Shown: positions 1-64,000 of the stretch, one piece after another
Layout of the letters: each line of letters starts with the position of its first letter
Numbering within the stretch: position 1 is the stretch's first letter
Program-made: the position numbers and the translations under genes
The notes under the pieces: model-generated
Told to the model about the DNA's origin: nothing
The model's input: only the letters and a program-made list of their open reading frames with translations
Database searches by the model: none
Assembly: GCF_044704955.1 (NCBI RefSeq)
Contig: NC_091982.1
Span: 54,312,001 to 54,376,000 of the forward strand
Length of the DNA stretch: 64,000 nt
Source of the DNA: Pristiophorus japonicus
Lineage: Eukaryota
Reading direction: 5' to 3'

Positions 1-100
1 TGCACTGGAGTGTCGGCCTCGATTTTTTGTGCTCAATTCTCTGGAGTGGGACTTGAACCCACAACCTTCTGACTCAGGGGCGAGTGTGCTACCCACTGAT
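1..100 (-). mobile_element. tRNA-derived SINE head (Deu-domain/SacSINE1-like)
   Basis: Reverse strand reads tcagtgggtagcacactcgcc...ggttcaagtccc (Pol III A/B-box-like); same family as 30420-30635. Confidence 0.7.
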
Positions 101-699
101 ATAAAGTGCCCTGCTACTGTGCTTTGAGCCTCTGAGTAAAATCCTTATGGCTTCTTATTGCGAAGGCTCGCCATGGCTCAATTCTTCCAGGGTAGGGAGC
201 GGTAGGTTCTCAAATAACAAATTAAATAGCTTATCCATTTGTTCTTCGTCTGCCACAGTAGGCCTGCTGACCCTCCCCTTGGCAGATGTCCAAGGCAGGC
301 CAGAGCGTCAGATTGTACCAGGTGCCCTGAAACTCGACTGAATCCCAGGGACATAAGGCAAGAGGCTGGGGTTAACATCTCCTTCTGCAATGGGTCCACA
401 CCCCTGAGGAAGCCCAAGAAATCCCAGGGCAAAAACTGGTCTCCATCCCTTTCTTCTGACCTTCAGTGCAAGGAAAATGGATGTTCCCTGAGGGCAAAGG
501 TCAGAAAAATCATCCCAAGTATACATCTTCCTGGTGCACAAACGATTTCAATAGTACTTTTCAGTTCAGAACTAAAATCTAGATGACCATAAAACAAGTT
601 GACGAAAAATCAGCTTCACCACCTGTGCAATACTCTGGCAGAGCAGCCCACCCACCGATTGTACAATCTGCCACGAACAGGATGAAAATCAAGCAGATT

Positions 700-1262
700 T
701 AACAGTGTAGGAGGCGCCGTCTTTCAGATGAGACGGTAAACCGATGCTCCGTCTGACCTCTCGGGTGGAAGTAAAAGATTCCATGGCACTATTTCGAAGA
801 AGAGCAGGGCAGTTCTCCCCAAGTGCCCTGGCCAATATTCATCCCTCAACCAGCATAACTAAAATCAGATTATCTGGTTGTAATCTCATTGCTATTTGTG
901 GGAGCTTGCTGTTCTCAAATTGGTTGCCGCGTTCCCTCCATTCCAACATTGACTTGTCTTTAAAAGCACTTCACTGGCTGTGAAGTTCTTCAGGCTGTCC
1001 TTGCTTTGTTCAGGATAAGTCCACCAGACTGTGTTGTAAGCTCAAACTGTTGTGACCTTGGTCTGTTTATTCAGACTCCAGAGTGCCGAAGCAGCATGGT
1101 GAATCACCTTTTATACCTGTTTGCCCCAGGGTGCACAGGTGACCCTTAGGTCTCCCACAGGTGTGCCCCCTCGTAGCAAGTCTTACATATTGCTGAGGTT
1201 TACATACATAAACAGTCCTGGTATCATGAAAAGCGCTGTCGAAATGCTTCTTTCTTTCTTTT
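700..1262 (+). mobile_element. Deu-domain SINE body and tail, interrupted by a solo LTR
   Basis: gggcagttctcccc...cagattatctgg...gggagcttgctg core; tail gaaaagcgct...ctttctttc resumes at 1220. Confidence 0.75.
1002..1214 (-). mobile_element. Solo LTR of the Gypsy family at 35485-39213
   Basis: TG...CA ends, near-colinear with 38999-39213, perfect 5-bp TSD GTCCT (997-1001 and 1215-1219). Confidence 0.9.
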
Positions 1263-3189
1263 TGACTTGTCAACTCTGCAAGTTGTATGACATTTTCTAT
1301 TTAAAAAGCCAAATGTTTTTTTTCTTCTCGACCTGTTGCAAATGGTAGGATTCTGCTGTATTTGTGTGAAAACACTTCTTCCTATGCTCACAAAGCGTTC
1401 TGGAATAAATCATTAATGCAGAGCAGTGAAAAAGTTATTCCTGAGAAAATCAACACTTGGTATGCTAAAGAGGAACCGAGATGGTTTCCCACAACAAATG
1501 CTGTGACGTGCGCTTCAAGAGCGAAAAAAGCAAATATACTTTCGAACATCTGACAGCCGTACTTTTACATCTTGTATATATTACAAATTAAATCATTTAC
1601 TGAGAGCTTCACTCCACTGAGGAAGCAAATTATACTTACTAAATATTTATTGCAATTTGAAAACAAATTGACGGACTAACAGTATTTTATCCTTCTCGTT
1701 AAATTTGAGGCAGTTTTTGTATTATGTGCTGTATTTCAATGGCTCTTTGTTTTAAATCTATCAACAGTGTTTAGCCATGGGACATTAATATTCCTTGGGG
1801 GATAAATTCGGTCGTGCCTCAGTTGGGGCGGTGTCCTGGACGGAGCAGTAAATTTTGCAGCGAGAAATGGTTTGCATCTGCTGCCGCAAAATTCATCAGC
1901 CGGGCCCGGAGTTTGGAGCAGGGCGCTAAGGGAAGCATTGCACACCTCTTTTCGGGTGCTAGGTCGGCTGAACAGGGAACATCCTGAGCTAAACAGCCAG
2001 GCTCGGAGCGCCATAACAGAGGCCTGTAGAGAAAAGAAAACTGAGCAAAATAACAGTAACATTCCCAATACATAGCTCACGCCACCACCACAAAAATCGC
2101 AAAATAATGTTTTTTTTTTTAAACAATCACATCTGCCTGAGGTCGGCATCACTGTTTGGAATGCCTGCTTTCACAGGCGGTCCCACCAGGAGGCGCTACG
2201 GAACGCTAAGGGTCGGGCAGCAACCATAAATCGAGCTGGTGTCGCGACCAGGGGCATTGCACACCGGCTCACCACTTCTGGGCGATAATGCTCCGCGCCC
2301 CATCAATACTGGCACCAAATGTCCTGACGGGACGCTGGAAGCTAGCCGCCCGGGCGCAAGTGCTTTCCGCTGCCATTGCCGCCCCACCAGGGCACTAAGA
2401 TGTAGCATACAAATCACTGACTCCACATGGTCTGGTGTTAATCTAACTGATGTGATCTTCGTCCTTTATTAAACAGCTCCAGATTGACTCTCAGGTGTGG
2501 AGGACAGCCTTTTATACTGCCACTTGCAGCTACTTTCAGGTCTCCCACCACAGCGCCCTCTGTGGTGTACCATTGTGCTTATTATACATTTAAGGTACCA
2601 GGATGATACACACATCAATACACAACATCTCACTTCCCCCCCCAGGATGCAGGACGATACACACATCGATACATAACATCTCACTACCCCACCCAGTCTC
2701 GAAGCCGTTGCCCAACGGAAGGCAGGTAGGCATAGACAGTGCGTTTGTATGGTACATGTTATCTGGTACAGATGTTGTGTCAACGGGTTGCGGGTACACT
2801 GAGCAGTTATATTAAATAGTTATTAACTGGTAACGGATCCCTGATTTCCTTATTAGCTCTTATCATTAATTGTACTTCGTATCCATTATTTTACACAAAC
2901 ACAGTGACCATTCAGCATTAAAATATTAATTCTTACTGTAAATCCGTCATCTCACATTAACATAGCTCATTTTAGACTCGCTCTTGCCTTACAGAAGTCA
3001 CTTTGTGGGGTCCACCACGTGGTAAGGCCCTTTTAAGACTCCCGGGTGCATTTCCTTTTTAGGCACCATCTTTGATGCAGCAAGATTCCACGAGGCTTCT
3101 CCTTGGACGCTGCCATCTTTGATGCTCCGCTGCTCTGGACACGAGGCCGCCGACATCTTGCTCTCCGCCGCTCCGGATGCCCTTGGCCG

Positions 3190-3400
3190 CCGCAGCCTCC
3201 GCTCCCCTCCGCTGCCACCTGACTTGCCGCCTCCCCTGTGGCCGTCATCGTCGCTTCTCTGGCGGCCACGATAGCCGTCTCCCCTGCGGCCGTCGTGGCC
3301 TCTCCAGCCACCGCACTTGCTGCCTCCCCTGCGGCCTCCGTAGCGGCCTCCTCTGCGGCCGCCGTGGCCCCGACCTCCAGCTGCTGCCGCCGCCCGACTC
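3190..3400 (-). repeat. Degenerate ~24-nt GC-rich tandem repeat (Ala/Thr/Glu-rich ATTAAGEA-like peptide in one frame)
   Basis: Repeated cctcccctgcggccgtcgtgg-like units. Confidence 0.7.
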
Positions 3401-3497
3401 TCCCTCTGCGTGGGCCCTTCCGATCCGCCGGCCATCCTGAATCCCTCGCACCCCACCCGCAGTGCCCCGCCGGCTCACCGCCCCCCCCCACCCCCCA

Positions 3498-4892
3498 CTA
3501 GGCCCACCTCTGCAGGGCTGCTTGCCTGTGGGGGTTGAGGCTGCAGGATCTCTGTGTGAGGTCCGGGACTGGGGCTTGCCTGTGGGTGGATTGAGGCTGC
3601 AGCTCCAGCTCGGTCGGCGCTGCTCTCTGGGGACCCGGGGCACGGCAGCATCCCGGGGAGCAGCAGCCTGTGGAGTGGTGAAGTCTCCCATGGACCGTCC
3701 CCATCCACCTCCGGCTGAGGAGCGTCGGCCCATCACCTGCAATGACCCACAAAGGTAAACCGTGCGTCTCGTCTCCATGGGATACCTGCACCATCGCTCT
3801 GTCAAGAACAGATATCAGTTCCCTGGTGTAGTTACGCAGCTTCGCCGTGACTGGGACCAGCTTGGGTCGTGCAGCTGGATTAATCCACAGTTTATCAAAA
3901 GTTCTCTGACTCAACAATGATCGATCCGAGCCTGTGTCCACTTCCATACTCACAGGGACTCCATTGATTTTTACTTCCATTATCACTGGGGGCGAATCGT
4001 CAGTACACGTGTACAGTCCCAACACGTCATCATCTTCTGCCTGCTCCTCGCTGAACAGTGGGTCATCCCTCATCTCCTCAGCCACATGGTGAGTCTGATT
4101 TATTTTACACATACGCTGAAGGTGGCCTTTCAGATGGCAGGTATTGCACGTGTACTCCGCAAACCTGCACTGGTGAGCCCCATGGCTTCCTCCGCAGTGC
4201 CAGCATGGTGCTGCTTGATTGGCCCCCCTCAGCGGACTCTGAGTTCCAGGACCCCGAGGTCCGTGCTCTCTGTCCCGGGCAGAGCCGCGTTCTGCAGTTT
4301 TGTCCGTGGTGGGCGCTATCCTGTGGACGGTGCCTGCCGGGTTCGAGACTGTGTGGATCATTTGTTTGGTGCTCCAAGTCGAGGTCATATATGCCCAGCT
4401 GATGGTGATGGCCTTTGTCAGGGTGACTATGGGTTCCGTGGCTAGCAGCTTGTGAAGGAGGCCCTCATGGCCAATCCCCATGACGAAAACATCCCGCAAC
4501 GCCTTGTCAAGGTGTGCGCCAAAATCACATGGCGCCGCGAGTCTCCTGAGGTCCGCAGCATATTTGGTGACATCCTGGCCCTCGGGTCTGCAGTGATGGT
4601 AAAATTTGTATCTGGCCATGAGGATGCTTTCCTTCGCTTTCAACTGGTCACGAATGAGTTCAGTCAGCTCCTCGTATGACCTGTCCCTGGCGCTCCCGGG
4701 TGCCAGCAAATCCCTGACGAGACAGTAAATCTTATCGCCACAACTGGAGAGCAATATCGCCTTACTCTTCTCTTTCAGTGCATTCATATCCTCCGTCAGA
4801 TCGTTTGCTGTGAAGTAGTACTTGAGCCTTTCCGTAAAGGCCTCCCAATCATTGCCCACGGTAAAATCCTTTAGCGAGCCCAGAGTAGCCAT
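3498..4892 (-). CDS. gag: Gag-protease polyprotein (MATLGSLKDF...)
   Basis: Open frame with Mag-type Gag, zinc knuckles CWHCGGSH..C and CNTCHLKGHLQRMC, aspartic protease MEVDTGS. Confidence 0.85.
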   Translation of the reverse strand: MATLGSLKDFTVGNDWEAFTERLKYYFTANDLTEDMNALKEKSKAILLSSCGDKIYCLVRDLLAPGSARDRSYEELTELIRDQLKAKESILMARYKFYHHCRPEGQDVTKYAADLRRLAAPCDFGAHLDKALRDVFVMGIGHEGLLHKLLATEPIVTLTKAITISWAYMTSTWSTKQMIHTVSNPAGTVHRIAPTTDKTAERGSARDREHGPRGPGTQSPLRGANQAAPCWHCGGSHGAHQCRFAEYTCNTCHLKGHLQRMCKINQTHHVAEEMRDDPLFSEEQAEDDDVLGLYTCTDDSPPVIMEVKINGVPVSMEVDTGSDRSLLSQRTFDKLWINPAARPKLVPVTAKLRNYTRELISVLDRAMVQVSHGDETHGLPLWVIAGDGPTLLSRRWMGTVHGRLHHSTGCCSPGCCRAPGPQRAAPTELELQPQSTHRQAPVPDLTQRSCSLNPHRQAALQRWA

Positions 4893-5417
4893 GGTTGCGT
4901 GGAATTCGTCCGCTTTCTTGTCGCCAATGTGGTGTATGTAGCACACAAATCACTGACTCCACACGGTCTGGTGTTAATCTAACTGCTGTGACCTTTATTG
5001 AACAGCTCCAGGGTGACTCTCAGGTATGGTGGTCAGCCTTTTATACTGCCTGTTGCAGGTACTTTCAGGTCTCCCACCACAGCGCCCTCTGTGGTATACC
5101 ATTGTGCTTATTATACATTTAAGGTACCAGGACGATACACACATCAATACATAACAAAGATGAGCGGCAGAAGACTGAATTTCCACCCGCCTTGATTAGC
5201 TGCCTTTTAAATTTGATTAATTTTCACTGTATATTGTGGAGAAAGTAGGGAAGAGATCACCATAGAACAGAGAAGGTTAAGGGAAGATTTAATAGAGGTG
5301 TTCAAAATGATGAGGGGTTCTGATGGAGTAAATCATGATAAATAGTTCCCACTAGCAAAAGGGTTGGTAACCAGAGGACACAATTTTATGAAAATTGCCA
5401 AATGAATCAGAGGTAAG

Positions 5418-8400
5418 ATAGAAACATAGAAATCAACAGCGCAGAAGGAGGCCATTTCGGCCCAGCATGTCCACGCCGGCCGACAAAGAGCCACACGGCC
5501 CTTGGTCAGCAGCCCTGAAGGTCACATATAAACCTATGAACAATGAACAGTGACGGAAAGGTAAAGAGCACCCAGCCCAACCAGTCCACCCCACACAACT
5601 ATGACACTCCTTGCACCGAAACATTCTACACTCCACCCCAACCAGAGCCACGTGATCTCCTGGGAGAGGCAAAAACCAGATAAAAACCCAGGCCAATTGG
5701 GGGAAAAATATCTGGAAAATTCCTCTCCAACCCATCCAGGTGATCGAAACTAGTCCAGGAGATCACCCTGGCAGTATCCGATTTCCTGCAGTACTTACCA
5801 TTGTATTTGCGCCAGCCAACAAGAGGTTATCCAGTCTAATCCCACTTACCAGCTCTAAGTCTGTAACCCTGCAGGTTACGGCACTTCAAGTGCCCATCCA
5901 AGCACCTTTTAAATGTGGTGAGGGTTTCTGCATCCACCACCCTTCCAGACAGTGAGTTCCAGACCCCCACAACCCTCTGCATGAAGAAGCCTCCCCTCAA
6001 ATCCCTGCTGAAAGTTCCACCAACCACCTTAAAACTATGCCCCCTCGTAATTGACCCCTCCACCAAGGGAACTCAACATCCAGCAGTATTCAACATTTAG
6101 GAAGGATAGACAGAAAGGAAAAGGAGGTGGGGTGGCGTTGCTGGATAAAGAGGAAATTAATGCAATAGTAAGAAAGGACATTAGCTTGGATGATGTGGAA
6201 TCGGTATGGGTGGAGCTACGGAATACCAAAGGGCAGAAAACGCTAGTGGGAGTTTTGTACAGACCACCAAACAGTAGTAGTGAGGTTGGGGACAGCACCA
6301 AACAAGAAATTAGGGATGCTTGCAATAAAGGTACAGCAGTTATCATGGCCGACTTTAATCTACATATTGATTGGGCTAACCAAACTGGTAGCAATGCGGT
6401 GGAGGAGGATTTCCTGGAGTATATTGGGGATGCTTTTCTCGACCAATATGTCGAGGAACTAACTAGAGAGCTGGCCATCCTAGACTGGGTGATGTGTAAT
6501 GTGAAAGGACTAATTAGCAATCTTGTTGTGTGAGGCCCCTTGGGGAAGAGTGACCAGAATATGGTAGAATTCTTCATTAAGATGGAAAGTGACAGTTAAT
6601 TCAGAGACTAGGGTCCTGAACTTAAGGAAAGGTAACTTCGATGATATGAGACGTGAATTGGCTAGAATAGACTGGTGAGTGATACTTAAAGGGTTCACGG
6701 TGGATAGGCAATGGCAAACATTTAAAGATCACATGGATGAACTTTAACAATTGTACATCCCTGTCTGGAGTAAAAATAAAATGGGGAAGGTGGCTCAACC
6801 GTGGCTAACAAGGGAAATTAAGGATAGTGTTAAATCCAAGGAAGAGGCATATAAATTGGCCAGAAAAAGCAGCAAACCTAAGGACTGGGAGAATTTTGTA
6901 ATACAGCAGAGGAGGATAAAGGATTTAATTAGGAGGGGGAAAATAAAGTATGAGAGGAAGCTTGCTGGGAACATAAAAACTGACTGCAAAAGCTTCTAGA
7001 GATATGTGAAAAGAAAAAGATTAGTGAAAACAAATGTAGGTTCCTTGCAGTCAGATTCAGGTGAATTTATAATGGGGAACAAAGAAATGGCGGACCAGTT
7101 AAACAAGTACTTTGGTTATGTCTTCACAAAGGAAAAAACAAATAACCTTCCGGAAATACTAGGGGACCAAGGGTTTAGTGAGAAGGAGGAACTGAAGGAA
7201 ATCCTTATTAGGCAGGAAATTGTGTTGGGGAAATTGATGGGATTGAAGGCCGATAAATCCCCGGGGCCTGATTGTCTGCATCCCAGAGTAATTAAGGAAG
7301 TAGCCCTAGAAATAGTGGATGCATTGGTGATCATTTTCCAACAGTCTATCGTCTGGATCGGTTCCTATGGACTGGAGGGTAGTTAATGTAACACTGCTTT
7401 TTAAGAAAGGAGGGGAGAGAAAATGGATAATTATAGACCGGTTAGCTTGACATCAGTAGTGGGGAAAATGTTGGAATCAATTATTAAGGATGAAATAGCA
7501 GCGCATTTGGAAAGCAGTGACAGGATCAGCCCAATTCAGCATTGATTTATGAAAGGGAAATCCTGTTTGACAAATCTTCGAGAATTTTTTGAGGATGTAA
7601 CTGGTAGAGTGGACAAGGGAGAACCAGTGGATATGGTGTATTTGGACTTTCTAAAGGCTTTTGACAAGGTTCCACACAAGATATTGGTGTGCAAAATTAA
7701 ATCACATGGTATTGGGGGTAATGTATTGACGTGGATAGAGAACTGGTCAGCAGAGAGGAAGCAAAGAGTCGGGATAAACGGGTCCTTTTCAGAATGGCAG
7801 GCAGTGACTAGTGGGGTACCGCAGGGCTCAGTGCTGAGACCCCAGCTGTTTACAATATACATTAATGATTTGGATGAGGGAATTGAGTGTAATATCTCCA
7901 AGTTTGCAGATGACACTAAGCTGAGTGGCAGTGTGAGCTGTGAGGAGGAAGCTAAAAGGCTGCAGGGTGACTTGGACAGGTTAGGTGAGTGGGCAAATGC
8001 GCGGTAAATGCAGTATAATGTGGATTAATGTGAGGTTATCCACTTTGGTGGCAAAAACACAAAGGCAGAATATTATCTGAATGGCGGCAGATTAGGAAAA
8101 GGGGAGGTGCAGTGAGATCTGGGTGTCATTGTACATCAGTCATTGAAAGTTGGCATGCAGGTTCAGAAGGCAAATGGTATGTTGGCCTTCATAGCTAGGG
8201 GATTTGAGTATAGGAGCAGGGAGGTCTTACTGCAGTTGTACAGGGCCTTAGTGAGGTCTCACCTGGAATATTGTGTTCAGTTTTGGTCTCCTAATCTGAG
8301 GAAGGACGTTCTTGCTATTGAGGGAGTGCAGCGAAGGTTCACCAGACTGATTCCCGGGATGGCAGGACTGACATATGAGGAGAGACTGGATCGACTGGGC

Positions 8401-9294
8401 CTGTATTCACTGGAGTTTAGAAGGATGAGAGGGAATCTCATAAAAACATATAAAATTCTGACGGGACTGGACAGGTTAGATGGAGGAATAACGTTCCCGA
8501 TGTTGGGGAAGTCAACAACCAGGGGCCATAGTCTAAGGATAACGGCAAACCATTTAGGATTGAGATGAGGAGAAACTTCTTCACTCAGAGTTGTTAACCT
8601 GTGGAATTCACTACCGCAGATGCCAGTTCACTGGATATATTCAAGGGGGAGTTAGATATGGCCCTTACAGCTAAAGGGATCAAGGGGTGTGGAGAGAAAG
8701 CAGGAAAGGGGTACTGAGGTAAATGATCAGCCATGATCTTATTGAATGGCGGTGCAGGCTCAAAGGGCCGAATGGTCTACTCCTGCACCTCTTTTTTATG
8801 TTTCTATGTTTCTATGAAATCAGCCCTTGCTATCCATTATATCCAGGCTCCTCAAAATTTTGTACACTTCAATGAGGTCTCCTCTCAGCCTCCTCTGTTC
8901 CAATGAGAATATACCCAGCCTATCCAATCTGTTCTCGTAGCTAAGATTCTCCATTCCAGGCAGTATCCCAGTAAATCTCCTCTGCACCCTCTTCAGTGCA
9001 ATCATGTCCTTCCTATCATACGGTGACATGAACTGCACGCAGTACTCCAGTGGTGGCCTAACCAGAGTATTATACAATTTAAGCATAAGTTCCCTGCTCT
9101 TTTATTCTATGCCTCGGACAATAAAGGCAAGCATTCCGTATGCCTTCTTAACCACCTTATCCATCTGGTTTGCTACTTTCAGGGATCTGTGAACAAGCAC
9201 TCCAAGGTCGCTACACTCTTAAGTGACCTACCGCTTAATGTGTATATCCTTTCCTTATTAGTCCTCACAAAGTGCATCACCTCACATTTCTCCG
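5418..9294 (-). mobile_element. CR1 3' part (5418-6070 and 8817-9294), split by a plus-strand CR1
   Basis: Tail atagaaacatagaaa; RT C-terminal ORFs 5836-6066 and 8820-9086 join across the insert. Confidence 0.8.
6071..8816 (+). mobile_element. 5'-truncated CR1 LINE, ORF2 (APE-RT) with stops and frameshifts
   Basis: APE motifs RKDRQKGKGGGVAL and DFN; RT motifs [31 protein letters not shown]; tail (tttctatg)n. Confidence 0.95.
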
Positions 9295-9784
9295 AAGACG
9301 AGGTTTTTTTTTTACGCAATGTGTTGTGATGATCTGGAAGTACGACCTGAAAGAGCGTTGGAGGCAGATTCAATAGTAACTTTCAAAAGGGAATTGGATA
9401 TACACTTGAAAAAGAAACATTTGCAAAGCTATGGGGAAAGAACGGGGGAGTGAGACTAATTGGATAGTATTTTCAAAGACCGGCACAGGCACTATGGGCC
9501 CCTTCTGTGCTGTATCATTCTATGATTCTGTGATGATTTTATCTGTCGGTACAGAGCAGGAACCATCACAACTTGAATCACTAAATTCTGAGTCACTGTT
9601 TCAAAAAATGCTGGAAACATTTTAAATTGTTGAGAAGGAAACAATGATTTTGACTGTGGTTCCACTCTCAGCAGTGATTGCAAAGACATATTTAAACAGT
9701 GCTTTAAACTTTTCTTTCATTTGTATGATAAAAATTCTGCTCAAAAATTGTATTTTGAAAACTTTACTTCAAAAAGGAATAATA

Positions 9785-9995
9785 TTCAGATTGGACTAGT
9801 AACTCATAGGCCATGAATTCCAAGCCCACCATGATAAATTGTGAAAGTGAATTCAAGAAATCTGGTCATTTGTGGTCTAGTGATAGAATATTTATCAGGA
9901 AATTGCTTAACTCTCATGGTTCCCTAATTTCCTTTCTCCAATTACTCTACTCCCACAGTACATGATTGACTCTGTATACCCTCTGAAATGGCCTA
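9785..9995 (+). mobile_element. Degenerate tRNA-related SINE
   Basis: Similar to 20470-20700 and, on the minus strand, 35065-35360. Confidence 0.45.
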
Positions 9996-10099
9996 AATAT
10001 TCTCTTTGTTGTAAATAATTGCAACTAAGTTCAATAATAAGGACAGAAGTATCCTCTCAGTCCTGACTTGTCGATCACTATCCCTGGAAATATCTTGTC

Positions 10100-10690
10100 T
10101 CATCAACAGGATAGGCCCACCTGAGGTGGGGGCTCAGTGGTAGACAATTGCGTGGACGTGACCCTGGGAGTCCTCAACATTGACTCTGGACCCCATGGTT
10201 TCTGATGGCCTTGGAAACCTCCTGCTGATCACCACCTCAACTATCAAGTTAGGACTCCATGTTGAACACCACTAAGAGGAAGCAATGCGTGATGCAAGGG
10301 TATAAAAGCTCTTGAATTCCCTCCTAAATCTCTCTGCCTCTCCATCTCTCTTTCCTCCTTTAAGCTGCTCCATAAAACCTACCTCTTTGATCAAGCTTTT
10401 ACAACATCAATAACTACAATATACATTTATATAGCTCCTTCAATGTAGTAAAACATCCTCAGGCACTTATCCTAATTTATGTGGCTCGGTGTCAAATGTT
10501 GTCTGATAAAGCCTCTGTGAAGCACCTTGGGACATTTCACTACATTAATGGTGCTATATAAATGCAAGTTGTTGTTGCAGAATGTACTCTCAGTTGGGGA
10601 CTTCAATGATCACCATCAAGAGTAGTTGGGTTGTAGCACCACTGGACAAAGCCTGAAGGTCTCAGCTGTCAGACTGCAACTATTTCAGGT
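10100..10690 (+). mobile_element. LINE endonuclease fragment (RTEX-like) with an L2-type 3' end nested at 10305-10578
   Basis: ccctgggagtcctcaacattgac and ggggacttcaatg (GDFN); L2 tail gctatataaatgcaagttgttg. Confidence 0.5.
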
Positions 10691-10799
10691 TATGTGGGAA
10701 ATAAAATGAGGATTAAGTGGTTTGATATCATCCTCCCCAACTTACCTATCATGGACACATTTGTCCACAACAGCATCGGTAGGTGTAAGCAACCTTTTG

Positions 10800-11615
10800 A
10801 AGATCTAGTGTCCAGATAAGACCCGTTACCGCCGTTTTGAGGTGGCCATGCGGCGGAATTGAGTGATCGCCACGTTGCAGTCGATTGGCCACATCGATCC
10901 AAATTCATTTCGGGAATTTTTCAGCCGGTCCCCAACTTCCGCCCCGCTGCTGTCGACTGCTGCAAGCACATCATCAAAGTACACACCACCGATCTCCCAC
11001 ACCTCCATCCCACTCCGCGTGGAATTTATCTGAAAAAATCCACGACCTGCCACACGGTGCCCCCGACTGCATTTTCTGTCAATGCACCTTCTTTTGTGCG
11101 TGTGAGCCATGGCAGCTCGGCTGTCCTTCAAGGGGAAGGCGCACTGCCGCGACCTCCATGTTTTTTTTTGCTGGTCAACTTCCCGATCGGCCGGACAATT
11201 ATGGCCCCGGGTTCGGCCGGGCCGCCAACAGGCAACCTGGCACCCCCTCTTGGATGCCAGGCCGCTGGTCTGGCCAAAACCCTCCCTGATGGCTCAGTGG
11301 CCGAACCTAAAAAAATTGCTGCTCTCTCCCCTTTAAGTGAGGGGAGAGACGTGGTGACGCAGACACGCAATGATGTCATCACCGCTCCACTACTGACTGA
11401 CAGCGGCAGAGACTCAGTCCCGGCCCCACTTCCGCCCCTCACCAGCACTTACCGCTGTAATTCTGCCCCTATTATGACCGACTTCCGGTCTGCTCGGAAA
11501 AAAAGTACAAAGACCTGAATATCGATCAAGAGTCGACCCCTTCTGAGACGACGGTAAAAACACTTAAAAAAATCGTAACTGTGGCAACTTTCTGGCGGGA
11601 CTGAATTTCAACTCC
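10800..11615. mobile_element. Harbinger-like MITE, left end unclear
   Basis: GC-rich body ending ctgaatttcaactc, resembling the terminus at 5175-5188. Confidence 0.45.
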
Positions 11616-11661
11616 CTAGTGTTGTTTGCTCAGTGAGGACTCTCTACCTTGTGCAATAACA

Positions 11662-13400
11662 ACATAAGAACATAAGAAATAGGAGCAGGAGTAAGCCATT
11701 TGGCCCCTCAAGCCTGCTCCACCATTCAATAAGATCATGGCTGACCTGATCTTGGCCTCAACTCCACTTCCCTGCCCGCTCCCCATTATGCTCACTCTCT
11801 TATCGTTCAAAAATCTGTCCATCTTCACCTTAAATATATTCAATGACCCAGCCTCCACAGCTCTCTGGGGCAGGGAATTCCAAAGATTCAAAACCCTCAG
11901 AGAAGAAATTTCTCCTAATTTCTGTTTTAGATGAGTGGATTAAATGTAGTATCTCTAAATTTGTGGATGACACTAAATTGGGTGGCAGTGTGAGCTGCGA
12001 GGAGGATGTTATGAGGCTGCAGAGTGACTTGGATAGGTTAGGTGAGTGGGCAAATGCATGGCAAATGAAGTATAATGTGGATAAATGTGAGGTTATCCAC
12101 TTTGGTGGTAAAAACAGAGAGACAGACTATTATCTGAATGGTGACAGATTAGGAAAAGGGGAGGTGCAACGGTCATGGTACATCAGTCATTGAAGGTTGG
12201 CATGCAGATACAGCAGGCAGTTAAGAAAGCAAATGGCATGTTGGCCTTCATAGCAAGGGGATTTGAGTACAGGGGCAGGGAGGTGTTACTACAGTTGTAC
12301 AGGGCCTTGGTGAGGCCACACCTGGAGTATTGTGTACAGTTTTGGTCTCCTAACTTGAGGAAGGACATTCTTGCTATTGAGGGAGTGCAGCGAAGGTTCA
12401 CCAGACTGATTCCCGGGATGGCGGGACTGACATATCAAGAAAGACTGGATCAACTGGGCTTGTATTCACTGGAGTTCAGAAGAATGAGAGGGGATCGCAT
12501 GGAAACGTTTAAAATTCTGATGGGTTTAGACAGGTTAGATGCAGGAAGAATGTTCCCAATGTTGGGGAAGTCCAGAACCAGGGGTCACAGTCTAAGGATA
12601 AGGGGTAAGCCATTTAGGACCGAGATGAGGAGAAACTTCTTCACCCAGAGAGTGGTGAACCTGTGGAATTCTCTACCACAGAAAGTTGTTGAGGCCAATT
12701 CACTAAATATATTCAAAAAGCAGTTAGATGTAGTCCTTACTACTAGGGGGAATCAAGGGGTATGGCGAGAAAGCAGGAATGGGGTACTGAAGTTGCATGT
12801 TCAGCCATGAACTCATTGAATGGTGGTGCAGGCTCAAAGGGCCGAATGGCCTACTCCTGCACCTATTTTCTATATTTCTATGTTTCTAAATGGGCAACCC
12901 CTTATTCTGAAACTATGCCCCCTAGTTCTAGATTCCACCGAGGGGAAACATCCTCTCTGCATCTCCCCTGTTGAGCCCCCTCAGAATCTTACACGTTTCG
13001 ATAAGATCACCTCTCATTCTTCTAAACTCCAATGTGTGTAGGCCCAACCTACTCAACCTATCTTCATAAGTCAACCCCTTCATCTCAGGAATCAACCTAG
13101 TGAACTTTCTCCGAACTGACTCCAATGCAAGAATATCCTTCCTTAAATACGGAGACCAAAACTGTACGCAGTGCACCAGGTGTGGCCTCACCAATGCCCT
13201 GTACAGTTGTAGCAGGACTTCTCTGCTTTTATACTCTATCTCCCTTGCAATAAAGGCTAACATTCCATTTGCCTTCCTAATTATTTGCTGTATCTGCATG
13301 CTAACATTTTGTGTTTCATGTCCATGGCTCCCCCAGATCCCTCGTTACCTCAGCATTTTGTAATCTCTCCCCATTTAAATAATAATTTGCTTTTTTATTT
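11662..13400 (-). mobile_element. CR1 3' part (11662-11930 and 12888-13400), split by a plus-strand CR1
   Basis: Tail aacataagaacataag; ORF 12928-13299 RPHL..CVQFWSP. Confidence 0.85.
11931..12887 (+). mobile_element. 5'-truncated CR1 (RT C-terminus and 3' UTR)
   Basis: KFVDD, RPHLEYCVQFWSP, NFFTQRVVNLWNSLP; tail tttctatatttctatg. Confidence 0.92.
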
Positions 13401-14619
13401 TAATGTGGGTCTACCATCGAGCTAAATGGGAAAGAGTTAGGACAGATCTAGCACCCCAAAACTGGGTATCCGTGAGGTGCTGCAGGTTATGCTGGGCAGC
13501 AGAACTGTATACTACTGCAATCTGTAACATGGTGGTCTGTCACATCCCTTATTCTGCAAATACTATCAAACTGGAAGACTAACAATGGGGAGTGTAGAAG
13601 GTCATGGAAGGAACGTCGTCAGGAATACCATGGAATGAGCTACAGCACAGGGCTAATTTCAGGCTAAGCACTAAAATCACTAATTATAGACAGAGTGACG
13701 ATATGCCACAATTTACAGGATTAAAACAAAGCCTTCTGGATCCAATTTATATTGCTTCCATGTGACGTGAAAAAGACACACAGTGACAAAAATGATACTT
13801 CTCTCTTGGAGAGCTGAATGATCTAATTTCCTTCTTCAAAATGTTAGCAATTCCAAGCCCTTATATTTGATTCAAATAGGACTCATTAGCACACAATCCT
13901 GTGGAAAAACATTGCAATTACACCAACTAAATACAGTGACGGCTCCAATGAATCAATCCATGAGGCACAAAGCATTACACTTGCACAATAAAAATTCCAA
14001 ACAAGGTAAAAACATGAGCAAATACATGTGGGGAAAAGAAATGCACAAATGACATTTCCTATTGATCACAGGGGGAAATATCGTCCTTAGTGCATTGTAC
14101 TAGACTGAAGCCGCTGTTTCGCAGATGGCATTTATCAAACTGTGCACAATGCTGCTGTTTAAATCAGTGCTTTTGAAACTGCAGGACTCACAATATTCAA
14201 ATGAAGTTACAGGATATTTGAAATAAAACTAAGAAATCCCCTGATATTTGCATACATTATAAACTGCTATCAGGAAGTTGAGGTGGCATTGAAAAATGAA
14301 ACACTCAACACTAAATCTAAAGATTTCCATTCTAATTGAGAGCTGAAATAAGTTTACATATATAAAGACATCTATGTAGAACACAAAAACTATATACATT
14401 TATTTGATAGTAAATTTAATATTTGACACTGGTTTAGAACAGTATTCTTATATTTATTGAAAGCAGTTTTTTTCCAGGTTCATTGCTCCACTCCCTTACA
14501 TACAAATGAAGATGGCAGAATGAAAAATGTAATGTTATTGAACATTAAGATACTTAAAATTATTTGGATAATGTTGTAAAAGATAACCTTATTATGGGAG
14601 TAACCCATAATCTAGCAGC

Positions 14620-15050
14620 CCGCTCGTTTGTCTCCCCATCCCCCACCTTAAACATCCACTCCCTCCACCACCGGCGCACCATGGCTGCAGTGTGTACCAT
14701 CTACAAGATGCACTGCAGCAACTCACCAAGGCTTCTTCGGCAGCACCTCCCAAACCCACGACCTCTACTGCCTTGAAGGACAAGGGCAGCAGGCGCCTAG
14801 GAACACCATCACCTCCAAGTTCTCCTCCAAGTCATACACCATCCTGACTTGGAAATATATCGCCGTTCCTTCATCGTTGCTGGGTCAAAACCCTGGAACT
14901 CCCTCCCTAAGAGCACTGTGGGAGTACCTTCACCACACGGACTGCAGCGGTTCAAGAAGGCAGCTCACCGCCATCTTCTCCAGGCAATTATGGATGGGCA
15001 ATAAATGCTGGCTTTGCCAATGACGCCCACATCTCAGGAATGAAAAAGAA
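14620..15050 (+). mobile_element. LINE 3' end (RTEX-like)
   Basis: LNIHSLHHRRTMAAVCTIYKMH; 3' gggcaataaatgctggc...cccacatc; same family as 63445-64000. Confidence 0.65.
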
Positions 15051-15087
15051 TTGCCATCCATTCATGGGGCTAAATAGCATTTGTGTT

Positions 15088-16252
15088 TTTAGGTGGTTTG
15101 CCTTGGTGGTTTCGAATCACCCCAGCCTACGGTTCTAGACACGGGAATTATTTGGGGGAACAGAAAAGTGAACCAGAGATAGGTTTTTCGGCCTCAAACG
15201 TACAATACTTTATTCGGTTCCACACACATACACACACACACGCACACACACACACACACAAGTAAAAGTAACACCTGGTGGCGTAAACGAAACAGTACAA
15301 CAGTACAACAACTGGCCCATCCTACCAGGCCCCTATCGCTAATTAAGACGACTAAGAAAACAACACAATACAGGGTATAACTGGATTCGTCCAACAAATC
15401 CCACCTTACACACACTATAGTTACACGCAGCACCTCCCCACTAAACCTCTAAGGCTTGGTTTGGAACACACGACACCCCCTCACACTCGATTCAGTGGTC
15501 TTAAAGGAGTGCGGGCTTGGATAATGCTCACCCAGATTATCTGTTGGCTTACTCATTGCTTCTTCCTTGAGGAAAGCTTTCTCTTCCAATTCCGTGCCAC
15601 CATTGCCGCATTTAGGTTCTAGTCTCGATGGTCCTTCCGAAGGTAGAGCAGCGAGGCTCCTGGTCCCTCGTTGGTGGGTTTCCTCTCCGTCCCGGACGGA
15701 GTGCACAGTTCTTGGAGTGAAGAGAGGAGAGAGAAATGGCAGAAAACTGCCTTCTCTCATACGTTACAGTCCGTGCTGCGTGCTGCCAAAATAGAATATT
15801 TCCATTGTCTGGAGTGATTGTCTGAATGGCCCATCATCCCAGATCTTATGTTGGTGTATTCTGTTGATGGCTCCTGATGGCTTCTGGGTCTGGGACTTAA
15901 TGGCAGTTCTTTGTTTGGTTTCCCGCCTTTCGGGGCTATCTCATCCGGATAATGGCGTAAATGGCCGTTGATGGGTTTCTGCTTGGCACCCGATCTTGGG
16001 CTAAGTGGTTTCCCATAACTGAACAATCCTGCCAATCGCCTGCGATGAGTTTTCTCTCCTGGCCATTGTTGCCCAGAAACCTCGGTCTGCTCCAGTCATT
16101 TCCAATAAACAATGAAACGCAATATGTCCAAAACTCCCAATCTTTGGGAAACAGTGCAGTGCCCAGCATGTTCTTTAATAAAAAACCTTCTGGCGAAAGC
16201 ACTTTGTCCAATATCCTTTAATATCTTCCAGGAGCCCACGATGATGCTTACA
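15088..16252 (-). mobile_element. Long solo LTR (~1.17 kb) containing (CA)n
   Basis: Ends ...gatgcttaca, 4-bp TSD TGTT, homologous to 62197-63182; AATAAA on minus near 15210. Confidence 0.75.
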
Positions 16253-17310
16253 TGTTTAAGAACACGCACCAACTCTCATTCACCCATCACCCTTCTGCTT
16301 GCTGACCTAGAATTGCTCCTGGTCCGGCAATGCCTTAATTTTTAAATTCTCATTCTGGTGTTCAAATCTCTCCATGGCCTCGCCCCTTCCCTATCTCTGT
16401 AACCTCCTCCAGACCTACAACCTTCTGAGATCTCGGTGTTCTTCCAATTCCGGCCGCTTGCGGAACCCCGATTTTCATCGCTCAACCAAAACAAACATTG
16501 ATGGCCGTACCTTCAGCTACCTGGGCCCGAAGCTCTGGAATTCCTTCCTTAAACCTCTCCACTTCACTATCACTTTCTCCTCCTTTAAGATGCTCCTTTA
16601 AACCTACCTCTTTGACCAAGCTTTTGGTCACCTGCCCTAATATCTCTTTATGTGGCTCGGTGTTAATTTTTGTTTGATTATGCTCCTGTGAAGCACTTTG
16701 GGACGTTTTACAACATAATTGGGCTGGATTTTTGGTTTTCGGCAAAAATGGTAGTTTTACACTAAAATTACTGTTTTCGCTGCACTACCATTTTTAGGCC
16801 TAAATTTTGGCCTTTCCGTGTGTAAAGCCGGCGTTACACGAGGATTTGCAGTGCAAACCACGAGTTTCGGCAACTTTAGTCCAAGGCCATTAGCGCTGCG
16901 AGAGATATCTTGGGAGGTGGGAAAAACAAAAATACAAAACAGTTGCAAAAAAACATTCACAAAACCCTCACCTACTAAATCGCAGAAAAATAATTTAAAA
17001 ATAAAAACTTTAACTGACCTTTTTTGCAGATCTTCATACTTACCGCTGCTGGCAAGCTGCACCGCAGGTTTGACCCGTCGGTATTCTGGGTGTGGCGGAG
17101 AGTGCTGAAAGTCTGACGGTAATGCAATCTGCACCGTTGCACGTCAGCGCACCTCTCCCCGGTGGTACGAGGAAGCGCCATCGCAACAAGGTGCCCGAAG
17201 ATCCCGCCGACTAGATTTTCACCGCGGAGGGTCAAATGGCGGCAAAAACCCGGTCGCAAAATCGGCGAAAATCTAAAGGTGCTATATAAATGTAAGTTGT
17301 TGTTGTTCTT
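16253..17310 (+). mobile_element. L2-type LINE 3' end interrupted by a MITE
   Basis: cacccatcacc...gctgaccta, ctttgaccaagcttttggtcacc, tail gctatataaatgtaagttgttg. Confidence 0.7.
16721..17274. mobile_element. Harbinger-like MITE
   Basis: Starts gggctggattt and splits the L2 tail. Confidence 0.55.
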
Positions 17311-18567
17311 GAACTAGCACAATAGAGGAAGTAATCGGCAAACAAGCCATTGTTCACTGACTTTGATCCATTTCACCACGTGAGCTTGTGTACCTGGTAT
17401 TATACTAAAATGAGCATCTGTACACTGTGTAATGCAGAAGGGATTTAAGATTGATATAACTATCAAGAAAGAGCAGTGTGTCTAAAGTTAATTAGATCCT
17501 TCCCCAATAAAGGATTAGAGAAATGCATAGACAACTATTCGTTATCATTTTATTCTTCAATAAAATTTAGTTGGCCACTGCATTAATGCCTGTTGTCTTT
17601 GAGACAACAATCAGTGGATTTATATCTCCCTACGGTAAGATGTCATGCAGAGTGTTCCCCTTCTGCTAAAACTCCTTTCACCTCACTCCTTGGACATATA
17701 TTTTAATTTCAATGGAAATGGAGGGAAAATGAACAATATTTGTGTGACAAAAGTAATTCATCATTGTTAATGTCTTTCAAAAAATCTGAATTACAACATT
17801 ATTTCTTTAGGGATATGGCAGTGGAATATACTGTCTTGTTTTCTGAAATTACAATTGCTTCCTAATTTTTAATTACGAACACTTTATTGTCAACAGTTGG
17901 TTTATTGCATTGTCACAGCAATAGTACTCAGCCCCACTTCACCTCCGTAATTTTCACTTTCCAAGCATAAACATTTGGCTATGTACCGAGCTGAGGCCTG
18001 AGTGGGGAGAAGAGAGGAGTTGGGGGGGAAATGAGGGTGTGCTGTATTAGCCCCTCCATCAGGCAAAACCTGCTCAGAGCCAGATCCTCTGCCAGAACAG
18101 GCGCTGAAGGTAATTTAGAAATTGATTTCAGATTTTCTTGCAGGCCATGAGGGGCAGGAATGCTCCAGTTGAGCTGGTCTACCCTCCACTCTCCCCACCC
18201 TCCCCCCTCTGCACCCTTAATGTGGCTATGTCCCCCCTCACCCCCTGTTCATAGGAAGATCTCCCCTCCTCTCCCCATCGTGGCCACGAGCTTTCCCACT
18301 CACTAACTGCCAGGAACCCCACAGATCCCGGACTACGGCCTCCTGCCACCTGTTTGCATTCGCGCCTGTCGGCCAGGCGGCCAATCTGGCCAGCGTTCAG
18401 GCATGTTATTTACATGAAGCCCTGTCATTAAGATCAGCATGTCCTCCTCGCCCCTGGTCTTGCCGAGTTATTCAAGCGCTATCACACAATCCGCCACATC
18501 CTCCCCCGTCTCCCCTTTAATATATCGGGACAACCATCATATCTTGTAGCGGTTCAAGATCTTTCAA

Positions 18568-18748
18568 TTGTACATCGCAAACCTATGGCTGGTGTGCAAC
18601 GACCACCACACGTTAAAAAAAAATCCATGCACAGGCATCTTCCAACCTTGAGGATGTAGTTCGGGTCTTTTTTGAAACACCTGTGAACTCATCCTTTTTT
18701 GGCATGGAAGCAAGTCATCCTCATTTCGAGGGACCGCCTATGAATGAC
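18568..18748 (+). mobile_element. RTE-clade LINE 3' end
   Basis: ggaagcaagtcatcctcatttcgagggaccgcctatgaatga terminal motif. Confidence 0.6.
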
Positions 18749-19649
18749 AAACCTATAAACGCATCCAGTACCACATCAAGCTATGAATTTAAATCTTGCT
18801 ACCATACTCAAAGGCTGCAAGGGATATACTGCGTGAAAAATCGGTCATCCCTGCCCCCCGTTGTGAAACTGATGCATTACAACTAAAGTATGAAACATGA
18901 TGGAAATAATCAAAAAGCTGGGTTGGATGAAGAGCTTCTTTTTGTATAAGTGACTGTCACAAGAAGCAGCGTTGGCCTTGTGGAGATAATTACTCTAAGA
19001 ACTGCTGCATTCACAAGCAGTCATTTTGTGAAAGGTTGGCGGAGGAATGCTGGAATGCCATTCAAGATGTCACAAGAGGTTGCAAAGCTTAGTTGCAACC
19101 TACTCATCAAAAGCACTTGGCATTTTTTTTTATTTCAGCGGCTTTATTCTCTTCTCAGCGTCAGGCATGTTTGTTGCCCCAGGCAGCCTGTGTTGTTGTA
19201 TATTAATCTGTATACAGATCTGACTACTAAATCCTCTCTAAAACCACCAGTAGTTTATCACTGAAAATATCAAAAAAGGAAAAAAAATGTCAAGCTGTGC
19301 AATTTTTGAGATTTATAATAATCCTACTGCTGGGGAACAGGATGTGTGACAATGGACAAAAGTGGCCAAGTGGGCAATCTATCTGTGTAAGCTTTAATTT
19401 AGTCGCTTCCAAGATTACCGCTATCTTGTCATGCTGCATGCAAATTGCCTGCCGCGATCCCGACATTACAACTGTACTTTAGTGGCTGTAAAGGGTTTTA
19501 GGACATGCTGAGGTTGTGAAAGGCGCTATAGAAATGCAAGTTCTTTCTTTCTTAACATCTAAAGCACCTGGCTCGGTTGCATAAGCACGTGTTCAAGGCA
19601 CTGGTATACCGGGGTTGATAGTATTGCATTTCTTAGTAAAATGATCTCG

Positions 19650-20372
19650 AAGCATACAGCACAGAAGGCAGCCATTCAGCCCAAGGCGCCCGTACCCACC
19701 CTCTGAAAGTGCTAACCAATCAGTCCCACTACCCCGTTCTTTCCTCATAGCCCTGACAATGTTTTCCTTTCCAAGAATATATCCAATTCCCTTTTGAAAG
19801 TAACTGTTGAATCATAGAATCATAGAGGTTTACAGCACGGAAGGAGGCCATTTCGGCCCAGCATGTCCGCGCCGGCCAACAAGAGGCTATCCAGCCTAAT
19901 CACACTTTCCAGCTCTAGGTCCGTAATCCTGCAGGTCACGGCACTTCAGCTGCACTTCCAAGTACTTTTTAAATGTGGTGAGGGTTTCTGCCTCTACCAT
20001 CCTTTCAGGCAGTGAGTTCCAGACCCCCACAATCCTCTGTGTGAAGAAATTTCCCCTCAAATCGCCATTAAACCTTCTACCAGTTACTTTAAATTTACGC
20101 CCCCTGATTGTTGTTGACCCCTCTTAATCATACCCGCTATATTCAAGTCTGGATCATTGATGTAAATCACTAAAAGCAAGGGACCTAGTACTGAGCCCTG
20201 CGGAACCCCTCTGGAAACATCCTTCGAGTTGCAAAAACACCCATCAATCATTACCCTTTGCTTCCTGCCTCCAAGCCAATTTTGGATCCAACTTGCCACT
20301 TTGCCCTGGATTCCATGGGCTTTTACTTTTGTGACCAGTCTGCCTTGTAGAATCTACTTTCACCACCCTTTA
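19650..20372 (-). mobile_element. Two nested CR1 3' fragments
   Basis: Tail aatcatagaatcatag at 19810; [10 protein letters not shown] in ORF 20084-20299. Confidence 0.75.
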
Positions 20373-20469
20373 TCTGAGGATTAAAAAAGAGCAGATTTTG
20401 TTTGGCGTTCATAAATTAAAGAATGATTTTTCCAGTTCTCATTGTTTGGACGCACTCATGTGTCTTGTA

Positions 20470-20700
20470 TGTGGCAGTGCAGTGGTTATGGAGCCTGATT
20501 AGCATCCTAGAGGTCTGGAGTTCAAATCCCAACCATGACAAGCTGTGCAATTGAGTTCTGTCAAACGGGTAACTAAAAAAGGACCTTGAGTAAGTTGGAT
20601 TGACATTGATAACCCTACTGTGTCACGAATGTCCTTCAGAGAAGCGACCTGCCACCCCTACCTGGTCTAGCCTACATGTAACCCCAGTCCTACACTTGGC
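20470..20700 (+). mobile_element. tRNA-derived SINE
   Basis: gtggcagtgcagtggtta...gagttcaaatccc A/B boxes. Confidence 0.55.
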
Positions 20701-21144
20701 AGCACTGTTACCATCACCCAAACCCTGAGAACAAAGAAGAAAAAATGGCTGCCGATTCGGGTCCTCACCTTGACTGGTTTTCTGAAATTGCTGCCGATTA
20801 CAAGTTGGTGGTTTTAACTAGTTAGAACTATCAACGGTTTATATGGGTATTGGTGGTTGTAACAATCAGTGTTCAACTCAAAAAAAAAATCCCAGTTGTA
20901 CTAAAACTGTCAGCCACCAACGAACGATAATTTCAAAAGCCTGCTCAGACGGTATCCCTATGAGTTAACAATCCTAGCCATTTACTTCCCCATAGCAAAG
21001 GATGAGTGTTAGCAAGTGGATCATCCCAATCGGTTACAGTAACAGGTTGAGCAAAGTCCTAGAAAGGGATCATCTGACCAACATATTGGCGAATGAATAG
21101 TCCATTGTCGTCAACTGATGGATGTGCGTACGCTTATGATCCTT

Positions 21145-21422
21145 GCAAAAACCTCCCCACTAAAACCCCTAAGGCTTGGTTGGGACATACGACACCCTTT
21201 CACACTATGCGGTGGTCTTAAAGATGCATGGGCTGGGATAAATGCTCACCAATTATCCCTCTGGCTTACTCGCTGCTCCTCCCAATGAAGCATCTTCTGG
21301 GTATTCAAGTCCAGTCTCAAGATCAGCTTCCCAGTCGAAGTAGCGAGGCTCTCTGGTGTTTCTTCTCTCCATCCCAGACGGAGTGCTCAGTCCTGTGCGT
21401 TGAACGAAGCAAGCAGGCGTAG

Positions 21423-21462
<40 letters not shown>

Positions 21463-21884
21463 GCCAAAATTGCCTCTCTTACACTTGCAAAAATGCTTTT
21501 TCTCGGGCCAAAAGTCCAACTGTCCTTTCCCCTGAGGCTGTCCAACTGGGAAGCAAAATCAAGTTTGTGGCTTGTTCCTTTGTCAACTGGACTGTACCTC
21601 GATGTGTGGCTCCAATGAGTCTGTGTTGAATAGCTTTTCTTTGTCAGCTGATGGCCTGAAACCCCGGCCACTTTACTTAATGTCTTACTGATTGCAAGAC
21701 AAAAGGCCTGTCCATCGACCATTCCTACCATTGATTCCTTGTCCACCTGATGTGTATTCCTGTGGGGCATGTTTGGACCTGCCCCACATCAGTGCTTTCT
21801 GCTCTCTGCAGTAAGCGAAAATGTGTTCAAGCAATGTCCAAAAATTTTAAATTTTTGCTGCCAATGTTTTTGCCGAATCTTACA
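21145..21884 (-). mobile_element. Divergent relative of the long solo-LTR family with (GA)n; left boundary unresolved
   Basis: 21151-21290 matches the core at 15432-15565; ends aatcttaca. Confidence 0.55.
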
Positions 21885-22121
21885 AACGTAGCAGCCAAAG
21901 TGCACACAGCAATCTCTCACAAACAGCAATGTGATAATGACCTGATAATCTGTTTTAGTGATGTTCGTTGAGAAATAGATATTGGCCCAGGACACCGGGA
22001 AATAACTCCCCTTCTCTTCTTCGAAATATTGCCGAGGGATATTTTACGTCCACCTGAGGGGCCTCGGTTTAACGCCTCATCTGAAAGACGGCACCTCTGA
22101 CAGTACAGCACTCCCTCAGTA
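21885..22121 (-). mobile_element. Deu-domain SINE
   Basis: Reverse complement of the 700-960 core. Confidence 0.75.
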
Positions 22122-23528
22122 ATAGAACTTGGGTCCTAGCTGCAGCTGCTCTTCATGGTCATGTTTAGTTACCAGGATCAGGGACCAGTGGGAACGATGC
22201 CAAACCCAACGCAATTACTATTTGAGAAAGCAAGCAAAGTGTTCCCTGATTGGTCACTCCCAGGAAGCAACAGTAACTGCCGTGCACAGTGGCCATGAAA
22301 TTGCTGGCCCACAGGTCCTCATTTTCCACCCATTCATTTTAATGGCTGGGAAAAGCAAGGGCTGTGGCCCATGGTATTTCCGATCAGCACCCATTGCTGA
22401 TGCTGCTTCTCGTAGGGATTGTCCAATTGGGGAATCAGATCGAAAATAATCATCATTTGAAAATATTCCCCAAATGCCTATTGCTTCGATGCCAATATAT
22501 CAAGGAGCCCACCTCCAATAAAGCTAAAGGATGACTTGAATTTCTATAACGCCTTTCATAAACTCAGCACATCTCAAAGCACTTTACAGCCAATGAAGAA
22601 CTTTTTTGAAGTGTTGGGGGGTGGGGATTTTAACCTCAAAAACCAGGTAGGTTGCGATCGGGTGGGAGGTTAAAATGTTAAAAATCTGAATTCCAGACAT
22701 CAAGCTGCTTCCAATCCGCCCAGCTCCATGTTTAACGGAGGCAGGATAGGGGTCGGACAGCCAACTCGCTCCCAGGAGGCGGATTGGCACTTCAAATATT
22801 ATAATGAGGCCGATTTAACCGTAGCCACCATGATCACAACATCTGCAATTTTAACCCGCTCACCTGAGCAGGCAAGAAAGGACATGCTTCCGGAGTCAAC
22901 AGAGTCGTTCTTTACACATGCATGCAGTGGCCCAATGACATGATTGAGACCCGACTGTAATTTTAACTCAGGCCTGATTGAGGAATCCACTTGGTGTTAA
23001 AATCGGGGTCAAATTTTGACTTAGTAGCAGCTTGATATGCAAAACTAATACAGTCACTAAATACTCCGCCCATTAATGGATAAGCTATAATATTTTCACT
23101 TCTAAACCACCTTCCACATTGATATATCTCAATGGGTGTAATTATAATGTCTGTTGTTATATGGGTAAAACTGATACCCATTTTATGCCAACAGCAATCC
23201 ACCAACAGCCATTATGTGAGTAATTGATTTGTTTTTGAAGGGTGTTGGTTGAGTATTTGTGAGTATTTGTGCCCTGTTAACGCCCCCCGAGGGCCCAAAT
23301 GGAAGATGCAAATTATGCAAATTTCCCCCCCTCAGTCTCCACACTGTCCAACTCCTGCATTACGTCAAATCGAACATGCGACCAAGATTGGCTAAATTAA
23401 GTTTGTTCTTTTTATTGTACATGTCTTCAATTCCATGTCCAGTGCAAAGACCCAAGTTTGGGAACCCTCAATTCTCCACCAATTTCCGTTCTCCACCAGG
23501 GTCAAGGGTCTTCATTATGGTGGACAAA

Positions 23529-24273
23529 GGCCCTGAATTCGTGGTTGGAGGCTTCCCGCGGGGAAATGCCTCCCATCCGCAAATAAAATACCCGCGTACC
23601 TGGTGGTTTGGGAAGTACGGAGACTCGCGGTCCTGGGCCTCTCTGACTATACGCGGGAAGAGGCCCATGTATCTCAGGAGCGCAGGCGTTTCACAAGGGC
23701 CCTGGGATCACGTGGGCCGGCCCAATGAGTGACAAAAGGGAATCCCCATTCATACTTACGGGGATTCTGTATTTAGGGAAACCCCATAAGCATGAATGGG
23801 AATAACCCAAAAAATACCTCTTATTCTTCAAATTAAAAAAAATCACATATTTAAAATTAATGAAAATGGTATTTAGTTAAATATTTAAAACAAAAATTTA
23901 ATTTTTTGAAAAATAAATTTATGTGATGTAAAGGGGCTAAACTAAACATACCTCATTTCACAAGTTTTTAAATGTATAAATTATTGCTAACATTTTATTT
24001 TTCTGTTTTTTTTTAAAAGTCTTAAAAGCAAGCCTTACGCCTGCTTTTACCAGGCATAAGAATTTCACGGCATTCAATGGACAAATAGCCCAACTCTCCG
24101 CCCGCGGAGGCCCTTTTCCCGGGGATACGTGCGATCTGACAAGAGAATGTTTGACAGATCACAAGTTCCGGGTTTAGCGCATGGGCGGTGCATACCTAAA
24201 CCCGGAACTTGCACAGCCCCGACAGGCATGTGCGCACTACATTCGCACCTGTAGGGGCTGCAAATGATGGCCC
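23529..24273. mobile_element. Harbinger-like MITE with AT-rich centre, related to 58353-59117 in opposite orientation
   Basis: Termini ggccctgaatt / aaatgatggccc; shared cgcctgctttt.caggc motif. Confidence 0.55.
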
Positions 24274-25270
24274 AGTGAAAGTTCCACCGTATCTAAATTA
24301 GAGGGAATAACCTTGATCTCATCATTCTCATAGTTAGGAAGTGAGAAGACAATATTTACCCAGATGAGTAGATTTGTTTAATCCACTTGAGCAGAAACGA
24401 GTCACATCATCCTGACATCACTCTGCAAATGGTATTTGCATATACCCAGTTGTAATTTCATTGATAATTAATGCGCAGAGAATTGAATGGGTTTCATTAA
24501 TATCTGGCACTGTGGTACGGACGATATAAAAGATTGTTGAACCTGCAAAGTAAAGACCCGTGACAGTGATAAATGAGGGTGCGTTGCACATGATTGTATT
24601 ACAGTGCGAATGTTAATAAAGTTTCTAAAATATAATATTAAATCAGTCAAATGAAATGATGAGTAACAAAAATTAACAAATTGGCTTTCGAACAGAAATG
24701 TAGCCTTGGGATAAAGACTGGAATCCAGCAAGGTGATGATTTCAGGGAGGAGTGAGTGAGTGATGATCTATGAATAATTTTATACATGTTTGATTCAAGG
24801 ATATTAAAAGGAATTTCTGTTTCCACAGGTGTCATTGCTTCGCTGCTTGAGGTACGAGGTCTGGAGTCCCTCAACGATTCCTGTAGAAGGTTTGCTTCAC
24901 AGAAGCTGAAACAAAGCAGACGGAACCCACTCACGCAGTGAGACAGACCACTGAAGGCAATGAGAAATACTGCCGTTACAGCAATAGCGCAATCGCTCTC
25001 CCCGTGACAGCGGCACCACATTCTGTGCCAGACTCCTGGGCCCAGTACTCCTGCGGGGGTCATCTGACAAAGACATCTGCTGCGCTACAGATTCTACTGT
25101 CAGCTGTGCAAAGGGAAAAGCAATGGGGGACAAATTCACAAATACAATAGCTGTCTGCGGGTCCACAGCCTTTTAACTGCCCCCATCGCAAAGCCAGTGC
25201 CAACATCTGAACCAGTAAGTCACCTCACGCAATGCTCATTCCGAGAGGAATGGAGAAAGGGTTTTACAGT

Positions 25271-25436
25271 TGTAATATATTTATGCTTGGGGTCACCAGA
25301 TACCAGAGGGCGCCACTTTCGGATGCCATGCAGGCAATACAACAAGTCAGGTCTTGTACTTGTCCGAGGCAGAATAAAAGAGTTCGGGTACGCACCCAGT
25401 GGCAGTTGATAATAATAGGACTCTTGTGTTATTACA
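25271..25436 (+). mobile_element. 166-bp solo LTR
   Basis: TGTAATA...TATTACA ends with AATAAA; family copies at 25496 and 44577. Confidence 0.8.
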
Positions 25437-25495
25437 TTTCGACACGTCCTGGCCTTCAGCACAGACATGCATGTAGAAGCGATAGCATGAGATGA

Positions 25496-25661
25496 TGTCA
25501 TAACACAAGAGTCCTGTTATTATCAACCGCCACCGGGTGTGTACCTGATCTCTTTTATTCTGCCTTGGATAAGTACAAGACCCGACTTGCTGTATTGCCT
25601 GCATGACATCCGACAGTGGCGCCCTCTGGTGTCTGGTGACTCCAAGCATAAATATATTACA
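25496..25661 (-). mobile_element. 166-bp solo LTR inverted relative to 25271-25436
   Basis: Reverse complement matches 25271-25436 at roughly 90%. Confidence 0.8.
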
Positions 25662-25721
25662 GCAATTATCACATGCAGCATGAGAGCCAACCCAATATCT
25701 CACACTGAACATAACACCTAT

Positions 25722-25970
25722 GCAACAACAACAACATTTATATAGCACCTTTAACCTAGTAATACGTCCCGAGGGGCTTCGCAGGAGCGATTATCAAACA
25801 AAGTTTGACACCGAGCCACATAAGGAGACATTAGGACAGGCGACCAAACGCTGGGTCAAAGAGGTACGGAGCATCTTAACGGAGGAGAGAGGTAGAGAGG
25901 CGTAGAGGTTTAGGGAGGGAATTCCAGAGCTTAGGATCCAGGTAGCTGAAGGCACATCTGCCAATGGAGA
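25722..25970 (-). mobile_element. L2-type 3' end
   Basis: caacaacaacatttatatagcacc tail, reverse of the 16480-17310 type. Confidence 0.65.
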
Positions 25971-26384
25971 CGTGAAAGAACTCTAGAAGGAACAACATGC
26001 CAGAAATGGAGGGACACAGAAGACAAGTTGCATCCTCCTCTAAAGAATAACTTTCAAAAAGGTATACCCCTGCGCACATTCTGGTTCTGCTCCCACAGCC
26101 AGCCAATTTGAATGGAGATCACAAAGATCAAGGGTGGTCTTGCTTTCCCTGTAGGCCTGGTCCTATGTCTGCTCAGGGTGTCTGTTGACACCACTGTGCC
26201 AGCCAATCAGTTGCAGGTGGGGCGGGACTTACAGCAGACTGGCAGCAGACAGTCTTATTTACAACAAACAAAGTCTTTTCCTCAGAAAATAGCAAAACAA
26301 ACAAAGACCATTTGCAGGGTCTATTTAAAAAGAATCTCTACGCACTACAGCAAACATAACTCATGTCGGAAACTACAGCAAAGT

Positions 26385-26690
26385 ACATAAGAACATAAGA
26401 AATAGGAGCAGGATTAGGCCATTTGGCCCCTCGAGCCTGCTCCACCATTTAATATCATGGCTGATCCGATCATGGACTCAGCTCCACTTCCCTGCCCGCT
26501 CCCCATAACCCTTTACTCCTTTATCGCTCAAAAATCTGTCTATCTCCACCCTAAATATATTCAATGACCCAGCCTCCACAGCTCTCTAGGGCAGAGAATT
26601 CCATAGATTTACAACCCTCTGAGAGAAGAAATTCCTGCTTATCTCAGTTTTAAATGTGTGGCCCCTTATTCTGAGACTATGTACCCCTAT
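26385..26690 (-). mobile_element. CR1 3' end
   Basis: acataagaacataagaa tail; NFFSQRVVNLWNSLP. Confidence 0.85.
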
Positions 26691-27049
26691 GAAAGTCTCC
26701 CTATAAAAGCAGGGTGATTTCGCCCGATAAATTAAAGTGTGTGGAGGATAGTCACATAAACGTAAAATCAATCCCAGTCACTTGCAGATGTGCGTGATTG
26801 ATGGGGAAATTACTCAACTATCTGCATTCGGGTCAGGTATAGTGGTGTCACTCTGTTGAGCCTATTCGCTGGGCAGTGCTAACCTCTCCCACCCCCACAG
26901 AGCACACAGGCAAGCAGACTTCTCACTGCTAGAAAGTGCATACACTGAGAGTAAAGTGCAAACCTGCCCCACCTAACCTGAGACATTTGTTAATCGGAAA
27001 GATGAATGCACAGCCTCCAGCTGGAAATCAAAGCATGAGGTAGTCTAGT

Positions 27050-29415
27050 TGTCATGTATGTAACCTTTATGTAACAACACTGCAATACTGTATATATGTA
27101 AGAAATGCACACCTTGACCACAGGGGGTGAACTTGTGGGAGACACTCCTCACCTGGTCACCCAGGTATTTAAAGGGAGGTCTCACGCAAGGTCATCACTT
27201 CTTTGTCCCGTGAATAAAGGTTCATGTCATGGAGTGATTTTGTCCATAGAATGTGCCTCATGTGGATTTGTGGTATTGTGTAAGGACTTTACATTGGCGA
27301 TGAGAAACAGGAATCAATGCCCCACGAGAATGGCCACCGGCAGCACAGATGAACGGTACTGTGTTGGTGAGGACTGGGACGATTTCATTGAGAGGCTCCA
27401 GCAAAGTTTTGTCATGAAGGACTGGCTGGGAGATGCAGTGGCCGACAAGCGAAGGGCCCATCTGCTGACCAGCTGTGGACCTAAGACTTACGCACTTATG
27501 AAAGACCTGCTAGCATCAGAGAATTCGGCAGACAAAACCTTCGAAGAGCTCAGCAAACCAATCAGTGAGCACCTCAAACCGGCGAGCAGTGTACACATGG
27601 CCCAACACAGATTTTATACACACCAACGTCGGGAAGGATAGAGCATACCGGATTTCGTTGCAGACCTCCGGTGCTTGGCCAGCCTCTGTAAGTTCACAGA
27701 CGCCTGCAGGGGGGAGATGCTAAGGGATTTCTTTATTGAGGGCATCGGTCATGCTGGGATTTTCAGAAAGCTAATTGCGACCAAGGACTTGACCTTGGAA
27801 GCGGCGACGTTGATGGCTCAGACTTTTATGGCAGGGGAGGAGGAAACCAAGATAATATACGTGCGCAATTCTGCCTCCAACGTGGCGATGGATCAGGGAG
27901 TCAATATCATAAATGCGAGCCCCGCAGGCAGGCAAGGGCAGTTCAAGACATCCCAGGCAGCAATAGACCCAAGAGTAAGTCTCCAACAGAAACAATGGCA
28001 GGCTGAACAGACATTTACGCCCCCCCCCAATGGACAATGCGGCCCGGGATGGGGTGCTCAAGAGTAGTCAATGGGACAATCAATGAAGAATGCCTTGCAA
28101 CAGCTCTTTTGTTCACAACAATGGGAATCTCAGTTCATGCTGGAGGTGTGGGGGCAGACATGCTGCCAGGACTTGCAGGTTTCAACAGTTCGTCTGCAGA
28201 AATTGTAACCTCAGTGGCCATTTAGCCAGAATGTGCAGAAAGCCTGTAACCAGGCTAATATATGAGATGGATGAACCAGATGAGGGGTCTGCGAGGCAGG
28301 ATGGACGCTGAAGTTCAGCGGGTTCATGTGGCAAACATTCACAGCTCATTTACCAAAACGCCACCTATGATGATGAAAGTCCTATTAAACAGCATGGAGC
28401 TGGACACGGGGGCCAGCCAGTCACTCATGAGTGTTCAACAATTCGAAAAGCTGTGGCCACTCAAAGCCAGCAGACCCAAACTAGAACGCATTGAGACGCA
28501 ATTACGGACGTACACCAAAGAAATCATTCCAGTGCTAGGCAGTGCAATGTTGACGGTCACACACAATGGATCGGTGAACCGGCTGCCGCTCTGGATTGTC
28601 CCGGGCAATGGTCCCGCACTGTTGGAGAGGAGCTGGTTAGCTGAGATGAACTGGAAATGAGGGGATGTGCATGCCATGTCAATCTGTGGAGCGAAGTTCA
28701 TGCTCACAGGTCCTACAGCAATTTGAGTCACTATTTCAACCTGGCGTTGGGACGTTCAAAGGTACCAAAGTAGTGATACGCATCACCCCGGACGCCAGAC
28801 CAGTGCACCACAAAGCCAGAGCTGTGCCGTATGTGATGCAGGAGAAAATTGAGAGAGTTGGACCGGTTGCTGAGAGAGGGCATCAACTCGCCCATTGAAT
28901 TCAGCGACTGGGCGAGCCCCATCGTTCCCGTCCTAAAAGCGGATGGCTCGGTCAGGATCTGTGGCGACTACAAGGCCACTATCAACCGGGTGTCCCTACA
29001 AGACCAATACCCACTCCCGAGAGCAGAGGACCTTTTTGCCACGCTGGCAGGCAGCAAGCTGTTCACCAAGTTAGAGCTCACGTCAGTCTACATGACCCAA
29101 GAACTGGCCGACGAATCTAAACTATTGACCACCATCACCACGCACAAGGGGCTGTTTGTCTACAAATGGTGTCCATTTGGCATTCGATCAGCAGCCGCGA
29201 TTTTTCAAAGAAACATGGCAAGCTTGCTCAAATCCATTCCTGGAACAATCGTATTTCAGGACGACATCCTCATCGCCGGTCGTGACACCGAGGAACACCA
29301 CCACAACCTGGAGTAGGTGCTACGCTGACTGGACCGGGTAGGCCTGCGACTCAAGAAGTCTAAGTGTGTGTTTTTGGCTCCCGAGGTCGAGTTCCTGGGC
29401 AGGAGGGTTGCTGCA
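27050..29415 (+). mobile_element. 3'-truncated Mag-like Gypsy element (LTR-gag-PR-RT), degraded
   Basis: LTR 27050-27293, PBS TGGCGA at 27295, gag from 27330, CCHC knuckles, protease MELDTGA, RT WASPIVPVLK and FQDD; ends in the RT thumb. Confidence 0.9.
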
Positions 29416-29954
29416 TATGTTACAACAACAGCTTCTGGTCTCTGAAACCTTTTCTCAGCATAGCGGCCTGTACCAGACAAGGCTACGCCAATGGCTTACT
29501 TGCATTCTTAAACAGTCCATTTTTTTCTCCCAGCAGATGCACAACTATGACTGGTGTATCCTGCAGCAAATAACATTGCAATAAAGTGACTTCACACAAT
29601 GTATGTAATTTTCTGGTCAATAAAGAAACCATCATTTCTAAACCACTTGGAAAGTAATTTTTAACCCGGCCTTCTGTCGGCAGCTTTGCGACACTTGGAG
29701 AGATTTGACGTGTTCTAAAGACAAAAGGCTACTCAGGTTTTGGAAGGAAGGTGAAGGATATTCTCATGCCTGATTGCCATTCATTTGAGAAATCACAAGG
29801 AAATGTCTGCTGCAATGCCCTCAAGTTTTTGTCTGCTTCTGAAGTGTCTGCGGTATAAAGGGTCTTTAATTTATGTGTTGTATTACTTGGATTTTTATGA
29901 ACACAAGGGCCTCATTTCCTTGCTCATATCTTTTTTTTAGCTTTTTTGAAGAAA

Positions 29955-30635
29955 CATAAAGAAAAACTTGTATTTATATAGCGCCTTACACAACTACTGG
30001 ATGTCTCAAAGTGCTTTACAGCCAATTAAGTACATTTGGAGTGTATTCACTGTTGTAATGTGTGGAAACGTGACAGCCAATTTGCGCACAGCAAGCTTCC
30101 ACAAACAGCAATGTGATAAAGACCAGATAATCTGTTTTTGTTACAATGATTGAGGGAGAAATGTTTGCCAGAACTCCGGGGAGAACTCGCCTGCTCTTCT
30201 TCGAAATCGTGCCATGGGATCCTTTACGTCCACTTCAGAGGGCAGATGGGGCCACGGTTTTGTTGTCTCATCCGAAAGATGGATTAAACGTCTCATCAGA
30301 AAGATGCACAATATGTGTAAGATTTTCTGATCCTCATTTGGCCATATACAAAGTACTGGAAGTGAAAGTGATGTTGCTTGAGGGATAAATATTGGCCAGG
30401 ACACCTTGCTCTTCTTCAAAATAGCGCAAGAGCAACTTTTATGTCCATCTGAGAGGATAGGTTGTGTCTCGGTTTAACGTCTCATCCAAAAGACAGCACA
30501 TTTGACAGTGCAGTGCTTGCTCAGTACTACATTGGAGTATCACCTAGATTTTGTTTTTAAGTTCCTGGAATGGGGCTAAAACCCACAACCTTTTGACTCA
30601 GAAGTGAGCATGCTACCAACTGAGCCACGGCTGAC
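29955..30635 (-). mobile_element. Deu-domain SINE(s), partly duplicated
   Basis: Tail cttgtatttatatagcgcc, core, tRNA-like head at 30560-30635. Confidence 0.75.
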
Positions 30636-30771
30636 CCATTTGGATTCACATTCTCATTAAAAGGGGCATATCGTGCAATTTTCAGGCAATTCAGAGGACA
30701 GTTTGCTTGGGTTATTCAGTTTTTGCACAAGTCTGAAGTGTGGACAAATGTTCAATAAAGTGTGTCTACGA

Positions 30772-31010
30772 TAATAAAAACTGAAATGCTGGAAATACTC
30801 CGCAGGTCAGGCAGCATCTGTGGAGAGAGAAACAGAGTTAACATTTCAGGTTGATGAGCTTTCGTCAGAACTGAAAAAAGTTAGAGACCTAACAGGTTTT
30901 AAGTAAGTGCAGGGGCAGGAAAGGGGGGGAGGGGAGGGAAGAACAAAAGGGAAGGTCTGTGATAGGGTGGAAGGCAGGAGAGATTAAATGACAAAGGGTA
31001 TGATAGTACA
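30772..31010 (-). mobile_element. Penelope-like element terminal fragment
   Basis: aaatgctggaaatactc..caggtcaggcagcatctgtggagagagaaacagagttaac signature with a hammerhead-like core. Confidence 0.7.
30835..30873 (-). ncRNA. Degenerate minimal type I hammerhead ribozyme
   Basis: Minus strand cagtt-CTGACGA-aagctcatcaacct-GAAA-tgtt-aact; stems II and III mutated. Confidence 0.5.
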
Positions 31011-31690
31011 AAGTGTGTCTATGTTTTTGAATTTTTTGTGCTTTAGTGTCTAAAGTATAACAATGAAATTTGTAACAGTGAGAAACTGTTGTAAAGCTCA
31101 AGATTGCTGCATTGGCTTCAATTTTATGCAGAATTTCTGATTTACAGCCAATTAGGATGGAAACCTGAGCTAGCAGGAGCACATTATTATGCTGTACTGA
31201 CTTCATACAAATTGCTAATTGTGCACTGTATGTTATCCCTTGGATTAAGTCAACTATCAGACCATAGGGAGCGAAGGGTGGGAGTACGCCATTTTGTGGC
31301 TGGGAGAGAGGAAAGCCCAAGGCAGCATGGACACACTGTTCATTCTCGCCTCACTAAGGTACGTTTTTGATTTCCATTTGTTCTCCGCCATTGGCGCCCC
31401 CACTCAGTCGGCTGTTAAAGTGCCATCAGGGTCCTAATGACATCATAAGACCCCATTTGCAAGTATTCATGAGGCACGCCTGCTTGTGATGGATGCCAGA
31501 GCTGGTGAAAGAAAGAGTGCCTGATCGAAATGGCTCAGAGCAGTAATTGAGCCATTTTAACTATGCACACACCCCATTCCTGCCGTTGGGGTGGAAGGGT
31601 TAAAATTCCCCTTTTCTGTTTACTGACGGGAAGGATTATTGTGTCACAGTTACAAAGACACTGGGGTTTAAATTATGAGGACAGGTTGCC

Positions 31691-32638
31691 TTTAAGCTGT
31701 TCGGCCATGCGGTGGCACAGCATTCCAGGGTTCCAACGCAGACGGCAAGTCTGCTTTTGAATTGATCTTGAATTGACACTGATTCTTAGACCTCAGAACT
31801 TATAAGGGGAAAGGACAACACATGGCACAAAACTTAGGCTAAACCCAGTGTCAGTTTTATTATGCAACAAAAACCGACTAAAACTACAGGACTAGACTTC
31901 TGAGAGAAATTGACTGAAGACATGCAATCACCAGCCCTGGCCGTAGCTATTGTAGATTCATGGTCATTGATTCCGTGACCAGTTGGTTCTTCTTCTGGCC
32001 GTTCTCTGCAGTGCTGTTCCTTTCATGTCCTTCTGTCTCTCTGTTTGTCCTTCTTCCTTCATTCTTTCACCTGCTTCTGTTCCTTCCTCGTTTCCGTGCC
32101 TGCTTGTATTTCTGTGTTTGTATATTATATCCATAGTATGAATAATTTTCCTGCTGGGCCGGGGTCCGATTAATGTGCCTGGATCGATGCGGTGATTTGT
32201 GTAATTGGCTGTGGTGATGAGTTTGAATGGCTACTAATTTGTACACGGAGTCGACAGTGCAAAAGATAACTTCTTATCCTGAATGCTCTGTTATCCAAAA
32301 ATGTGCATTTCATAGGGTCCTTTGTAGTCCTGGTTTTCTTGCCGGTATCTGGGGTATCAATGTCTTTATCTGTATGCATAACCAAGTTTCATTCTTGACC
32401 ACAGAGATCGCTTTTAATGGGTGATGAGTCACCACTTGCCTCAGGCTGGCACCTGTTCCCCTCCCAGGCAGTCCAAAGGTTTTTACTTTAAAACTGTTTG
32501 TGGCCTCTTCCTGTGCCTTGTTCCAAGAAAAATAGGTGTACCTTACAAAAAAACACGCATGCGCGGACTTTTGACTGGGCTGCGCAGATCTTTAAAGGGG
32601 CCACTTGGCCCAAAACAAAATTATGTGGATCATTACTT
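31691..32638 (-). mobile_element. Possible solo LTR-like insertion in a CR1 fragment
   Basis: CR1 sequence on both sides; AATAAA- and TATA-like signals on minus; termini and TSD not resolved. Confidence 0.35.
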
Positions 32639-32705
32639 GACGATTAAGAGGCAATCTGATTGAGGTGTTTAAGATGATTAAAGAAGTTAATAGGGTGGAT
32701 AGAGT

Positions 32706-33363
32706 GGAAATATCCTCTCTGCATCCACCTTGTTGAGCCCCCTCATTATCTTATATGTTTCGATAAGATCACCTCTCATTCTTCTGAACTCCAATGTGTA
32801 TAGGCCCGATCTTCTCAACCTATCCTCCATAAGTCAACACCCTCATATCCGGAATCAACCTAGTGAACCTTCTCTGAACAGCCTCCAATGAAAGTATATC
32901 CTTCCTTAAATCGGAGACCAAAACAGTATGCAGTACTCCAGATGTGGCCTCACCAATACCCTGTACAGTTGTAGCAGGACTTTTCTGCTTTTATAATCTG
33001 TCTCCCTTGCAATAAAGGCCAACATTCCATTTGCCTTACTGATTACTTGCTGTACCTGCATATAAACTTTTTGTGTTTCATGCACAAGGATCCCCAGGTC
33101 CCTCTGTACTGCAGCACTTTGCAATTTTTCTCCATTTAAATTATAATTTGCTTTTCTATTACTTCTGCCAAAATGGATAACCTCACATTTTCCCACATTA
33201 TATTCCATCTGCCAAATTTTTGCCCACTCACTTAGCCTGTCTATATCCCTTTGCAGATGTTTTGTGTCCTCCTCACAATTTGCTTTCCCACCCATCTTTG
33301 TATCATCAGCAAACTTGGTTACATTACACTCGGTCCCTTCATCCAGTCATTAATATGGATTGT
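32706..33363 (-). mobile_element. CR1 RT fragment
   Basis: ORF 32906-33295 LQRDIDRLSEWA...RPHLEYC. Confidence 0.88.
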
Positions 33364-33869
33364 CAGTGGTGAGAGAGGTTGCTCCAAGGAGGTGACAGTG
33401 AATGGAGAATTCACTGCAAACACTTCCAAAGTGCATACAGCTCAAAAATCTTTTCCAAATCCTTAAGGCTTCAACTTCGGAGATTGGAAAGTGAACAGCT
33501 GTGGAATGATAGCTGTTATACCACTTCTGCAGATGTCAACTAGCCAAAGCAATCGAGACTCATTGAGAACCCGACACACTTACGTGAAACCCGAGGGACA
33601 GCAATGCCGCCAAAAGGTTAATAAATTTGAAAGCGCCTGCTTTCAACCATCATAATTACCATTTAAGTACCTTTTAATTATATAAATTACATGTCCCGCC
33701 ACTTGCTGTCGGGTCGGCAATCCAAACGTCGACCTGACAGGTCAGAAACTCACATGGAGGTGGATTCAGTGCGCGATCCCGACTCGCTGTCAATCACGGT
33801 CACTTTGACAGCGGGCCCACCTCCAAACCCGCACTCGCAGGGCTGGCAAAACTCTGGCCCAAGACGCTA

Positions 33870-34795
33870 GTTTATTACTCCAGGTCTCTGTAACTACTCC
33901 AGTAACATGACCTCGATGCTACCGTACCCCATGGCCTACTCCAGTTCCTATGTTGCTAAATTGTGCGAGGTCTACAAATTTTAACAATTTGCACAAGAAA
34001 TATTAATCATAATCAGTAAGTGTCAGCATGATTAATCAAACCAAGAGTTCAGTATACAGATTCAATTTGGTAAAAGAGCATCACTGTATATCTCTTTAGC
34101 CATTAAGTCGAAAGTAGTTTCAAAACTTTACAAGACAATCCAATTGAAAATCAATGGGAAACTTGCACATTTAGCCAAAAGGTAATATAGAATCCCTTTA
34201 AAATGTCCATCAAATAGTTTAGAGACTCAATAAATGTAGAGAAAAACCGTGACCTTTTGATTGTATTATTTGAGAATGGCAATTACATTTTAAAAAGCAA
34301 TTGCTTTGTAAGCTTTTTAAAAAAGATGCTTTAGGCATTGCTTTGTGTCATTTATATTCTATTTAACCAAATAAAGTATCACCACTAAAATGGTTTCTCA
34401 TTCCTTGGAAAAAGGCGAGAGTCCCGAACGGTGTGGGAAGGGGAGGATCCAGTTGTCGTGGTCCACGTCGGAACCAACAACATAGGTAGAACTGGGAATG
34501 AGGTTCTGCTGAGAGAGTTTGGGCTCCAAATTAAAAAGCAGAACCTCAAATGTAATAATCTCTGTATTGTTACCTGAGCCACGCACAAATTGGCATAGGG
34601 ACAAGCAGATCAGAGAGCTAAACACGTGGTTCAAAGAGTGATGTGGGAGGAAGGGGTTTCGATTCATGGGGCACTGGCAACAGTACTGGAGAAAGAGAGA
34701 GCTGTTCCGTTGGGATGGTCTCCACTTAAACCGGACTGGAACCAGTGTCCTGGCGAATTGAATAACTGGGGCTGTAGATAGGCCTCTAACCTAAA
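33870..34795 (+). repeat. Local duplication copy 1 (unique DNA plus CR1 ORF1 esterase fragment 34425-34795)
   Basis: Colinear with 39385-39601 plus 43543-44283; VVVHVGTN..G and WDGLHLN SGNH motifs. Confidence 0.85.
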
Positions 34796-35403
34796 AAGGA
34801 AGATAATTTTTTGTTAAGTAAGGGTACTAAGGGTTACAGAACCAAGATAGATAGATGGAGCTAAGATACAGATCAGCCATGATCTAACTGACCAAGGGCA
34901 TTTAAAAAATGTATTCGTGCTTGGGATGTGGGTGTCGCTGGCTAGGCCGGCATTTATTGTCTGTCCCTAACTGTCCGAGAGAAGAGGGTGTTGAGCCACC
35001 TTCTTGAACTGCTGCAGTCCTTGTGAAGGTACTCCCACACTGCTGACTTTATCGTAGCAGTTTGTTTCAACTGAGCGGCTTTCTAGGCTCCATCAGAGAG
35101 CAGTTAAGAATCAACCTCATTGTTGTGGGTCTGGAATCACATGTAGGCCAGACTGGGTAAGGGAGGCAGATTTTCTTCCCCAAAGAACATTAGTGAACCA
35201 AATGGGTGTGTACAACAATCTGGTAGTTTCCTGTTCACCATTACTGATACTAGCTTTTTATTCCAGATTTATTTACTTAACTGAATTTGAACTCACGTCT
35301 CCTGGATCATTAGTGCAGACCTCTGGATTACTAGTCCAGTAACATAACCACTATGCCGTTACGGCAAATTTGTGGCAAGACTCATTTTAGCAATCTCTTT
35401 GTA

Positions 35404-35470
35404 ATAAAGAAAGAAAGAAAGAAAGAAAGGAAGAAAGGAAGAAAGGAAGAAAGGAAGAAAGAAAGAAAAA
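35404..35470 (+). repeat. (GAAA)n/(GGAAGAAA)n microsatellite, a SINE tail split by the LTR element
   Basis: Continues at 39214-39237 into a minus-strand Deu-SINE. Confidence 0.8.
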
Positions 35471-37225
35471 AGTAAGTAACTAAGTGTTATGTTCAGAATA
35501 AATCCACAGGACTATGTCGCAAGCTCAAACTGTTGTGACCTTGGTCTCTTTAATTCAGACTCTCGAGTGAGGAAGCAGTATGGTGAATCATCTTTTATAA
35601 CTGCTTGCCCCAGAGTGCACAACTGACCCTCAGGTATCCCACAGGTGTGCACCCTGGTGGCAAGTCTTACATTTGGCTAAGGTCTATATACATAAATAAC
35701 ATCACTCCCCCACACCCCCCCAAAATCTTATTGTGCAAGTTATTTGCAAGTTGAGGCGATCAGGTGCCCCGCGTCCCTGGATCGATCTCCTGGGTTGAAG
35801 TCTTGACATGGTGGGTTCGTCCTTGTGGTTGACGGCAAAGTTGATTGTGTTGGTGAGTCGCTGGGGGCCAGGTCCCAACAGTGTGGTTCCTCGTCGCACT
35901 GCTTTACTCATTAGCCCGCTACATGGTTTCACAATCAAACACTCCATTTTCATCACATGCACTCCATTCCCCCCTTTGGCTAATGCGGTATTAGCGGCCC
36001 GACTGCAGCCCTGAACATGGTCTATATCACTTATTCTGATGTCGCATGGAGGGGCCGTGCACTTATGGTGCATTCTCTGCTGATGGTATGCGGAAGGCTC
36101 GGTTCTGAGTGATTCAGTCTGGTGATTGCGTAACACCCAGGATAGCCGGGTCTGTATGTAGTCTACCGTGGCACGCATGGTGCTAGGTTTAGTGATTTAG
36201 GCGCTGACCCTGAGGTCTGGCAAGCCCAGGATGGCTGCAATGGCCTTGAGACTTTCGGTAGTGCTGGGAGACCTAGTGGTCCCCGTGGACATTGGGCCGG
36301 AGTATGGGGGCCCCGGACAACCGATAGCTTGTAGCCCCCCTGCCTTGCTTTGCAATGTTGGGTGGGTCTATCGTCTTTTTGGCGGAGAGCTTGCCACATC
36401 CCGTCTAGCAGTTCACCTTTGCCAGGCGGTAACATGGGATCCTGGCTGGTCCAGGTCCTAAGTTGGGGGGCTGTTACGGTTGGCCCCTCACTTTCTAGCA
36501 CTTCCATGACCACGAGTGGGTCTGCAGGCTGCGCCGTTTCCACCCCGGGGGTGGGCAACGCTGGCCAACTGACAGCATGGGTGCCGCTCGCTGTGCCTGG
36601 CCCGTGACGGATCATGTTACAGTGCACAGACATTGTTGGACATTCTCGAAACAACGCATTGATAATGGAGCCTCTGCTCTCCCAAGCTCGTGGGATGAGC
36701 AACTTGTCTGACTCCAGCGCATATTGGGACACTCTTTGATACTTCTCTTTAGTCCCGTGAACACAGGCTGCTGCTCTGTTTAACTTATTTGATACATGTT
36801 CAATTGTTTGGTACTCGCCTGCTACTGTTGCTTGCTGCATAACACTCCCGACGCAGTGCTGTAACATCTCACTGGCTACGAATGCTTTGTTAGATACATG
36901 TATAACTGGTTGGGGTTCACCCACTACTTTGGCTTGCTGTAAAACACATCCAACCCCGTATGATAACACATCACTTGTTACAAGTACTTTGTCAGATGCA
37001 TATACGACCGATTGGTGTTCGCCCGCAACTTTGGTTTGTTACCCCAACCCCATACAATGGTACATCCTTGGCTGCGAAAGACCGTTCGCACGGGTTACAT
37101 GGTGCACACAATTAATTTGATTGTGGTGGGTTCCTGGCCTTCACCGCAGCCGCCCCTTTACCTTTGCACCAAACCCAGTCATCTTCCTTGCTGGGTGAAA
37201 CATTCCTCCATTCCGTTGCGGCGAC

Positions 37226-37403
37226 CTTCTGTGGTCTGGATGCTCTCTTGTCCCGTGGTCTGGATGCTCTCTCGTTCCGTGGTCTGTACACACTTTCGTC
37301 CCATGGTTTGAACGCACCTTCATCCCGTGGTCTGAACGCACCTTCGTCCCGTGGTCTGGACAACTTCTCATCCCGTGGTCTGGATGCGCTCTCGTCCGTG
37401 TCC
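37226..37403 (-). repeat. 24-nt tandem repeat, ~7 units (SRPRDE.A)
   Basis: cgtggtctggatgctctctcgtcc-like units. Confidence 0.85.
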
Positions 37404-37501
37404 ATGATGCCGACTGCCGTGATCTTCCTCTCCAGGTATTTTGCCTCTGGCGTCGGGAAGACGCATTCGGATCGTTTTGGTCAGAGTCCCACTCCGCGTG
37501 G

Positions 37502-38958
37502 TCAAGCTGGAGCTTCTTCCATCGTCGCAATGGGGTCGTCGGCTTTGGGTGGTGGGTACCGCGCCTGTACCTCTGCTCGGTTGAACTTTACCTCCTTATG
37601 GTTGTGATGAGCGGCCTGTGCCTCAGGGATCTGCAAATGAATCTGCACATCGATGTCTGGTTCAGCTGGAAAAGGGGGTTTGCTTGGCTTTCGGGAAAGG
37701 GAAGCCTCATTCGCCGGAGAGAGTACACAGAGGTCTTCCCAGTTCCATCGAATCTTCCCCATCCACCTCCTACCAAGCAGCATTGGCCCATCATCTGAAA
37801 CAATCCACAGTGGTAATTTGTGCACTGCTCCCTCATGGAATACTCTTATGGCCGCCCTACCAATAACTGGTATCAGTTCCTTGGTATCGGTCCGCAGCTT
37901 TGCCTGAATCGGGATCAGCTCGGGTCGCTTGTCTTCATCACTCCACAGCCTCTCAAAAGCCTTCCGGCTCATGACTGATTGACTCACCCCTGTGTCTAGT
38001 TCCATGGAGACTGGAGTGCCGTTAAGTTCAACTTTTAACATTATCGGAGGGCTTTTGGTGGTGAAGGTGTGTATCCCATATTCTTCCTCTTCATCCTCAG
38101 GTTCAATTGCCTCTTCATCGTGATCCCCGCTGGATCGGTTGTCCTCCCCTGACTCTGCTATGTGGTGAGTCAGAGATGGTTTGCACATTCGCTGGAGATG
38201 CCCCATTGTTCCACAGCCCTTGCACACATAGTGCTTGAATCGACATTGATGAGCCCTATGGCTGCCCCCGCAGTGCCAACGTGGTGCTAATTGATACGCA
38301 TTCATGCCCCACGGTGGACTCTGAGTCACTCTGAGAGTGGCCTCTGCAACTGTGTGGGCCCTGCCCTGTGCCGTTCTGCCTGCTGCAAACATTATTTTGT
38401 GCATGGTGCTCGCCGGTGAGCTTCGATTCTGTGAAGATATCTGCTTCGTGTTATCGCTCGTGGATATGAAGGCTTGTGCTATCGTGATGGCCTTGCTCAG
38501 ATCTAGAGATTTGGCAGACAGCAGTTTGCGAAGGATGACCTCGTGGCCAATTCCAAGCACGAAAAAGTCCTGCAACATTTCCCCCAAGGATCCTGCAAAG
38601 TTGCACTGTCCCGCAAGGCTTCTTAGGTTGGCGACAAAACTCGCCACGTTCTGTCCCTCGGAGCGACAGTGCGTGTAAAAGCGGTACCTGGCCATTAGGA
38701 TGCTATCCTTTGGCTTGAGATGTTCCTTAGCCAGCGTACACAGCTCTGCGTAAGATTTGTCCGTTATTTTGACCGAAGCCAGCATGTTTTTTAGGAGGCC
38801 ACATATGACCCACATATGGTGAGGAGAATCGCCCTGCACTTGGCCTCTGTCTCAGCCTTGTCCAATTTGTTGGCCACAAAGTACTGGTCGAGGCACTCAA
38901 TGAAGGCTTCCCAATCATCACCCTCAACAAATTTCTCAAGAATACCAACAGCAGCCAT
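37502..38958 (-). pseudogene. gag: Gag-protease with a 5' frameshift
   Basis: ATG at 38958 (MAAVGILEKF); ORF 37502-38839 has CKGCGTMGHLQRMC and MELDTGV. Confidence 0.8.
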
Positions 38959-39601
38959 TACCGCGTGAAAGTTCGTGATCCGTTACTCGTCGCCAATTTG
39001 TTATGTTCAGAATAAATCCACAGGACTGTTGCAAGCTCAAACTGTTGTGACCTTGGTCTCTTTATTTCAGACTCTAGAGTGAGGAAGCAGCATGGTGAAT
39101 CACCTTTTATACTTGCTTGCCCCAGGGTGCACAGATGATCCTTAGGTCTCCCACAGGTGTGCCCCCTGGTGGAAAGTCTTACATTTGGGTAAGGTCTACA
39201 TACATACATAACAGAAAGAAAGAAAGAAAGAAAGAAGGACTTGCATTTATATTAGCCAGGACACCGGGGATAACTCCCCTGCACTTCTTCAAAATCGTGC
39301 CATGGGATCTTTTACATCCACCTGAGAGAGCAGAGGGTACCTTGGCTTAACATTTCAGTTGTGGTGGGATTTGAACTCAGGTTTCTAGATTATTAGTCCC
39401 GGCCTCTGGAATTCTAATCCAGTAACATAACCACTATGCTACAGTACCCCCATCACTTACTCCTGTTCCTATGTTGTAAATTGTGCGAGGTCAACAAAGT
39501 TTAACGCTTTACACAAGAAATATTAATCATATTCGGTTAATGTCAGCACAATTAATCAAACCAAGAGTTCTTTACACAGATTCAATATGGTAAAATAGCA
39601 T

Positions 39602-42600
39602 TGTTATGTATGGAGAAAGAGTCAGACTGAACACTGTGAGCTCAAAGTAATGTGTGACCATAATCTTTTATTGCAGGTCTCCAGAGGGCCTCTCCAACCT
39701 GTGAGGCCTCCTTAAATACCTGTGTTCCCAAGGGATTATGGGATCCCTTGGGACTCCAGGGGATGAGCCCTCTGGTGGCTGTACAGAGGAAATAAAAGTT
39801 TACATATGTAACAAAACCCCCGCCCCCCCGCAAATCAATAGTGTAACTATTTACAATGTGAGTCGATCTGGGGCCCTTCTTGCCCTGGTTGATCATCTCA
39901 GTATGAAAGCTGGTGTTGTTGAATCATTTGTTGGGCCCTTGCTGGGCTGCTGTTCAGCTGGCCTTGCTGGGCTCCCTGGTGTGTTGGGTCCTGCAGGGCT
40001 GTTGTGGATGATGGGTTCTGCTTCGTGGTCAACCGTGGTGCCGGTTGCCACTGGTGTGTATTTTGGGGGATCAAAAAATGTAGGATCCAAGGTGGGTTGC
40101 TCAGGATAGTCCTTGAATCTGAGTTTGATTTGGTCCAAGTGTTTCCAGTGAATGAGTCCATTTGAAAGTTTGACCCGAAACACCCTGCTCCCCTCTTTGG
40201 CCACGACAGTGCCGGGAAGCCACATGGGACCTTGTCCATAATTCAATACAAATACAGGATCATTGATTTCAGTTTCGCGTGACACATTTGCGCTATCATG
40301 GTATGTACTTTGTTGAAACCGCCTGCTCTCTACCTGTTCATGTCGACCAGGGTGAACGAACGAGAGCCTTGTCTTAAATGCTCTTTTCATGAGCAGTTCC
40401 CACGTGGGCAAGTGGGGTCTCGTGCGGTAGCTAAGCAGGACTTGGGATAGACGAGTCTGCAGTGAGCCTTCAGTTACCCTCTTCAAGCCTTGCTTGATGG
40501 TTTGCACTGCTCTCTCTGCCTGACCATTGGACGCTGGTTTAAACGGGGCAGATGTGACATGATTGATCCCGTTACGGGTCATGAATTCTTTGAACTCAGC
40601 ACTGGTAAAACATGGCCCATTGTCGCTCACCAGGACATTGGGTAGGCCGTGTGTGGCAAAGATGGTCAGCAGGCTTTCAGTAGTGGCAGCGGACATGCTA
40701 GCCGACATTATCTCACATTCAATCCACTTGGAATATGCGTCTAGAACCACAAGAAACAGGTTACCCAAGAACGGGCCTGCATAGTCGACGTGTACCCTAG
40801 ACCACGGTTTGGAGGGCCAAGACCATAAACTTAGCACCGCCTCTCTGGGTACTAGCATGAGATGCATTGTCATATGGCATCGGGTGTGTATTGCAACAAG
40901 CTAATGATTTTGGGAAACTAACTTTCTCAATCATGCTGTAGGCTCTCTCAGCCTTAAACAGACTCCTGGATGCAGAAGCAACCGGTTGCAGTTTCCCAAA
41001 ATCATTAGCTTGTTGCAATACACACACGACACCAGATGACGATGCATCACATGCTAGTACCAAATGCTTACATGGATCATACAACACAAGCAATTTGTTT
41101 GAGCATAACAATTTTCTCGCTTTTACAAAGGCATTTTCTTGGTTTTTGCCCCAAACCCATCCGACCCCTTTTCGTAATAAGACATGCAGTGGATCTAACA
41201 TTGTGCTGAGACCAGGTAAGAAGTTACCAAAGTAGTTCAGGAATCCCAGAAACGACCGCAGCTCCGTCACGTTCTCTGGCTTCGGTGCATTCTCGATTGC
41301 CTCCGTCTTCGCGTTGGTGGGTCTGATGCCATCCGCTGCAATCCTCCTTCCCAGAAACTCCACTTCAGGCACCAGGAAAACGCACTTCAAGCGTTTTAAC
41401 CTGAGCCTTTCGCAGTTGAGTCGACTAAGAACCATCTCCAGGTTCTGCAGATACTCGACTGTGTTCCGACTGTGACCAAGATGTCGTCCTGAAAGACCAC
41501 GATGTATGGGACCGACTTCAGTAAGCTTTCCATGTTTCTCTGGAATATCGCCGCCGCTGATCGAATTCCAAACAGGCATCTGCTATAAATAAAAAGACCT
41601 TTGTGCATGTTGATGCAAGTGAGGCTCTTCGATGATTCCTCCAGTTCCTGAGTTATGTAGGCTTAAGTCAGATCCAGCTTTGTGAATGTCTTTCCTCCCA
41701 CCAGCATTGCAAAGAGGTTGTTGGCCTTTGGTAGTGGGTATTGGTCCTGCAGGGAGAAACAATTAATAGTTACTTTGTAATCGCCACAGATTCTGATGGT
41801 GCCGTCTCCCTTGAGGACAGGAACGATCGGGCTGGCCCACTCATTGAACTCGATCGGTGAAATGATGCCCACTTGTTGCAGCCAGTCTAGCTCGATCTCT
41901 ACCCTTTCTCTCATCATGTACGTTACTATTCTCGCCTTGTGATGGATGGGTTACGCCCCTGGAATTAGGTGGATCTTCACTTTTCCCGATGCCTGGTTCG
42001 AACAGCGAAGGGAACTTGTTTAAGACCTGGGCACACGAAGTGTCGTCAGCGGGCGATAGCACTCGGACATCGTCCCAGTTCCAGCGTATCTTTCCCAGCC
42101 AGCTCCTGCCGAGCAGCGTGGGACCATCGCCCGGTACCACCCAGAGTGATAGCTTGTGTGCTGCTCCATCGTAGGAGACTTTTACAGTAGCACTGCCGAT
42201 TACGGGAATCAGGTCTTTTGTGTAAGTTCTTAGTTCCGTATGAATTGGGGTTAAGACTGACCTTGAGGCCTTGTTGCACCACAATCTTTCGATAGTCTTT
42301 TTGCCCATGATGGACTGGCTCATGCCCGTGTCCAGTTCTCTTGACACCGGGAGTCCATTTAGTTCAACATTCAGCATTATTGGCGGACAATTCGTGGTGA
42401 ATGTGTGCAACCCATGTACCTCTGCCTCCTCGGTCTGAGGCTCTGGTTCGTCGTGATCCGCCATGGATCTGTCCTCCTCTGCAACATGGTGGTTTGCAAG
42501 TTGATAGGATTAGCAGCTCGCCTGCACATACGTTGGAGGTGTCCCATTGTTCTACAGCCCTTGCAAACATACACTTTGAATCGGCATGAATGGAAACAAT

Positions 42601-43542
42601 GATCACCCCCGCAGTGCCAACAAGATGTTAATGGCCTTGCATTCATCACCCTTGATGGTGGACTCTGAGACATCTGCGGACGTGCAGCTGCAGTATGTGT
42701 GACCTGCCCTGTATGTTGCAATTCGAAAACAACATCACTTTGCTCACAATACTTGTAGCAGCACTTGTGTGCTGAGAGATTTGCTTAGTATTGTCACTGG
42801 TGGCAATGAATGCCTGGGCTATCGCTATGGTCTTACTCAAGGTTGGGGTCTCAAAAGTTTGCGAAGTATGGTTTTGTGGCTAATGCCAAGTATGAAAAAG
42901 TCTCTGAGCATGTTTTCCAAATGTCCTTCAAGTTCGCAATGTCCTTCAAGGCGTCTTAGCTCGGCGACATAACTCGCCACTTCCTGGCCTTCAGACTTTT
43001 TGTAGGTGTAGAACTGGTACCTCGCCATCAGAACGCTTTCCTTCGAGTTCAAGTGCTCTCGGATCAGTGTGCACAAATCATCGTACGATTTCTCTGTGGG
43101 TTTCGCTAGATTGAGTAGATTCTTCATGAGGCCATACATTGGTGCCCCACAGATGGTGAGGAGGATCGCCCTTCGTTTGGCAGCGTTCTCGTCCCCATCT
43201 AGCTCATTGACCATGAAGTATTGGTTGAGTCACTCCACAAAAGTTTCCCAATCATCTCCTTCCGAGAATTTCTCAAGGATGCCCACTGCTCTCTGCATCT
43301 TTGGGTTCGCTATCTGTATCTCGTCTCCAGTTGTTATGTATGGAGAAAGAGTCAGACTGAACACTGTGAGCTCAAAGTAAAGTGTGACCTTAGTCTTTTA
43401 TTACAGGTCTCCAGAGTGCCTCTCCAACCTGTGAGGCCTCCTTAAATACCTGTGCTCCCAAGGATTATGGGATCCCTTGGGACTCCAGGGGATGAGCCCT
43501 CTGGTGGTTGTACAGAGTAAATGTAAGTTTACATATATAACA
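39602..43542 (-). mobile_element. Near full-length, degraded Mag-like Gypsy element (gag-PR-RT-partial RH-IN)
   Basis: LTRs 43332-43542 and 39602-39813, perfect TSD AGCAT, PBS TGGAGACGAG, FQDD, ACDASS.GV, integrase RVHVDYAGP / VSDNG / SNGQAER. Confidence 0.95.
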
Positions 43543-44576
43543 AGCATCACTGTGTATCTTTTTAGCCATTAAGTCGAAACTAGTTTGAGAACTTTACAAA
43601 GCAATCCAATTGAAAATCAATGGGAAACTTACAAATTTAGACAAAAGGTAACATTGAATCCCTTTAAAATGTCCATCAAATAGTTTTGAGAATCAATAAA
43701 CGTAGAGAAAAACCGTAACCTTTTGATGTTATTATTTTAGAATGGCAATTACATTTTAAAAAGCAATTGCTTTGTAAGCATTTAAAAAAAGAAGCTTTAG
43801 GCATTGTTTTGTGTCATTTATATTCTATTTAGCCAAATAAAGTATCACCACTAAAATGGTTTCTCATTCCTTGAAAAAAGGCGAGTGTCCAGAATGGAGT
43901 GGGGGGGGGGAAGCGGCGGGGGGAAGGATCCAGTTGTCGTGGTCCACGTAGGAACCAACGACATAGATAGAACTGGGAATGAGGTTCTGCTGAGAGAGTT
44001 TGAGTAGCTGGGATCCAAATTAAAAAGCAGAACCTCAAAGGTAATAATCTCTGTATTGTTACCTGAGCCACACACAAATTGACATAGGGACAAGCAGATC
44101 AGAGAGTTAAACACGTGGCTGAAAGAGTGGTGTGGGAGGAAGGGGTTTCGATTTATGGAGCACTGGCACCAGCATTGGAGAAAGAGGGAGCTGTTCCATT
44201 GGGACGGTCTCCACTTAAACAGAGCTGGGACCAGTGTCCTGACGAATCGAATAACTGGGGCTGTAGATAGGGCTTTAACCTGAAAAGGGAGAGGGGGTGA
44301 GTGATCAGGTGAGGGGAAGTTTAGAAATCTAAAGAGAAAAGTTTAGGCAATGAAGCAGTGTGGGGATTTGGGTAAAGGTAAGCAGTGTATGACAGGAAGG
44401 GACAAAGAGTTTAAAGGATATTGTGCATCAACGAATAAGATGTAAGCAGGGAATAATGATAAATGGTTAAAACTAAATGCTCCTAACCTGAATGCACGAA
44501 GCATTGGTAATAAGATAGACGAATTAGTGGCACAAATAGTGATAAATGGGTATGATTTAATAGCCATTATAGACAC

Positions 44577-44742
44577 TGTAATAACACAAGAGTCCTGTTA
44601 TTATCAACATTTTTCGGGTGTGTACCCGATCACTTTTATTCCGCCTCGGATAAGTATCAAATCCGACTTCCTCTATTGCCCGCATGATATCCGACAGTGG
44701 CGCCCTCTGGTGTCTGGTGACCCCAAGCATAAGTATATTACT
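44577..44742 (-). mobile_element. 166-bp solo LTR (25271 family)
   Basis: Sequence match; TSD GACAC/GAGAC with one mismatch inside the CR1 IAITETW codons. Confidence 0.85.
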
Positions 44743-45555
44743 GAGACATGGTTGCAAGTTGACCAGGGTTGGGAACTATATATTCCAGGGTACTTTTTGT
44801 ATCAAAAAGACAGGCAGACTGGAACTGGAGTGGGATAGCCCTGATAATAAGGATGATGTATGGACAGTAGTGGGAAAGGATCTTGGCTCAGAAGATCAGA
44901 AAATAGAATCAGTATGGGTGTGGATAAGAAATAACAAGGGGCAGAAAACAATGTTGGGAATAGTTTATAAGCCCCCTAACCATTATACCACTGGACAGAG
45001 TATTAATCAAGAAATAATAGGAGCTTGCAACAAAGGTAATACAATAATTGTGGGGGACTTTAAACTGCATATAGATTGGGCAAATCAAATTGGCAAGGGT
45101 AATCTGGAGGACGAGTTCATGGAATGCATTCGGGACAGTTTCCGAGAACAATACGTCAAGGAACCAACTAGGGAACAGGCAATTTTAGATCTTGTATTGT
45201 GTAATGAGACAGGGTTAATTAGTAATCTTATACCACAGGATCCTCTCAGGAAGAGTGATCATAATATGATAGAATTTCACACTGAGTTTGAAATTGACAT
45301 TCTTAAATCTGACACTAGAGTCTTAAACTTAAACAGTGATAAAGATGTGTGTATGAGGGATGAGTTGTATGAGGGACAATGACATGTGTATGAGAGACGA
45401 GTTGGCTAAGGTAGATTGGGAACTTAGATTAAAAGGTATGACAGTAGATTTACACATGGTAATCATTTAAAGAAATATTCCAAAATTCACAACAAATATA
45501 CATTTCATTGAGAAATTAAAAACTCCATGGGAAAAGTGATCCATCCATGGCTAAC

Positions 45556-46270
45556 TGTTGAAGAGCATTACCATAGAGCAAAGGTACCTGTGGCATAATG
45601 TTAGAATTAAATATGTGTGTAATGTTAGAATTAAATATGTGTGTATAAAATGGTGGCAGGAGAGGTATGAAGATGGCTGCCAGTGATTCAGCAAAGCACC
45701 AAGGGAATGCAGCTAGCAGAAGGGACCACATTCCTAGATACTGATAATTGCCGTTTCTCACACAACAATGCACAGAAAAAACGAGCTCAGCAGATGTCTC
45801 TAAGCAGCAGGCTTCCAGGCCCCAGACAAGATGTCCCAGTTGAATGATAGAACAATAGTACTCCTGTAACAGGATTAAGATAAAGCAACTACCCAAAGAC
45901 AGCACTCAAGGACAGTAAGATAAGTGAAGGTGGGGGGCCTGGACAATGTCACAAGACCATGAGTAACCCTTAGCAACACATGAGGAATCACGCAGCCACC
46001 TAATGTTTAGAGACCAATTCTATTGGTCTAATTGAATCTATATGTAATCTATAATCAATATGATTGGATAGTGTCCAGCCGAAATGGGCTGATGTAACTA
46101 TAGTGAACTGTTGTAAAACATATAAAAATCCATGAAATCCTTTGTTCAGTGGAGAGAGGTGCCTGGATGAACCAGTGGCTTCATCTCCCCGCCGGCGTAA
46201 TAAACTGTTTTGGTGTATGGAACCGACCCAGAGTGACGAGTGATTCTTGGAGGGAACATTCGCGCTAACA
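45556..46270 (+). promoter_or_regulatory. ERV 5' LTR
   Basis: TGTT...AACA ends, 24-bp tandem repeat at 45596-45645, TATAAAA near 46121, AATAAA near 46199. Confidence 0.9.
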
Positions 46271-46272
46271 AA

Positions 46273-46290
46273 TGGCATAGTCGGCAGGAT
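46273..46290 (+). promoter_or_regulatory. Primer-binding site, tRNA-Ser
   Basis: TGGCATAGTCGGCAGGAT, one mismatch to the complement of the tRNA-Ser 3' end; candidate splice donor G|GTGAGT at 46328. Confidence 0.85.
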
Positions 46291-46832
46291 ATTGTGGAGG
46301 CCGTTGGGACATCCCTGGAGAATCCGGGTGAGTATAAGTCCGAGTTAAAAAAAACATAGCGGGGTGCTGGAGGTGAACGCACAGGTTGATCGACACGGAT
46401 GGATGGTCCAGTATCTCACACATCTAGCCTGAGCCTGAATTAAGAGGACTTAATCCCACATGATGGCCAGGATCAAGTCGGTGTAAAGAACCCCCCTGAG
46501 ACCATAGGATCGTGAGACCGAGCAACACCTCCCAGACCCAATAAGGGAATTGGCAGTAGATCCCGGGGGGTAAGGGACCAGGTGGTGTCCAGAGGCCGAC
46601 GCATTATCCAATCTGTGAGAAGGGTCGGACCAACAGGCAAAACTGTGGTAGGTAGTCGTTAAGGAGGCGTAGGGCACTGCGGGAATTGCTTAAATGCGTT
46701 TTAAGAATTGTATAAGTTTGTGTAATAGCAGACTTGTGACCTGACAGTAGCGAGAGACGGTCTACAACAAGTCACGCTGGGTAAAAGCGGACCTCTGAGA
46801 GTAAGATTCCTAACGAGCTAATCATACCCAAT

Positions 46833-48264
46833 ATGGCCAATGTAACAACAGAACTCAAGTGGGGGCCCGAAGGGTCCCTTACTTGCCACCTGGAGGAGAA
46901 ACAGACAAAGATGATAAATTGAATGATTGCATCAGGTTGGAAACCCCACGACTCGCCGGAAGAACAGCGAGAGTGGTGGAAACAGGAAAGGAAAGATAAA
47001 GACAAAAAAGCCTTGGTCCTGATCCTCTGGGCCCATGTAATACTGACAGGAAAAGTAAACCAATATATAAAAAACAAAAGGGAGCAGGTGAAGGTCATGT
47101 CCGGGTGAACTGTCTTGCCAACCCGAACAAAGGGCGCAGACGCACCACCTAGTGAGGAGGACATTGATTGGGGACTCCCAGACGAGGGGATGAATGGGTA
47201 TGATTGGGGCGAAGGAGATGCCCTGCCCCCTCCATAGGCCCTGACGTACCCAGCCAAAGCAGCCCCGATAAAACTAGAATATATACCAGGGATCCCAGTG
47301 CGACGCCCCGGGAAAGGAGGACCGGGACGAGCCGCTCGATCCCCGCAAGTAAAAATGACATACATCTCCCAATCTCCCGGGGATACAATGCAGCTGCTAG
47401 ACAAATTACTCGTCCTGCTACCCCGAAGTAGCAATGCAGTTTTCTGGCAAAATATTAAGGAAATGCGCATTTTCCACCAACTACACAGCCGGGACATAGC
47501 GGGATCAGTTAGAACCAAGATGCCCGAAAACTACTGGGCATGCTACCCGCAGCTTATAGGGACGGGATTTGGTGTGAGGACCTGTCCACTGACCAGCAAC
47601 AGTAGGAAACAGACATGGCAGCATTTAAAATAGAAGTTACAACAGCTTTAGGGCATGTCCCCGTGAATTGGAATTCGATAGTAGGAGTAACCCAAAAGGA
47701 AGGCGAAGGAGCACAGGAATATGGAACTAGGAAATTTGAAGCCTTCTTAGCACATAGTGGAGTACCAAATGTAGATAGGCAGAACCCGGCTTTCATACAG
47801 CTGTATAAAGACGGGTTAAGCCCTGCACACCAAATCATACTGAAAACAGGGCGAGTAGCATTTAATAATTCTGACGATCTGGAAAACTGGGCCACTGCGG
47901 TGGATAATCAGCAGAAATCTAATGTTGCAGCCAACACTACAGAAACCTATGTAGCAGCTGCCACAAAGGCACCGGAGGTGTGTTTTAATTGCAAAAAAAC
48001 GGGACACCTCTTGCGGAGTGCCGTGTAGAATATAAAGCCCCAAAGTGGGAGACTCACAAAAAGTGTCAGAACTGTAGTAAAATGGGACATAAGATGAAGG
48101 ATTGTTGGGCAGAGGGAGGCGGACGGGAGGGACAGGGACCCTACCCGGTACGAAGAAAGAAACAGGTATCTGATGAGAAAACGGTAGACGCAAGTAAACT
48201 GGGGAGCCAGCAGCTGTTGGACATTATACGGCAGCTAACCCGGCAACAGACACGGCCCCAATGA
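46833..48264 (+). pseudogene. gag: ERV gag with stops and frameshifts
   Basis: MANVTTELKW start, capsid-like VNWNSIVGVTQKEGE...FLAHSG, two CCHC knuckles (CFNCKKTGH, CQNCSKMGHKMKDC). Confidence 0.8.
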
Positions 48265-50990
48265 CTCGCATCAGCCCCCGGCCAGGGGCTCGACCCTCGT
48301 ATGTGGGTCAACGCATCGTTAGGGAGCCGGCGGTGCGACATGTTAATTGATACGGGTGCATCGGTGTCCCTGACCAACCTTGACCTGCCCACAACCCGAC
48401 GATCAATTATTGTACAGGGAGTGGGAGGAAACCAAACCGTTGCATATCAGAGTGAATACCAATTACTGGAAGTAGGTGGCATTATGTTACCAGTACAGTT
48501 CTGGGTATGTCCAAACACGGAGGGTACCATATTACGGATAGATTTGTTGAATGAGTTAGGCACGATAGTAGACGCCCGAAATAGACAAGTAATTTGGATG
48601 GCGAGAAAGGGACATAAAGACAAAATTACCGGAAAATGGGTCCCAGTGAAGAATGTAGCCACCGTAGGTAGTGCGGCTAAGTCAACCAGGGACTGGACTA
48701 AAGATGGGATGTTAGGATCAATATGTCAAACTCTGCCTGATATCTGGGCGAAAGACAAACAGGACTGCGGACTTATTAATATATTACCAGAAAAGATCAA
48801 AGGGCCAACTCACCCTCCCCACAAGCAGTACCCGATTAAACCTGAAGCCATATGGGCCACTGAGATAATCATAAGAGACCTGGTAGAACAAGGTATATTA
48901 AGACAAACAGTATCGGTCACAAACTCCCCAATATGGCCGGTGAAAAAGCCCGATGATAGCTACCGATTAACCATAGACTATACTGCCCTGAATAAAGTGA
49001 CCCCCAAAGTACACCCAATCGTAGCCAGTCCGGCCACGATCTTTAACAGCCTGAGTCCGGAACACAAGGTCTTTACCGTCCTGGACATTGCTAATGGATT
49101 CTGGTCGATCCCATTGGATCTCGAGTCCCAGGAAAAGTTCGCTTTCACTTCCCAGGGCAAGCAGTATACGTGGACTCGACTCCCTCAAGGGTTCCACAAC
49201 AGCCCAAACATTTTCCATCGAGTCATGAGCGGGGCCCTGAAAGAATGCGATCTAACACCGTACAACAGTACGATCCTACAAACGTGGATGACATTCTCAT
49301 AGCCTCGTCAAATGACCAAGAGCATCTGGGCGTCCTAACAGCGGTATTGAGAATGTTAGAGAAGGCAGGATTTAAGATAAATCCGAGGAAAGCACAAATT
49401 GGACAGACTAGAGTACGATACTTGGGACACGACATTAGTCAAGGAACCAAGACTCTCCTGACAGATCGGAAAATGGCGATTGCCGACATGCCTCGACCCA
49501 CCACGATGCGGGGCGTACGGCGTGTGATGGGGCTGTTCAACTACTGTAGGAGTTTCATTTCCCAGTTCGCAACAATCGCAGAACCTATTCAGCATCTAGT
49601 CAAGGGTGGAAAACCCGGAAAGATCAGGTAGGTGGGGAGTGGAACAGGGAGAAGCCTATGAACAGTTAAAAGCTGGGCTGCTGTTAGCCCCTGCTCTAAA
49701 GTTACCAGACATTTCCAAATCATTCCACGCGTATTACAACCTGGAAGGGGGCTTTTACAACGCTGTAGTGACCCAAGAAAAGGGGGGGTGCAATGAGACC
49801 TGTAGCGTATTACTCCACACATGAGTCCCCGGTAGTAAAGGGACTCCATCGATGCGTAGCGGCCCTCGATTTTGCAGCCTGGGCTGCAAGAATATGTGAG
49901 CCTGTGACAATGTCCGGACAGTTGGTTATACACACTAAGCATACTATACTGGAATTGCTGAACACTGGAAGGTTAAAAACGGTGTCAGATGCCCGACGGA
50001 CTATGTGGGAAGCGGTATTGGTACCCAAAGATCAGCCAGTACAAATAAGGGATGTAGGGTTTAACCCAGCCGAAGGAATGGTGACTGAAGGCGAGCCCCA
50101 CCAATGTCAGATAGAGATAGATCAGGGAGTGGAGGGAGAAATAGCCGATGAACCCCTGACCAACCCCGACCTGACCCTTTACGTCGACGGATCCCGTCGG
50201 TACATCAACGGGCAGTTTCGGACTGGATGGGCCGTGGTAGACCAAGATGGGACCACACTCCTGCTGGGAGGGTTGGAAGGGACAGTATCGGCTCAGGTAG
50301 CCGAACTGGTGGCGCTAACAGAAGCCCTGAAACTAGCAGAGGGAAAGCGCGTGAACATCTTCACGGATAGTCGATACGCGTTTGGGGTGGTTCACGACTA
50401 TATGACAGCTTGGAATAGACGGGGATATATAACATCGGGAGGGAGACATATTAAACACGAGAATGTAGTCCGAGAACTAGTAAAAGCCGTCAAGTATCCT
50501 CTCACAGCGGCTGTAATAAAAATTAAGGCTCACCAGAAGATCGAAAGCAAAGAGCAACGGGGAAACATGTTAGCAGACCAAGCAGCCCGAAGCGCTGCGG
50601 AAGAGGCTGAGCCTCAGACTATCCCAGTAGCCACGATAGGGCCAGAGGAACTAAATATTCAGAAGATACAGGAAAAAAGGGGGCGGTAAAGGGGGGAGAC
50701 GCTGTATGGAGAAAGGGAAGACAGGTAGTGGCCCCATCATCTATCCAGGCCGAGCTACTTAAATTACACCATGAACCGGACCATGCCGGGAGGGATGGGA
50801 CATTAAGTCGTTTAACGAAGGACTGGTGGTGGGCGGGAATAGGACGAGATATAGCGAAGCATTGCCAGCGATGCCTAATATGCGGGCAACATAACCCCGG
50901 AAAACCTATAAAGGCTAAATTGGGACATCAGCCGCGTCCTAAAGGACCGTGGGAAAACTTACAGATTGATTTCACCGAACTGTTGCCCAA
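48265..50990 (+). pseudogene. pol: ERV pol: PR-RT-tether-RNase H-integrase N-terminus, frameshifted
   Basis: LIDTGA, NSPIWPVKK, LPQGFHNSP, frameshifted (Y)VDD, RPVAYYS, YVDGS / SAQVAEL / TDSRY, HHCC and QIDFT. Confidence 0.92.
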
Positions 50991-51737
50991 CATAAGAACA
51001 TAAGAACATAATAATTAGGAACAGGAGTAGGCCATCTAGCCCCTCGAGCCTGCTCCGCCATTCAACAAGATCATGGCTGATCTGGCCGTGGACTCAGCTT
51101 CACTTACCTGCCCGCTCCCTGTAGCCCTTAATTCCCTTATTGGTTAAAAATCTATCTATCTGTGATTTGAATACATTCAATGAGCTAGCCTCAGCTGCTT
51201 CCTTGGGCAGAGAATTCCACAAATTCACAACCTTCTGGAAGAAGAAATTCCTTCTCAACTCTGTTTTAAATTGGCTCCCCCGTATTTTGAGGCTGTGCCC
51301 CCTAGTTCTAGTCTCCCCGACCATTGGAAACAACCTCTCTGCCTCTATCTTGTCTATCCCTTTCATTATTTTAAATGTTTCTATAAGATCACCCCTCATC
51401 CTTCTGAACTCCAACGAGTAAAGACCCAGTCTACTCAATCTATCATCATAAGGTAACCCCTCATCTCCAGAATCAGTCTAGTGAATCGTCTCTGTACCCC
51501 CTGCCAAACCTTAGCCCATTCGCTTAACCTATCTAAATCTCTTTGAAGCCTCTCTGTGTCCTCTACACAACCCGCTTTCCCACTAATCTTTGTGTCATCT
51601 GCAAATTTTGTTACACTACACTCTGTCCCCTCTTCCAGGTCATCTATGTATATTGTAAACAGTTGTGGTCCCAGCACCGATCCCTGTGGCACACCATTAA
51701 CCATCGATTTCCAACCCGAAAAGGACCATTTATCCCG
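50989..51737 (-). mobile_element. CR1 3' part, inverted copy with an internal deletion
   Basis: Tail aacataagaacataagaacataat; [10 protein letters not shown] and KFADD. Confidence 0.9.
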
Positions 51738-51762
51738 AATCACCAAACAATATTTCTTCCCC

Positions 51763-52713
51763 CTGCAGATAACACAAAGATTAGTGGGAAAGCAGGTTGT
51801 GTAGAGGACACAGAGAGGCTGCAAAGAGATTTAGATAGGTTAAGCGAATGGGCTAAGGTTTGGAAGATGGAATACAATGTCGGAAAGTGTGAGGTCATCC
51901 ACCTTGGGAAAATAAACAGTAAAAGGGAATATTATTTGAATGGGGAGAAATTACAACATGCTGCGGTGCAGAGGGACCTGAGGGTCCTTGTGCATGAATC
52001 CCAAAAAGTTAGTTTGCAGGTGCAGCAGGTAATCAGGAAGGCGAATGGAATGTTGGCCTTCATTGCGAGAGGGATGGAGTACCAAAGCAGGGAGGTCCTG
52101 CTGCAACTGTATAGCTGTATAGCATATTGGTGAGGCCGAACCTGGAGTACTGCGTGCAGTTTTGATCACCTTATTTAAGGAAGGATATACTAGCTTTGGA
52201 GAGGGTACAGAGACGATTCACTAGGCTGATTCCGAAGATGAGGGGTTACCTTATGATGATAGATTGAGTAGACTGGGTCTTTACTCGTTGGAGTTCAGAA
52301 GGATGAGGGGTGATCTTATAGAAACATTTAAAATAATGAAAGGGATAGACAAGATAGAGGCAGAGAGGTTGTTTCCAATGGTCGGGGAGACTAGAACTAG
52401 GGGGCACAGCCTCAAAATACGGGGGAGCCAATTTAAAACCGAGTTGAGAAGGAATTTCTTCTCCCAGAGAGTTGTGAATCTGTGGAATTCTCTGCCCAAG
52501 GAAGCAGCTGAGGCTAGCTCATTGAATGTATTCAAATTACAGGTAGATAGATTTTTAACCAATAAGGGAATTAAGGGCTACGGGGAGTGGGCAGGTAAGT
52601 GGAGCTGAGTCCACGGCCAGATCAGCCATGATCTTGTTGAATGGCGGAGCAGGCTCGAGGGGCTAGACGGCCTACTCCTGTTCCTAATTATTATGTTTGT
52701 ATGTTCTTATGTT
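51763..52713 (+). mobile_element. CR1 3' part
   Basis: RT C-terminus and tail ending gttcttatgtt. Confidence 0.9.
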
Positions 52714-55713
52714 GGGCAACGGTTCGGTGAAATCAATCTGTAAGTTTTCCCACGGTCCTTTAGGACGCGGCTGATGTCCCAATTTAGCCTTTATAGGTTT
52801 TCCGGGGTTATGTTGCCCGCATATTAGGCATCGCTGGCAATGCTTCGCTATATCTCGTCCTATTCCCGCCCACCACCAGTCCTTCGTTAAACGACTTAAT
52901 GTCCCATCCCTCCCGGCATGGTCCGGTTCATGGTGTAATTTAAGTAGCTCGGCCTGGATAGATGATGGGGCCACTACCTGTCTTCCCTTTCTCCATACAG
53001 CGTCTCCCCCCTTTACCGCCCCCTTTTTTCCCCACTCGGACTGTTCTTCCAGGCTACTTTCCTCCTGTATCTTCTGAATATTTAGTTCCTCTGGCCCTAT
53101 CGTGGCTACTGGGATAGTCTGAGGCTCAGCCTCTTCCGCAGCGCTTCGGGCTGCTTGGTCTGCTAACATGTTTCCCCGTTGCTCTTTGCTTTCGATCTTC
53201 TGGTGAGCCTTAATTTTTATTACAGCCGCTGTGAGAGGATACTTGACGGCTTTTACTAGTTCTCGGACTATATTCTCGTGTTTAATATGTCTCCCTCCCG
53301 ATGTTATATATCCCCGTCTATTCCAAGCTGTCATATAGTCGTGAACCACCCCAAACGCGTATCGACTATCCGTGAAGATGTTCACGCGCTTTCCCTCTGC
53401 TAGTTTCAGGGCTTCTGTTAGCGCCACCAGTTCGGCTACCTGAGCCGATACTGTCCCTTCCAACCCTCCCAGCAGGAGTGTGGTCCCATCTTGGTCTACC
53501 ACGGCCCATCCAGTCCGAAACTGCCCGTTGATGTACCGACGGGATCCGTCGACGTAAAGGGTCAGGTCGGGGTTAGTCAGGGGTTCATCGGCTATTTCTC
53601 CCTCCACTCCCTGATCTATCTCTATCTGACATTGGTGGGGCTCGCCTTCAGTCACCATTCCTTCGGCTGGGTTAAACCCTACATCCCTTATTATCTGTAC
53701 TGGCTGATCTTTGGGTACCAATACCACTTCCCACATAGTCCGTCAGGCATCTGACACCGTTTTTAACCTTCCAGTGTTCAGCAATTCCAGTATAGTATGC
53801 TTAGTGTGTATAACCAACTGTCCGGACATTGTCACAGGCTCACATATTCTTGCAGCCCAGGCTGCAAAATCGAGGGCCGCTACGCATCGATGGAATCCCT
53901 TTACTACCGGGGACTCATGTGTGGAGTAATACGCTACAGGTCTCATTGCACCCCCCGTTTCTTGGGTCACTACAGCGTTGTAAAAGCCCCCTTCCAGGTT
54001 GTAATACGCGTGGAATGATTTGGAAATGTCTGGTAACTTTAGAGCAGGGGCTAACAGCAGCCCAGCTTTTAACTGTTCATAGGCTTCTCCCTGTTCCACT
54101 CCCCACTCTACCTGATCTTTCCGGGTTTTCCACCCTTGACTAGATGCTGAATAGGTTCTGCGATTGTTGCGAACTGGGAAATGAAACTCCTACAGTAGTT
54201 GAACAGCCCCATCACACGCCGTACGCCCCGCATCGTGGTGGGTCGAGGCATGTCGGCAATCGCCATTTTCCGATCTGTCAGGAGAGTCTTGGTTCCTTGA
54301 CTAATGTCGTGTCCCAAGTATCGTACTCTAGTCTGTCCAATTTGTGCTTTCCTCGGATTTATCTTAAATCCTGCCTTCTCTAACATTCTCAATACCGCTG
54401 TTAGGACGCCCAGATGCTCTTGGTCATTTGACGAGGCTATGAGAATGTCATCCACGTTTGTAGGATCGTACTGTTGTACGGTGTTAGATCGCATTCTTTC
54501 AGGGCCCCGCTCATGACTCGATGGAAAATGTTTGGGCTGTTGTGGAACCCTTGAGGGAGTCGAGTCCACGTATACTGCTTGCCCTGGGAAGTGAAAGCGA
54601 ACTTTTCCTGGGACTCGAGATCCAATGGGATCGACCAGAATCCATTAGCAATGTCCAGGACGGTAAAGACCTTGTGTTCCGGACTCAGGCTGTTAAAGAT
54701 CGTGGCCGGACTGGCTACGATTGGGTGTTCTTTGGGGGTCACTTTATTCAGGGCAGTATAGTCTATGGTTAATCGGTAGCTATCATCGGGCTTTTTCACC
54801 GGCCATATTGGGGAGTTTGTGACCGATACTGTTTGTCTTAATATACCTTGTTCTACCAGGTCTCTTATGATTATCTCAGTGGCCCATATGGCTTCAGGTT
54901 TAATCGGGTACTGCTTGTGGGGAGGGTGAGTTGGCCCTTTGATCTTTTCTGGTAATATATTAATAAGTCCGCAGTCCTGTTTGTCTTTCGCCCAGATATC
55001 AGGCAGAGTTTGACATATTGATCCTAACATCCCATCTTTAGTCCAGTCCCTGGTTGACTTAGCCGCACTACCTACGGTGGCTACATTCTTCACTGGGACC
55101 CATTTTCCGGTAATTTTGTCTTTATGTCCCTTTCTCGCCATCCAAATTACTTGTCTATTTCGGGCGTCTACTATCGTGCCTAACTCATTCAACAAATCTA
55201 TCCGTAATATGGTACCCTCCGTGTTTGGACATACCCAGAACTGTACTGGTAACATAATGCCACCTACTTCCAGTAATTGGTATTCACTCTGATATGCAAC
55301 GGTTTGGTTTCCTCCCACTCCCTGTACAATAATTGATCGTCGGGTTGTGGGCAGGTCAAGGTTGGTCAGGGACACCGATGCACCCGTATCAATTAACATG
55401 TCGCACCGCCGGCTCCCTAACGATGCGTTGACCCACATACGAGGGTCGAGCCCCTGGCCGGGGGCTGATGCGAGTCATTGGGGCCGCGTCTGTTGCCGGG
55501 TTAGCTGCCGTATAATGTCCAACAGCTGCTGGCTCCCCAGTTTACTTGCGTCTATCGTTTTCTCATCAGATACCTGTTTCTTTCTTCGTACCGGGTAGGG
55601 TCCCTGTCCCTCCCGTCCGCCTCCCTCTGCCCAACAATCCTTCATCTTATGTCCCATTTTACTACAGTTCTGACACTTTTTGTGAGTCTCCCACTTTGGG
55701 GCTTTATATTCTA
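52712..55713 (-). pseudogene. pol: Inverted duplicate of the ERV gag end and pol (mirror of 48026-50990)
   Basis: ORFs 54437-55438, 54108-54569 and 52684-53736 are near-identical to the plus-strand copies. Confidence 0.95.
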
Positions 55714-55764
55714 TAGAGATGGCCTACTCCTGTTCCTAATTATTATGTTCTTATTTTCTTATGT
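55714..55764 (+). mobile_element. Third copy of the CR1 tail
   Basis: gatggcctactcctgttcctaattattatgttcttat, followed directly by ERV integrase C-terminal sequence. Confidence 0.8.
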
Positions 55765-55960
55765 CGAGAGCCAAGACCAGGGCACGACCGAACCTCGCCT
55801 GCCACAGGTAGGGGATAAAGTCCTGGTACAAGTCACCACTGAACACACGGGATTTGCCCCAAGATGGAGCCTTATGACATAATCTTAACTAGTGACACAT
55901 GAGCATGTATTGATATGAAAGGGAAGGGCCGGTGGAAGCACTGGTCCCAGTTGAAGAGAT
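55765..55960 (+). pseudogene. ERV integrase C-terminal remnant
   Basis: LPQVGDKVLVQV...FAPRW (GPY/F-type region); catalytic core deleted. Confidence 0.65.
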
Positions 55961-55972
55961 ATAACTAAAACC

Positions 55973-56164
55973 ATGTCGGACCCCGAAATTGTGCCCCTCA
56001 GGGAGACTGCCTGGTACGTGGCTAGATACCAGGAGTGGCAAAATGCATTAAAGAATGGAATGTTTGCAGGCATAATGGTGGCCCTAATATTGGTAGGAGT
56101 ATGGACGGTATTTAGATGGGTTACCGGGCAAGCCCGAGTTCGACCTGCATTAGTCCAGGACTGA
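55973..56164 (+). CDS. 63-aa single-pass membrane protein, putative retroviral accessory ORF
   Basis: aaaaccATG context; hydrophobic GMFAGIMVALILVGVWTVF followed by basic residues; lies between IN and env. Confidence 0.55.
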   Translation: MSDPEIVPLRETAWYVARYQEWQNALKNGMFAGIMVALILVGVWTVFRWVTGQARVRPALVQD

Positions 56165-56339
56165 TGACCATATAGACAAGGACAGGTAGTGATTGAGATG
56201 GTACGGCTATGAAAAGTATGGATAACCTAATCTTCACCTCTAATTTTACAGAACTACTTCGGCGCGAGCAAATCAGTACCTAACACTTGGTGATGACCAG
56301 GCAATCTGTTTGAAGTTTTCAGATAAACCACCCACCAAG

Positions 56340-57364
56340 ATGGGATCGCAGTGGCCACTTTACCTCTGCAGCATGACACTAGGGATCTCGACACTCATAC
56401 AAGCGTCAGATAACTCGGATGGTCTATGAAGGATGCAGCAAACGCAGGAAAGACACACTTACCCGAACTATGGGATCTTGTTTAATTTAACTGACGAGAT
56501 ATGCATCCCAGCAGCCAAAGACTGGAGCAAGGACAGAACTTATTTTAATGCTTGGCTGCAGGTACACTCGAGCAAGGATACAGTATGCGTACACTGCTCC
56601 ACTGATACCAGGGTCAACTGTATCAGAAGAGAGGAGGCTCGGGGATCCGCTAAGTGTACTTTCGGGATAATTTGCGCGCCCACTGTTAAGCCCCAACCGG
56701 CGGGCACGTACAGAAAGGGGGTGGGGGTAGGTGGCTATTATGAGGTGGTAGGAGCAGCCGCTGTATCTTTGTACGTATGTTTTTCACCACCTCCGACATC
56801 GCGTTCCATAGCGACCTTCACCTCGCCCGAAATCTTACCATGCCCCTCAACCACAATGGGACCGCAGAACAGGATTGTATTACTTAACGAAGGTGAACTA
56901 TTATATGATAATGTTAAGCATGAAATTGTGCTGGTTCTGATCAATATCTCAGGTGTACAAATGCCGGAATATTGTACAGAACAGGCAAGGAAGACGTATA
57001 GTGTATTAAGTAAGGTTGTAATGCAGCAGGCTGCTGATGCCGTGGGCGTCAGTAGGTTCCGAGGACAAGGGCAGGTGCATAGGAATAAGATTGAGATACT
57101 GGAGAAAGACACCGACACAGAGCTGCAGGATGAAAGTTGGTGGAGGAGGGTTTGGAACTGGGGCTGAATGTCAACATCCACCTCTGGATTCGAATTATAT
57201 CACATACACTGGTCGGAATACAGTTAGTCCTAGCATTAACATGGGGTGTCATGGCTTGCCGGTCCTGCAGACATTATGTGCAACAACGGAGGTTTAGCAC
57301 CAAAGCTCAGATAAGCAAGGAAGACTGTGTGACAGGCGATTCGAACAATATCAATTTGATCTAA
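56340..57364 (+). pseudogene. env: ERV env, internally deleted
   Basis: Acceptor ctaattttacag at 56251; signal peptide MGSQWPLYLCSMTLGISTLIQA in frame with 56433-57167 across one TGA; Cys-rich region, RNK site, WW..W, then a TM segment after a frameshift. Confidence 0.7.
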
Positions 57365-57506
57365 ACAACTGGGACTCCTGAAATCGCGTGACTGGCTAGC
57401 ACGTTGAAGCAGGGAGTACCAGGTGATACAAAAACATAAATAATATAAAATAAATTAGTGTTGGTTTCAGGGGGCTAGGACTAGCCCTTTTACCGAAAGG
57501 GGGGAT

Positions 57507-58328
57507 TGTTGAAGAGTGTTTCCATAGAGCAAAGGCACCTTTGGCATAATGTTAGAATTAAATATGTGTGTAATGTTAGAATTAAATATGTCTGTATAAA
57601 ATGCTGGCAGGATATGTATGAAGATGGCTGCCAGTGATTCAGCAAAGCACCATGGGAGTGCAGCTAGCAGAAGGGACCACATTCCTAGCTACTGATAATT
57701 GCCGTTTCTCACACAGGAATACACAGAAAAGACGAGCTCAGCAGATGTCTCTAATCAACAGGCTTCCAGGCCCCATAGAAGATGTCCCGGTCAAATGATA
57801 GAACAATGCGATTCCTGTAACAGGAGTAAGATATGGAAACTACCCAAAGAGAGCACCCAAGAACAGTAAGATAAGGGGAGGCCTGGACAATGTCACAAGA
57901 CCATGAGTAACCCTTAGCAACACATGAGGCGATCACGCAGCCACCTAATGTTTAGATACCAATTGTATTGGTTTAATTGAATCTATATGTAATCTATAAT
58001 CAATATGATTGGATAGTGTCCAGCCGAAATGGGCTGATGTAACTGTAGTGAACTGTTGTAAAACATATAAAAATCCATGAAATCCTTTGTTCAGTGGAGA
58101 GAGGTGCCTTGATGAACCAGTGGCTTCATCTCCCCCCAGGCGTAATAAACTGTTTTGGTGTATGGAACCGACCCAGAGTGACGAGTGATTCTTGGAGGGA
58201 ACATACACCAAAATGGTTTATTACGCCGGCGGGGAGATGAAGCCACTGGTTCATCCAGGCACCTCTCTCCGCTGACCAAAAGGATTTCATGGATTTTTAT
58301 ATGTTTTACAACAACATTCGCGCTGACA
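57507..58328 (+). promoter_or_regulatory. ERV 3' LTR with a 112-bp internal inverted duplication
   Basis: Matches the 5' LTR; 58202-58313 mirrors 58054-58163. Confidence 0.9.
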
Positions 58329-58352
58329 CTAATTAAAAAATTTAATAATAAT

Positions 58353-59117
58353 GGGCCTGAAATTCCAATATCCCGGGTCCGTACGAAGTTTCAACGGACC
58401 CGGGAAGGCATCGAAAAAGCCGGTTTTCAGTGCGCAATGCGCATACGCTGAAAACCGGCTTTTCCGATATGTCAAGTTTCTGACTTGACAGATCTCGCGC
58501 ATATCAGGAGCAAGGACACTTGCAGGGCAAGATTTGTGATATTTACGTATATCTTGCCCAGCAAATGTCCTCAAAAATCTTGCGCCTGAAAAAGCAGGCG
58601 TACAGCCTATTTTTACAGGCGCAAGTGTTTAAAAACATACGTAAACATTAAAATTAAATTAAATAAACACATATGAAAACATATTTTATTGTTAAATACC
58701 CTCTCCACTATGGTAAGTTTATTTTAAGGCATAATTTAAAAAAAACATTTTAATGTCGGGAAAATATATTTTTTTATAAGAACTGTAATTTAAATGAATC
58801 TTAAATATGTGGCATATTTTTCTATTTTTTTATTAGTGTTTTTTGTGTTTGGGGGTGTTTCTCATTCATAATAATGGGAACTCCAACTTACGGAGTTACA
58901 ATTATTATGAATGAGAAAATACTGTACCTTGATTGGCTGCCCAGAGCCATGTGACTCCAGCTCCAGCATTCGTACGTCACAACGTGCACACGCTCCCATG
59001 TGTAGGGAGTGAAGGCCTCAGGATCGGAAGTTCGAGCGGGCGCAGCAGGAACAAGTAGGTGCACATCTTTTTTAAGTCGATTGCCTGCGGGAAGAGCTCG
59101 ACCGGGATTTCTAGGCC
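58353..59117. mobile_element. Harbinger-like MITE
   Basis: Termini gggcctgaaatt / gatttctaggcc, flanks aat/att, interrupts the CR1. Confidence 0.6.
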
Positions 59118-59349
59118 ATTGTTAGATTAACAGAAGAGGCTTATAGTGTTGCAAAGAATAGTAGTAAGCCTCAGGATTGGGAGAGCTTTAGAAACCAGCA
59201 AAAGATGACCAAAAAAATGATAAAAAGGGAGAAAATAGAATATGATAGGTTCTCTAGATTGATTCCTGGGATGAGGGGGTTGGCCTATCACGAGAGATTG
59301 ATAGGCCTATACTCTCTGGAGTTTGGAAGAATGAGAGGTGATCTCATTG

Positions 59350-59715
59350 AAAGAAAGAAAAAAAGAAGGAAAAAAGGAAAGAAAGAAAGAAAGAAAGGAA
59401 GAAAGAAAAAAATAAAGACTTGCATTAATATACTGCCTTTCATGACCACCGGACATCTCAAAGCTCTTTAAAGCCAATGAAGTACTTTTGGAATGTAGTC
59501 ACTGTTGTAATATGGGAAACGCGGCAGCCAATTTGCGCCCAGCAACTCCCACAAACAGCAATGTTATAATGACTAGATAAATGTTTTTTGTTATGATGGT
59601 TGACCAGGACACCAGGGATGACTCCCCTGCTCTACCTCGAAATAGTGCCATGGGATCTTTTACGTCCACCTGAGAAAGCAGACGGTATCTAATTTTAATG
59701 TCTCACCCAAAAGAC
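59350..59715 (-). mobile_element. Deu-domain SINE with (GAAA)n tail
   Basis: Reverse of the core and tail. Confidence 0.75.
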
Positions 59716-59719
59716 AGGT

Positions 59720-60070
59720 GACAGGTGAAACATATAAGACTCTGAGGGGATTGACAGGATAAATGCTGAGAGAGTTTAGAACTAGGGGGCATAGACTCAG
59801 GATAAGGGGCTGGCCCTTTAAGACTGAGATGAGGAGGAACTTCTTCACTCAGAGGGCTGTGAATCTTTGGAATTCTTTAACCCAGAGTGCTGTGGATGCT
59901 AAGTTGTTGAATATATTCAAGGCTGAGATCAATAGATTTTTGAACTCTAGAGAACTCAAGGAATATGCGGATCGAGTAGGAAAGTGGAGTTGAGCTCGTG
60001 TTCTCATTGAATGGCGGAGCAAGCTCGAGGGGCTGTATGGCCTACACTTGCTCCTAATTCTTACGTACTT
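59720..60070 (+). mobile_element. CR1 3' end
   Basis: TRGHRLRI...NFFTQRAVNLWNSL. Confidence 0.8.
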
Positions 60071-60121
60071 AATTTTAAGACTTTTTTGAATCAATACAGG
60101 AGAAGCCATAACATTTTTCAA

Positions 60122-60427
60122 ATGAGACATTAAACTGAGGCCCTGTCTCCCCTCTCAGCAGGATACAAAAAATCCCATGGCACTATTCCAAGAATAGCAG
60201 GGGAGTTCTCCCCAGTGTCCTGTGCAATATTTGTTCCTCAACAACCAACATGACTAAAACAGATTATCTGGGTTGATTGCCTTTTTGTGGGACCTTTCTG
60301 TGCGCAAATTGTATCCTGCGTTTCCCAACATTACAATGAAGACTGCACTTCAAAAGTACTTCATTGGCCATCAAGCGCATTGGGGAATCCTGAACGGTGC
60401 TATATAAATTCAAGTCTTTCTTTCTTT
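60122..60427 (+). mobile_element. Deu-domain SINE
   Basis: Core plus tail gctatataaattcaagtctttc. Confidence 0.75.
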
Positions 60428-60899
60428 GCCAAAAAGAGCCTTAAAATTAGCAATTTTGCACCGCACTGAGAGTTTCAATACCTCAAAATGGAATAACAAA
60501 CCTTCGCCGGAGGTTTGGAAGAAAGAAAATATTCTCAACTTGCTAATGCTAATCATACGTATGGTTGGTTGCGTTGCTTTATTTAGCAGAATGGTAGACT
60601 GTCAGCAAAGATTTCTAGAAATATCAGCACATGTGTCAAAGAAATGTATAGAACAGAGGATTCTTCTGCCCTCCCCACTGGGGGTACAACAGTAGGGATT
60701 TTCTGTTTTGGGGAGGAGTCCCTGATGGTGTCATCAGTATTTTAAAACAATCTCTTAATCTCTCCCTTCTTCTTTTAGTGATGATAATCATTTTTTGCTC
60801 TCGGCTTACCAATATGTCAACCAGTGGAAATATTTATTTCTCTGTTAACTTTGTTAAACCCTTGATAATGCAGAAGCCCCTCTATCAGAGGTCCCCTTA

Positions 60900-61439
60900 A
60901 CCATCTCCATTCCAGCAAAAATAATGCGCTCCACTTCCTTTCTGGGGCGGTAGTGGGGCAGACATGTCGGGAGCAGGGTGCAGCGCTACACACTGGGCCG
61001 CGTTGCACTGCCACGTAGGAGGGGCTTTTCCCTTAATGGAATGGAAGGACATAAGCTGCATGCTCTGCACTATAAAAATGGGTCTCCTTGGGCCATCGGT
61101 TCGCAGGGGTGCCGTGCCAACAGCCCGGTCATGGCACAGACTCTGCATTCAAAGCGCCCATGGGGCGCACCAAAACATCGGACAATTGTTTTTTAAGTCA
61201 ATGCAACACCGCCCCCCCTTAAATATCGCACCACGAGCGACCAGCTGCACGGTTCATGTCTCCTGAAGCTGTTGTTGGCATTGCCTGGCACAGCTTTAGG
61301 GGGTGATACCCAATTTAGGGTCCGGGGCGCTACACGGCACTATCGGTTACCGCTGTCACTCCCGTGGAAATTAGCAGGGGTCATTAGTAGTGCCATGCCC
61401 AGGTGAAAATCATTTGCAGATGACCCAAATTTCCAGGCC
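60900..61439. mobile_element. Harbinger-like MITE fragment
   Basis: GC-rich; right terminus aaatttccaggcc. Confidence 0.4.
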
Positions 61440-62196
61440 TAAAGTCTCTTTTGCAACCTCTCCATGGTGTTTGCATTCTGCCACAAGTCGAACACCCCAA
61501 TCTACAGCCTTAGCAATAGTATCTATCGGTTTAGCAAAGGGGACCAGCATGTAAAGAGTGCAACGAATTGGCACTACATGTGTTCCTTTGCATGTGGCTT
61601 CTCGCTGGGGGCAAACGATCAATGGATTTACCCCGGTGCTCACTATCTGGGTGATTCAGTTCCACATGCATCTCATTCTCTGCCTAGTTGGGACGCCTCC
61701 TCACAGATTTCCATCAAGGTGCTCACTGGTGCTTGCAGTTCATTGTCATTAACATGCAATTTTCTTACTTGCCTTTAGTCATTCTCTGAAACAATTATGT
61801 ATTCTGCAACTGGATTAATGAAATTTGAGAGATTTATATCACTTACTGCTTCATTAGTTTGCTCCAGCAATGTTAAAGAATTTTTATCACAGATGCATCA
61901 TGACTAGTTGATATTTGTCCCTTAGAGGTTACAATAATGAAAATAGGTATGTCGCCCCTTATTTCTACTTATATCTATAATATTCAATCCCATTTCTAAC
62001 AAGACAACTTCTTGTTGTTTTATTTTGGTGGTTGAAGAAATTCCACTTTGCTGAGCAAACATGTCAGCAATGTATCTAGAATGAGCAGCCTGCCTGTATC
62101 ATTTTCCAAAGGGCAAACAAGATAAAATGAATGTTTTGTCCTTATTTGAAATGATACATGTCAAGATCCTTCCACAACAATTCTGTGACCTTGAAC

Positions 62197-63182
62197 TGTA
62201 AGTGGTTTCTCTTAGGTGTTTTCGAAGCACCCCCACTTTACACTAGTTCTAGCGCTGGGAGTGATTACGGTACTGAACAGATGAGTGAGTCAGCGACGAG
62301 TACCTTAGTCTCAACCAGCATTGCTTTTATTAAAGTTAAAGCACACACCTGCACCCAGTAAAAGCACACACACCCTGGTGTGTAAAACAAACAAATGCAG
62401 TACAAATCACAGTCTGGCCCATTTAAACAGGCACCTATTGCAAAGTACCCATGTCTAAAACCTCCCCTGAAAGCCCCTAATATATTGGTTGGGAGAACCC
62501 ACGATACTCTCTCACACCATAGCTGTGATCTTAAAAGATGTGTGTGTAGAGATGATGCTCACCAATTCGTTGGCTTACTCGCTGCTTCTCCTGATGAAAA
62601 CGTGTCTCTTCTAGTTTCTTCTCTCGGTCCCATACAGAGGGCTTGGTCCTTGTAGAGGCTAAGCGAGCGAGATCAAGCGAGCGAGCTATGGCCACCCAGC
62701 ATCTTTTATACCCTCATACTGTCCTCCCTTTCAGGCCGAATAAAGTTTGTTGTTGTTTCGAGGCTTCCTGTGGGTGTGTCTTCTTTTTGTCCAATAAAGT
62801 TTCCTTGTTTTCGAGGCTTCCTGTTTTGAGTCCAGTGATGAGTTTTCACTTCCGACCGGTCTGGGCTTAATGGCTTTCTATTGTTCAGGTATCTCATCCA
62901 GGTAATGGCTCGATCACTGATCAGTTCACTTGATCTACCGTTGACGAGTTCGCATTGCTTAACAATGGACTCTCCATCTGCTCATCACCTGCAATGAATT
63001 GCCTTATCTTGGCTATTGTATTCCCAGACCCCCTGCCCATCATTCTAAGTCCAACATGGAGAAGTACCTGGGTCCCTCCCACAAACAGCTTCCAGCTTAT
63101 TTCTGTCTTGAGAAAAATATGTCCAACGAATCCTTGGGGATTAAAACGTAATGTCCAGATCCTTGGGGATTCAATGCTTACA
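62197..63182 (-). mobile_element. Long solo LTR (986 bp)
   Basis: TGTAAG...CTTACA ends, perfect 4-bp TSD GAAC, homologous to 15088-16252. Confidence 0.85.
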
Positions 63183-63444
63183 GAACAACCCATCTCCAAA
63201 CGCTTGCTAGCAGACAAGTAAGGATGAATTCAACTCGGTCATCTGCAACTTCCAAACTTGAGGAGGAACTCCCTAGCTTTAGATATTGTTACTCGGCAGT
63301 CCAACCATCAGGAGCTGTGACCTGGAACATGGCCTTCCTGTAAAACTCACAGGGGTGGAAATTCGCTCGCGTCTCTATTGCAGCGCTAATCCCGGCGGAG
63401 CAGTAAATTTTGCGCTGGCAAATTGTTTGCGTCTGCCGCCACAA

Positions 63445-64000
63445 AGTTCATCATTATTTGTTCATGGGATGTGGGGCATCGCTGGCAAGGCCAGCATTTA
63501 TTGCCCATTCCTAATTGCCCTTGAGAAGGTGATGCTGATCCGCCTCCTTGAACCACTGCGTTCTGTATGATGAAGATACTTCCACGGTGCTGTTAGGGAG
63601 GGAGTTCCAGGGATTTACCCCAGAAAGGATAAAGAACATAAGAACATAAGAACTAGGAACAGGAGTAGGCCATACAGACCCTCGAGCCTGCTCCGCCATT
63701 CAATAAGATCATGGCTGAACTGATCATGTACTCATCTCCACCTCTCCGCCTCCCCATAATCCCTTATCTCCTTATCGTTTAAGGAACAACGATATATTTC
63801 CAAATCAGGATGGAGTGTGACTTGGAGGGGAACTTGCAGGAGATGATGTTCCCATGCGCCTGCTACCCTTGTTCTTCTAGGTGGTCGAGGTCGCGGCTTT
63901 GGAGGTGCTGCCGAAGAAGCCTTGGTGAGTTGCTGCAGTGCATCTTATACATGGTTCACACTGCAGCCACGGTGTGCCGGTGGTGGAGGGAGTGAATGTT
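63445..64000 (-). mobile_element. RTEX-like LINE 3' end with a CR1 tail nested at 63632-63783
   Basis: Reverse of the 14620-15050 type; aagaacataagaacataag tail. Confidence 0.7.

What the first reader, a model, noticed from the sequence alone, without database searches (positions are those of the whole stretch)
45556..58328. Lokiretrovirus-like provirus in a probable cartilaginous fish genome
Seen: complete LTR-PBS(Ser)-gag-pol-ORF-env-PPT-LTR layout, 5-bp TSD, retroviral-type pol with a tether and a separate RNase H, and an env lacking visible gamma-type ISD/CX6CC motifs but containing GPQNRIVL...LLYDN...V.VLIN and a WW..W...H membrane-proximal segment. Known: lokiretroviruses are a sister lineage of retroviruses whose Env resembles Mononegavirales F proteins. 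As I recall, they were reported from lampreys, bony fishes, amphibians and reptiles. Inference: this is a loki-type element, and a chondrichthyan member may extend the host range. The host assignment rests on repeat content only.
Basis: partly seen in the sequence, partly recalled or inferred. Interest (0 to 1): 0.75.

Follow-up and report, generated by a model that had tools for sequence, protein, structure and literature searches.

The report
Shark retrovirus fossil, F-type envelope
This is a broken, rearranged copy of a multi-copy endogenous retrovirus, likely of a shark, whose copying enzymes group with ordinary fish retroviruses rather than lokiretroviruses but whose envelope protein is predicted to fold like foamy-virus and paramyxovirus fusion proteins, so this envelope type likely reaches further across retroviruses than described.

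Summary
The provirus is real, but it is not complete and not a lokiretrovirus. The LTRs (6.5% apart), Ser-tRNA PBS, gag, pro-RT-tether-RNase H, a small ORF, env and PPT are present. However, the integrase core is missing, CR1 LINE pieces and a 3.5-kb inverted duplicate of pol sit inside, env lacks about 1.1 kb, and the TSD matches at 4 of 5 bases. The RT nests inside retroviruses with shark and fish proteins, apart from the loki clade (AU p=0.039). It has LPQG where 24 of 24 published loki rows have PFG, and its RNase H is MLV-like. Its place beside snakehead retrovirus is unresolved. The host is likely a shark. The scan noted a similar element earlier in another genome (e1-7805280). Verdict: a snakehead-grade retrovirus with a class Ib envelope; the loki host range is not extended.

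The parts
45551..45555 (+). left target-site copy (CTAAC), inside an older CR1-type LINE
   Evidence: (endonuclease ORF 44654-45382)
45556..46270 (+). 5' LTR (715 nt, TG...CA); CCAAT 46014, TATAAA 46121, AATAAA 46199
   Evidence: promoter and poly(A) roles inferred from motif order
46273..46290 (+). primer-binding site for tRNA-Ser (one mismatch in this copy)
46328..46333 (+). candidate splice donor (GTGAGT)
   Evidence: motif only
46833..48264 (+). gag remnant (stops and frameshifts; two CCHC knuckles), ending in a TGA in frame with pro-pol
   Evidence: homologous to the gag part of Heterodontus P0004
48265..50992 (+). pro-pol remnant: protease, RT, tether, RNase H, integrase zinc finger; several frameshifts; cut off at 50992
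50990..51741 (-). CR1-type LINE 3' piece (microsatellite tail at 50990), with an internal gap
51764..52710 (+). CR1-type LINE 3' piece in the opposite orientation
52192..55713 (-). inverted duplicate of 48026-51511 (gag end to integrase zinc finger plus LINE tail); 10 substitutions in 2967 nt of ERV versus 16 in 508 nt of LINE
55717..55764 (+). third LINE tail (48 nt)
55766..55968 (+). integrase C-terminal part; the catalytic core upstream is missing in this copy
55973..56164 (+). small ORF with one hydrophobic segment (63 codons here, about 80 in other copies); candidate accessory membrane protein
   Evidence: no Pfam hit under E=0.05
56226..56251 (+). candidate env splice acceptor (branch point, pyrimidine tract, AG), found in 12 of 13 copies examined
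   Evidence: motif only
56340..57364 (+). env remnant: signal-peptide-like start, Cys-rich N-terminal domain, F2-like core, then a deletion of about 1.1 kb at 57087-57090, membrane-proximal WW..W and TM anchor; stops and frameshifts
57495..57505 (+). polypurine tract
57507..58328 (+). 3' LTR with a 112-nt inverted insertion at 58202-58313
58329..58333 (+). right target-site copy (CTAAT; 4 of 5 match)

Best explanation
This is a dead, rearranged provirus of a multi-copy endogenous retrovirus family, likely of a shark, with a snakehead/epsilon-grade polymerase and an envelope predicted to have the class Ib (foamy and paramyxovirus F) fold; it is not a lokiretrovirus. Shown from sequence: LTRs, a tRNA-Ser primer site, a PPT, 5-bp target duplications, and gag and pro-pol in one frame split by a TGA (5 of 5 copies). 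Fuller copies show a roughly 9.5-kb layout and an Env with an R-x-K-R furin site, long helices, a Cys-rich beta region and one TM anchor. Inferred: the virus primed reverse transcription with tRNA-Ser, made Gag-Pol by reading through the TGA as snakehead, gamma- and epsilonretroviruses do, and made Env from a spliced RNA. Env was cut by furin and fused membranes by the F-type refolding of HRA and HRB, and the extra N-terminal Cys-rich domain would bind the receptor. After integration this copy was likely hit by CR1 LINE insertions in integrase, template switching between two inverted LINE copies (giving the inverted pol duplicate), loss of the integrase core and an env deletion.
For: RT tree, 52 rows and 324 columns: the three loki rows form a basal clade (100/99). 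The three query rows group with shark-derived proteins (100/97), then fish proteins (99/94), inside nodes that exclude loki (96/89, 95/85, 95/89). Forcing the shark clade together with loki is rejected (p-AU 0.0385). LPQG in the query versus PFG in 24 of 24 loki rows of the paper's Dataset S2. RT against the PDB: MLV-type 190 bits, foamy 138, Ty3 98. RNase H is 23-27% identical to loki, 40% to SnRV and 37-48% to the epsilon/gamma-type rows; its top PDB hits are MLV/XMRV. Env: the profile of 39 relatives hits foamy Env 8OZH (E=7.2e-4) and 8RM1 (0.0084) with cysteines aligned. The AlphaFold model (mean pLDDT 62) gives 238 PDB matches at E<=0.001, and the 39 rows shown are all paramyxo/pneumovirus F (best 1.7e-8). 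VIA-align gives Z 8.3 (rmsd 16.1, 294 aligned) to hPIV3 F and Z 7.0 (rmsd 15.7, 240 aligned) to foamy Env. Atlas neighbours are Baculo_F and Fusion_gly clusters. No ISD in 63 of 63 Env-search proteins. Host: all 9 near Env relatives are named from sharks, and a host fbxo15 exon is 84% identical to Heterodontus.
Against: The AU rejection is modest (0.0385) and rests on three loki rows labelled by motif, not by name. The integrase is closer to loki (40-42%) than to SnRV (32%) and its tree is unresolved. Grouping with SnRV is neither shown nor rejected (open fork; p-AU 0.134), and no named walleye virus was in the tree. The Env model is middling: pTM 0.41, N-terminal 134 residues mostly under pLDDT 50, TM-scores about 0.18, rmsd 14-25. 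In the unbiased wide search unrelated helical proteins tie with F proteins (best Z 7.9). Pfam PF00523, which loki Env hits, is not hit here. The Atlas recognition value was low (1608). Read-through, splicing and fusion were not tested. No non-shark comparator was run for the host exon.
Confidence: 0.8

Rival explanations
1. It is a lokiretrovirus, the first from a cartilaginous fish.
For: F-type Env. The Env core starts with a GP..G(I/L)-L motif that also opens the published Loki-Xtr Env (compared by eye). Dual RNase H. Integrase 40-42% identical to loki. The loki paper found none in 6 chondrichthyan genomes, so it would be new.
Against: RT tree and AU test. LPQG versus PFG. RNase H not of the loki/foamy group. 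Env has about 140 extra N-terminal residues before the core, which Loki-Xtr Env lacks. The best genome hits to loki RT queries reached only 35-39% (64 of 229,765 candidates scored), and the 9 loci in which the motif could be read carried LPQG or LPYG.
Confidence: 0.05
2. It is a recombinant: a snakehead/epsilon-grade gag-pol that picked up its env (and perhaps integrase) from a loki or foamy-like virus in a fish host, so the F-type Env is a local acquisition and not an ancestral trait.
For: Env swapping is common in anamniote ERVs (10.1101/2021.11.23.469661). The elephant-shark CmiERV lineage I has the same Ser PBS and an SnRV-clustering Pol but a gamma-type env with ISD and CX6CC (read by eye), so this Pol grade carries both Env types. 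The nearest solved sequence is foamy Env.
Against: The Env family is old and diverse (18-75% identity across sharks, frogs and coelacanth). None of the 20 distant hits looked up is named as a loki or foamy Env. Predicted walleye epsilonretrovirus Envs also match the model, which fits inheritance. This rival is compatible with the best explanation and differs only on the origin of the Env.
Confidence: 0.35
3. It is a foamy-like endogenous virus of a cartilaginous fish.
For: The Env profile hits foamy Env; foamy-like elements from cartilaginous fish exist (title seen in a reference list; CmiFLERV label).
Against: RT is far from the foamy clade. Gag has zinc knuckles. pro-pol follows gag in frame after a stop. 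The RNase H is MLV-like. There is no room for 3' accessory genes, since env ends about 130 nt before the PPT.
Confidence: 0.03
4. The inverted duplication and the LINE junctions are an assembly artefact (fold-back read) and the true locus is simpler.
For: Long, near-perfect palindromes are a known long-read artefact (own knowledge). No public contig spans the junction.
Against: The arms differ by 26 substitutions and several clean indels, and the LINE part diverges ten times more than the ERV part (3.1% versus 0.34%, Fisher p=4e-8). That fits two distinct LINE copies and not sequencing error.
Confidence: 0.12

Closest known systems
Snakehead retrovirus and SnRV-related ERVs (clade Huo; PMC6001957, passages read; PMC4977317, passages read)
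   Same: RT motifs and 40% RT identity (P0023 matches the paper's SnRV row by eye); in-frame gag stop before pro-pol (PMC2717909, passages read); zinc-knuckle Gag; non-foamy RNase H
   Different: Sister grouping not resolved; integrase only 32% alike; the Arg primer and upstream env leader of SnRV are recalled and differ from the Ser PBS and internal signal peptide here; SnRV Env could not be compared
CmiERV lineage I of elephant shark (Han 2015, PMC4422223; main text part 1 of 2 and supplement 1 part 1 read)
   Same: Cartilaginous-fish host, SnRV-clustering Pol, identical tRNA-Ser PBS, about 9.5 kb, LTR ending in CTAACA
   Different: Its env carries an ISD and CX6CC, so it is gamma-type (read by eye); LTR and gag show no evident likeness by eye; a different family
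Lokiretroviruses (Wang and Han 2021, PMC7947760; main text parts 1-3 of 4, supplement parts 8, 67, 68 of 82 read)
   Same: gag-pol-env between LTRs, tether plus RNase H, furin-cut Env related to paramyxo/pneumovirus F
   Different: RT outside the loki clade, LPQG not PFG, RNase H not loki/foamy-type, no PF00523 hit, extra N-terminal Env domain, no smc gene seen
Foamy virus Env, class Ib fusion proteins (PMC11468914; section 9 and passages read)
   Same: Best sequence-level match of the TM subunit among solved structures; same predicted F-type core
   Different: The foamy receptor-binding domain is inserted between the F2- and F1-like parts and the leader is a long membrane-anchored peptide; here the variable domain lies in front of the F2-like core after a short signal-like peptide, on a non-foamy gag-pol

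Membership tests
Lokiretrovirus | RT in the loki clade, sister to all other retroviruses | tested here: not met
   (p-AU 0.0385); three loki rows, labelled by the CPFG motif
Lokiretrovirus | PFG at the RT motif where other retroviruses have LPQG (24 of 24 published rows; an empirical marker, not a formal definition) | tested here: not met
   versus 1, 34
Lokiretrovirus | RNase H groups with foamy viruses | tested here: not met
   (23-27% to loki; loki and foamy join apart from the query, SH-aLRT 81-93, long branches flagged)
Lokiretrovirus | Integrase closest to CGIN1 | tested here: inconclusive
   40-42% to loki, tree unresolved, no CGIN1 reference held
Lokiretrovirus | Env related to Mononegavirales F | tested here: met
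   predicted fold only; PF00523 not hit by sequence; the trait is shared with foamy viruses
Lokiretrovirus | Tether plus second RNase H | tested here: met
   common to all retroviruses
Spumaretrovirinae (foamy) | RT in the foamy clade | tested here: not met
   (three mammalian foamy rows; no named fish foamy-like row)
Spumaretrovirinae (foamy) | Gag without zinc knuckles; accessory genes between env and 3' LTR | tested here: not met
   the features are from PMC2717909 passages and own knowledge
Spumaretrovirinae (foamy) | Class Ib Env | tested here: met
   (weak sequence hit, medium-confidence model)
SnRV-like ERVs (clade Huo) | RT clusters with snakehead retrovirus | tested here: inconclusive
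   open fork; p-AU 0.134
SnRV-like ERVs (clade Huo) | gag and pro-pol in one frame, separated by a stop | tested here: met
   TGA in 5 of 5 copies that cover the junction; shared with gamma and epsilon; read-through itself untested
SnRV-like ERVs (clade Huo) | Env homologous to SnRV Env | not tested
   no SnRV Env was returned or 79
Gamma-type Env | ISD and CX6CC in the TM subunit | tested here: not met
   0 of 4 long Envs; ISD 0 of 63 and one CX6CC-like match in a TM anchor among 63; motif patterns recalled
Gamma/epsilonretrovirus (class I ERV) | RT inside the class I clade | tested here: inconclusive
   the query lies outside an 18-row clade (100/100) that holds mammalian gamma-type and fish rows, but no named walleye virus was in the tree

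The most novel reading that the evidence does not exclude
The F-type (class Ib) envelope is the ancestral retroviral envelope. It is kept in lokiretroviruses, foamy viruses, this shark-frog-coelacanth lineage and probably the walleye epsilonretroviruses, with a swappable N-terminal receptor module (Cys-rich here, Ig-like in some relatives). Gamma- and beta-type Envs would be later replacements, which would decide among the four origin scenarios of Wang and Han.
Probability: 0.35. Interest if true: 0.8.

Novelty: new variant of a known kind. Interest (0 to 1): 0.5.

Why it matters
The loki paper left open whether the common ancestor of retroviruses had an F-like envelope. Foamy Env was later shown to have that fold. 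A third, non-loki, non-foamy lineage with a predicted F-type Env sits on a polymerase close to the class I retroviruses and is spread over sharks, frogs and coelacanth. It fills the gap in that comparison and makes the question testable with Env and Pol trees and structures. It also shows that envelope screens seeded with gamma- or beta-type queries miss a whole Env class in anamniotes. The locus itself is a dead copy and does not extend the loki host range.

Tried and rejected
Pfam found no fusion family in any Env piece or relative except a weak Baculo_F hit (E=0.0011) in P0203. Single-sequence folding failed (pLDDT 33). The 10-sequence profile hit nothing in the PDB. The wide VIA-align search did not separate F proteins from helical noise. 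Sequencing runs: no RNA holder listed; contigs of three DNA runs of one sample were too short to span the rearrangement junction, which is no evidence either way. Looking for true loki elements in G000 gave none among the scored candidates (150 of 85,989; 64 of 229,765), a floor and not proof of absence. The small ORF shows no match to the frog Env N-terminus. Folding the gag stop context gave different structures in two copies, so no read-through element is claimed. Literature: 10 full-text searches found no description of an F-type Env in shark SnRV-grade ERVs; four of them returned nothing. The SnRV genome paper, the cartilaginous-fish foamy paper and Herniou 1998 were not held. Repbase and Dfam could not be searched, so the family may already be catalogued there. 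bioRxiv supplements were not seen and most of the loki supplement (79 of 82 parts) was not read.
Full report
Observation. The element runs from 45556 to 58328. The LTRs are 45556-46270 and 57507-58328, 93% alike, with a K2P distance of 0.0645 over 696 sites; two other copies give 0.055 and 0.047. With the two rates used by Han 2015 (2.2e-9 and 2.2e-10 per site per year) this spans roughly 15 to 150 million years, so the age is poorly fixed. The PBS at 46273-46290 is complementary to the 3' end of host tRNA-Ser(AGA): 686 exact matches to a 28-nt pattern, and 3 of 3 fetched loci were called tRNA-Ser by ARAGORN. The target duplication is 4 of 5 here, perfect in L001 and L011 and offset by one base in L012. 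Pfam finds zinc knuckles, protease, RT, a tether-type RNase H, a second RNase H and the integrase zinc finger.

The copy is not complete. At 50992 integrase is cut by a CR1-type LINE tail. After a short hub a second LINE piece runs the other way, followed by an inverted duplicate of 48026-51511 at 52192-55713, a third 48-nt LINE tail, and the integrase C-terminus from 55766. About 557 bp of integrase core present in L001 are missing. The arms differ by 10 substitutions in 2967 nt of ERV but 16 in 508 nt of LINE (p=4e-8). This suggests two different LINE copies and template switching between them (inferred). Public contigs did not span the junction, so an assembly artefact is not formally excluded. 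In env, 39 of the 40 other matches stop at or within 15 nt of query position 841; the 11 fetched copies that cover both sides show that about 1.1 kb is deleted at 57087-57090 in the window.

The family. LTR and env DNA searches gave 3109 and 3758 first-look candidates, of which 40 each were scored, at 84-96% identity. Twelve copies were fetched, and none holds an unbroken env frame. L001 and L011 show the roughly 9.5-kb layout. gag ends in TGA in frame with pro-pol in 5 of 5 copies that cover the junction, the arrangement described for SnRV, gamma- and epsilonretroviruses (PMC2717909, passages). A small ORF with one hydrophobic stretch follows pol, then a candidate splice acceptor and an env start with a signal-like peptide.

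Polymerase. Against solved structures the RT of L001 scores 190 bits to MLV-type RT, 138 to foamy and 98 to Ty3. A search of longer proteins gave 151 hits, 120 listed. The nearest named ones are from Heterodontus (55%) and a cluster holding a Mustelus protein (63%). P0023 matches the SnRV row of the loki paper's Dataset S2 by eye. P0109, P0110 and P0117 carry the CPFG motif and were labelled loki; all 24 loki rows of that dataset have PFG, the query has LPQG. I built a tree from 47 of the 120 listed proteins (near-duplicates dropped), three query rows and two gypsy pieces from G000 as outgroup. Loki is basal (100/99), as in the paper. The query groups with the shark-derived rows (100/97), then with five fish or unnamed rows (99/94), in an open fork with SnRV, an eel-cluster protein and a 22-row clade that holds the gamma/epsilon-type rows. 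Forcing the shark clade with loki is rejected (p-AU 0.0385); forcing the wider clade with SnRV is not (0.134). RNase H is 23-27% identical to loki, 21-27% to foamy and 40% to SnRV, and its PDB hits are led by MLV/XMRV. Against my reading, the integrase is 40-42% identical to loki and 32% to SnRV, and its tree is unresolved.

Envelope. One copy (L008) has a frameshift-free 683-codon stretch, read with X at three stops. Its 9 near relatives are all named from sharks, including an intact 714-residue Mustelus ORF. A profile search of 1.84 billion proteins gave 56 hits at E<=0.001. Of 20 distant hits looked up, 17 carry names: 13 sharks (Chiloscyllium, Scyliorhinus, Pristiophorus, Heterodontus, Heptranchias), 3 frogs (Pelodytes, Mantella, Xenopus) and coelacanth. 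The family shares a furin site, a weakly hydrophobic post-cleavage peptide, long helices, a Cys-rich beta region, a WW..W segment and one TM anchor. It lacks an ISD and CX6CC. The 39-row profile hits foamy Env at E=7.2e-4 and 0.0084. The model built on it has mean pLDDT 62 and pTM 0.41. Foldseek returns paramyxo- and pneumovirus F proteins in all rows shown (best 1.7e-8, TM-scores about 0.18). VIA-align gives Z 8.3 to hPIV3 F and 7.0 to foamy Env over model residues 141-535, with rmsd about 16; in the wide search unrelated helical chains tie with them. Among predicted viral structures the named leaders are walleye epidermal hyperplasia virus Env (4.8e-13), several invertebrate-virus and one fish-filovirus glycoprotein, walleye dermal sarcoma virus Env (1.8e-9) and baculovirus F. 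The N-terminal 134 residues are not modelled reliably.

Host. The genome is 5.9 Gb. The element's nearest named relatives are from sharks, and a host fbxo15 exon is 84% identical over 87 residues to Heterodontus (no teleost comparator). A shark is likely.

Comparison with what is known. Wang and Han screened 6 chondrichthyan genomes and found no loki, and this element does not change that. SnRV-related ERVs are known from elephant shark (Han 2015) and clade Huo infects all major vertebrate lineages (PMC6001957). The elephant-shark lineage I element has the same Ser PBS but, read by eye, a gamma-type env, so it is another family. Foamy Env shares the F core (PMC11468914). A 2026 paper still names only loki-type lineages as vertebrate carriers of F-like Env (PMC13524379, passages). 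The anamniote Env survey searched only with gamma- and beta-type queries (parts 1-2 of 6 read). PMC10435555, PMC13709493 and PMC12690878 were seen as passages only.

Verdict. It works like an ordinary retrovirus with a foamy/paramyxovirus-type fusion protein. It is not a lokiretrovirus and not a foamy virus; membership of the SnRV group is plausible but unresolved. The locus is dead. The interest lies in the Env class and what it says about the ancestral retroviral envelope.

Noticed in passing
BFVD matches to model md6cbc4113b2f: Predicted Envs of walleye epidermal hyperplasia virus 1 and walleye dermal sarcoma virus, and the glycoprotein of Wenling thamnaconus filovirus, rank above paramyxovirus F; these may also be class Ib fusogens.
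   Followed up: no
P0207 cluster: Sixteen near-identical Env-like proteins in Mantella aurantiaca, 12 of the 15 listed being 677 residues long, point to a recently active frog ERV with this Env type, while a 2025 survey reports only gamma-type envelopes in amphibian retroviruses.
   Followed up: no
P0183, P0209: Some relatives have an Ig-like domain in place of the Cys-rich N-terminal domain (UniRef name; V-set E=0.045), suggesting a swappable receptor-binding module.
   Followed up: partly
PMC4422223 supplement, CmiERV scaffold 2: The SnRV-clustering elephant-shark ERV has a gamma-type env and the same Ser PBS, so this Pol grade carries two Env classes.
   Followed up: partly
G000, many contigs: 79 further matches at 28-47% to the Env part of P0203 indicate other, more distant F-type env families in this genome.
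   Followed up: no
G000:C23 18.57-22.56 Mb: Long tandem arrays holding a tRNA-Ser 3' sequence with a period of about 1.95 kb.
   Followed up: no
window 55973-56164: Small single-membrane-segment ORF directly after the pol stop, kept in other copies; candidate accessory protein of unknown kind.
   Followed up: partly
window 44654-45555 and 59115-59471; 58410-58468, 58858-58918: The provirus sits inside an older CR1-type LINE, which seems to resume near 59115 after a palindrome-rich insertion just right of the 3' LTR.
   Followed up: no
window 28858-29415 and 41001-41833; L007, L009: Other RT fragments in the window, and gypsy-like elements inserted in two copies of the family.
   Followed up: no
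P0188, P0203, P0218: Env fragments are joined to host genes in public protein models (Niban-1-like, fbxo15, and an unnamed cadherin-domain protein); probably annotation chimeras, possibly exonised ERV pieces.
   Followed up: no

Follow-up and report, generated by a model that had tools for sequence, protein, structure and literature searches.

The small open reading frame (ORF) between pol and env of a damaged shark provirus belongs, with a probability of about 0.93, to a real viral accessory gene. The original prediction had proposed such an accessory gene; it occupies a fixed place between the two genes in three provirus families, reads in a separate frame and is under purifying selection. 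Its product, of 66-79 residues, is predicted to cross the membrane once. In the window (the whole 64-kb stretch of DNA analysed here), the copy is truncated and subject to neutral decay, so that its openness at this locus does not have the meaning first given to it.

A truncated ORF in a broken provirus

The features of the provirus are as follows.

45556..46270, + strand: 5' LTR
46273..46290, + strand: primer-binding site, presumably of the tRNA-Ser type
46328, + strand: second conserved donor-like site
46640..46655, + strand: leader splice donor with its GT at 46648-46649, in agreement with the joints observed
46833..48264, + strand: gag, frameshifted
48265..50975, + strand: pol, broken, with PR, RT, tether, RNase H and the start of IN; related to SnRV in the RT tree
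50976..55765, no strand assigned: LINE fragments and inverted gag-pol duplication interrupting the provirus
55766..55968, + strand: integrase C-terminal remnant; pol stop TAA at 55966-55968, in another frame than the ORF and 4 nt before its ATG
55790..55807, + strand: candidate acceptor for splicing to the small ORF, with a pyrimidine fraction of 0.66 and an AG that all three families share
55973..56164, + strand: small membrane-protein ORF of 63 codons as found here, cut short by a stop at codon 64
56057..56113, + strand: predicted transmembrane helix, residues 29-47, with a G29-x3-G33-x3-A37 small-residue stripe
56165..56212, + strand: remnant of the 3' end of the family ORF behind the premature stop; other copies continue to codon 79
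56232..56251, + strand: env splice acceptor 1, AG at 56250-56251 conserved in three families
56286..56301, + strand: conserved 6-bp hairpin between the two env acceptors, kept in all families
56305..56322, + strand: env splice acceptor 2, 17 nt before the env ATG; GT..AG joint in one contig aligned to a copy of the young family
56340..57364, + strand: env, broken; family env of about 707 aa with a furin site and no CX6CC, probably F-like
57507..58328, + strand: 3' LTR behind a polypurine tract; identity with the 5' LTR 92.8% across 705 columns

The claim that gag, pol and env are all broken in this copy was correct. The damage consists of frameshifts, a LINE insert, an inverted duplication (48026-51507/52195-55713) and loss of the integrase core, and env carries a stop at 56427-56429, a deletion of about 1.1 kb near 57071-57098 and a frameshift near 57167. 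The family gag has two CCHC knuckles and a terminal stop in frame with pol. A tRNA gene for the primer-binding site was sought and none was found.

Several other features were noted in the window. The inverted duplication within 48026-55713 is 3.5 kb long, 98-100% identical, and spans gag-pol together with the inserted LINE; it is either an assembly artefact or much more recent than the divergence of the LTRs. A possible 5-bp target-site duplication with one mismatch flanks the element (45551-45555 and 58329-58333), and an inverted piece of about 110 nt lies inside the 3' LTR at about 58202-58313. Elsewhere, a 24-nt tandem repeat is present in seven copies (37207-37421), and a tRNA-Ser-like sequence called by ARAGORN at 39356-39448 on the minus strand recurs in the window and is likely a SINE head.

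Most of what had been said about the ORF itself was reproduced: it starts at ATG 55973 with an A at -3, runs for 63 codons and ends with a stop whose last base is 56164. The best 19-residue window covers residues 29-47 with a mean Kyte-Doolittle value of 2.29, in agreement with the hydrophobic helix of about 19 residues that had been described, and the 15 residues behind it hold three K/R and no D/E, as expected of the basic C-terminal flank. The description of the ORF as intact and undisrupted does not hold, because the family frame has 79 codons and this copy ends early, at a stop in codon 64. The conserved C-terminal motif is consequently missing from its product. One other copy, L006, likewise stops at codon 64.

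The ORF in three provirus families

Copies of the window family were collected by a DNA search of the genome (best 40 of 2071 candidates scored), and the 29 best other copies, with a mean pairwise distance of 8.9%, were compared. All 79 codons were open in 13 of these 29 copies and the first 63 in 18. Windows of equal length in pol and env were open in 11-21 of 28-29 of the same copies (six windows); a seventh control window, in pol (0/28 open), was excluded, its count being an artefact of a length that differs from that of the reference. The ORF thus decays like pol and env after insertion and gives no sign of host use. We conclude that copies decay neutrally once inserted and that this locus is not singled out for host use. 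A gene co-opted by the host at this locus would fit 63 codons standing open within a wrecked provirus; however, the ORF is truncated and the 18 sister copies are equally open across these codons, and co-option is scarcely credible.

None of 1000 mononucleotide shuffles of 55770-56339 yielded a comparable ORF, although on both strands of the 64-kb window three ORFs in the 50-120 aa range contain a stretch that is just as hydrophobic. The original prediction had allowed for survival by chance because of the short length. Survival is no better than that of the pol and env windows in the same copies; the ORF as such exceeds what the shuffles give.

More distant families were sought with a protein search (best 150 of 2456 candidates scored), and 20 of these loci were fetched. 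Three provirus families in this genome have the ORF at one position and encode proteins that are about 45-85% identical, with lengths of 79 codons in the window family, 79 in the intermediate family and 66 in the young family. The young family accounts for 83 of the 150 scored matches (a hand count of a score-selected set), at 45-51% identity and with no stop inside the match. A 39-nt in-frame indel distinguishes the families and lies ahead of a common E-M-[VI]-[RQ]-L end. The ORF is open in many copies of all three families, and it has its own frame and stop, with no in-frame fusion to integrase or env in any copy examined. Neither of the two observations named in advance as refuting the prediction was therefore made. 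In three young-family copies (L061, L063 and L064) the LTR pairs are 98-100% identical, indicating that this lineage spread very recently. In addition, one contig end in sequencing run X1 links the young-family 3' end back to the LTR start.

Purifying selection in the frame of the ORF

Pairwise pN/pS of the ORF between families, from 18, 5 and 6 natural copies per family (out of 60 loci), was 0.38 (0.27-0.53), 0.33 (0.22-0.50) and 0.41 (0.29-0.58), with bootstrap upper bounds below 0.6, for copies that share ancestry, are not independent and were partly chosen for an open ORF. The values for frames +1 and +2 across the ORF were 0.92-1.46. The alignment across family copies that had been suggested as a check therefore detected purifying selection in the ORF's own frame only. 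For comparison, pN/pS was 0.17-0.20 for integrase and 0.28-0.32 for env, to which the ORF is similar. Constraint was present both in the N-terminal part and in the transmembrane segment with the tail.

That the ORF might not be a gene, but a chance hydrophobic frame or a region conserved for its RNA signals, had to be weighed against these values. The ORF is short, no homologue was found outside this genome, and no transcript joint into it was seen in the contigs of three runs. Moreover, the short non-coding stretch that separates the ORF from env gave a pN/pS of 0.39-0.47 when translated in the env frame, which we infer to be due to the two acceptors and the hairpin; RNA signals can therefore mimic coding. 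In contrast, the third-position excess across the whole ORF (0.36/0.25/0.58), synonymous sites that vary as much as those of pol, the in-frame nature of the indel, the conservation of both start and end, and the shuffling result all speak against this explanation. It is already largely refuted, and we regard it as highly improbable.

Expression of the ORF

Splicing was examined in the contigs of three sequencing runs of unrecorded kind from one study. Two leader-to-env joints were found, each in one contig: one at acceptor 56322/56323 and one, in the contig of a relative, at the 56251 region. The prediction of an env acceptor at 56251, downstream of the ORF, was thus borne out, its AG being conserved in three families. 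The donor had been placed at 46328, whereas in the observed joints it matches 46647/46648. A search for joints into an acceptor upstream of 55973 had been suggested as a check, and no joint into the pol 3' end was present in the contigs of the three runs. Among possible acceptors upstream of the ORF, the best conserved ends at 55807, but it is also under integrase-codon constraint, and several upstream ATGs follow it.

Pol ends close to the start of the ORF. The pol stop precedes the ORF ATG by 4 nt in the window family and by 7-8 nt in the intermediate family, and in the young family stop and start overlap as TAATG in 7 of 8 copies scored; one copy overlaps by 32 nt. Stop-start reinitiation geometry of this kind is known in influenza B BM2 and in caliciviruses (available text of PMC3542737). 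The UGGGA motif of a TURBS, expected 40-90 nt upstream, was present within 100 nt in 0 of 29 copies. The pol 3' end showed no synonymous-site dip marking a cis element, except in its last five codons. On balance, we lean towards expression from a minor spliced mRNA made with the candidate acceptor 55807/55808, while reinitiation at the stop-start site after pol is possible but not probable.

The predicted protein

An AlphaFold model of the product consists of a single helix over residues 9-64, with a pLDDT of 90-95 over residues 21-50. Nine residues (M1, W14, Y15, Y19, G29, F31, G33, L38 and W49) are invariant in 21/21 aligned copies, and the tail is the least conserved part except for its last five residues. 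A conserved Trp/Tyr helix precedes the hydrophobic one. G29, G33, A37 and W44 lie on one face of the helix (0-80 degrees), and no conserved polar residue (His, Ser, Thr or other) was found inside it. By the positive-inside rule, a basic flank lies on the cytoplasmic side. In 4/4 proteins scored, the N side has a net negative charge and the C flank is basic, and from this charge bias an N-terminus outside and a C-terminus in the cytoplasm are predicted.

Searches for relatives of the ORF product gave no match in Pfam, no homologue in a word search of a 5.8-billion-protein set restricted to near lengths, and no match in a BFVD fold search. Its profile reached a best E of 0.57 against 56 viral and sister loci. 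A profile search of 1.84 billion representatives returned a single match (P0018), which was rejected as a W/C/V-rich tandem repeat.

Env and the virus lineage

The ORF is not the env leader, as had been argued, since env has its own ATG at 56340, followed by a signal-like N-terminus. The family env, a 707-aa protein in a young copy (L064:6742-8862), has a furin site, long helices and a Cys-rich part, and lacks CX6CC. It had no sequence match in Pfam or PDB. Its relatives comprised eight shark proteins from four species, and none were found in the metagenome and viral collections searched; a search of the same collections with pol gave one distant gypsy-like record.

The Atlas neighbours of a stored env homologue were the Fusion_gly, Baculo_F and Gypsy families, with recognition below the mark. 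A Foldseek search with the env model (pLDDT 31) ranked RSV F, hMPV F and foamy Env at the top, with a best E of 0.006. When the env profile was compared with 71 long ORFs of 26 viral records, the best score was a weak 3.8 bits, against -0.1 for the best of 500 shuffles; it came from the env of a 12,708-nt record, which from its length we take to be WDSV. The ranks are consistent, and with a low-confidence model and sub-threshold Atlas recognition this env is probably F-protein-like.

In the RT tree the provirus is split from the gamma/epsilon (class I) viruses with a support of 100/99. It groups with frog, coelacanth and teleost elements and, at a support of 92/88 (under the starred mark), with a 10,688-nt viral record that corresponds to SnRV in its length and in the 205-aa 3'ORF motifs quoted in the available part of PMC12193657. 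As judged from RT, the provirus is SnRV-related and lies on the class III side. Two other assignments were rejected. Membership in the class I (gamma/epsilon) ERVs was considered because the best PDB match of the RT is MLV, but the RT tree overrides this match and env has no CX6CC. A lokiretrovirus was discarded by RT motif, the shark sequence being TRLPQGFHNSP as compared with TRCPFGY(A/S)NSP in Loki. The shark lineage, apparently undescribed, combines an SnRV-related pol with an env that is probably like pneumovirus F or foamy Env and whose relatives were found only in sharks.

Association of the ORF with this env

In 30 loci of sister pol lineages of the same genome, no match to the ORF or to this env was found. 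In most of the 28 sister loci with an integrase-end match, an unrelated env-like ORF begins 110-220 nt past pol, and the pol tree places the split between these sister lineages and the ORF-bearing clade. The sister lineages have other envs and no ORF, so that ORF and env go together: in the shark lineages examined, all from one genome, the ORF occurs only beside this env type. Directly after pol, the sister lineages (L151-L180) carry at least two other, unrelated env types, and env swapping has thus occurred within one RT clade.

A high-copy derivative without gag and pol (L081-L116), in which 1-2 kb of non-coding DNA replaces these genes, retains env and, of the ORF, just the 3' half; a complete ORF is thus dispensable in cis. 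The half-ORF has about 50 codons and starts at a Met just before the helix, a start seen in 24 of 30 env-selected loci. Its pN/pS, 0.53 (0.23-1.16) in 22 copies, is not distinguishable from neutral, and that of the derivative env is 0.63. The derivative exists in two recombinant versions with a common junction.

Possible functions

We tentatively favour an Env-associated membrane adaptor or helper of the probably F-like Env. The G29/G33/A37/W44 face would pack on another membrane helix, most likely that of Env itself or of a second copy of the protein, and the invariant Trp/Tyr helix may sit against the Env stalk or on the outer face of the membrane. The terminal E-M-[VI]-[RQ]-L, which is retained despite the 13-codon in-frame indel, could be a sorting or PDZ-type signal and would then steer the complex via the secretory pathway to budding sites. 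However, the co-occurrence of ORF and env rests on one genome and could reflect linkage after a single recombination.

The original prediction compared the protein with Vpu and SH, and here the position before env was upheld, whereas no sequence or fold match, polar pore residue or phosphoserine degron was found, so that the likeness is one of analogy. Vpu has a very short ectodomain and a transmembrane face of the form AxxxAxxxAxxxW. A Vpu-like antagonist would bind a host restriction factor or an entry receptor through the small-residue face of its helix, and its tail would route the bound protein to removal, as Vpu removes tetherin and CD4 via its transmembrane domain (PMC4488738, in part). 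The size of 66-79 aa, the predicted N-out topology, the position and the small-residue stripe ending in Trp would suit such a protein. We nevertheless consider it doubtful: the tail has neither a conserved serine pair nor an acidic degron, Pfam and profile searches found no sequence similarity, and the 28-residue N-terminal part is as constrained as the transmembrane segment, unlike the short ectodomain of Vpu.

A class IA viroporin of the SH, M2 or BM2 kind is unlikely; such a protein would form a homo-oligomeric channel for ions or protons and would shield a pH-sensitive F-like Env or assist release. The single helix with a glycine-zipper-like GxxxGxxxA and the F-like neighbour, itself a weak assignment, are consistent with a channel, and the TAATG in 7 of 8 young copies reproduces the influenza B BM2 geometry given in part of PMC3542737. 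Yet the helix holds no conserved polar residue, whereas a His is essential in SH and M2 (PMC4488738, in part), UGGGA was absent in 29/29 copies, and BFVD gave no match.

The foamy virus leader peptide LP has an orientation opposite to that predicted here. Another candidate is a split-off Env leader, an analogue of foamy LP or arenavirus SSP, which would formerly have belonged to the Env precursor and would connect Env with Gag. The RT lies on the foamy/SnRV side of the tree, the N-terminal part has conserved tryptophans, and foamy Env, which shares the F core, retains LP as its N-terminal membrane subunit (PMC11468914, in part). No similarity to LP was found, however, and the charge bias, the own ATG and signal-like N-terminus of env and the lack of an in-frame fusion in the copies examined all count against this origin, which we judge very improbable. 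A bolder proposal, also decidedly unlikely, is that the small gene and the F-like env form one SH-plus-F-type cassette, acquired as one piece instead of a conventional env, in which the small protein is an obligate partner or channel of the fusogen and is made by reinitiation after Gag-Pol. If true, it would add a new expression route and a new accessory-protein class to the retroviruses outside lentiviruses.

Comparison with known systems

The best-known small accessory proteins with a single membrane pass are those of primate lentiviruses (Vpu) and of RNA viruses (SH, M2). No description of the ORF was found in the part of the literature searched, and an earlier mention is possible. The available portions of 10.1101/2021.11.23.469661, 10.1101/2023.10.26.564294, PMC9040795, PMC12690878 and PMC4977317 held no match to it.

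Among retroviruses, SnRV resembles the shark element in its RT grouping (92/88), in a gag stop in frame with pol and in a complex genome, and its env TM subunit is weakly similar (hhalign E 0.035, probability 1.5%). In contrast, SnRV env follows pol within 17 nt, with no small membrane ORF between them, its accessory ORFs (52, 94, 76 and 205 aa) show no similarity to the shark ORF, and RT identity is about 38-41%. Teleost foamy-like ERVs (DrFV-2 ORF-1, AcERV ORF-1/2, acc3/acc4) also carry accessory ORFs under purifying selection between pol and env, with dN/dS of 0.13-0.19, but these encode 334-465 aa, and no membrane helix is reported for them in the available text of PMC5210030 and PMC5512871. 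Furthermore, the Gag of these foamy-like elements (FLERV) lacks CCHC knuckles, whereas shark Gag has two. Lokiretroviruses are likewise vertebrate retroelements and have an RxKR site and an F-like env, the latter only probable in the shark element, and they differ in the RT motif and in an smc gene that the shark element does not have; in the accessible part of PMC7947760, Loki is not marked in the four shark genomes listed.

Like HIV-1 Vpu, the shark product is a small single-pass protein encoded just before env, with a predicted N-out topology and a small-residue helix face. It differs in belonging to an unrelated virus class, in giving no sequence, profile or fold match, and in having a longer conserved N-terminal part and a short tail without the phosphoserine degron, which in Vpu is the cytoplasmic pair Ser52/Ser56 (PMC4488738, in part). 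In addition, both shark env acceptors lie downstream of the ORF, and an mRNA shared with env is not indicated. With pneumovirus SH and influenza B BM2 it shares a length within 60-110 aa, one helix, a probably F-like neighbour and, in one family, the TAATG; it lacks a pore histidine, TURBS and detectable homology. Because the neighbouring env looks, if weakly, F-like, the pneumovirus comparison gains indirect weight.

Both pol-env ORFs under selection and small membrane accessory proteins are thus of a known kind, and what is apparently new is such a protein in a shark class III lineage. Natural sequences for tests exist, since the lineage has young copies whose LTRs are identical and env relatives occur in four shark species. 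A selected small membrane protein in a shark class III retrovirus shows that the same design has emerged once more in a very remote lineage, and its link to an env that is probably F-like bears on how retroviruses gained or swapped fusogens related to paramyxovirus and pneumovirus F.
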